A DNA stretch of 35,872 nt from a virus (IMGVR_UViG_3300033123_000281:1-35872); one strand, 5' to 3'. Shown: positions 1 through 35,872, counted from the stretch's first letter. A program made the numbers and translations. Notes: generated by a model from the sequence alone, not told the origin.

Positions 1-42
1 CGCGTCAGCTCCGCGCTCCGCGCGCACATCACGCTGCTTTGA
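1..42 (+). CDS. 3' end of an ORF that starts at 35669 and crosses the window junction (RVSSALRAHITLL*)
   Basis: 35669-35872 is exactly 68 open codons and continues in frame into 1-42, ending at TGA 40-42. Confidence 0.6.
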   Translation, partial: RVSSALRAHITLL

Positions 43-52
43 CCGTCGCAAT

Positions 53-82
53 AGTTCACATGTAAACAGTTCACATGTAAAC
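53..82. repeat. Tandem direct repeat AGTTCACATGTAAAC x2; each unit is a near-palindrome
   Basis: Exact 15-bp copies at 53-67 and 68-82. Confidence 0.95.
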
Positions 83-86
83 TATT

Positions 87-142
87 TGCTGCACTGCACA
101 ATGCTGCACTGCACAATGCTGCACTGCACAATGCTGCACTGC
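87..142. repeat. Tandem repeat TGCTGCACTGCACAA x3 plus a partial fourth copy
   Basis: Exact 15-bp copies at 87-101, 102-116 and 117-131; partial copy at 132-142. Confidence 0.95.
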
Positions 143-191
143 GGCATGGGGGGGGAGGCCCCGGCCGCGCCGGTCACCGGTCACGAAGGGT

Positions 192-221
192 TTGCACAAA
201 CTTTTTTTTTAATTTAAAAAT
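192..221 (+). promoter_or_regulatory. Possible sigma70-type promoter for the packaging/late operon, perhaps giving a leaderless terS mRNA
   Basis: TTGCAC (192-197), 17 nt, TAAAAA(T) (215-221); ATG at 227 has no Shine-Dalgarno. Confidence 0.4.
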
Positions 222-226
222 GACGG

Positions 227-736
227 ATGACCTGGCACTCCATTCCTCACGAACCGCGCCGACTGACCGCGACCGAGGCGCGGCTGGACGCAATCTATGC
301 CGCCGCCCGTCGCGGGCTTAAAGGCGATACGCTTGCCTTGGCGTCCGGCTTGCTGCCTACCGAGTACCGGCAACTCTGCCAATTCGACCCGCTGGCGGAG
401 TTAGCCGAACTCAAGGGGCGCGCGGATGGCGAGATGGAACTGTCGGGCCTCCTGCATGACGCCGCCCGTGGCGGAGACGCGAAGGCGGCGCTTGAGATCC
501 TGAAGCACGTCCACAAATGGACCGCGCCTCAATCTGTGCAGATACAGATCGAACAAAAAATTAGCATTATCGCAGCGCTAGAGGACGCTAGGGCTAGGGT
601 TATCGAAGGTTCTGTGTTAGATACAGTTGAGGCCGCAGACGCGGGAACGTCTGACGGCCTCTTAACCAACCGTAGTGAGGACGGCGGCTATGCAGAACAT
701 TACGCAAGACAAATTGCAAACGCTACTCAAATATGA
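227..736 (+). CDS. terS: Putative terminase small subunit
   Basis: First gene of the packaging module, helical protein with a GDAKAALEILKH motif, upstream of terL. Confidence 0.65.
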   Translation: MTWHSIPHEPRRLTATEARLDAIYAAARRGLKGDTLALASGLLPTEYRQLCQFDPLAELAELKGRADGEMELSGLLHDAARGGDAKAALEILKHVHKWTAPQSVQIQIEQKISIIAALEDARARVIEGSVLDTVEAADAGTSDGLLTNRSEDGGYAEHYARQIANATQI

Positions 737-1190
737 CCCAGATACAGGGTGGTTTATCTGGCGCGTAAACCGGGCGGGAAACCGCGTCAAAGTTGGTGAC
801 CGCGCGGGGTACGCCCACCACACCGGGTATCGGTACGTCTGCGTTGACGGCCACACAGTTACCGAACACAGGCTGGCGTGGTTTTTTGTTTACGGACGGT
901 GGCCGAACGGAGACTTGGACCACATAAACCGCGTGCGGCACGATAACCGCGTGTCTAACCTACGTGAAGTTAGCCGCGCGGAAAACTGCCAAAATCAGCC
1001 CATACGCAGGTCTAACAAAAGCGGGGTCACGGGCGTCTATTACCATAAAGTATCTAAAAAATGGGCTGCCAGCATAAACATCAACCGGAAACAGATACAC
1101 TTAGGTGTTTACGCCACGCGGGAAGAAGCCGTTAAGATTCGTCAGAACGCGGAAATGGAGCATTATCCCAATGCAAACCCTTGTGTATGA
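690..1190 (+). CDS. HNH endonuclease with a C-terminal AP2 DNA-binding domain (free-standing homing endonuclease)
   Basis: LKYDPDTG N-terminus, HRLAW...LDHINRVRHDNRVSNLREV HNH motif, SGVTGVYY..KKWAASI...IHLG AP2 motif; ATG 690 is the likely start. Confidence 0.92.
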   Translation: MQNITQDKLQTLLKYDPDTGWFIWRVNRAGNRVKVGDRAGYAHHTGYRYVCVDGHTVTEHRLAWFFVYGRWPNGDLDHINRVRHDNRVSNLREVSRAENCQNQPIRRSNKSGVTGVYYHKVSKKWAASININRKQIHLGVYATREEAVKIRQNAEMEHYPNANPCV

Positions 1191-2694
1191 ACCCGCTGAC
1201 GAACAGCAGTTGATGTCAACGTACTGGTCTGCGGCGCTTAAAAACGACCCGCTGGCGTTTGTGCGGTTTAACTTTCCGTGGCGGCAAAAAGGTACGCCGT
1301 TAGAGCATTTTGATGGGCCTCGTAAATGGCAGCGCGATGTGCTGACGGAATTGCGCGATCATATCCACGCAAACAACGGGCGTTTAGATTACGAAGTTCT
1401 TCGTATGGCCATAAGCTCCGGGCGCGGCATCGGTAAATCCGCGCTTGTTAGCTGGATTATCATATGGATGGTAACCACCCGCATCGGTTCAACCGTTATA
1501 GTGTCCGCCAACAGCGAAGCGCAGCTTCGGTCTGTTACTTGGGCTGAAATTACAAAATGGATCAGTATGGGCTTAAACAACCATTGGTTTGAGGTAAGCG
1601 CTACCCGCATTTCACCCGCCAAATGGCTGACTGACTTGGTCGAAAAAGACCTTAAAAAAGGTTGCCGGTATTGGTCTGTAGAAGGGCGCTTGTGGTCGGC
1701 GGAAAACCCGGACGCTTATGCGGGCGCGCATAATATGGACGGTATGATGCTGATCTTTGACGAAAGCTCCGGTATCCCTGACGCCATCTGGTCGGTGGCC
1801 GCCGGTTTCTTTTCCGAGAACACGCCCAACCGGTTCTGGCTGGCGTTCTCCAACCCGCGCCGCAACAGCGGGTACTTCTACGAGTGCTTCAACTCCAAGC
1901 GGGAGTTCTGGCGCAACAAGATCGTAGACGCCCGGTCGGTTGAGGGAACCGACAAGCAGGTCTACCAGCAGATCATCGACGAGTACGGCGCGGACAGCAG
2001 CCAGGCGCACGTCGAGGTGTACGGTCAGTTCCCCAACGCATCGGACGACCAGTTCATCGGGTCGGTCACGGTGGACGAGGCCATGCGCCGCGAGCGGGCC
2101 AAGGACCTGTCGGCACCCATCGTGATCGGCGTGGACCCGGCGCGGTTCGGCAGCGACAGCACGGTCATCGCCGTGCGGCAGGGCCGCGACATCATCGCGA
2201 TCAAGCGGCACAAGGGCGACGACACCATGGAGACCGTGGGACGGGTCATAGAGGCCATCGAGGAGTACAAGCCAGCCATGGTCGTCGTGGACGAGGGAGG
2301 GCTGGGGGCGGGCGTCGTAGACCGCCTGAAGGAGCAACGGTACAAGATCAGGGGCGTGAACTTCGGGACGAAATCGAAGAACCCGCTCATGTGGGGGAAC
2401 AAGCGCGCCGAGATGTGGGGCGAGATGCGCGAGTGGCTCAAGACGGCCAGCATCCCGAACGACCGCTACCTGAAGAGCGACCTCATCGGGCCTATGATGA
2501 AGCCCGACAGCCGGGGTACGATCTTCTTGGAGAGCAAGAAGGACATGAAGTCGAGGGGGCTGGCGTCACCTGACGCGGCGGACGCCATCGCGGTGACGTT
2601 TGCGTTTCCGGTGGCCCGGCGCGAGGCCATTGACCGCAACCCGCGCAGAGGGTACTCTGCCGCTGGAATTTCAACTTCTTGGCTTGGAGCCTGA
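1171..2694 (+). CDS. terL: Terminase large subunit
   Basis: Walker A SGRGIGKS, Walker B LIFDE, SNP coupling motif, nuclease GVDPARFGSD and SPDAADA; start MQTLVY at 1171. Confidence 0.93.
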   Translation: MQTLVYEPADEQQLMSTYWSAALKNDPLAFVRFNFPWRQKGTPLEHFDGPRKWQRDVLTELRDHIHANNGRLDYEVLRMAISSGRGIGKSALVSWIIIWMVTTRIGSTVIVSANSEAQLRSVTWAEITKWISMGLNNHWFEVSATRISPAKWLTDLVEKDLKKGCRYWSVEGRLWSAENPDAYAGAHNMDGMMLIFDESSGIPDAIWSVAAGFFSENTPNRFWLAFSNPRRNSGYFYECFNSKREFWRNKIVDARSVEGTDKQVYQQIIDEYGADSSQAHVEVYGQFPNASDDQFIGSVTVDEAMRRERAKDLSAPIVIGVDPARFGSDSTVIAVRQGRDIIAIKRHKGDDTMETVGRVIEAIEEYKPAMVVVDEGGLGAGVVDRLKEQRYKIRGVNFGTKSKNPLMWGNKRAEMWGEMREWLKTASIPNDRYLKSDLIGPMMKPDSRGTIFLESKKDMKSRGLASPDAADAIAVTFAFPVARREAIDRNPRRGYSAAGISTSWLGA

Positions 2695-2695
2695 C

Positions 2696-3106
2696 ATGGC
2701 TAACACAAAACCAATCGGCGTTGCGTTCGAAGACCAGAACATCATCGGCGCGGATAACATCTCTTCGGCGAGCATCCTTGGCTACACCGCCGCCGCGCAG
2801 GGTACGGTCACGCAGGCCACCAGCAAGTCAACCGGCGTCACGCTGAACAAGTCGGCTGGTCAGATCACCCTGAACGCCGCGTCTCTGGCGGCAACGACGA
2901 CAGTGACGTTTACGCTGACAAACTCACTGTTGAGCGCCAACGACATCGTCATCTTGAGCATCGCAAGCGGTGGCACGGCTGGCGCGTACAACGCGTATGT
3001 CAGCGGTCTGGCTTCTGGTTCGGTTGTGCTTGCGCTGCGCAACGTCACGGCTGGCGCGCTGGCGGAAGCCGTCGTGCTGAACTTTGCTATCCTCCACTGC
3101 TCGTAA
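2696..3106 (+). CDS. Hypothetical protein, probably virion structural (beta-rich; VTQATSKSTGVTLNK motif)
   Basis: ATG 2696 after GGAG; Ala/Thr/Ser-rich; TAATG coupling to the next gene. Confidence 0.7.
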   Translation: MANTKPIGVAFEDQNIIGADNISSASILGYTAAAQGTVTQATSKSTGVTLNKSAGQITLNAASLAATTTVTFTLTNSLLSANDIVILSIASGGTAGAYNAYVSGLASGSVVLALRNVTAGALAEAVVLNFAILHCS

Positions 3107-3366
3107 TGGCTAAGAAGACCGTCTCACTGTCCGTTGGACGTGGCGAGAAGCTCGCCACCAAGGAAGGCGCGGGCCTGACGGCCAAGGGCCGCGCCAAGTA
3201 CAACGCAGCGACGGGCAGCAAGCTGAAGCCGCCAGCACCGCACCCCAAGACAGATGCGGACAAGGGGCGTAAAGCTAGCTTCTGCGCCCGAATGGGTGGG
3301 GTCGTAGCCAAGTCTGCCAACGCCGACCGCGCGAAAGCGTCTATGAAGAGGTGGAACTGTGGCTAA
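3106..3366 (+). CDS. Small basic conserved phage protein (DUF6321-like)
   Basis: GLTAKGRAKYN...LKPP...RKASFCARM motif typical of small proteins near phage portal genes. Confidence 0.75.
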   Translation: MAKKTVSLSVGRGEKLATKEGAGLTAKGRAKYNAATGSKLKPPAPHPKTDADKGRKASFCARMGGVVAKSANADRAKASMKRWNCG

Positions 3367-3529
3367 CAAACCGGGACTGTACGCCAACATCAACGCCAAG
3401 AAGGACCGCATTGCGGCTGGCTCCGGCGAGAAGATGCGCAAGCCGGGGGCGGCTGGCGCTCCGACTGCCAAGGCGTTCAAAGAGTCTGCAAAAACCGCTA
3501 AACCGGCGTCTAGCCGCAAAGGTAAGTGA
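3359..3529 (+). CDS. Small basic conserved phage protein, 56 aa (MANKPGLYANINAKKDRIAAGSGEKMRKPG...)
   Basis: Translated by hand (below the ORF-track cutoff); GTG start after GAGG; TGATG overlap with the portal start. Confidence 0.8.
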   Translation: MANKPGLYANINAKKDRIAAGSGEKMRKPGAAGAPTAKAFKESAKTAKPASSRKGK

Positions 3530-5754
3530 TGGCTGCGAACGACGTAGAAGCTGCCGGTAAGGTCTCCGAAGCTGACGACCACGACCGTCTGGCGACTATG
3601 CGCTCGCGGTTTACGATGGCGTTGTCGGCTTACTCGGACAGCCGCGAGGACGAGCTGGACGACCTGCGCTTCATGGCGGGGTCGCCCGACAACCAGTGGC
3701 AGTGGCCCGCCGACGTGCTGGCGACCCGTGGCTCCGTGCAGGGCCAGACGATCAACGCGCGGCCGTGCCTGACGATCAACAAGCTGCCGCAGCACGTCCG
3801 TCAGGTGACGAACGAGCAGCGCCAGAACCGGCCGACCGGCAAGGTTATCCCGGCGGACGACAAGGCCGACGTGGCCGTGGCGGAAATCTTCGACGGCATG
3901 GTGCGGCACATCGAGTACATCTCGGACGCCGACGTGGCCTACGACACCGCCTGCGACAACCAGGTCACCTACGGCGAGGGCTACATCCGCCTGCTGACGG
4001 AATACTGCCGCGAGGACAGCTTCGATCAGGATCTGAAGATCGGGCGCGTCAGGAACTCGTTTTCGGTCTACATGGACCCAACAATCCAAGATCCATGCGG
4101 CTCAGACGCCAAATGGTGCTTTCTGACGGAAGACCTGACCAAAGAAGAATACGAGCGCATGTTCCCGAACGCCTCGCCCGTCAGCTCCATGATGTCGCAG
4201 GGCGTGGGCGACCAATCGTTAGCCCAGTGGCTGAGCGAGGACACGGTCCGCATAGCGGAATACTTCTACATTGAGCACAAGTCGGCCAAGCTCAATCTGT
4301 ACCCGGACAATGTGACCGCTATCGACGGCACGCCGCAGGACAAACAGCTCAAATTAATGTTCCAGAAGCCAATACGCAGCCGGAATGTCGATAAAAAGCA
4401 GGTAAAATGGCTAAAAACCAACGGTTTTGAGGTCTTGCAGGAGCAGGATTGGGCCGGAAAGTGGATTCCGGTCATCCGCGTCGTCGGAAACGAGTGGGAA
4501 GTGGACGGGCAACTCTACGTGTCCGGGCTGGTGCGCAACGCCAAGGACGCGCAGCGCATGTACAATTATTGGGTGAGCCAAGAAGCCGAAATGCTGGCTC
4601 TGGCGCCCAAAGCGCCGTTTATCGGCTACGGCGGGCAGTTTGAAGGCTACGAGAACCAGTGGAAGACGGCCAATACGACCAATTGGCCCTACCTTGAGGT
4701 CAATCCCGATGTCACAGACGGCGCAGGATCGGCTCTACCGCTGCCGCAGCGTGCTGCACCGCCGCTCGCTCAGACTGGCCTTATACAGGCTAAGATGGGT
4801 GCTTCGGACGACATCAAGTCTACCACGGGTCAGTACGACAGTTCTCTTGGCGCGTCCAGCAACGAACGGTCAGGCCGAGCCATTTTGGCTCGTGAAAAAC
4901 AGGGCGATACGGGTACGTATCACTACGTAGACAACCTCTCGCGGGCCATCCGCTACGTCACGCGGCAGCTTGTGGACATCATCCCGAAGATTTACGACAC
5001 CGAGCGTGTCGCGCGCATCGTCGGCCTCGACGGCGAAGTTGGCATGGTCAAGGTTAACCCACAGCAGCCGGAGCCGGTCAAGTCTATCGTGGACCAGACG
5101 GGCATCGTGATGGAGAAGGTCTACAACCTGTCGGTCGGCGTGTACGACGTGTGCGTCACGACCGGGCCGGGCTACATGACCAAGCGTCAAGAGGCGCTGG
5201 ACGCCATGTCGATGCTGCTCCAGTCGAACCCGGACCTCTGGAAGGTCGCTGGCGACCTGTTCATTAAGAACATGGACTGGCCGGGCGCGCAAGAGATGGC
5301 CGCACGGTTTGCCAAGATCATTGACCCGAAGGTCATGGAAGGTGAAGATCAGTCCCCTGAGATGCAGCAGGCCAAGCAGCAGATTGAGGCCATGACGCAG
5401 CACATGCAGCAGATGGAAGGCATGTTGAAGCGCGTTGAGCAGTCAATGGAAGCCCAACAGCTTGACATCAAGCGGTTCGATTCGGAAGTGAAGGCATATG
5501 ATGCTGAAACTAAGAGAATTTCTGCGGTGCAGGCTTCAATGTCTGAAGAGCAGATACACGACATCATCATGGGGACAATCCACGCAGCGATTGACACAGG
5601 CGATCTGGTCAGCGGGATGCCGTCTCGTGACCAGTTGGAACAAAACGAAATGGGCGCAGCGCCTGAAGCTCCTCCGCAGATGGGTCAGCCGCCTATGGGT
5701 GAGCCGCCTGCTGGACCGCCTCCGCAGCCGGAAATGATGGGACAAGGCCAATGA
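3529..5754 (+). CDS. Portal protein, P22-like
   Basis: About 740 aa; RPCLTINKL, GLVRNAKDAQRMYNYW, SGRAILAR and YDVCVTTGPGYMTKRQE motifs; C-terminal coiled coil. Confidence 0.93.
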   Translation: MAANDVEAAGKVSEADDHDRLATMRSRFTMALSAYSDSREDELDDLRFMAGSPDNQWQWPADVLATRGSVQGQTINARPCLTINKLPQHVRQVTNEQRQNRPTGKVIPADDKADVAVAEIFDGMVRHIEYISDADVAYDTACDNQVTYGEGYIRLLTEYCREDSFDQDLKIGRVRNSFSVYMDPTIQDPCGSDAKWCFLTEDLTKEEYERMFPNASPVSSMMSQGVGDQSLAQWLSEDTVRIAEYFYIEHKSAKLNLYPDNVTAIDGTPQDKQLKLMFQKPIRSRNVDKKQVKWLKTNGFEVLQEQDWAGKWIPVIRVVGNEWEVDGQLYVSGLVRNAKDAQRMYNYWVSQEAEMLALAPKAPFIGYGGQFEGYENQWKTANTTNWPYLEVNPDVTDGAGSALPLPQRAAPPLAQTGLIQAKMGASDDIKSTTGQYDSSLGASSNERSGRAILAREKQGDTGTYHYVDNLSRAIRYVTRQLVDIIPKIYDTERVARIVGLDGEVGMVKVNPQQPEPVKSIVDQTGIVMEKVYNLSVGVYDVCVTTGPGYMTKRQEALDAMSMLLQSNPDLWKVAGDLFIKNMDWPGAQEMAARFAKIIDPKVMEGEDQSPEMQQAKQQIEAMTQHMQQMEGMLKRVEQSMEAQQLDIKRFDSEVKAYDAETKRISAVQASMSEEQIHDIIMGTIHAAIDTGDLVSGMPSRDQLEQNEMGAAPEAPPQMGQPPMGEPPAGPPPQPEMMGQGQ

Positions 5755-6113
5755 AACCCGCTGAATTCATCGGTTGCATGTTCTTGGCGCGGGATGTGGC
5801 CCATTCCGTCCACCTGAACACACGCAGCTTTGCCAAACACATGGCCTTGAACACCTTCTACGACGAGATTGTCGGTTTGGCCGACTCTTTTGCGGAGGCG
5901 TATCAAGGCCGACACGGGCTGGTTGGCCCCATCACGTTGCATTCGGCCAAAAAGACATCTAATATCGTGGAGTTCCTGACCGACAGCCTGGCTGAGCTTG
6001 AAGACGCCCGGTATAAAGTCTGTAACAAGGACGAGACGGCCATCCAGAACATCATCGACGAGATCGTCGGTCTGTACCTGACGACCCTTTACAAACTTCG
6101 CTTCTTGGCGTGA
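5751..6113 (+). CDS. Dps/ferritin-like four-helix protein (DUF5856-like)
   Basis: H..H....F.KH.AL..FYD......D.FAE pattern resembles the Dps ferroxidase signature. Confidence 0.65.
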   Translation: MKPAEFIGCMFLARDVAHSVHLNTRSFAKHMALNTFYDEIVGLADSFAEAYQGRHGLVGPITLHSAKKTSNIVEFLTDSLAELEDARYKVCNKDETAIQNIIDEIVGLYLTTLYKLRFLA

Positions 6114-6122
6114 GGCTCTGAT

Positions 6123-6428
6123 ATGGAACTTTTGAACCCGCTTATTGGCGACCAGTTTGTAACGCGCACGGTGTCCTTTACCGGCACCGCTGGCTCGACT
6201 GGCACTTGGCCTGCTGGCCCACAGGGCGTCGTCGTCTGGTCCGATCAGGCTTGCTACATCTTGGTTGGCGAGGGCGTGACCGCCACGACAGCCAACGGCA
6301 CACCGCTGCCGGCCAACACGCCGGTCCCCTTCGTCGTACCTAGCGGCACGGGCGCGCCTTGGCGTGTCAGCGCCATACAGGTCAGCACGGGCGGCACGCT
6401 GTACGCGAAGCCGATCAACATCCGATGA
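6123..6428 (+). CDS. Hypothetical protein, probably structural
   Basis: ATG after GAGG; beta-rich; lies in the structural operon. Confidence 0.75.
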   Translation: MELLNPLIGDQFVTRTVSFTGTAGSTGTWPAGPQGVVVWSDQACYILVGEGVTATTANGTPLPANTPVPFVVPSGTGAPWRVSAIQVSTGGTLYAKPINIR

Positions 6429-6601
6429 GCTTTGGCATCCCCGTCCGAAACGGCCTTGGGCTTGGCCTGCTGGCGTCTACGTCGCTGGCAACCGGGGTTG
6501 TTTCTTCTGGCCCCGGCCCCGGTCCCACGGGCAACGGCCTCGTCTGGGGCGCTGGCAACTACTTGATCTGGGGCACCGGCAACTTCTTGACTTGGGGTTA
6601 A
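6425..6601 (+). CDS. Small Gly-rich hypothetical protein (MSFGIPVRNG...LTWG)
   Basis: ATGA overlap with the upstream stop; fills the gap before 6605; three L-x-W-G repeats. Confidence 0.65.
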   Translation: MSFGIPVRNGLGLGLLASTSLATGVVSSGPGPGPTGNGLVWGAGNYLIWGTGNFLTWG

Positions 6602-6604
6602 CAC

Positions 6605-7423
6605 ATGACGGACATCGACCTTAAAACCCTCACGCCCGACACGTCGCTGCCGACGACGGGGTTCCTGTTCGGCGCGGACAGTCAGGCAACCGCCAGCCCG
6701 TCCGTCTACGGGGTTACGACTGCGATTACAGCCATACTAGGCAACGCCGCGTCCAGCGACGTTTTGGCTTTTAATTCTGACACCATCGTGCTCCGCGACG
6801 CCGCCAACATTCTTGCCCAGCGCAACGGCGTTACCTCTCAGGCCAAGCGCGTCTACAACACCTACACCGATGCGTCGAACTACGAGCGCGGGGTGTTTGA
6901 CTTTAAAACCACCGCCAACGTGCTGACAATTGGTACTGAGAAACTTGGGACGGGTGCCACAAGAAACATCCAGTTTCTTGTTGGGGGCGTTCTAAGAGCT
7001 GATTATGGCATAACTGGTTCTAATTGGACATTTACGGGCAACATACAAACACCAAATAGTATTCAGGTAACTTTTGACATTTCTCTTGGTCGGTATCTGA
7101 GCCTTGGGCCTAACCCATATACCGGCGGTTCAACGGTGACCATGTATTCTGCCACTTCAGGTATTTTGCAGCTTTCGTCTGGTATCGGAATTGGGGCTGG
7201 GTTTGATCGTATCCAGTTTGGCGGCACTACCACATCCTTCCCTGCCCTCAAGCGTTCCACAACATTCTTGCAGGCTCGCCTCGCGGACGACAGCGCCTTT
7301 ACCAACATCCAAGGCAAGCTGACCACCGACACGGCCTACACAGCGGGCGCACTTGTGGCGACAGGCTACATCACTATCTATGACAGCACGGGTACTGCAT
7401 ACCGCGTCCCCTGCCTCGTTTAA
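6605..7423 (+). CDS. Putative fibre or minor structural protein
   Basis: Thr/Gly-rich beta-type sequence with YNTYTDASNYERG and FGGTTTSFPALKRS blocks. Confidence 0.65.
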   Translation: MTDIDLKTLTPDTSLPTTGFLFGADSQATASPSVYGVTTAITAILGNAASSDVLAFNSDTIVLRDAANILAQRNGVTSQAKRVYNTYTDASNYERGVFDFKTTANVLTIGTEKLGTGATRNIQFLVGGVLRADYGITGSNWTFTGNIQTPNSIQVTFDISLGRYLSLGPNPYTGGSTVTMYSATSGILQLSSGIGIGAGFDRIQFGGTTTSFPALKRSTTFLQARLADDSAFTNIQGKLTTDTAYTAGALVATGYITIYDSTGTAYRVPCLV

Positions 7424-7434
7424 CGGAACCTGAC

Positions 7435-7602
7435 ATGATCACGCTTAACCTCACCAACGAAGAGGCCAACGCCCTCGGAGCACTGCTCGACGCAGCCGTC
7501 AAGGCCACCGGCCTTCAGGGCGCAAAAGCAGCAGTTGTGCTTTTTGAGAAACTTGAAGCCGCCGCCAAGGCCGCTCAGACCGTGGAGACTTCCAATGACT
7601 GA
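7435..7602 (+). CDS. Hypothetical protein, 55 aa (MITLNLTNEEANALGALLDAAVKATG...)
   Basis: Translated by hand; helical; overlaps the next start. Confidence 0.7.
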   Translation: MITLNLTNEEANALGALLDAAVKATGLQGAKAAVVLFEKLEAAAKAAQTVETSND

Positions 7603-7804
7603 TTATGCCATTCAGGTTACGGACGGCTACGTTGTCCCGGAAGGGCCGCTGGACGCCGCGCAGTACGTCGATTTCGTGATGAACCGCGCCGCCGAGAGCT
7701 ACATGTCCCAGTACGGCACCTCGACCGTTAACGAGGGCATTCAGGCCGCTTGCGACGCCTACAATGCCGCGCTGCCTGTGCCGCCGGTTGAGGCCGCAGT
7801 CTGA
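7595..7804 (+). CDS. Hypothetical protein, 69 aa (MTDYAIQV...)
   Basis: ATG 7595 after GGAG; G/C-ending codons. Confidence 0.7.
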   Translation: MTDYAIQVTDGYVVPEGPLDAAQYVDFVMNRAAESYMSQYGTSTVNEGIQAACDAYNAALPVPPVEAAV

Positions 7805-7807
7805 TAT

Positions 7808-7836
7808 TTGACGCCGACGACGCCTTGTCGTAATGT
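7808..7836 (+). promoter_or_regulatory. Sigma70-like promoter upstream of scaffold and coat genes
   Basis: TTGACG (7808-7813), 17 nt, TAATGT (7831-7836) in an intergenic gap. Confidence 0.55.
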
Positions 7837-7891
7837 CAAGCCCTAACCGTACTGGTGAGGTTCACCAGGTATCCGTAAGGACACTCAGCAT

Positions 7892-8680
7892 ATGAGCGAT
7901 GAAGCTCTAGACCTACCAGCGGATGACACCGCGCCGGTTGCAGAAGCCACGGCAGCTCCTGTTCCTGTTGATACCCAGCCGGATGAATCCACGACGGAAG
8001 CCTCAAAGTCTTTCACACAGGAAGAACTTGACGCCATTGTCGGAAAGCGTCTTGCACGCGAACAGCGTAAGTGGGAACGAGAGCAGGCCCAGCGCGTTGC
8101 GGACTTTGAGGCCCGAAGGGCCGTCTCAGTCACACCGCCCGACGTTAACGATTTTGACAATGCACAGGCTTACGCGGAAGCGTTGGCTGAACGCAAAGCT
8201 CAAGAGATGTTGGCCCGGCGCGAGACAGCAAAGCAGCAAGCTCAGCTTCTGGATGTCTATCACGAAAAGGAAGAGGACGCGCGGGTCCGCTACGACGACT
8301 TCGAACAGGTCGCGTACAACCCAAACCTCCCCGTCACAGACGTGATGGCTCAGACGATCCAGTCTTCGGACAACGGCCCCGATGTCATTTACTGGCTTGG
8401 GTCCAACCCGAAGGAAGCTGGCCGTATCGCTGCCCTTCCGCCCATCCTGCAAGCGCGAGAGATCGGTCGAATTGAAGCCAAACTGGCTGCAAGCCCTCCG
8501 ATTAAAAAGACCTCAAATGCTCCCGCGCCTATTAATCCGATTGCAAATGCCAGATCGTCTGGCAAGCAGGTTTACGATACCACCGACCCCCGCTCGATGA
8601 AAAACATGAGCACGTCGGAGTGGATCGAAGCCGAGCGTATGCGTCAGATTAAGAAGCAGGAAGCGCAGCGCAACCGCTAG
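7892..8680 (+). CDS. Capsid scaffolding protein
   Basis: Acidic N-terminus, FTQEELDAIVGKRLARE coiled coil, IGRIEAKL...APAPI; directly upstream of the coat gene. Confidence 0.8.
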   Translation: MSDEALDLPADDTAPVAEATAAPVPVDTQPDESTTEASKSFTQEELDAIVGKRLAREQRKWEREQAQRVADFEARRAVSVTPPDVNDFDNAQAYAEALAERKAQEMLARRETAKQQAQLLDVYHEKEEDARVRYDDFEQVAYNPNLPVTDVMAQTIQSSDNGPDVIYWLGSNPKEAGRIAALPPILQAREIGRIEAKLAASPPIKKTSNAPAPINPIANARSSGKQVYDTTDPRSMKNMSTSEWIEAERMRQIKKQEAQRNR

Positions 8681-8699
8681 CTCTTGAAAGTGTAAAACA

Positions 8700-9914
8700 A
8701 TGGCTAACAGCCTTCTTACCATCGACATGATCACCCGGAAGTCTCTCGAAATCCTTGAGAACAATCTGGTGATCACCCGCAACGTCAACCGCCAGTACGA
8801 CGACTCGTTCGCCGTTGAAGGCGCTAAGATCGGCTCGACCCTCCGCATCCGCCTGCCCGACCGCGCTTTGGTCACGGACGGCGCTGCGCTTCAGGTTCAG
8901 GACGACAACGAGCAGTTCACGACCCTGACCGTCTCCTCGCAGAAGCACATCGGCGTGAACTTCACGTCCGCTGAGCTGACGATGCAGCTTGACGACTTTG
9001 CGGAACGTGTGCTCAAGCCGCGTATTTCGCAGCTTGCCTCCAGCATCGACGCCGATGTCGCCAACTCGTTCCTGTCGGTTTACAATTCGGTTGGCACGCC
9101 CGGCACCGTCCCGTCCACTTCGCTTGTCCTGCTTCAGGCCCAGCAGAAGCTGAACGAGTTTGCCACCCCAATGTCCCCGCGCTACGCAACGGTCAACCCG
9201 GCTGCAAACGCTGGCCTTGTTGAGGGCATGAAGGGTCTCTTCAACCCGACCTCCACCATCAGCCGCCAGTTCAAAAACGGCATGATGGGCGAAGGCATCC
9301 TCGGCCTTGAAGAAGTCAACATGTCCCAGTCGATCCGTCAGTTCCAGACTGGTTCGGCCGTGCGTACCGACTCCCTCACGGTCACGTCCACCCTGTCTAC
9401 GCAGGGCATCAGCACGATCTCGTTCTCTGGCGCCACCAACGCGAAGACCCTCGTCCCCGGCGATGTCTTCACGATTGCCAACGTGTACGCGGTCAACCCG
9501 CAGGTTCGTGAGTCCACTGGTTCGCTCCAGCAGTTCGTTGTGACCAACACGGTCACTTCGGCCAGCACGGCGTTCACCAGCGTCACGTTCTCCCCGGCCA
9601 TCTACACCTCAACGAACGCCCTTGCGAGCGTTGATGCGTTCCCCGTGGCCGCTGCTGTCGTTACCCTGCTTGGTTCGGCCAGCACCTACTACCCGCAGAA
9701 CCTTGTGTACCACAAGGACGCGATCACCTTCGCCACCGCCGACCTTCTGCTTCCGCAGGGTGTCGATATGGCCTCGCGTCAGGTCCACAACGGCATCTCG
9801 CTCCGCATTGTGCGCCAGTACGACATCAACAACGACCGTATGCCGTGTCGTATTGACGTGCTGTACGGCTTCAGCACAATCCGTCCGCAGATGGCCGCTC
9901 GCCTCTGGGGCTAA
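8700..9914 (+). CDS. Major capsid protein, P22 gp5-like
   Basis: MANSLLTIDMITR, KIGSTLRIRLP, NLVYHKDAITFA and RIDVLYG motifs; 404 aa; strongly biased codons. Confidence 0.93.
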   Translation: MANSLLTIDMITRKSLEILENNLVITRNVNRQYDDSFAVEGAKIGSTLRIRLPDRALVTDGAALQVQDDNEQFTTLTVSSQKHIGVNFTSAELTMQLDDFAERVLKPRISQLASSIDADVANSFLSVYNSVGTPGTVPSTSLVLLQAQQKLNEFATPMSPRYATVNPAANAGLVEGMKGLFNPTSTISRQFKNGMMGEGILGLEEVNMSQSIRQFQTGSAVRTDSLTVTSTLSTQGISTISFSGATNAKTLVPGDVFTIANVYAVNPQVRESTGSLQQFVVTNTVTSASTAFTSVTFSPAIYTSTNALASVDAFPVAAAVVTLLGSASTYYPQNLVYHKDAITFATADLLLPQGVDMASRQVHNGISLRIVRQYDINNDRMPCRIDVLYGFSTIRPQMAARLWG

Positions 9915-9922
9915 CCTAACCC

Positions 9923-9954
9923 GCCCCCGGCCAACGCCGGGGGCACCTCCTTTT
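9923..9954 (+). terminator. GC-rich stem-loop after the coat gene (weak terminator or mRNA stabiliser)
   Basis: GCCCCCGGC-CAAC-GCCGGGGGC followed by ACCTCCTTTT. Confidence 0.6.
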
Positions 9955-9971
9955 CTTGAAAGGCTCTTATC

Positions 9972-10388
9972 ATGGCTCTCCCTTCTGTTGGCGGCGGCTA
10001 TCAGTTTAATGATGGCAACCTGAATGAAGTTAAACTCACCGTTGCTGCTGTACCGACTACGGCAACTGACAGCGCCACGCTGACGGCTGCTCAGCTCACC
10101 AACGGCATCATCATCGGCACACCGACGACAACGGCGGCCTACACGCTGCCTCTGGCAACCGACCTTGACGCCTTGCTGACAAACTCCAAGCCTGGCTCTA
10201 ACTTTGATTTCCGCGTCATCAACACGACGACGGCGGGCGTCATCACCATGACCACCAACACTGGTTGGTCCATTGGCAGCAGCGGCTCGCAGGGTCTCAT
10301 GACCATTGCGGCTACGGCTGGCACCGTTCGCTCCTTCCGCGCCCGTAAAACGGCTGACGGTTCTTGGGCGCTCTACGCTATCTCGTAA
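9972..10388 (+). CDS. Putative capsid decoration/cement protein
   Basis: Follows the coat gene; ATLTAAQL..GII...P....YTLP pattern; AAAGG ribosome-binding site. Confidence 0.6.
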   Translation: MALPSVGGGYQFNDGNLNEVKLTVAAVPTTATDSATLTAAQLTNGIIIGTPTTTAAYTLPLATDLDALLTNSKPGSNFDFRVINTTTAGVITMTTNTGWSIGSSGSQGLMTIAATAGTVRSFRARKTADGSWALYAIS

Positions 10389-10395
10389 GCAAACC

Positions 10396-10423
10396 GGCCC
10401 CTGCTTCGGCAGGGGCCACCTTT
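10396..10423 (+). terminator. cUUCGg-capped stem-loop after the decoration gene
   Basis: GGCCCCTGC-TTCG-GCAGGGGCC followed by ACCTTT. Confidence 0.65.
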
Positions 10424-10435
10424 ACAGGAAATTCT

Positions 10436-10651
10436 ATGCACATCTATCTGCGCCACCCGGACCACGGCACCAAGGTTGCCACGATGGACCTTGAAGCGAT
10501 TTATGATGAAGAGAACGGCTGGACGCGCTATACTCCCGGCCAGCCTACGGTAAGCGCGTCGGCTAACGAACTGGTCTCCAGACGGCGCGGGCGTCGTCCT
10601 TCGGTTGAGGAAGTAGCGGCAGATGACAACGACAGCGGGCGATCAGATTAA
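10436..10651 (+). CDS. Hypothetical protein (MHIYLRHPDHGTKVA...)
   Basis: ATG 10436 after AGGAA; RRRGRRP basic tail. Confidence 0.7.
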   Translation: MHIYLRHPDHGTKVATMDLEAIYDEENGWTRYTPGQPTVSASANELVSRRRGRRPSVEEVAADDNDSGRSD

Positions 10652-11336
10652 TGGCGCGCTTCGTCTTCTCGGCGTCCTAGCCGAAGGCGAAACCCCGTCT
10701 GCGGCCACGTCGCAGGATGCGTTGAACGCGCTCAACCAGATGATTGACTCGTGGAACACCGAGCGGCTGGCGGTGTTCTCCACGCAGGACCAGGTGTTTA
10801 GTTGGTTGCCCGGCTTCATCTCGCGCACGCTGGGGCCGACCGGCGACTTCGTCGGCAACCGCCCGATCCTGCTGGACGACTCCACCTACTTCAAAGACCC
10901 TGCCAGCGGCATCTCCTACGGCATCAAGATCATCAACCAGCAGCAGTATGACGGCATTGCCGTCAAGACTGTCACCAGCACCTACCCGCAGGTGATCTGG
11001 ATCAACATGACCTACCCTGACGTTGAGATGTACGTATACCCGGTGCCGACCAAGACGCTGGAGTGGCATTTCGTCTCGGTTGAGGAGCTGACGCAGCCGG
11101 CGCTGCTGGCTACCGCGCTGACCTTCCCGCCGGGCTACCTCCGCGCGTTCCGCTACAATCTGGCCTGCGAGTTTGCACCGGAGTTTGGCGTTGAGCCGTC
11201 GCCCACGGTGTCGCGCATCGCAATGGCGTCCAAGCGCAACCTGAAGCGCATCAACAACCCTGACGACATCATGGCGCTGCCCTACAGCATTGTTGGCACT
11301 CGGCAAAGGTTTAATATCTATAGTGGCAACTTCTGA
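10623..11336 (+). CDS. Head-to-tail adaptor, P22 gp4-like
   Basis: INGALRLLGVLAEGETP...ALNALNQMIDSW N-terminus and FRYNLACEFAPEFG. Confidence 0.78.
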   Translation: MTTTAGDQINGALRLLGVLAEGETPSAATSQDALNALNQMIDSWNTERLAVFSTQDQVFSWLPGFISRTLGPTGDFVGNRPILLDDSTYFKDPASGISYGIKIINQQQYDGIAVKTVTSTYPQVIWINMTYPDVEMYVYPVPTKTLEWHFVSVEELTQPALLATALTFPPGYLRAFRYNLACEFAPEFGVEPSPTVSRIAMASKRNLKRINNPDDIMALPYSIVGTRQRFNIYSGNF

Positions 11337-11872
11337 TTATGTTTAAAATACCGGCCTCTATACGATCCGGGCGAACCTGCGGGCTGACGCGACGCGGGGT
11401 CTTTTCTGTACACGTCAAACGCGTGTTGAACATTCTCGCGGTGGGTAAGAAGCTCCAAATTTTCAAGCCGGTTATCGTCGCGCTTAAGGTTCTTGTGGTT
11501 CACTTCCAATCGCCCTTCAATGACACCGTTAAACGCTTCCCACACCAGCCTATGCACTCGCTTTTTAACGTACGCGCCGTTAACGCACAAAGACACATTC
11601 ACGTATTGATGACGGTCAAAATTAGGCTTAACAGGCCGAAACTCTTCGTCCCCAGCCCAAGTTTTTCCGCTTTTTATAGCCGAAACGGTTGCAATGCTGG
11701 TGTTCAAAAACGCCGCGACTTCTCGCAGTTTCGCGCTTTGCGCCAACATCTGTTTGGCTTGTTTCACCTGATCGGCGGTAAACAGTTTGCCGCGCGCCAC
11801 TCGACGTACGCGCCCAAGATTGCTAACCTCGTAAACGCCTTCGTAGCCAAAAACCGGTTTCCATTCTTCCAT
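11318..11872 (-). CDS. NUMOD4-HNH homing endonuclease, antisense to the structural operon
   Basis: EEWKPVFGYEGVYEVSNLGRVR NUMOD4, VHRLVWEAF...VNHKNLKRDDNRLENLE HNH; AAGGAG ribosome-binding site; lower GC. Confidence 0.92.
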   Translation of the reverse strand: MEEWKPVFGYEGVYEVSNLGRVRRVARGKLFTADQVKQAKQMLAQSAKLREVAAFLNTSIATVSAIKSGKTWAGDEEFRPVKPNFDRHQYVNVSLCVNGAYVKKRVHRLVWEAFNGVIEGRLEVNHKNLKRDDNRLENLELLTHRENVQHAFDVYRKDPASRQPAGSPGSYRGRYFKHNQKLPL

Positions 11873-11897
11873 AGGGTGTCTCCTTCAATGTTGATGC

Positions 11898-11926
11898 AGT
11901 CTAACCCTATAGCTGTTTGGAGTCAA
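11898..11926 (-). promoter_or_regulatory. Sigma70-like promoter of the antisense HNH gene
   Basis: Minus strand TTGACT, 17 nt, TAGACT just upstream of the ribosome-binding site. Confidence 0.65.
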
Positions 11927-11931
11927 TCCTG

Positions 11932-13362
11932 ATGCAGACGCCCATCCTCGGCTCCGCGTACGTAACCCGCAGCGTCAACGCTGCGGACAACCGGTGCGTG
12001 AACTTGTTCCCCGAAATTGTGCCGGAGGGCGGCAAGCAACCTGCGTTCCTCCAACGCGCCCCCGGCCTGCGTCGGCTGGTGACGGTGGGCCTTGGTCCTA
12101 TCAGAGGACTACATGCCTACGGCGGCTACGCCTACGTCGTGTCGGGCAACGAACTCTACCGCATGGACCCGGCGTACAACACCGTGCTGCTTGGCACGGT
12201 CGCCAACGACGGCCCGGTGTCGATGGCCGACAACGGCATCCAGCTTTTCATCGCTTGCAGCGGCCCCAGCTACATCTACAACAACAGCACGCTGGCGTTC
12301 GGAGCCATCACCGACCCGGACTTTCCCGGCGCGCTGACCGTCTCGTATCTGTCCGGCTATTTCGTCTTCATTGAACCCAACAGCCAGAAGGTGTGGGTCA
12401 CGCAGCTTCTGGACGGTACGTCAATTGATCCGCTGGACTTCGCCAGCGCCGAAGGCGACCCGGACGGCCTGATCTCGTCAATTGTGGATCACTCCGAAGT
12501 GTGGCTTTTTGGCACCAACTCGGTCGAGGTCTGGTACAATTCCGGTGCGGCCGCGTTCCCGCTCCAGCGCATCCAAGGGGCGTTCAACGAGATCGGCTGC
12601 GCTGCGACGTTCTCGGTCGCCAAGCTCGACAACGCCCTGTTCTGGCTGGGCGCTGATGCGCGCGGCAAGGGCATCGTCTACCGCGCCAACGGCTACACGG
12701 GCGTGCGCGTCAGCACGCACGCTGTCGAGTGGCAAATCCAGCAGTACCCCAACATCGCTGACGCCACGGCCTACACCTACCAGCAGGACGGCCACGCCTT
12801 TTACGTGCTGTCGTTCCCGTCTGCCAACGCGACGTGGGTTTACGATGTCGCGACACAGGCGTGGCATGAGCGGGCGGGCTTCAACGATGGGGCCTTCACC
12901 CGCCAGCGGGCGTCCATGCAGATGTTCTTCAGCGACGAGACCATCGTGGGCGACTACCAGAACGGCAAGCTCTACGCTTACGATCTGGCGCTCTACGCCG
13001 ACGACGACCAGACGCAGCGGTGGCTGCGCTCGTGGCGGGCGCTGCCGACCGGCCAGAACAACCTCAAGCGCGTCGCCAACCACACGCTGCAACTCGACTG
13101 CGAGTCGGGCGTGGGCCTCAACGACGGGCAGGGCAGCGACCCGCAGGTTATGATGCGCTTCTCTGACGACGGCGGGCATACTTGGAGCCGCGAGCGTTGG
13201 TCCTCGATGGGGGCCATCGGCACGTACGGCAAGCGCGTGTTCTGGCGCAGGCTGGGCATGACGCAGAAGATCCGCGACCGCGTGTACGAAATATCCGGTA
13301 CGGACCCGGTGCCGATCTATATCATGGGCGCGGAGCTGATCGCGAGCGGCACCAATGCTTAG
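11932..13362 (+). CDS. Tail hub / packaged-DNA stabilisation protein, P22 gp10-like
   Basis: LDFASAEGDPD, LFGTNSVEVW, YQQDGHAFYVLSFP, SDDGGHTWS and WRRLG motifs. Confidence 0.88.
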   Translation: MQTPILGSAYVTRSVNAADNRCVNLFPEIVPEGGKQPAFLQRAPGLRRLVTVGLGPIRGLHAYGGYAYVVSGNELYRMDPAYNTVLLGTVANDGPVSMADNGIQLFIACSGPSYIYNNSTLAFGAITDPDFPGALTVSYLSGYFVFIEPNSQKVWVTQLLDGTSIDPLDFASAEGDPDGLISSIVDHSEVWLFGTNSVEVWYNSGAAAFPLQRIQGAFNEIGCAATFSVAKLDNALFWLGADARGKGIVYRANGYTGVRVSTHAVEWQIQQYPNIADATAYTYQQDGHAFYVLSFPSANATWVYDVATQAWHERAGFNDGAFTRQRASMQMFFSDETIVGDYQNGKLYAYDLALYADDDQTQRWLRSWRALPTGQNNLKRVANHTLQLDCESGVGLNDGQGSDPQVMMRFSDDGGHTWSRERWSSMGAIGTYGKRVFWRRLGMTQKIRDRVYEISGTDPVPIYIMGAELIASGTNA

Positions 13363-13939
13363 CGACAGCCAAATCCCGGCACCGCGAGTTCCGATAACCG
13401 AAAAAGAAGGCGGGCTGATCACCCGCGAATGGTTCCGGTTCTTCAATTTTGTCTACGAGCAGATCGTGCGACTGACCTCGTTTGCTTACGGGACGTTCAG
13501 CGGGTTTGAGACAACGACGTGGGCGTCGAACACCACCACGCAGGTGTCCATCACGGACACCGCGCTGAGCAGCGGCGTGTCGGTGGCGTCGTCGCAGGTG
13601 ACGGTCGCCAACGCCGGGCTGTACGCCATAAACGCCTCGTTCCAGCTCTACAACCTCAACACCACCACGGCGTACACCATCGCCCTGTGGGCGCGCGTCA
13701 GCGGCGTGGACGTGCCCGGCTCCCTGCGCTACGTCACCGTGTTCGGCCCGGGTGGCAGCGCGCAGGCGTACAGCACCCACACCCTAGCCCTTACGTTGCA
13801 ACTTCCGGCCGCAGCGTATATAGAATTTTACGGTAATTCCTTCGGCGGGGTAGCGCAGCTTCGTACGATTGCTGCTAACACGACCATAACCGCGCCGTCT
13901 GCTGCCAGCATCCTTCTAAACGTGACCCAGATAGCATAG
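13355..13939 (+). CDS. Putative tail-associated structural protein
   Basis: IPAPRVP...ITREWFRFF N-terminus typical of genes after gp10; beta-sandwich-like C-terminus. Confidence 0.65.
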   Translation: MLSDSQIPAPRVPITEKEGGLITREWFRFFNFVYEQIVRLTSFAYGTFSGFETTTWASNTTTQVSITDTALSSGVSVASSQVTVANAGLYAINASFQLYNLNTTTAYTIALWARVSGVDVPGSLRYVTVFGPGGSAQAYSTHTLALTLQLPAAAYIEFYGNSFGGVAQLRTIAANTTITAPSAASILLNVTQIA

Positions 13940-13948
13940 GACGGACAC

Positions 13949-15307
13949 ATGACCTCTTACAATTTGTCATCCTTCGCTGGCGCTGGAGCGCAACTCTTCG
14001 ACGACAACGGCAACCCGCTGACCGGCGGCAAGGTCTACACCTACGCGGCGGGCACGACCACGCCGCTGGCGACCTACACGACCTCGACCGGCGCGGTCGC
14101 CAACACGAACCCGATTATCTTGGACGCCGCCGGGCGCACGCCCAACGAGATTTGGCTGGTGGCCGGTACGCTCTACAAGTTCATCGTTCAGACCTCGGTC
14201 AGCGTGCTGGTCGGCACCTACGACGGCCTCCCGGCCATCAACGACCCCTACAGCATCAACTCGCTGCTGGGCAGCGTCACCGGCACGAACACCATTGCAG
14301 CGGTGGCAACGCCGTCCCTCACCGCCTACGCGGCGGGCGCGACGTACGCCTTCATTGCGGCTAACAGCAACACGGCGGCGGCAACGCTCAGCATTGACGG
14401 GCTTCCGGCCAAGTCAATCACCAAGAACGGCAGCGCGACGCTGACGGCGGGCGACATCCAGATCGGCAAGCTGACGTGGGTGCAGTACGACGGCACGACG
14501 TTCCAACTCATCAACAATATCGTCTACGGGGGCTCCATCACCAACGGCACGATTGTCAGCCTGTCCACGCCTCTCGGCGCGGCTAGCGGCGGCACGGGCC
14601 TGTCTACGCTCACGGCCAACTCGGTTCTTTTGGGCAATGGCATCTCAACCGTGCAATTGGTCGCGCCTAGCACATCCGGGAATGTCCTGACCAGCAACGG
14701 CACAACATGGTCTAGCGCCCGCTCGCTAATCCCTACCATTCAGGCGTTTACATCCAGCGGCACGTTTACCATTCCCGCCAGCGTGACCAAAGTTAAGGTC
14801 ACTGTTGTCGGCGGCGGCGGCGGCGGAAGATCGGCGACCAACAGCACGGGTCAAGGTGGTGGCGGCGCGGGTGGGGCGGCTATTGAAGTAATCACCGGGC
14901 TTACGCCGGGCGGCACGGTCACTGTGACTGTCGGCGCGGGCGGCGCGGCCAACACGGATGGCGGCACCTCGTCTTTTGGCGCGTATTGCTCAGCAACGGG
15001 CGGATTGTCCCCGGCGTCAGGTGTTGGCGGTCCCGGCGGCGCTGGCGGAACAGCGACTGGCGGCGACATCAATTTCACTGGCGGCGCTGGCTGTGGCGGC
15101 AACGGCGTCACCGGAACTGTGTCGGGCTCGGCAGGAAACGGCGGGTCTTCAATATTTGGTGGCGCTGGGCTGGGCGCGGGCAGTACAAATGCGGCTAACA
15201 CTGCGGGCGCTGGTGCCCCCGGCACTGGCGGCGGCGGCGGCGGCGGTTGCGGTGGCCCCGGCACAGGCGGCGCTGGCGGGTCTGGTATCGTGATCGTGGA
15301 ATATTGA
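13949..15307 (+). CDS. Tail fibre/spike with Gly-rich C-terminal domain
   Basis: GNPLTGGKVYTYAAGTTTP...NPIILDAAGR virion-attachment N-terminus; FTSSGTFT...GGGGGG...GIVIVEY C-terminus. Confidence 0.8.
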   Translation: MTSYNLSSFAGAGAQLFDDNGNPLTGGKVYTYAAGTTTPLATYTTSTGAVANTNPIILDAAGRTPNEIWLVAGTLYKFIVQTSVSVLVGTYDGLPAINDPYSINSLLGSVTGTNTIAAVATPSLTAYAAGATYAFIAANSNTAAATLSIDGLPAKSITKNGSATLTAGDIQIGKLTWVQYDGTTFQLINNIVYGGSITNGTIVSLSTPLGAASGGTGLSTLTANSVLLGNGISTVQLVAPSTSGNVLTSNGTTWSSARSLIPTIQAFTSSGTFTIPASVTKVKVTVVGGGGGGRSATNSTGQGGGGAGGAAIEVITGLTPGGTVTVTVGAGGAANTDGGTSSFGAYCSATGGLSPASGVGGPGGAGGTATGGDINFTGGAGCGGNGVTGTVSGSAGNGGSSIFGGAGLGAGSTNAANTAGAGAPGTGGGGGGGCGGPGTGGAGGSGIVIVEY

Positions 15308-15310
15308 GCC

Positions 15311-15448
15311 GTGGGTGTGACCGACTACGAACTGTTCCTAGCCGAGCACGGCCTGACCGAAGCCGACATGGCGTCGTTGACGGACCTTGGGCACATCAAG
15401 ACCGACGACAAGATCCGGCTTGCGCAAGGATGGATTGACAATGTCTGA
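15311..15448 (+). CDS. Small hypothetical protein, 45 aa (MGVTDYELFLAEHG...)
   Basis: Translated by hand; fills the gap and overlaps the next ATG. Confidence 0.45.
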   Translation: MGVTDYELFLAEHGLTEADMASLTDLGHIKTDDKIRLAQGWIDNV

Positions 15449-15947
15449 CGTTACGCTTGCCAACACGCACGACAAGGTCGCGTTCCGGGAGAAAATCCTC
15501 GGCGCGCAAGAGCGTATGCAGGAGCTTGTTGCCGAAGACGCCGCCGTGGACGCGGCCCCGTCCTGCACGCTGACGCACACGTACACACCAATCCACGAAG
15601 AGTACGGCTGCGGCACCTACGCCCGCCAGATATTCATCCCGAAGGGGACGCTCATCATCGGCAAAATACACCGGCACCAGCACCTGAACTTCATTCTGAA
15701 GGGCCGGGTGTCGGTTTCAACGGAGTTTGGGCCAAAATTCTTTGAAGGCCCGTGCATGTTCGTGTCCGAAGTTGGCCTTAAACGCGCCGTTTACGCCGAA
15801 GAGGACACGATCTGGGTCACGGTTCACATGACCAAATTTACAGGCGAAGAAAACCTTGATAAGATGGAAGCCGAACTTATCGCGCCTAGCTACGATGATA
15901 TGGGCATGATCGCGTCGGTTGAGGAACTGAAAAGGATCGCACCATGA
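15441..15947 (+). CDS. Cupin-like phage protein
   Basis: YARQIFIPKGTLIIGKIHRHQHLNFILKG...G.KRAVYAEEDTIWVTVH cupin-barrel pattern; ATG 15441. Confidence 0.7.
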   Translation: MSDVTLANTHDKVAFREKILGAQERMQELVAEDAAVDAAPSCTLTHTYTPIHEEYGCGTYARQIFIPKGTLIIGKIHRHQHLNFILKGRVSVSTEFGPKFFEGPCMFVSEVGLKRAVYAEEDTIWVTVHMTKFTGEENLDKMEAELIAPSYDDMGMIASVEELKRIAP

Positions 15948-16705
15948 CTTTTGTTGCCTCGGCCATAGCCGCCAGTGCTGTTGTAGGCGCTGGCGCGTCC
16001 ATCTACAGTTCAAGCAAAGCCGCTGACGCGCAGAAAGCGGGCATCGCCGCGTCCGCTGACGCGCAGCAGAGAATGTTTGACAAGCAGACCGAGCTTCAGG
16101 AGCCGTTCCGTCAGGGCGGCATCACGGCGCAGAACCGGCTGCTGACGGTTCTAGGTCTTCGCCCTGCTGAAGGGTCTGGCGTCACCGTAGACCCAAATTC
16201 GCCCGACTTTGGTAAGTACGCTGGCGACTTCGGGATGAAAGACTTTCAAGCCGACCCAGGCTACGGTTTTCGTTTGTCGGAAGGCATGAAGGGTTTGCAG
16301 AACTCGGCGGCCGCGCGCGGTCTGCTGTCGTCCGGTTCGACGCTGAAGGGCATCACGGACTACAGCCAAGGCATGGCAAGCCAAGAGTATGGCAACGCCT
16401 ACAACCGCTACCAGACTAACCGCGCCAACCAGCTCAACCCGCTCCAGAGCGTCATGGGGTCTGGGCAGACTTCGGCCAACACGCTGACGAACGCGGCGGG
16501 GCAGCTAGGGCAAGGTCTGGGTCAGGCCGCAGCCGCGACGGGCGCGGCAAACGCTTCGTCCTACATAAACTCTGGAAACGCGCTCAACAACGCGCTGAGC
16601 GGCGGCGTAAATTCGTATATGAACTACAACAATATGCAGGGGTACAACGCCCGCACAGCAGCTATGAACGCAGGCGGTCAAACCCCCATCAGCGGGTACT
16701 ACTAG
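15944..16705 (+). CDS. DNA ejection/transfer protein, P22 gp7-like
   Basis: Hydrophobic Ala/Gly N-terminus; DPGYGFRL..G....NSAAARG.L.SG.TLK motif. Confidence 0.78.
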   Translation: MTFVASAIAASAVVGAGASIYSSSKAADAQKAGIAASADAQQRMFDKQTELQEPFRQGGITAQNRLLTVLGLRPAEGSGVTVDPNSPDFGKYAGDFGMKDFQADPGYGFRLSEGMKGLQNSAAARGLLSSGSTLKGITDYSQGMASQEYGNAYNRYQTNRANQLNPLQSVMGSGQTSANTLTNAAGQLGQGLGQAAAATGAANASSYINSGNALNNALSGGVNSYMNYNNMQGYNARTAAMNAGGQTPISGYY

Positions 16706-16731
16706 CCCATTCATTTCTGAGGGTCTGACCA

Positions 16732-18390
16732 ATGGTTGACTACAACATCGCGATCCCCCAGCAGCAGCTTTATCAAGCTCCTGATCCCATGCAGAATTTT
16801 CTGCGTATGCAGCAGATGGAGCAGATGGGCGCGACTTCCCGCCTGCGCAACATGCAGGCGCAAAACTTGCTCGCGGCGCAGCAGCAGACTGCCGCTGAAC
16901 GCGCGCAAGCGGCAGCTATTGAAGAAGAAGCATCTGGCGCGGTGCGTGGGGGCGCATCTCCGACAGAAGCCGCTGAAAATTTAACCAGAGAAGGCAAACT
17001 TGGCGCTGCGGCAAGAATTTCCGCGCATGGAAAAACCCTTAGTGAGGGCCAGAAAACTGAACTGGATACAGTGGACAACACTCTTAAAGGGTTTGGGTAC
17101 TGGTCCACGCATGTTAGGTCGCCGGAAGAAGCCGGGTCGCTTGGCGCGGGCATGTATAACACGTCTAGACTTCGCCCGTTTTTTGAGTCAATAGGTATTA
17201 AATCGGCGGAGCAAGCGGCGCAAAAATTTAGCACCGATTTTGCCACAGATGAAAACGCTTGGCGTACTGGGCTAGCAAAACTAGACGCGCCGACGCTTTT
17301 TTCCCTGCGCGCAGCTAAACAAGTTGCGCTTCCCGGCGGCGGAACGGGGACAATAGACCCGAACAGGCCGGGCGTTATTAACGAGTCTGTTATCCGCGAA
17401 GCGGGCGCGCCGGAATTGACGCCGGGCGGCGGCGCAGGCGCGGGGCGCGTAGACACGTACCAGGTCAGCCCTACTCGTGTTGCGAATATGAACGCAGCCG
17501 CCGGGCGCACTGGCGGCGCACCTATTATTGACGACGGCGGTCTAGCCGCGCGTGCGGACATGGGCGTGAACGCGCTGGCCGCCGGGCAACGGCGGCCAAC
17601 AACCGTGGTCGGCAATGCTTTGGCTGCCCCAGCCGCCGCAGCGTCGCCTTACGGCGAGCTTGTGCAGCCCCCCGCCGCGCGCGCCCCCGGCGTTGTCGGG
17701 TCTCGCGAGTTTGCGCAGCGCGCGACAGACGCAGAATTGGCGCAAGCCGTTAAAAAAGCTGGGCTTGAAACGGTGGCGCGCGAGCAAGCAAAGTTGGACG
17801 TTGCAACGCCTGAAGCTGAACGCGTGAAAAACGTAGCTAAAAAAGAAGTTACGGAAACACTTAAAAGCATTGTTGGCGAGTATAAAGACCTTGCGTCGCG
17901 TGGCGAGCTTATCCAAGCAGAAGGTAATCAAAGTTTTTCGCAACGTGCGGGTATTGGTTTGAAAGCCGCGCTTCCTTCTGCGCTAACCACGGTTATAAAC
18001 CCAAAAACTGGCGGAAATATTTCTGCTATTGAAAATTTGCGCCGTGATCTTATTCCTACCCTAACCGCGCTTACAGGTGCTAAAAGTATTGACGCCGTGG
18101 CGGAAATGAACTCGGTTCTAAATTCATTGAGCACACCAGGGCAAACTGACGCCACCATCGTTAAAACGCTGAACAATTTTGGCGCAAAATATGGTTTGGG
18201 TAAACTATTGTCTATAGAGGATTTGGCCCCTGCTAAATCCGCCGAAACAAGCGGCATTCCCGCAGGCCGCAGATCGGCTGCGCCTGCACGCGCATTAAAT
18301 GATATGGACCAACAGGCGTTGGCTTGGGCTAAAGCTAACCCGAACGATCCGCGTGCGGGCGCTATCAACGAACGTTTGGGGGCACGCTAA
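16732..18390 (+). CDS. Putative internal virion/ejection protein
   Basis: Follows the gp7-like gene; Gln/Ala-rich helical N-terminus; 552 aa. Confidence 0.6.
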   Translation: MVDYNIAIPQQQLYQAPDPMQNFLRMQQMEQMGATSRLRNMQAQNLLAAQQQTAAERAQAAAIEEEASGAVRGGASPTEAAENLTREGKLGAAARISAHGKTLSEGQKTELDTVDNTLKGFGYWSTHVRSPEEAGSLGAGMYNTSRLRPFFESIGIKSAEQAAQKFSTDFATDENAWRTGLAKLDAPTLFSLRAAKQVALPGGGTGTIDPNRPGVINESVIREAGAPELTPGGGAGAGRVDTYQVSPTRVANMNAAAGRTGGAPIIDDGGLAARADMGVNALAAGQRRPTTVVGNALAAPAAAASPYGELVQPPAARAPGVVGSREFAQRATDAELAQAVKKAGLETVAREQAKLDVATPEAERVKNVAKKEVTETLKSIVGEYKDLASRGELIQAEGNQSFSQRAGIGLKAALPSALTTVINPKTGGNISAIENLRRDLIPTLTALTGAKSIDAVAEMNSVLNSLSTPGQTDATIVKTLNNFGAKYGLGKLLSIEDLAPAKSAETSGIPAGRRSAAPARALNDMDQQALAWAKANPNDPRAGAINERLGAR

Positions 18391-20075
18391 TGCCTTTCGA
18401 CCCTGACGCGTACTTAGGTAACCAGCCAAGCGTAGCGTTTGACCCCGACGCGTATCTTGCTGGCAGCGCGCCTGCCGATGGTGCGCGTCCGCTCACGATC
18501 CGTCGTGGCGAGCCGCGCGCTGCTGCACCTGCGGAAATGCCTCAAGCTGAGCCCGATACGTCGTTCACGCAGAACGCGGGCGTGCTCGCGCGCACCTTGG
18601 CCCCCTACGCTACGGCGGCGGGCGCTGGCGCGCTCATGGGCGCGCCTCTTGGCGGTATCGGTGCGATACCTGGCGCTATTGCTGGCGTCGGTGCGCTGGG
18701 CCTTGGCAACTTGGCAACCGGCGCGTACAACCTCACCGCGCCCATGTTCGGCGGTTCGCAGATCGCAAATCCGTCTGAAGCCATCCGTAACGCTTTTGCC
18801 GCTGGCGGCGTAGGCCGCAAGCCTGCCACGTCCGAACAGGCGCTGATGGCGGCGTCTATGGAGGGCGGTTTGGACGCGCTCTCGTTAGCGGGCGCTGGGC
18901 GCACCCTTGGCGGAAAGATTGGAAACTTCTTTGCTGCAAAGCCCGCCGTTCAGGCGGCTGGCGGCGTTGGCGCGGCGGCTACGCCAGTCGCCATGCAGGA
19001 ATACTACGGCGTTGAAGACCCGTACGCTCTCGCGGCGGGTAGCCTTATCGGCGGCATTGCGTCGGCTAGAACCGGAGCCAACGTAGCCGAGTCGGCCACG
19101 CGGCTGCGCGAGCTGGCGAAACGCTACGTAGAAAAATCCAACATATCGGCAGAAGCCCTCAAACAGCGCGCCCAAGCGGGCTTCAACGCAACCGACGCCA
19201 GCGGCGTCGTGTACGACTCTGCGGCGCTTAACAGCTTCGGAACAAAGACACGGCAAGATTTGGCGCGGGAGCAGTACAAGCCTACGTCGCCGCGTTTCAC
19301 ATATGTAAATGACGCTTTGGCTAAAGTTGATGAGGCTGCGGCCAATTCGCAATCCATTGGCAATTTGCACAGCCTTCGGGAAGATTTGGGCTTTTACCGT
19401 GAAAGTGCTTACACCGCTAAACGTCCCGACGCAGCGCGTATGATCACCCAAATTATTAACAATCTTGATGATTTTATTGCCGCGCCAAAAAACGCTACGT
19501 TTGCGGCTGGCGCAGATGTGGTCGAAGCGGCCAAGACGCTAAAATCATCAATTACAGATTGGTCTCGGTTGGCAAACTCTAAAAAGATTGACACCGCAAT
19601 TAATCGCGCGTCGCTTTCGGACAGACCTTTTGCAGATGCTTTGCAATCGGAATTTAAAACAATGGTTAAAAATCCCGCGCGGCTTGCCCGTTTCGGCAAA
19701 GAAGAACAGGCCGCAATCCGCGCGCTTGCAAGCGGGCAAAACGAGTCCGCAACGCTTAAACTTCTTAGCCAGCTAGCGCCCAGCCTTAAACTGCGCGACA
19801 TTGTTCGCACGGGCGCGTCCGGCGTTGTGGGCGCTGCGGGCGCGTATACTGGGTCAATCCCGCTTATGGCAACGGCAGCAGGCATGAGCGCAGCCGGATT
19901 GGGTGCAAGAGCCGCCCGAAACGCTCTGTCAGGCGTAGAAGCCAACGCCCTAGCCGCAGCTATGCGACGCGGCGATGTCCGCGCGCCTATGAACGTAACC
20001 ACGCAAGAAATGCTCCGCCGCGTGCCTCCGCAGATGCTTATGCAAGATCAACAATCCAACGCAATGGCCCGGTGA
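18390..20075 (+). CDS. Putative internal virion/ejection protein
   Basis: TAATG coupling; FDPDAYL x2 at the N-terminus; Gly/Ala hydrophobic segments; 561 aa. Confidence 0.6.
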   Translation: MPFDPDAYLGNQPSVAFDPDAYLAGSAPADGARPLTIRRGEPRAAAPAEMPQAEPDTSFTQNAGVLARTLAPYATAAGAGALMGAPLGGIGAIPGAIAGVGALGLGNLATGAYNLTAPMFGGSQIANPSEAIRNAFAAGGVGRKPATSEQALMAASMEGGLDALSLAGAGRTLGGKIGNFFAAKPAVQAAGGVGAAATPVAMQEYYGVEDPYALAAGSLIGGIASARTGANVAESATRLRELAKRYVEKSNISAEALKQRAQAGFNATDASGVVYDSAALNSFGTKTRQDLAREQYKPTSPRFTYVNDALAKVDEAAANSQSIGNLHSLREDLGFYRESAYTAKRPDAARMITQIINNLDDFIAAPKNATFAAGADVVEAAKTLKSSITDWSRLANSKKIDTAINRASLSDRPFADALQSEFKTMVKNPARLARFGKEEQAAIRALASGQNESATLKLLSQLAPSLKLRDIVRTGASGVVGAAGAYTGSIPLMATAAGMSAAGLGARAARNALSGVEANALAAAMRRGDVRAPMNVTTQEMLRRVPPQMLMQDQQSNAMAR

Positions 20076-20076
20076 C

Positions 20077-20349
20077 ATGGAACCTCAGACGCTTATTAAC
20101 ATCGCTGGCGGCGTCACCCTCTCGGTCGTGGGCTGGTTGGCCCGCGAGCTGTGGGGCGCGGTCAAGGAGCTGCGCGAGGACATTCACAAAATCGAAGTTG
20201 ATCTGCCCAAGACCTACGTCCCTCGCGTTGATCTTGACTCGCGCATGAAGCACATTGAGGACATGTTCCAACGGATTTACGATAAACTGGACGAGAAGGC
20301 CAACCGCACAGAAATTCGCAGACCCACAGACATCCGAAAGGGCGAATAA
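20077..20349 (+). CDS. Small membrane protein with coiled coil in the lysis cassette
   Basis: One N-terminal hydrophobic segment followed by a charged heptad region. Confidence 0.6.
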   Translation: MEPQTLINIAGGVTLSVVGWLARELWGAVKELREDIHKIEVDLPKTYVPRVDLDSRMKHIEDMFQRIYDKLDEKANRTEIRRPTDIRKGE

Positions 20350-20741
20350 TGGCATTCGGCATCGACGACGCCATCGCTGCGGCGCTCAAGGTCTTCGACA
20401 AGTTCGTACCTGACCCGGAGGCCAAGGCGAAGGCGGAGGGCGAGCTGCGTTCCAGCCTCCAGCTCTGGGACAAGGGCCAGACTGACATCAACGCAGTCGA
20501 GGCAGCCAACACCAACCTGTTCGTGTCGGGCTGGCGTCCCTTCATTGGCTGGGTGTGCGGCGCTGCGCTGGCCTACCAGTACGTTGCGGCTCCGCTGCTG
20601 ATGTGGGTAGCCAGCAGCCTGCACATCCCGCTGGCAGCCCCTCCCAAGCTTGACGGGGCGCTATGGGAGCTGGTCTCCGCGCTACTCGGAATGGGCGGGC
20701 TTCGCACTTATGAAAAAGTTCGAGGGGTAGCGTCCAAATGA
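20349..20741 (+). CDS. Holin (3TM, GTA-holin type)
   Basis: FVSGWRPFIGWVCG and LLGMGGLRTYEK motifs; adjacent to the endolysin. Confidence 0.85.
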   Translation: MAFGIDDAIAAALKVFDKFVPDPEAKAKAEGELRSSLQLWDKGQTDINAVEAANTNLFVSGWRPFIGWVCGAALAYQYVAAPLLMWVASSLHIPLAAPPKLDGALWELVSALLGMGGLRTYEKVRGVASK

Positions 20742-21262
20742 AGGCCAATTTCGACCGCAGCCTGACGATGATGCTGGCGCATGAGGGCGGCTATGTGAAC
20801 AACAAGCTTGACCCAGGTGGCATGACGAACCTCGGCGTCACCAAGGCGACGTGGGAGGCCTACGTGGACCACGACGTAACGGAGGCCGAGATGCGGGCGC
20901 TGACGCCCGCCAAGGTCGCGCCGCTCTACAAGGCGAAGTACTGGGACGCCGTGCGCGGTGACGATCTGCCAGCAGGCGTGGACTACGCCATGTTTGACTA
21001 CGCGGTAAACTCCGGCCCCGTGCGCGCCATCAGGACGCTGCAATCGGCGCTGGCGGTCCCGACAGACGGCATGATCGGCCCACGCACGCTGAAGGCGGCG
21101 GGCATGAGCGCGCCGGGCGTCGTCATCGACAACCTGTGCCGCGAGCGGGCGGAGTTTCTGGCCCGGCTCTCGACCTACAAGACCTTCGGACGCGGCTGGA
21201 TACGCCGCGTCAACGAAGTGGAAGTGCAGGCTAAGGAGCTGGCTGCGCGGCCCGGAGCGTAG
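20738..21262 (+). CDS. Endolysin, glycosyl hydrolase family 108 with peptidoglycan-binding domain
   Basis: HEGGYVN...DPGGMTNLGVT, FDYAVNSG, DGMIGPRT and FGRGWIRRV motifs. Confidence 0.92.
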   Translation: MKANFDRSLTMMLAHEGGYVNNKLDPGGMTNLGVTKATWEAYVDHDVTEAEMRALTPAKVAPLYKAKYWDAVRGDDLPAGVDYAMFDYAVNSGPVRAIRTLQSALAVPTDGMIGPRTLKAAGMSAPGVVIDNLCRERAEFLARLSTYKTFGRGWIRRVNEVEVQAKELAARPGA

Positions 21263-21434
21263 CGAGCAACTCGTCACGCTCGCGTGTCGCGCGCAGGGCC
21301 GTGAACCGCTGGTGCAGTCGGACCACGACGGTCCCCCGGCGCATCCCGACCAGCTCGTCCTGCAACAACTGCTGGACCGCCGCCTCGGACAACGACGGCA
21401 GCTTCTTATTTAAATCCCGCCAATTGAGTGTCAT
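21231..21434 (-). CDS. Hypothetical protein
   Basis: ATGA-coupled to the helicase stop; RLHQRF..LR..RER motif. Confidence 0.7.
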   Translation of the reverse strand: MTLNWRDLNKKLPSLSEAAVQQLLQDELVGMRRGTVVVRLHQRFTALRATRERDELLATLRAAQPAP

Positions 21435-22777
21435 GCTTTCAGTTCCTCTAGGGCTATGTCCGAGATCGCGCGCTTGTCGCGCAGGGCGGACCAGATCCGT
21501 TCGTCGATAGTCTTATTACAGAGCAACAGATAACACCAGACCGGCTGCGTCTGCCCGCCCCGGTGCAGCCGCCCGACCGTCTGCTCGTACAGCTCCAGCG
21601 ACCACGGCAGCGACACGAAGACGATCTTGTTGCCGCCGTGTTGCAGATTGAGGCCGTGGCCCGCCGACTTGGGGTGGATCAACAGCAGCTCGATCCGCCC
21701 GGCGTTCCAGCGTTCGATGGCGTTGGGGTCGTCAATCGTCTGGGCGTGTGGGAACCGGCGGCGCAGCTCGGCCAGCTCCTCCTTGTAGTTGTAGACCACG
21801 ATGGTGTTGGCCCGCTGGTTCTCGTCCAGCAGCTCGGCCAGCCGGTCAAATTTGTGGCCGCTGATCCAGATCGCGCGCTTGTCCACGTCAAACTTGCCCG
21901 GCCTGTCGCTGGCGGTTGACGTGCTGTGGTAGACGAACCCGGACGCCATCTGCTGGAGCTTGCTGGTCACGGCGGCCGCGTTGGCCGCAACGACCTGCGC
22001 CGATCCCAGCTCCAGCATCAGGTCGCGCTTCATCACGTTGTAGGGCTTGATGTCGGCCATGTCGCACGCCAGCTCGACCGTGTGGAGCGGCGGCAACTTG
22101 TCGGCGTAGACGCCCGGCTCCAGCACGAACGTGGCAGGCTTGATCGTCGCCATGATCTGCTCAAGCGACCCCTTGCGGGGCGACCACTCGCCGAAGTCGC
22201 GGTTGATGCAGACGAAGTAGCGTTGCAGGAACGCGCCCTTGGACCGGCCCAGCAGCGCCTGGTCCACGATCTTGCACTGCCCGAACACGTCCTCCAGACC
22301 GTTGGACGTGAACGACCCGGTCAGGCCCCAGCGGTAGCGCACGCCCTTGAGGAGCTTTTCCAGCGCCTTGAACCGCTTCCCGCTGGGGTTCTTGACGCGC
22401 GTCAGCTCGTCGAACACCACGCCGTCGAAGCGGGCCATGTCGGCGGCGGTCAGCGTCTGGATGTTGTCGTAGTTCATCACGACCACGTCGGCGTCGGACG
22501 CCAGCGCCGCAGCGCGCTGTGCCGGTGTGCCGACTGCCAGCGCCATCGTCAGGCCCGCCGCCCACTTGGGCCGCTCAATCGGCCACACGTCGGTGCAGAC
22601 GCGCTTGGGCGCGAGGATGAGCCAGCGCCGGGCGTAGCCGTCCGACACCGCCGCCGCCAGCGCCGTGAGCGTGATGGCGGTCTTGCCCGCGCCGACCGGC
22701 GCAAGGATCATGGCGGTGTCGTGCTCGAACAGGAAGTCGGCCGCGTCGTCCTGATACGGTCTAAGGCGCAGCGTCAA
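21431..22777 (-). CDS. SNF2-family (SF2) helicase
   Basis: LRPYQ, GAGKT, VFDEL, GLTGS, SAGHGLNLQ and QTVGRLHRGGQ motifs. Confidence 0.92.
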   Translation of the reverse strand: MTLRLRPYQDDAADFLFEHDTAMILAPVGAGKTAITLTALAAAVSDGYARRWLILAPKRVCTDVWPIERPKWAAGLTMALAVGTPAQRAAALASDADVVVMNYDNIQTLTAADMARFDGVVFDELTRVKNPSGKRFKALEKLLKGVRYRWGLTGSFTSNGLEDVFGQCKIVDQALLGRSKGAFLQRYFVCINRDFGEWSPRKGSLEQIMATIKPATFVLEPGVYADKLPPLHTVELACDMADIKPYNVMKRDLMLELGSAQVVAANAAAVTSKLQQMASGFVYHSTSTASDRPGKFDVDKRAIWISGHKFDRLAELLDENQRANTIVVYNYKEELAELRRRFPHAQTIDDPNAIERWNAGRIELLLIHPKSAGHGLNLQHGGNKIVFVSLPWSLELYEQTVGRLHRGGQTQPVWCYLLLCNKTIDERIWSALRDKRAISDIALEELKA

Positions 22778-23777
22778 GGTACGCTCCTATGACTTCCGCC
22801 GCGACTTGCGGGACGATGGCATTGCCGTAGGCGCGCAGGCGTCCCACTCTGGCGGGAACCCCATGAGCCAAGAGACGAATGCCGGATTTAACGCGCCTCG
22901 ATTTTCCGTCTGCTCCGATGGCCCATCGATGCTCGGACCAGAACCCTGCGCCAGCATTGACAGCATCACTTGCTTGCCCACCGTCACCCGCCGCTGTATC
23001 GCCGGGTCCTCCCAACGCCCCCGGTCCCTGTTGTCCGAGGCGCACGGCGTCGGCCACATCGAAATCGCCGCCGCCCATCCGAGTTTGTTCGGGGTCGTTC
23101 GCCCGTCCCCCGAACAGGTCAGGTTCGTATCGTTCCCGGCGTGCGCCGATGTCGGCGTCGGCCACATCGCCGTCATCACAACTTGATCTACAAGCCGAAT
23201 TTGTTGGTTTTTGCGCGCCGTTCCATTCAAAATACATTTCGTCGGTGTTGCAACATTTCTGTTTGACCCCGCATCCGGCGTCCGCCACAAACCACAGGCG
23301 GTCTCTTCGATGGGGCGCATCGACGGCACAAGCCGGAACAACGACCGCCCCGCAGGCGTAACCGATGCCCTCCAAGTCAGAAGACACTCCGTCGAGCCAA
23401 TCCTTGCCAACCGCTGCCGCAACTTGCTCTCCCATAACGACAGGGGGCCGACAGGCTCGGATGAGGCTGAAGAAGACGGGCCAGAGGTGCCTTTCGTCCG
23501 CCGTGCCTTTTTGCTGACCGGCGGTGCTGAAGGGTTGGCAGGGGGCGCTTCCGGTCCACAGGGGCCGCTCGTCGGGCCATCCGGCGAGGCGGGCGGCGAG
23601 GCTCCAGCCGCCGATACCGGCGAAGAAGTGGCACTGGGTGAAACCGCGCAAGTCCGCAGGAGCCACGTCAAGAATGGATCGCTCATCAACTTCCCCTTTA
23701 GCTATCAGACCTTTGTCTATGAGGTTACGCAGCCACTGGGCGGCGTAAGGCTCCATCTCGTTGTAATACGCGCTCAC
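22761..23777 (-). CDS. C5 cytosine DNA methyltransferase, alpha (catalytic) chain
   Basis: Motif I FFAGIGG, IV PCQPFS, VI EQV, VIII HRRDRLW, X YGNAIVP; no motif IX in this frame; GTG start overlaps the VRR-NUC stop. Confidence 0.9.
   Translation of the reverse strand: MSAYYNEMEPYAAQWLRNLIDKGLIAKGEVDERSILDVAPADLRGFTQCHFFAGIGGWSLAARLAGWPDERPLWTGSAPCQPFSTAGQQKGTADERHLWPVFFSLIRACRPPVVMGEQVAAAVGKDWLDGVSSDLEGIGYACGAVVVPACAVDAPHRRDRLWFVADAGCGVKQKCCNTDEMYFEWNGAQKPTNSACRSSCDDGDVADADIGARRERYEPDLFGGRANDPEQTRMGGGDFDVADAVRLGQQGPGALGGPGDTAAGDGGQASDAVNAGAGFWSEHRWAIGADGKSRRVKSGIRLLAHGVPARVGRLRAYGNAIVPQVAAEVIGAYLDAAP
22787..23689 (-). CDS. Overprinted methyltransferase beta chain in the +1 frame inside the alpha gene (true start uncertain)
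   Basis: 300-codon open frame with three W(P/R)TP modules and a C-terminal LNPAFVSWLMGFPPEW motif IX equivalent. Confidence 0.75.
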   Translation of the reverse strand: MMSDPFLTWLLRTCAVSPSATSSPVSAAGASPPASPDGPTSGPCGPEAPPANPSAPPVSKKARRTKGTSGPSSSASSEPVGPLSLWESKLRQRLARIGSTECLLTWRASVTPAGRSLFRLVPSMRPIEETACGLWRTPDAGSNRNVATPTKCILNGTARKNQQIRLVDQVVMTAMWPTPTSAHAGNDTNLTCSGDGRTTPNKLGWAAAISMWPTPCASDNRDRGRWEDPAIQRRVTVGKQVMLSMLAQGSGPSIDGPSEQTENRGALNPAFVSWLMGFPPEWDACAPTAMPSSRKSRRKS

Positions 23778-24052
23778 AGCCCCGTCTCCCGCGCCCACTC
23801 GTTGATCTCTTCGCGCGACCACAGGCAGGCGTAGTCCTGCCCCAGCGCCAGCATGTCAGCGGCAAACTTCGTCTGGAGCGGTGCCAGCCGCCCGCCCTTC
23901 TTCTTAAGCTCCACGAACCACGTCTGGCCGTTGGGCAGGCACGCCACTTGGTCCGACACGCCGCGCAGCGTGGGCGACTTGAACTTGTACGTCCGCCCGC
24001 CCATGCGGGCGACCGTCCAGATGAAATACGCTTCGATTTCTTTCTCAAGCAT
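23774..24052 (-). CDS. VRR-NUC domain nuclease
   Basis: MLEKEIE...KF.SP..RGVSD...FVELK...GRL..LQ motif; GGGAG ribosome-binding site. Confidence 0.88.
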   Translation of the reverse strand: MLEKEIEAYFIWTVARMGGRTYKFKSPTLRGVSDQVACLPNGQTWFVELKKKGGRLAPLQTKFAADMLALGQDYACLWSREEINEWARETGL

Positions 24053-24080
24053 TTTTCTGCTCCCGTTGCAAAAAAAGGTA

Positions 24081-24109
24081 TTGCATGACTGCAAAGGATT
24101 GTCTAGTGT
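24081..24109 (+). promoter_or_regulatory. Promoter in the divergent intergenic region driving the replication genes
   Basis: TTGCAT, 17 nt, TAGTGT; a minus-strand TTGACA (24116-24121) may serve the divergent operon. Confidence 0.5.
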
Positions 24110-24140
24110 CCGTCTTGTCAAAAACACGAAAGGTTCACTG

Positions 24141-25271
24141 ATGGCACAACACTCCACTATCGTCGGCGGTTCAACCGCCAAGCGCGTCATGGCCTGCCCC
24201 GGCTCGGTCAAGCTCGTCCAGCAGATGCCGGAAAAGCCGTCCAGCAAATACGCGGACGAGGGCACGCTGCTGCACAACGTCATCGCGGAGATCCTCACGA
24301 CCGACCGCACGCCTGAAAGTTATCTCGGCACGGTCTACGAGGGCATCACGCTCACCCAAGACCTGATCGACGACAAGCTGCGCCCGGCGCTTGACGCGCT
24401 GGACGAGATCGACCCCAACAAAGAGATGGAATACGCCGTCGAGCAGGTCGTCGGCTTTGACACCGCGCTGCCGGGCGTGTTCGGCTCCGCCGACCTGATC
24501 GGACGGCTGGGCAACCGCGCCATCATCTTGGACTGGAAGTTCGGTTCCGGCGTCGCCGTGGACGTGGAGGAGAACGCGCAGGCGATGTTCTACGCCGCTG
24601 CCGCCATGCGCACGCCCGCTACGATGTGGGCGTTTCAAGACGCGACCGAGATCGAGTGCATCATCGTGCAGCCGCCCAGCGTCAAGCGGTGGGTGACAAC
24701 GCCAACGCGCATCGCGTCGTTCGAGCGCGAGCTGGTCCTCGCCGTGCGCGGCGCGATGCTCCCCGACGCCCCGTTGGCGTCTGGCGATCACTGCCGGTGG
24801 TGCGCCGCCAAGCCGACCTGCCCGCTCATGACCGGAGCTGTGGAAAGGGCGCTAAAAATTAAGTTGCACGCCATAGACGCGGGTCGAATTGGCGAGTATC
24901 TTAAAATGGCTGAACTGCTAGAGGCATGGATCAGCGGCGTGAACGAGCTGGCGTACCAGATGCTTGATGAAGGTCTGTCGGTGCCAGGCTATAAGCTGGT
25001 GCCGAAGCGCGCCACGCGGAAGTGGATCGACGACGAGGTGGCGCTGCAAGCGTTGGAGCGTCTCGGTCTGACTACAGAGGAATTGGTGGAGACTACGGTT
25101 ATCAGCCCGGCGAAGGCGGAAAAGCTGCTCAAGAAGCAGAAGGTTCCGCTGCCTGCTGATCTCGTGGTCGCCATCTCAACGGGCAACACGCTGGCAACCG
25201 AGGATGATCCTCGCCCGGCGGTGGTGCAGGTCGGAAGACAACTTGTCGCCGCTCTTGGTAAACTCGTCTAA
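24141..25271 (+). CDS. PD-(D/E)XK (Cas4-like) exonuclease, DUF2800-like
   Basis: CPGS...ADEGTLLH, FGSAD...ILDWKFG, HCRWCAAKPTCP cysteine cluster and GYKLV motifs. Confidence 0.85.
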   Translation: MAQHSTIVGGSTAKRVMACPGSVKLVQQMPEKPSSKYADEGTLLHNVIAEILTTDRTPESYLGTVYEGITLTQDLIDDKLRPALDALDEIDPNKEMEYAVEQVVGFDTALPGVFGSADLIGRLGNRAIILDWKFGSGVAVDVEENAQAMFYAAAAMRTPATMWAFQDATEIECIIVQPPSVKRWVTTPTRIASFERELVLAVRGAMLPDAPLASGDHCRWCAAKPTCPLMTGAVERALKIKLHAIDAGRIGEYLKMAELLEAWISGVNELAYQMLDEGLSVPGYKLVPKRATRKWIDDEVALQALERLGLTTEELVETTVISPAKAEKLLKKQKVPLPADLVVAISTGNTLATEDDPRPAVVQVGRQLVAALGKLV

Positions 25272-25283
25272 AGGAAGAACGTA

Positions 25284-25940
25284 ATGTCAAATCTCACTGT
25301 GTTCGGTTCTGCTAACCTTCCCTCCGCCGCCTCTCTGGCGGACTCCCTGCGCAGCATCAAGACCGGCGTGTCTGATGCGGGCGTCAACGTTATCCTCAAG
25401 ATGGACAAGACCGGACACTGGGTGTTCGGCGCTGACCAGACCGAAGTCGAGGCTGACTCAACTTGGGCCGTCAACCCGTTCTCGTTCGTCCACGGCTATA
25501 TTGCGTGGGGCGAGGGTGACGTGTTGGGCGAGAAGATGGTGCCGGTGTCGCAGCCGCTGCCAGAGCTTGACGCCGCCCCGGCGGGTGCCAAGCGTGGCTG
25601 GGAGACGCAGGTCGGCATGTCGCTGAAGTGCCTGTCTGGTGAAGACAAGGACATGGAGGCCCGCTATACGGTCACGTCCGTTGGCGGTAAACGCGCTGTG
25701 CAGGCGCTCGCGCTTGCCATCGCTGGACAGGCCGAGAAGGACCAGGCTAAGTATGTCCCGGTGATCGTGCTCAAGAAAGAGCATTACATGCACAAGTCCT
25801 ATGGCCGCATTTACACCCCGCTGTTTGACGTGGTGGAATGGATGGCTATGGATGGTGGTTCGACCGAAGTTGATGCGCCTCCCGTCGCTGATGCTCCGGC
25901 TGAAGCTCCCGCCGATCCGCGTCGCCGTCGCCGCGCGTAA
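25284..25940 (+). CDS. Putative single-stranded DNA-binding protein
   Basis: Lies between the exonuclease and the polymerase; beta-rich, YMHKSYGRIYTP; acidic, Pro-rich tail. Confidence 0.55.
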   Translation: MSNLTVFGSANLPSAASLADSLRSIKTGVSDAGVNVILKMDKTGHWVFGADQTEVEADSTWAVNPFSFVHGYIAWGEGDVLGEKMVPVSQPLPELDAAPAGAKRGWETQVGMSLKCLSGEDKDMEARYTVTSVGGKRAVQALALAIAGQAEKDQAKYVPVIVLKKEHYMHKSYGRIYTPLFDVVEWMAMDGGSTEVDAPPVADAPAEAPADPRRRRRA

Positions 25941-25953
25941 GGGAGAGTGAAAG

Positions 25954-25986
25954 CGGGCGCTGCTGTCCCTCCCCCAGCAGCGCCCG
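25954..25986 (+). promoter_or_regulatory. 12-bp stem-loop with a pyrimidine loop upstream of polA
   Basis: CGGGCGCTGCTG-TCCCTCCCC-CAGCAGCGCCCG; no U-tract. Confidence 0.6.
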
Positions 25987-26005
25987 TGAGTAACTGAGAA
26001 ACATC

Positions 26006-28726
26006 ATGGCGACACTCTGGCTCGATTTCGAGACGCGCAGCCGCTGCGACCTTCGCTCGCGCGGCGTCTACAACTACGCGCAGGACCGCTCCACGTCCGT
26101 GCTGTGCATGTCCTACGCCTTTGACGACGAAGAGGTCGTCACATGGACGCCTGACCAGCCGTTCCCGCGCAGGGTCGCGGAGCACACAGGCCAGATCAGA
26201 GCACACAACGCCGCCTTCGAGCGGCTTATCTTTTGGTTCGTCCTGTGCCCCGACCAAGGCATCCGCGAGCCGTCGCTGTCGCAGTTCTACTGCACGGCAA
26301 CGCAAGCCCGCGCCAACTGCGCGCCCGGCTCGCTGGAGGACGTGGGCCGCTTCAGCGGCGCGACTATGAAGAAAGACCATCGCGGGTCGCAACTGATCCG
26401 CCTGCTGTCGATCCCCCGCGCTGACGGGACGTTCAACGACGATCCGGCGCTGCTGGCCGAGATGTACCGCTATTGTGACCAGGATGTCCGTGCCATGCGC
26501 GCCATCAGCCAGAGTCTGCGCGACCTGTCCGCCGAGGAGCTGGCCGACTACCACGTCAACGAGCGGATCAACGACCGGGGCGTCCGCGTGGATCTCGCGC
26601 TGTGCAACGCAGCGGTCAAGTACGCCAGCGACGAGTTGGCCGAGATCGAACGGATCGTGGCCGAGGTGACGCAGGGGGCCATCACGAGCGTGCGCAGCCC
26701 GAAGATGCGCCAGTGGGTGCAGGACCGCGTGGGGTCGGAGGCGCTTAAGCTGATGACGGTCCACAAGGACGGCGTCGAGAAGGTGTCCATTGACAAGAAC
26801 GTCCGCGCCAACCTGTTGACGTTCGCCGCCGAGAACCCCGACGAGGTGCCGCCCGACGTGGCCGAGGTGATCCAGTGCGCCGACGACCTGTGGGCGTCCA
26901 GCGTGGCGAAGTTCAACCGGCTGGCGGCGATAGCCGACGACGAGGACCAGCGCGTCCGTGGCGCGTTCGTGTTCGCGGGCGGTGCGGCCACCGGGCGGGC
27001 GTCTTCGCATAATGCGCAGGTCCACAACTTCGCCCGTAAGTGCGCCAAGGAGCCAGCCGAGACACGCGAGGCGATGGTGCGCGGCCACAAGATCGTGCCG
27101 CAGTACGGCCGCCGCGTGACCGACGTGCTGAAGGGTATGCTACGCCCGGCGCTGCTGGCGAGCGACGGCAACTGGCTGGCCGTGGCCGACTGGTCGTCCA
27201 TCGAGGCGCGCGTCAACCCGTGGCTGTCGGGCCGGGGCGACGCCAAGCTGGAACTGTTCCGCAGCGGCCGCGATGTCTACAAGGTCAACGCGATGGCGAC
27301 GTTCCGCGTCGAGTTTGACGACGTGACGCCTGACCAGCGTCAAGTTGGAAAAGTCCAAGAACTCGCGTGTCTTTCAGAAGATACTTTAGTGTTGACGGCT
27401 TGCGGAGATAAACGTATTCAAGATGTGCTTCCCGGCGATCTAGTTTGGGACGGCGTGAATTGGGTGCGCACTGACGGCCCGATATACAAAGGCGAACGCG
27501 ATGTCATCGAACACGACAACCTCTGCGCAACACCAGATCACCTTGTCTGGATCGAAGGGACGGCGAACCCGGTTGCATTTGGCTGGGCCGCTGCCCACGG
27601 GATGCGTCTTGCACGACCGAGGACACCGGCTGAAGTTGATTTACCCTTCGTTGGCGCGGCGGTTAACGGCGGCGAAACAGCGTTGCCAAAATCCAAAATC
27701 GCCGGGGTATGTGTCTTACGGCGCGCGCGGGATTTCTTTCGATTTTCCGTCCGTTCTAGCGGCGTATGTATGGGTTTTGGAGAACATAGGCCCGCCAGCC
27801 GAAAGCATGGAATTGGATCGCACGGACAATTCGTTGGGCTACGCTCCGGGCAATCTGCGATGGTCTACAAAAGTGCAGAACCGCCGTCACACATCAAAAA
27901 CTGTGAATACAGCGGCGCAGCATCGGTTTCGCCAGCTATATCCGCACGTTCGGTATGCGGACAACACAATGAAAAACTTGTTGTCAATGGGCCTGACGTT
28001 CGAGCAGATAGAGCGCCGGTGGAACCAGCCCAGTTACAAACCAAAAGGCGTGTATGGGACTTACTCAACTGCGGACCCCTTCATCGCTTCACTGCACAAG
28101 GACGGCTAGTCCATAATTGTGGCTTCGCTGGCGGTGTCGGCGCGTTCGCCGCAATGGGCCGCGTCTACGGTCTGGCGTTGCCAGAACCGGAGGCCAAGCG
28201 CATGGTGGACGGCTGGCGCAAGGCGAACACTTGGGCCTTGCCGTTCTGGCAGGATCTGGAGGAGGCGTATACGCGCGCCATGCGCCACAAGGGTCACGAG
28301 TTCACGGCTGGCCGGATTACCTACTTGTTCGACGGATCGCACCTCTGGTACGCTCTGCCTTCCGGCCGCGTGCTTTGCTATCCCTTCGCGCGTCTGGAGA
28401 CCGAGGGCGTCACTTACGCCAAGGCGTCATGGAAACCCGCAGCAGATGCGAAGGAATGGCCCCGCGCCCGGCTCTGGAAGGGGCTGGCGTGCGAGAATGT
28501 GACGCAAGCGACGGCCAACGACCTGTTGCGCTACTCGCTGCGGATGCTGGACGCGGAGGGGTTCGAACCCGTGCTCCACGTCCATGACGAGATCGTCGTT
28601 GAAACGAACGATCCCGACCTGACGGTCGAGGCGATGAAGCGGATCATGTGCTCCACACCGACGTGGGCCGAGGGGCTACCACTCGGAATTGAGGCGCACA
28701 CGATGCGGAGATACGGCAAGGGTTAA
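26006..28726 (+). CDS. polA: Family A DNA polymerase precursor containing an intein (656 aa after splicing)
   Basis: ExoI DFET, ExoII HNAAFER, motif A ADWSSIEARV, motif B RQVGKVQELA|CGFAGG, motif C HVHDEIV. Confidence 0.93.
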   Translation: MATLWLDFETRSRCDLRSRGVYNYAQDRSTSVLCMSYAFDDEEVVTWTPDQPFPRRVAEHTGQIRAHNAAFERLIFWFVLCPDQGIREPSLSQFYCTATQARANCAPGSLEDVGRFSGATMKKDHRGSQLIRLLSIPRADGTFNDDPALLAEMYRYCDQDVRAMRAISQSLRDLSAEELADYHVNERINDRGVRVDLALCNAAVKYASDELAEIERIVAEVTQGAITSVRSPKMRQWVQDRVGSEALKLMTVHKDGVEKVSIDKNVRANLLTFAAENPDEVPPDVAEVIQCADDLWASSVAKFNRLAAIADDEDQRVRGAFVFAGGAATGRASSHNAQVHNFARKCAKEPAETREAMVRGHKIVPQYGRRVTDVLKGMLRPALLASDGNWLAVADWSSIEARVNPWLSGRGDAKLELFRSGRDVYKVNAMATFRVEFDDVTPDQRQVGKVQELACLSEDTLVLTACGDKRIQDVLPGDLVWDGVNWVRTDGPIYKGERDVIEHDNLCATPDHLVWIEGTANPVAFGWAAAHGMRLARPRTPAEVDLPFVGAAVNGGETALPKSKIAGVCVLRRARDFFRFSVRSSGVCMGFGEHRPASRKHGIGSHGQFVGLRSGQSAMVYKSAEPPSHIKNCEYSGAASVSPAISARSVCGQHNEKLVVNGPDVRADRAPVEPAQLQTKRRVWDLLNCGPLHRFTAQGRLVHNCGFAGGVGAFAAMGRVYGLALPEPEAKRMVDGWRKANTWALPFWQDLEEAYTRAMRHKGHEFTAGRITYLFDGSHLWYALPSGRVLCYPFARLETEGVTYAKASWKPAADAKEWPRARLWKGLACENVTQATANDLLRYSLRMLDAEGFEPVLHVHDEIVVETNDPDLTVEAMKRIMCSTPTWAEGLPLGIEAHTMRRYGKG
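27368..28117 (+). mobile_element. Intein (250 aa) inserted in polymerase motif B
   Basis: Block A CLSEDTLV, block B TPDH, block F VWDL, terminal HN followed by Cys+1; removing it rejoins motif B. Confidence 0.93.
27501..28109 (+). CDS. HNH-type endonuclease nested in the +1 frame of the intein (start uncertain)
   Basis: KQRCQNPKSPGYVSYGARGI...LDRTDNSLGYAPGNLRWST matches the phage RC.NP...YG.RGI...DRIDN..GY.P.N.RW HNH family. Confidence 0.85.
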   Translation: MSSNTTTSAQHQITLSGSKGRRTRLHLAGPLPTGCVLHDRGHRLKLIYPSLARRLTAAKQRCQNPKSPGYVSYGARGISFDFPSVLAAYVWVLENIGPPAESMELDRTDNSLGYAPGNLRWSTKVQNRRHTSKTVNTAAQHRFRQLYPHVRYADNTMKNLLSMGLTFEQIERRWNQPSYKPKGVYGTYSTADPFIASLHKDG

Positions 28727-28742
28727 CGGGGAGAACGGGAAC

Positions 28743-31046
28743 ATGAGAGACTTTATCGAATACATTCAAGGCTTGGCCGAGCACGGCGAGACCGCGCTGC
28801 TGGTCAAGCAGCAGCCGATCATCCGCAGCGGCGTCCACTTGTCGCACGGCGACGGGTCGCTCAAGTACAGTTGGCCCGCGTTCATGCCGACGCACATGCC
28901 GAAGGACGGCGAGGCGTGGTATCTCAACACCGGGTCGTTCATCCTTGACCGGTTCACAGACGGACGCCCCAGCGCCAGCGCCGCCCACTGCGAGCACGTG
29001 CTGTGCATGATGCTGGACGATGTTGGCACGAAGTCGAAGGAGCCGCCGCTCCCGCCGACCTGGGTCATCGAGACCTCGCAGGGGTCGTTCCAGTGGGGAT
29101 ACGCCTTCAGCGACCAGCCGACCAAGGCGGAGTTTACCGCAGCTATCAAGGCCATCGCGGCCGCTGGCTACACCGACCCCGGCGCGACCAACGCCGTGCG
29201 CAACTTTCGCATTCCGGGTTCAACTAACCTTAAACCGGGGCGCGATGGGTTCAAGTCCCGGCGCGTATCCTTTAATCCCGAACGCGAGTTCACCCTGCCG
29301 GAGATCTGCGCCGCGCTTGGCGTGACGCCCGACGAGGCCGACACGGCCAGAGCGATCAGCTTCCGCCTGCGCGACACCGGCAAGGACAGCGTCTTGGAGT
29401 GGCTGAACGATCAGGGGCTGGTGCTGTCTCACGTCAACGCCGAGGGCTGGATGGGCGTTGTCTGCCCGAACCACGCGCAGCATACCGACGACCAGATCGG
29501 GGCGCGCTACAAGCCGCTTGACCGGTCGTTCTGCTGCTACCACGGCCATTGCGAGGACTTCAACAGCCGTGCGTTCTTGGGCTGGGTCTGCGATAACGGT
29601 GGGCCGCGCGTCAATCCCGGCTTGCGTGACGAGCTGCTGGCCGAGCACATGAACAAGGCCCTTTCCAAGATGACGCCATCCGACATGTTTTCCGACGACG
29701 CCGCCAAGATCATCGCGGACGTGGAGCGCAAGGAGCTGGGCCGCGTTGAAAAGAAAGACTGGTACGAACGCTTCGCCTACATCTCCGACGACGACTCGTT
29801 CTTTGACATCCGCGACTGTCGCGAGCTGGGCCGCACGACCTTTAACGCGATTTATCGCCACGTCGCCTGCCAGTCGATCCACAACGGCCGCAAGGTTGAG
29901 GCGTCGATCTGCTTCGACGAGAACCGCCAAGCCATGAACGCCCGGCTGCTGCGCGGTGTCACCTACGCCGCTGGCGAGGCCGTGCTGGTCGCGCGTGACG
30001 GCGAGGTGTATGGCAACCGCTGGCGCAACGCGCGGCCGGACGTGTCGGGCGTGACGCCCGGCGACGTGACGCCGTGGCTGGACCACTGCCGACTGCTGGT
30101 GCCGGAGCCGGAGGAGCTGGAGCACACCCTCAACATGATGGCGTTCAAGGTGCAGAACCCCGGCATCAAGATCAACCACGCCGCGCTCCACGGTGGTGAC
30201 GAGGGCTGCGGCAAGGACAGCATGTGGGCACCGTTTATCTGGGCCGTCTGTGGCCCGAACCTGCGCAACCGTGGCCTGATTGACAACGACGCGCTGTCGT
30301 CCCAATGGGGCTACCAGTTGGAGAGCGAGATCCTGATCCTCAACGAGCTGAAGGAGCCGGAGGCGGCGCAGCGCCGCGCGCTCGCGAACAAGCTGAAACC
30401 CGTCATCGCCGCCCCGCCTGACATGATCGTCATCAACCGCAAGGGGCTGCATCCCTACAACATGCTCAACCGCATGTTCGTCTTGGCGTTCACGAACGAT
30501 CCGGTGCCGATCTCGATCCCTTCGCAGGACCGCCGCTGGTTCTGCCTGTGGTCTAACGCGCCCCGGATGGCCCCGGCGGATGCCGACCGCCTGTGGGGCT
30601 GGTACAAGGCGGGCGGGTTCGAGGCGGTCGCGGCGTGGATGCACGCCCGTGACGTGTCGAAGTTCAACCCTGCGGCCGCGCCGCCCTTTACCGAGTTCAA
30701 GGCGAACCTGGTCGAGCATGGCATGTCAATCGCGGAGTCGTTCTTGGTTGACATGATCCGCGTCAAAGCTGGCGAGTTCTCGCGCGGTGTGGTCGGCTCG
30801 CCGTTCTTCACGCTCTGCGACCGTCTGGTCGCGTCCGCCCCGGCGGGCATCAAGATCCCGCAGGCCGCGCTGCTGCACGCTTTCAAGGAAGCCGGATGGG
30901 TGGACATGGGGCGGCTGGCGTCTGGCGCTCACATGACCAAGAAGCACGTCTTCGCCACGCCTGAGATGGCGCGCGACCACACCAAGTCGGAGCTGCGCAA
31001 CATGCTGGAAGCGCCGCCCACGTCAGGCTTGAAGGTGGTCAAGTAA
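28743..31046 (+). CDS. Primase-helicase (N-terminal primase, Cys/His zinc region, C-terminal SF3/DUF5906-like helicase)
   Basis: MLDDVG...ETSQGSFQWG...RIPGS primase motifs, CPN..QH...CYHGHC, Walker A GDEGCGKD, ILNE, FTN and DRRW. Confidence 0.85.
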   Translation: MRDFIEYIQGLAEHGETALLVKQQPIIRSGVHLSHGDGSLKYSWPAFMPTHMPKDGEAWYLNTGSFILDRFTDGRPSASAAHCEHVLCMMLDDVGTKSKEPPLPPTWVIETSQGSFQWGYAFSDQPTKAEFTAAIKAIAAAGYTDPGATNAVRNFRIPGSTNLKPGRDGFKSRRVSFNPEREFTLPEICAALGVTPDEADTARAISFRLRDTGKDSVLEWLNDQGLVLSHVNAEGWMGVVCPNHAQHTDDQIGARYKPLDRSFCCYHGHCEDFNSRAFLGWVCDNGGPRVNPGLRDELLAEHMNKALSKMTPSDMFSDDAAKIIADVERKELGRVEKKDWYERFAYISDDDSFFDIRDCRELGRTTFNAIYRHVACQSIHNGRKVEASICFDENRQAMNARLLRGVTYAAGEAVLVARDGEVYGNRWRNARPDVSGVTPGDVTPWLDHCRLLVPEPEELEHTLNMMAFKVQNPGIKINHAALHGGDEGCGKDSMWAPFIWAVCGPNLRNRGLIDNDALSSQWGYQLESEILILNELKEPEAAQRRALANKLKPVIAAPPDMIVINRKGLHPYNMLNRMFVLAFTNDPVPISIPSQDRRWFCLWSNAPRMAPADADRLWGWYKAGGFEAVAAWMHARDVSKFNPAAAPPFTEFKANLVEHGMSIAESFLVDMIRVKAGEFSRGVVGSPFFTLCDRLVASAPAGIKIPQAALLHAFKEAGWVDMGRLASGAHMTKKHVFATPEMARDHTKSELRNMLEAPPTSGLKVVK

Positions 31047-31052
31047 CAAACG

Positions 31053-31085
31053 AAAATCCCGGCGGTTAGGCCGGGATTTTTTTTA
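31053..31085. terminator. Bidirectional intrinsic terminator between convergent operons
   Basis: AAAATCCCGGC-GGTTAG-GCCGGGATTTT followed by further Ts. Confidence 0.85.
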
Positions 31086-31229
31086 ATGTGTGACTTTTTT
31101 GTTCAAAAACGCCACCACGGCTTCCGCCGTCCGGGCGCACCTGCTACACGGCCCATCAGCGCAGGGCGCGCCCTCGTCGATGGCGGCGCAGATCGTCAAC
31201 GCCAGCGCGTCCAGTTCATCTTCGGTCAT
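31083..31229 (-). CDS. Small Cys-containing protein, 48 aa (MTEDELDALALTICAAIDEGAPCADGPCSRC...)
   Basis: Translated by hand; ends at the terminator. Confidence 0.6.
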   Translation of the reverse strand: MTEDELDALALTICAAIDEGAPCADGPCSRCARTAEAVVAFLNKKVTH

Positions 31230-31503
31230 TAAACAGGCTCCACAGCAGCGCCGCCAGCACCACGATCATCGTTGCGATTAACACTATTTCCATCATGTTC
31301 CTTCTCCATCAGTTGCCGGCGCAGTTCGTTGCGCTGGTGCCGAACGCGCTCCAGCTTGCGCCGGAGGTTCTCCGAGTAGTTCCGCGAGCTGACGAGCTGA
31401 CGAGCTGCCGCTCGATGTACTCGATGTGCGCAGCGGCCAGCAGCGACGCCTTGCAGCCGTCTTCGGCGGCCAGCGCCCGCAGGGCGGCTTTGTGATCAAT
31501 CAT
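31229..31503 (-). pseudogene. Small coiled-coil gene apparently frameshifted by an 8-bp tandem duplication
   Basis: Removing one CGAGCTGA copy at 31385-31400 gives an 88-aa ORF whose TAA overlaps the next ATG. Confidence 0.6.
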
Positions 31504-31666
31504 TGCGGGGCCTCCCATTCTTGCGCGGCGGAGCGCCGTTGCGCCGTGCGATCAGCCGGACGTGCCCCGGCGAGTTCAACCCGAACAGCCGCGCGATGTC
31601 GGTCAGCTTGCGCCCGGCGATGTAGTGCTGCGCGATCAGCTTGTTGCGCGTCGCAAGTGCCTTCAC
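31496..31666 (-). CDS. Small helix-turn-helix protein, 56 aa (MKALATRNKLIAQHYIAGRKLTDIARLFGL...)
   Basis: Translated by hand; RN..I...Y..G..L.DIAR.FGL HTH pattern; GTGA coupling. Confidence 0.65.
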   Translation of the reverse strand: MKALATRNKLIAQHYIAGRKLTDIARLFGLNSPGHVRLIARRNGAPPRKNGRPRND

Positions 31667-32010
31667 AGCCCCTCTCCTTCGTCGCAGTCAATTTCGACTT
31701 TCACGCAAGCAATGCGAGTACTTATTGCGTATCTATCCGCTTTTTCCTTTTTGTTATGCGCGGTGGATTTCCGCTCTTCATCAGGATAGATATTGATCCA
31801 CACCGTCCGCTGGAAGCGCGTCTTCACTTCGACGAGATCATACGGCCCCGCGTGGTCCATCTGAACGCCGTCTTGCCGCCAACAGCACGAGACCCATCCA
31901 GTTGGGCTTTTGAACGCGCCGTGGACAGGATGCGGCTCATCCCCATCAACGGAATAAATGCGAACTTCTGCGCCTAGTGTCGTGCGGTATTTTTTGTTGA
32001 TATTGATCAT
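31663..32010 (-). CDS. Hypothetical protein
   Basis: GGGAGG ribosome-binding site; KYRT..G.EVRIY..DG....VHGA pattern; lower GC. Confidence 0.75.
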   Translation of the reverse strand: MININKKYRTTLGAEVRIYSVDGDEPHPVHGAFKSPTGWVSCCWRQDGVQMDHAGPYDLVEVKTRFQRTVWINIYPDEERKSTAHNKKEKADRYAISTRIACVKVEIDCDEGEGL

Positions 32011-32011
32011 C

Positions 32012-32200
32012 TCATTTCCTCCCGAAGGTTATGTTCGTCTCGGCGCGGATGTCCTGATTGCGCCACGTCCAGCACTCGCCACTGTCCTGGAACACGACCC
32101 AGCACAGGTCGAAATCAACCCCATAATCCAGCAGCACGTGCGCCAGTCCCTTGCCTCGCGGCGTCGCCACGGGCAGCGGCGGATCAAGGCGCAGCATCAT
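32012..32200 (-). CDS. Hypothetical protein (MMLRLDPPLPVATPRGKGLAH...)
   Basis: GGGGAGG ribosome-binding site; Trp-rich, protein-like frame. Confidence 0.72.
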   Translation of the reverse strand: MMLRLDPPLPVATPRGKGLAHVLLDYGVDFDLCWVVFQDSGECWTWRNQDIRAETNITFGRK

Positions 32201-32396
32201 CGGTCGCCTCCCCTGCAAGCGCAGCGCGGGCGGTCTCAGTTGCTTTGTGACGCGCCTCTTCATGATCTGGCGTTGCAATCCATGCGATTTCTTGCAACGC
32301 TCCCCGCAACCGCTCAATCTCGTCTTTCATGATTTGTTTCCCGTTTTTGTACCCGTACATGTAGATCAGCGTCAGGTCGTCCAGCTCCTCGGTCAT
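32184..32396 (-). CDS. Hypothetical protein (MTEELDDLTLIYMYG...EIERLRGAL)
   Basis: ATGA coupling; EIERLR coiled-coil motif common in phage early proteins. Confidence 0.68.
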   Translation of the reverse strand: MTEELDDLTLIYMYGYKNGKQIMKDEIERLRGALQEIAWIATPDHEEARHKATETARAALAGEATDDAAP

Positions 32397-32728
32397 ATCT
32401 CGCCCCTTGCTTTCTTTGCCCTGTAGTACTCCAACGCCCGTGCGCGCTTGCGCAGGGCGCTCTCGAATTGCCGTCCGTCCAGCCACGCGTCCAGCGACTG
32501 CACGCCATGCCAGACCGTCGTCGGGTCGCGCCCGCCAGACCACGCCCCCAGTTGCGGGTAGGACACCAGCAGGCTGTCGCGCGCTCGCCACCACGCGAGG
32601 TGTCTTGCGGTGCTGGCGGCGTGTACGCGTGACCGACCGTCGAACGTCGCCGTGTCGATCTCGCACTCGGCGCAGGCCTCGCGCTTGAGCCGCTCGAACG
32701 CGGCTCGCGTCGCGTAGGGCCGCGTCAC
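32393..32728 (-). CDS. DnaA domain IV-like helix-turn-helix protein
   Basis: ARHLAWW.AR....SYPQLG...GGRDPTTVWHGV matches the DnaA C-terminal signature (GGRDHTTV). Confidence 0.78.
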   Translation of the reverse strand: MTRPYATRAAFERLKREACAECEIDTATFDGRSRVHAASTARHLAWWRARDSLLVSYPQLGAWSGGRDPTTVWHGVQSLDAWLDGRQFESALRKRARALEYYRAKKARGEI

Positions 32729-33144
32729 GCTGCGGCCGCGCCGTTGACCAGCGTCACGGTCACGTCGCCGGGCGCGTAGCGCGGCGCAGGATTGAGCGCC
32801 GCCTCCATGTCCGCCAGCGCCTCGGCTGCCGCGCGCTCGGCGTGGCGGGCGCCACAGGCCCGGACGTAGAGCGTGGCGTAACCGGCGATGTCATGCGCGT
32901 GGTCAATGTGATCAACATCGCCAGCCATCAGGCGCGCGGTCTTCATAAGCCAAGTCTCGCAGGCCTCGCGCTGCGCGTCGGACATGCGCCGGTAACCGGT
33001 GGAGTTGCGCAGGATCTCCTTCATCAGTTGCGCGTAGGCCGCCACGTCGGCGAAGTCGCCGTGCGTCGCCTCGCGCTCTTGCAAGGTCTGCTCGATCGTC
33101 TGCGGCGCGTCCTGCGCCTGTGGGTGTTGCTTATGCTTGCTCAT
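32725..33144 (-). CDS. DUF6378-like protein
   Basis: TLQERE.THGDF...K.AR...GD....D...DIAGYATL motif; start MSKHKQ. Confidence 0.72.
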   Translation of the reverse strand: MSKHKQHPQAQDAPQTIEQTLQEREATHGDFADVAAYAQLMKEILRNSTGYRRMSDAQREACETWLMKTARLMAGDVDHIDHAHDIAGYATLYVRACGARHAERAAAEALADMEAALNPAPRYAPGDVTVTLVNGAAAA

Positions 33145-33697
33145 CTGTCGTCCCCCATCGTCTGATGTAGTACATGATCGTGCTATGGTCGCGCCCACAG
33201 GCTTTCCCAATGGCCGTGTAGCTCCACCCCAGCGCCAGCAGGCGGCGGTACACCTCCAAGCGCGGCCGCAGGTGCACGGCGGCCGGTGACCGGCCGACTA
33301 GCACGAGCCAGGTCGTCTTGTGGCGGGCTGTGATGTCCGCGCACAGCTCGGCGAGCTGCTCTTGCGTCAACCGGTAGCTCGCCATGCGGGCGTCCATCCG
33401 GGCGCGCCGCGCGGCCTTGTCCGATAGCCGCGCCGCGCGTTCCTTGACGTGTGGCAGGGCGGCGTGCTCGGCCTGCGTGAGCTTGATCCACGCGGTGTCG
33501 GTCTTGTACAGGACCGGCGGGTCTTCCGGCGGCGCTGGCGGGTCCGCTGGCGGTGCTGGCGGGTCCGCTGGCGGGTCTGCTGGCGGGTCCGCTGGCGGGT
33601 CCGCTGGCGCTGCTGCGCCGGGGCGTGGCCGCCCGGTCGCAATGCGGGCCTTGACGGCCGCGTAGTGCGCGAACCAGTCGATGGGGGCGTCGCTCAT
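33131..33697 (-). CDS. Protein with a PPAD-repeat linker and a C-terminal DnaA domain IV-like HTH
   Basis: HYAAVKARI N-terminus; SYTAIGKACGRDHSTIMY. Confidence 0.75.
   Translation of the reverse strand: MSDAPIDWFAHYAAVKARIATGRPRPGAAAPADPPADPPADPPADPPAPPADPPAPPEDPPVLYKTDTAWIKLTQAEHAALPHVKERAARLSDKAARRARMDARMASYRLTQEQLAELCADITARHKTTWLVLVGRSPAAVHLRPRLEVYRRLLALGWSYTAIGKACGRDHSTIMYYIRRWGTTDEQA
33534..33610. repeat. In-frame 12-bp tandem repeat GCTGGCGGGTCC (five near-perfect copies plus 9-bp variants) encoding PPAD
   Basis: Copies at 33534, 33555, 33567, 33579 and 33591. Confidence 0.9.
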
Positions 33698-33879
33698 GCG
33701 CGACGCTCCGCTAGCATGGCCTGCGCGACGCGCTGCACCGTGCGACCGTAAATAATACGGCCATCCGTCGTCACGCCGCGCCAGCGCCGCGCGAGCGTGG
33801 GCAGGTAGCGCACGCGCGCGACGTGGCCCGCAAGGCTCCCGTCAGATGCGCGGATCTCGATAATCGGTGTCTGAGTCAT
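33694..33879 (-). CDS. Hypothetical protein
   Basis: 61-aa ORF coupled by ATGA to the next gene. Confidence 0.6.
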   Translation of the reverse strand: MTQTPIIEIRASDGSLAGHVARVRYLPTLARRWRGVTTDGRIIYGRTVQRVAQAMLAERRA

Positions 33880-33967
33880 TGGTCAGGTGCTCCCATAAGG
33901 CTGCGGCGCCGACTAGCGCGAAAGGAATAATGATGAACAGGACGAAGGCTATGGCGAGGTGCATCAT
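33842..33967 (-). CDS. Small membrane peptide, 41 aa (MMHLAIAFVLFIIIPFALVGAAALW...)
   Basis: Translated by hand; one hydrophobic segment; ATGA coupling. Confidence 0.55.
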   Translation of the reverse strand: MMHLAIAFVLFIIIPFALVGAAALWEHLTNDSDTDYRDPRI

Positions 33968-34239
33968 ACGTCCAATTCCTCTTGTGCCGCGTCGTTCATC
34001 GCCCTGGCGAGTTCGCTCCAATTGACATCTGCAAGGAACGCCATGGCGTAGTCACGCGCCAAGCCGGGCGTCGAGGTCTGCTCAATCACCTCGCCCGCGT
34101 ATTCCTTCAACCAGTCGGCCAGCTCGAAAATGTCAAAGCGGTCAAGGTTCCATTCTTCAAGATCCATGCCGTCGAAGATCTCAAGGTTCACGCGCCACGT
34201 GGCGTAATTCGTCCATCCGTTGTGCGTTGTGTTTGTCAT
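33964..34239 (-). CDS. Conserved acidic phage early protein (NGWTNYATWRVNL motif)
   Basis: GGGAG ribosome-binding site; NGWTNY.TW...L and DVNW.E.A motifs. Confidence 0.8.
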   Translation of the reverse strand: MTNTTHNGWTNYATWRVNLEIFDGMDLEEWNLDRFDIFELADWLKEYAGEVIEQTSTPGLARDYAMAFLADVNWSELARAMNDAAQEELDV

Positions 34240-34308
34240 GTTCGTTGCTCCCGTTAACACGCGCCCCTTGGCGCGCTATGAGCCAGCCCGTAGGCTGGCC
34301 TTAGCGCG

Positions 34309-34479
34309 TCACGGACAGCCGCTGTCAATGTAGTCCCACACGCCGCGCCGTTCCTGCATGTAATACACGCGGTCGGCGCGGCGCAGCTCAGCGTAACGCT
34401 TGCGCGTGATCTTGCGCGCGTCGAGCAGGGCGCGCAGCTGGCGCTTGCGGGCGGCAATGGTAAATTTTGGTGTGCGCAT
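34309..34479 (-). CDS. Small basic protein, 56 aa (MRTPKFTIAARKRQL...)
   Basis: ATG preceded by the CAACAACGGGAGAC leader. Confidence 0.65.
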   Translation of the reverse strand: MRTPKFTIAARKRQLRALLDARKITRKRYAELRRADRVYYMQERRGVWDYIDSGCP

Positions 34480-34504
34480 GTCTGTCTCCCGTTGTTGCGT
34501 TGCG

Positions 34505-34723
34505 TCAGGCGCGTGCGGCCTTGTCCCGCGCCCTGAGTTCCACCTGCGCCTGCGCGTCGCCGCCGCGCGCCATGTCAACCAGGGCGAACGTGTCGGCCGT
34601 GCCGTACTCAAACCGCCCGGCGCGCGGTGCGGCGTAGAGCGGCGCGTCAGCGCGATAGGGGCGCGATGCGAAGTCAGGCCGCGCGTTATACCAGCCATTA
34701 GATCCGAAGCTCATGATTGTCAT
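34505..34723 (-). CDS. Hypothetical protein, 72 aa
   Basis: Same CAACAACGGGAGAC leader; downstream of a promoter. Confidence 0.65.
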   Translation of the reverse strand: MTIMSFGSNGWYNARPDFASRPYRADAPLYAAPRAGRFEYGTADTFALVDMARGGDAQAQVELRARDKAARA

Positions 34724-34767
34724 TGTCGTCTCCCGTTGTTGCGGCGCGCTCTTGCGCCGGTTTGATT

Positions 34768-34796
34768 AACTTATCCAATGCGTTGCAGGCCGTCAA
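34768..34796 (-). promoter_or_regulatory. Early sigma70-like promoter
   Basis: Minus strand TTGACG, 17 nt, TAAGTT, with an upstream A-tract. Confidence 0.7.
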
Positions 34797-34860
34797 TCTT
34801 TTTCTTGCAAGCCGGGCGATTTATTTTTTGCCCGGCTTGCATCACGTTTGCGTGATGACG

Positions 34861-35028
34861 TTACGCCGCTTTCAGTTTGCGGTTCAGATCCGTCAGGTAT
34901 TGATACGCGCACGCCACGCGATACTTGTCGCGGTTGACGTGTTGCGCCGCCTGCGCGCTGAACAGTTCCGCAACCGCCTCGCCTGTGGCGATGCTGACGA
35001 CGATCCAAGATCCGCAAGATACTTTCAT
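34861..35028 (-). CDS. Hypothetical protein, 55 aa (MKVSCGSWIVVSIATGEAVAELF...)
   Basis: AAGGA ribosome-binding site; SW.V....TGEAV.E.F pattern. Confidence 0.65.
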   Translation of the reverse strand: MKVSCGSWIVVSIATGEAVAELFSAQAAQHVNRDKYRVACAYQYLTDLNRKLKAA

Positions 35029-35066
35029 GTGATGTTCCTTTTTTTTATCCAATGCGCAGGGCGCGT

Positions 35067-35156
35067 TTATGGGTTCAGCGCGATTGCGAGGCAAATCACG
35101 CCAGCGACAATTGCTGCGGCCGCTAGGGCGTCGATGATATCCGAGATGATACGCAT
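35067..35156 (-). CDS. Small hydrophobic peptide, 29 aa (MRIISDIIDALAAAAIVAGVICLAIALNP)
   Basis: First ORF after a strong promoter; GAAAGGAA ribosome-binding site. Confidence 0.55.
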   Translation of the reverse strand: MRIISDIIDALAAAAIVAGVICLAIALNP

Positions 35157-35188
35157 GGGTCCGTTTCCTTTCGTTTGCCTATGGACAG

Positions 35189-35217
35189 AACATAAGCGCG
35201 GCGCGCGCCCTTGTCAA
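35189..35217 (-). promoter_or_regulatory. Strong early sigma70-like promoter
   Basis: Minus strand TTGACA, 17 nt, TATGTT. Confidence 0.75.
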
Positions 35218-35219
35218 AC

Positions 35220-35660
35220 ACTTTCTTACAAGATAGCAAAAAAAATCGTTTGGCCACGCATTGTCATGCGTTGGCGTTGTTGCGCGGCGGGATTGCCAAC
35301 CGCTAAGTGCTTGATTGCGCGACCATTGTAGAGGGTTTTTGGTATTATTGTCTTTTTGTCATGATAAGTTAAAAAAGTTAAATAATATATAGAGAATCCT
35401 ATATGCTGGGATTTCCGCTCCCAAATCCCCGCGCTGTTGCTACCCCCCCCTTTTGTGATTGCCAATGGGGCAAAAACAGGCTTTTTTGCTTTAAAATCCG
35501 TGACTTAAGCATGGGTCAGGGCATCAAAAACAATGCCCAAAGCGTTGCCCAAAGAATTCACCTCTTGCGCCTTCGCGCCGCGCGGCGTATGATCTGCAAG
35601 CGTTTGGGCAATGACAAAACCGCCCAAACATCCATTGGCAATCTAGGCAACCGCAAAAAG
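35220..35660. other. Non-coding AT-rich region with repeated TTG(C)CCAA/TTG(G)GCAA motifs; candidate replication origin
   Basis: AT-rich core at about 35341-35400 flanked by about eight short motifs in both orientations; no convincing ORF. Confidence 0.5.
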
Positions 35661-35668
35661 GTTAGGCC

Positions 35669-35872
35669 ATGAAATCCATCGCCAGCTCCGGCCGCGTCGA
35701 AACTTTCGAGCATCTCCAGGCGCTGCTGTTCGAGCCTGTCATGACGCGCAAGCGGTTTGTTCCGCTGCTCTCATACCTTCGCCAGTTTCTGCCGGCAGCT
35801 ATCGATGTGCAGCAGAGCAAGCCGAACGGTGTGGTGCGCGTCATCGTCACCTGCGCTGACGGCGACGTGTAC
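35669..35872 (+). CDS. Hypothetical protein (MKSIASSGRVETFEHLQ...), open at the window end; 81 aa if joined to 1-42
   Basis: ATG 35669 after AAAGG; no stop before the window end. Confidence 0.6.
   Translation, partial: MKSIASSGRVETFEHLQALLFEPVMTRKRFVPLLSYLRQFLPAAIDVQQSKPNGVVRVIVTCADGDVY

What the first reader, a model, noticed from the sequence alone, without database searches (positions are those of the whole stretch)
27368..28117. PolA intein carries its homing endonuclease in a different reading frame
Seen: a 250-aa intein (C1...TPDH...VWDL...HN/C+1) interrupts polymerase motif B. Its central region has no recognisable motif in the polymerase frame but stays open. The +1 frame (27501-28109) encodes an HNH-family protein (RCQNP..YGARGI..LDRTDN..GYAPGNLRW) that overlaps splicing block B and block F and stops 8 nt before the intein end. 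Established: canonical inteins carry the endonuclease in frame. Inference: about 600 nt are dual-coding, and the nuclease is made separately (ATG 27501, CTG/TTG at 27630/27636 after GAGGA, or a +1 frameshift), so homing is uncoupled from splicing. I recall out-of-frame intein endonucleases being reported in some actinobacteriophages, so the architecture is rare rather than certainly new.
Basis: partly seen in the sequence, partly recalled or inferred. Interest (0 to 1): 0.9.

Follow-up and report, generated by a model that had tools for sequence, protein, structure and literature searches.

The report
Polymerase intein hiding out-of-frame nuclease gene
A freshwater phage's DNA polymerase gene carries a 750-base insert with the hallmarks of a self-splicing protein (intein), and the same DNA, read one base out of step, encodes a conserved HNH-like protein that is likely made separately and likely spreads the insert; the layout is the rule in a large phage intein family, but out-of-frame intein nucleases were already described in 2025-26.

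Summary
Confirmed. A 750-nt insert with class-1 intein motifs (27368-28117) sits in PolA motif B; near-identical phages lack exactly these 750 nt. A 202-aa ORF in the +1 frame (27501-28109) matches PHROG HNH endonucleases (E 1.7e-17). It is no assembly error: 178 of 182 distinct relatives keep the intein frame open, and all 41 full-length inteins fetched by the splicing domain alone carry the +1 nuclease (one with a stop), none in frame. Selection moves to the +1 frame in the middle (pN/pS 0.28 against 1.71), where the intein frame only avoids stops. A start codon and Shine-Dalgarno site hidden in block B alternate between two positions across the family, which points to separate translation; ATG 27501 is the best start, TTG 27573 a rival, and 27630/27636 are not conserved. 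The family occupies PolA and several helicase sites and has mini and split forms. The catalytic His is replaced by Arg, with an invariant Tyr; activity is untested. The layout is published for other nuclease types (bioRxiv 2025, 2026), APSE-1 P46 is an annotated cousin, and this scan noted it on other DNA many times (19 notes). New variant of a known kind.

The parts
26006..27367 (+). PolA N-extein (family A DNA polymerase), ending in motif B ...GKVQELA
   Evidence: ORF; Pfam PF00476; phrog_17 E 4e-56
27368..28117 (+). 250-aa intein in the polymerase frame (frame 0), C1...TPDH...VWD...HN
   Evidence: exact 750-nt skip in contig X15 record 22; empty alleles; Hint_2 E 0.006, below cut-off
27368..27553 (+). 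N-terminal splicing region (blocks A and B), purifying selection in frame 0
   Evidence: pN/pS 0.21-0.28 in frame 0; alignment A3
27488..27503 (+). Shine-Dalgarno-like AAAGG in the Lys-Gly codons and ATG 27501 spanning the Asp-Val codons: likely start of the +1 gene
   Evidence: family-level codon bias and site swap; weak in the window itself, dG -4.2
27573..27575 (+). TTG, rival or second start of the +1 gene (dG -7.2), conserved in 6 of 6 same-length inteins
27501..28109 (+). 202-aa HNH-like (D-R...Y...N...N) endonuclease ORF in the +1 frame; lacks the CxxC...CxxC module of longer relatives
27608..28027 (+). Middle region: frame 0 is an unconserved but stop-free linker, +1 frame is the conserved nuclease core and C-terminal helices
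   Evidence: frame 0 pN/pS 1.45-2.89, +1 pN/pS 0.20-0.39; stop avoidance
28028..28117 (+). C-terminal splicing region (blocks F, G) overlapped by the nuclease C-terminus; both frames conserved; +1 stop TAG at 28107-28109
   Evidence: pN/pS 0.31 in both frames for aa 221-247; stop at the same place in 73 of 99
28118..28726 (+). PolA C-extein starting with Cys+1 (CGFAGG...)

Best explanation
The insert is an intein-like element in the polymerase frame that likely splices itself out as a protein, while an overlapping gene in the +1 frame is likely translated on its own from a ribosome-binding site hidden in splicing block B and is predicted to give a free HNH-like nuclease that would cut intein-less polA alleles and so spread the element by homing. 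Shown by sequence: two open frames, exact 750-nt insertion, selection on the splicing ends in frame 0 and on the nuclease in frame +1, active avoidance of stops in the frame-0 middle. Inferred: internal initiation at ATG 27501 (or TTG 27573) on the polA mRNA; the excised 250-aa intein is a mini-intein with a meaningless loop; the nuclease uses a Tyr (Y114) in place of the usual His; it cuts or nicks near the empty ELA|CGF junction during co-infection and repair copies the 750 nt. Inferred history: a free-standing nuclease gene invaded a mini-intein once, in the +1 phase, and the pair then travelled as one unit into PolA and helicase sites; deletions give mini-inteins; the window's clade lost a zinc-binding module by a deletion that kept both frames.
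For: Frames: 178 of 182 distinct complete relatives have an open intein frame with C1 and HN/SN ends. Unbiased set: 58 distinct complete inteins from the best 80 of 221 loci found with the splicing-domain alignment are 41 full-length, all with the +1 nuclease (40 stop-free), and 17 mini; none in frame. Selection among 6 same-length inteins: aa 63-220 frame 0 pN/pS 1.71, aa identity 39%; +1 pN/pS 0.28, identity 71%. In contig X13, 6 of the 7 listed changes inside the ORF are silent in +1 and change frame 0. Stop avoidance in frame 0: 0 stops in 21,055 codons of 99 representatives against 1394 +/- 30 (synonymous redraw) or 946 +/- 24 (codon shuffle); the third frame shows 1039 against 1032 expected. 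Start: 70 of 99 have an in-frame ATG at 29 or 17 nt before the TxxH codon; the T that makes it is chosen in 26 of 31 (11.6 expected from each locus's own codon use) and, when the first site is absent, 44 of 51 (20.5 expected), but only 5 of 22 when the first site is present; anti-SD pairing median -7.6 and -7.4 against -2.8 kcal/mol for 463 internal ATGs; the state changes at least 24 times on a FastTree. Homing signs: X15 contig lacks the 750 nt with 11 differences in 876 flanking nt; window exteins are 95% identical to an empty allele but 70% to the next intein-bearing one, and 5 intein-bearing alleles need 5 changes among 67 empty ones; L024 and L023/L084/L097/L103 share 99% intein identity in 70%-identical helicase flanks. 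Active-site candidates D106 98/99, R107 99/99, Y114 99/99, N118 99/99, N127 87/99 (Q in 12).
Against: No expression, splicing or cleavage data. The window's own SD at 27501 is weak (-4.2) and the first 16-18 residues of the +1 ORF show no purifying selection (pN/pS 1.18-1.25). All 17 mini-inteins still keep one of the two ATGs, so the ATG outlasts the nuclease, at least in the short run. 29 of 99 have neither ATG and would need other starts. The catalytic His is absent; fold searches rank I-HmuI first (Foldseek E 0.3) and PacI second (Z 4.9, rmsd 3.4, 76 aligned) but neither is significant; Pfam finds HNH_3 in only 1 of 40 aligned members. Codon tests treat related sequences as independent. 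A patchy tree also fits repeated loss.
Confidence: 0.8

Rival explanations
1. The nuclease is made by a programmed +1 frameshift in or after block B, as a fusion to the polymerase N-extein and the N-terminal intein half.
For: The +1 ORF has no strong SD in the window; one locus, L185, has the N-half joined in frame to the nuclease; the first codons of the +1 ORF are not under selection.
Against: L185 is 1 of 182 and has stops in the middle, like an error or a dead copy; the ATG/SD swap between two sites is not expected under frameshifting; the region around 27501 has no unusual RNA fold (z 0.38).
Confidence: 0.06
2. The +1 protein is made but is not the homing nuclease of this site: it is a DNA-binding or non-cutting relic kept for another use, and the intein moves by ordinary recombination.
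For: His general base replaced by Arg; the window's clade (8 of 99) has lost the CxxC module; no significant structural match.
Against: Putative metal ligands and Tyr are invariant across 99 divergent members; free-standing relatives annotated as HNH endonucleases share the D-R...Y pattern; Tyr for His is documented in PacI (PMC5714182, passages); homing-like distribution.
Confidence: 0.12
3. Assembly artefact or a decayed in-frame HNH intein with two compensating indels.
For: Raw reads were not available (offer contigs only).
Against: Same phase in all 126 stop-free complete inteins of the first set and all 41 full-length of the unbiased set; X13 contig from another study has the same phase.
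Confidence: 0.01

Closest known systems
[quoted passage not shown]
   Same: Contiguous phage intein, open in the host frame, with a same-strand endonuclease ORF in another frame; proposed origin by invasion of a free-standing HEN.
   Different: [quoted passage not shown] Here: D-R...Y HNH-like protein, +1 frame (frame 2), overlapping blocks B and F, and the rule of the family.
Cyanobacterial dnaX intein with out-of-frame LAGLIDADG HEN (Phillips, DeSimone, Gogarten, bioRxiv 10.64898/2026.09.14.751524; whole main text read)
   Same: Frame-dependent dN/dS, putative SD upstream of the nested start, coexisting empty, mini and full alleles.
   Different: Bacterial chromosomal gene, LAGLIDADG nuclease, one insertion site; here phages, HNH-like nuclease, many PolA and helicase sites.
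Hamiltonella phage APSE-1 P45 polymerase intein with nested CDS P46 (GenBank AF157835)
   Same: Related splicing domain (38% over 93 aa); P46 is annotated inside the intein, lies in the +1 frame and is a D-R...Y HNH-like protein.
   Different: Another PolA site (GGKS|C...HN|CENI); P46 groups with free-standing nucleases, not with the 99 family members, so likely a separate invasion; annotated without a function.
ShiLan element in phage methylases (PMC11855218; abstract and passages read)
   Same: [quoted passage not shown]
   Different: No splicing domain, third frame.
Fractured genes with split inteins (Dassa et al. 2009, PMC2677866; passages read)
   Same: Endonuclease ORF between and overlapping intein halves; L203, L207/L210 and L214 are of this kind with a related nuclease.
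   Different: The window's intein is contiguous; Dassa's nucleases were GIY-YIG and Vsr-like.

Membership tests
Class 1 intein | Cys/Ser at position 1, TxxH in block B, penultimate His and terminal Asn, Cys/Ser/Thr at +1 (motif definitions recalled) | tested here: met
   C1, TPDH 55-58, HN, C+1; C1 in 178 of 178, ends HNC 138, SNC 38, HNS 2
Class 1 intein | Precise in-frame insertion relative to an empty allele | tested here: met
   750-nt skip 27367 to 28118 in X15 record 22; 120 empty-junction loci listed
Class 1 intein | HINT fold | tested here: inconclusive
   Hint_2 E 0.006, below cut-off; weak PDB sequence hits are all intein or intein-like, E 0.04-0.5; single-sequence model unusable, pLDDT 30
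Class 1 intein | Protein splicing activity | not testable with these tools
   needs an assay
Canonical intein with in-frame HEN | Endonuclease in the same frame as the splicing blocks | tested here: not met
   nuclease in +1 in the window and in 41 of 41 full-length inteins of the unbiased set
HNH / beta-beta-alpha-metal endonuclease | Sequence similarity to HNH endonuclease families | tested here: met
   phrog_3377 E 1.7e-17, phrog_374 E 1.3e-15; no Pfam or NCBIfam hit
HNH / beta-beta-alpha-metal endonuclease | Catalytic His general base | tested here: not met
   Arg107 in 99 of 99 at the position after the conserved Asp; the register with I-HmuI His75 is recalled, not printed by a call
HNH / beta-beta-alpha-metal endonuclease | Tyr substitute in the loop, as in PacI (PMC5714182, passages) | tested here: inconclusive
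   Tyr114 invariant; PacI match Z 4.9, rmsd 3.4, 76 aligned, residue register not shown
HNH / beta-beta-alpha-metal endonuclease | beta-beta-alpha fold | tested here: inconclusive
   model has strand 104-107, strand 119-122, helix 124-131 at high pLDDT; top Foldseek rows I-HmuI E 0.3, Gme HNH E 1.1, PacI E 2.2
HNH / beta-beta-alpha-metal endonuclease | DNA cleavage at the empty allele | not testable with these tools
   needs an assay
Out-of-frame EndoVII-like inteins of Gosselin et al. | EndoVII-like HEN in frame 3 | tested here: not met
   frame +1 (frame 2); window protein hits HNH PHROGs, not EndoVII; relative P0031 has only a weak EndoVII hit, E 7e-5, against HNH E 2e-23
Out-of-frame EndoVII-like inteins of Gosselin et al. 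| Sequence identity with their clusters | not testable with these tools
   bioRxiv supplements are closed; no Mycobacterium/actinophage record among the 24 phage records matching the intein
Fractured gene (split intein) | Host gene broken into two ORFs | tested here: not met
   window polA is one 906-aa ORF; met in L203, L207/L210, L214

The most novel reading that the evidence does not exclude
A large, unpublished phage intein family in which the homing nuclease has never been in frame: its start codon and Shine-Dalgarno site are written into the synonymous positions of splicing block B and hop between two sites; freed from the splicing protein, a Tyr-type HNH nuclease has retargeted the same intein into PolA, several SF2-helicase sites and a replicative-type helicase, and the same parts also occur as mini and split inteins, giving a full series for testing how inteins gain, lose and are broken by their nucleases.
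Probability: 0.5. Interest if true: 0.62.

Novelty: new variant of a known kind. Interest (0 to 1): 0.43.

Why it matters
It shows that an intein and its homing nuclease can stay separate proteins for a long evolutionary time while sharing one stretch of DNA, which supports the 'splicing first, nuclease invades later' model with a large natural data set (full, mini, split and empty alleles). Gene callers miss either the nuclease or the intein (phage records annotate only 'DNA polymerase I' over it). It also offers a compact intein tolerant of any central loop, and a test of Tyr-dependent HNH catalysis in a homing enzyme. The concept itself is no longer new.

Tried and rejected
Single-sequence AlphaFold of the frame-0 intein gave pLDDT 30 and says nothing. 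Pfam, NCBIfam and PDB sequence searches did not name the +1 protein; structure searches gave only weak HNH rows. Promoter/terminator scan: one 9-of-12 site at 28088-28117 against 0.3 expected, not used. No notable RNA fold at the start and only chance-level repeats, so an RNA-level intron or bypass element was not supported. Starts at 27630/27636 rejected as unconserved. No similarity between the two frames' proteins. The reciprocal stop test (17 stops seen in +1 against 678 expected) includes members whose ORF starts after TxxH and loci selected by the +1 protein, so it is not used as evidence. X13's intein-versus-flank divergence (9 listed changes in 750 nt of 53 over 1383 nt) hints at recent transfer but the table was cut, so the count is a lower bound and remains open. 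The careful tree did not finish; a quick IQ-TREE and FastTree were used. No complex prediction was run.

Full report
Setting. The window looks like a phage with P22-type portal and coat, terminase, SNF2 helicase, C5 methylase, a DUF2800 nuclease, polA and a primase. Runs holding the stretch are riverine, lake and freshwater metagenomes plus one coded organism label; the nearest annotated polymerase is 59% identical, from a spring metagenome phage.

Observation. polA (26006-28726) is one open 906-aa frame. Bases 27368-28117 give 250 aa with C1, TPDH, VWD and HN, then Cys. The +1 frame holds ORF 27501-28109; the third frame is closed. A contig of run X15 skips exactly 27368-28117 with 8 and 3 differences in 293 and 583 flanking bases, and a contig of X13 (another study) carries the insert with no indel listed inside it. 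Only contigs, no raw reads, were offered.

The +1 protein. It has 94 homologues among 188 candidates, many of exactly 202 aa at 62-83% identity. PHROG HNH families match at E 1.7e-17; Pfam and NCBIfam do not match. The model from a 40-row alignment has mean pLDDT 80 with a strand-strand-helix unit at 104-131; Foldseek puts I-HmuI first but at E 0.3, and VIA-align puts PacI second at Z 4.9, both inconclusive. Among 99 representatives D106, R107, Y114, N118 and N127 are kept in 98, 99, 99, 99 and 87. Arg stands where HNH enzymes have the His base (register recalled); Tyr replacing His is described for PacI (PMC5714182, PMC3384342, passages). 91 of 99 members carry an extra CxxC...CxxC module; the 8 that lack it are the window's clade.

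The family. Scans with the +1 protein, its alignments and a DNA pattern gave 217 loci; with the window, 213 of 218 had a nuclease hit, 171 had both intein ends (130 distinct), 29 were partial and 13 free-standing. Of the 130, 126 have both ends in one stop-free frame with the nuclease at +1, one has a frameshift (L185) and three are split inteins (L203, L207/L210, L214). Because these searches chose loci by the +1 protein, I searched again with the splicing domain only (best 80 of 221 loci): 58 distinct complete inteins, 41 full-length, all with the +1 nuclease (L287 has one stop), 17 mini, none in frame. Both sets together: 182 distinct, 178 open (156 full, 22 short). Flanks fall in 16 clusters; Pfam on 22 representative flanks shows PolA and Helicase_C hosts; four loci with a ...VV|C(I/V)DYAD junction look like replicative helicases by recall but had no informative Pfam hit. 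On trees, the 99 contiguous members (plus the long-branched MR14 protein) lie on one side of a branch with support 99 (whole ORF, quick IQ-TREE) and 97 (83-column core, FastTree), apart from free-standing nucleases, the split forms and APSE-1 P46. Host labels change 17 times on the tree of 114 (least possible 10), so the element has switched host genes.

Selection. Among six 750-nt inteins (60-76% ungapped identity to the window including flanks), pN/pS is 0.21-0.28 in frame 0 over aa 1-60, then 1.45-2.89 in frame 0 against 0.20-0.39 in +1 over aa 81-220, and low in both frames over blocks F-G. The frame-0 middle is thus filler whose only visible duty is to stay open: 0 stops in 21,055 codons against 946-1394 expected, while the third frame has the expected number. 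The N-extein row is not reliable, since it was compared without gaps.

Translation start. 70 of 99 representatives have an in-frame ATG 29 nt (26) or 17 nt (49, of which 5 have both) before the TxxH codon. Both arise from a synonymous T in frame 0. That T is over-used at the first site (26 of 31, 11.6 expected) and at the second when the first is missing (44 of 51, 20.5 expected), not when it is present (5 of 22, 7.3 expected; Fisher p 3e-7). The first site follows AAAGG(A) in the Lys-Gly codons, the second GAGGT in Glu-Val codons; anti-SD pairing is -7.6 and -7.4 against -2.8 kcal/mol at internal ATGs. The state changes at least 24 times on the tree, though the p-values ignore relatedness. 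Against: the window's site is weak (-4.2), a TTG at 27573 is conserved in 6 of 6 with -4.6 to -9.5, 29 of 99 use neither ATG, and all 17 mini-inteins keep an ATG.

Mobility. About 290 viral stretches are estimated to hold the empty GKVQELA|CGFAGG junction (120 listed). Using 67 distinct empty alleles with full flanks and 5 intein-bearing ones, the window's flanks are 95% identical to empty L323 but 70% to the next intein-bearing allele, and the five need five changes. Of 41 same-site pairs with intein identity of 95% or more, 5 have both flanks at 85% or less (four involve L024), while 0 of 16 pairs with near-identical flanks have a diverged intein (only pairs sharing a quarter of their 11-mers were compared, which limits that last count).

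Known work. Seven paper searches. Out-of-frame intein nucleases are described in actinobacteriophages (EndoVII-like, frame 3; bioRxiv 10.1101/2025.01.02.630785, passages and sections 8, 15) and in cyanobacterial dnaX (LAGLIDADG, with frame-specific dN/dS and putative SD; bioRxiv 10.64898/2026.09.14.751524, whole main text), which cites Gorbalenya 1998 (not read). ShiLan is an out-of-frame HNH without splicing domain (PMC11855218, passages); fractured genes are in PMC2677866 (passages). APSE-1's GenBank record annotates P46 inside the P45 intein, and it is a +1 HNH-like ORF; PMC7313666 (passages) mentions loss of that intein but not P46. These searches showed no paper on this +1 HNH family or on the start-site swap; subscription papers and bioRxiv supplements were not visible. 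Earlier notes of this scan report the same layout on other DNA (1 by sequence, 19 by words); they are not independent support.

Verdict. Interest 0.43.

Noticed in passing
L203:1948-2975, L207/L210:1984-2972, L214:1981-2993 (approximate): Split PolA inteins: N-half ends at a stop, a related nuclease runs in +1 across the gap, and the C-half (...VYDIRNCGPRHRF...HN|S) restarts in the third frame; insertion just before the ...NLQN / NWQN motif.
   Followed up: partly
L298 (APSE-1, AF157835 29132-29554): Annotated CDS P46, nested in the P45 polymerase intein, is a +1-frame D-R...Y HNH-like protein with no function given.
   Followed up: yes
L300 (Pseudomonas phage MR14, MT104474): Related PolA motif-B intein with an HNH-like ORF in the +2 frame instead of +1, unannotated; intein frame open.
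   Followed up: partly
L299 (Streptococcus phage Javan113) and other named streptococcal and Gardnerella phages: Cultured-host prophages carry the same family; records annotate only DNA polymerase I.
   Followed up: partly
L057, L071, L095, L113, L137: Internally deleted inteins (408-540 nt) that have lost the nuclease core yet keep both frames open; L135 and L137 are a full and a deleted copy in one genome assembly at the same helicase site.
   Followed up: partly
L024 against L023, L084, L097, L103: Inteins 99% identical in helicase flanks only about 70% identical: likely recent transfer.
   Followed up: partly
L296:1551-2000: Weak Intein_splicing hit just upstream of the family intein: possibly a second intein in the same polA.
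   Followed up: no
window 22761-23822 (-) and 21431-22777 (-): C5 cytosine methylase and SNF2 helicase on the minus strand; methylation might bear on nuclease targeting.
   Followed up: no
window 27340-27355: Contig X13 has 6 listed differences in the 16 bases close upstream of the insertion site but few in the intein.
   Followed up: partly
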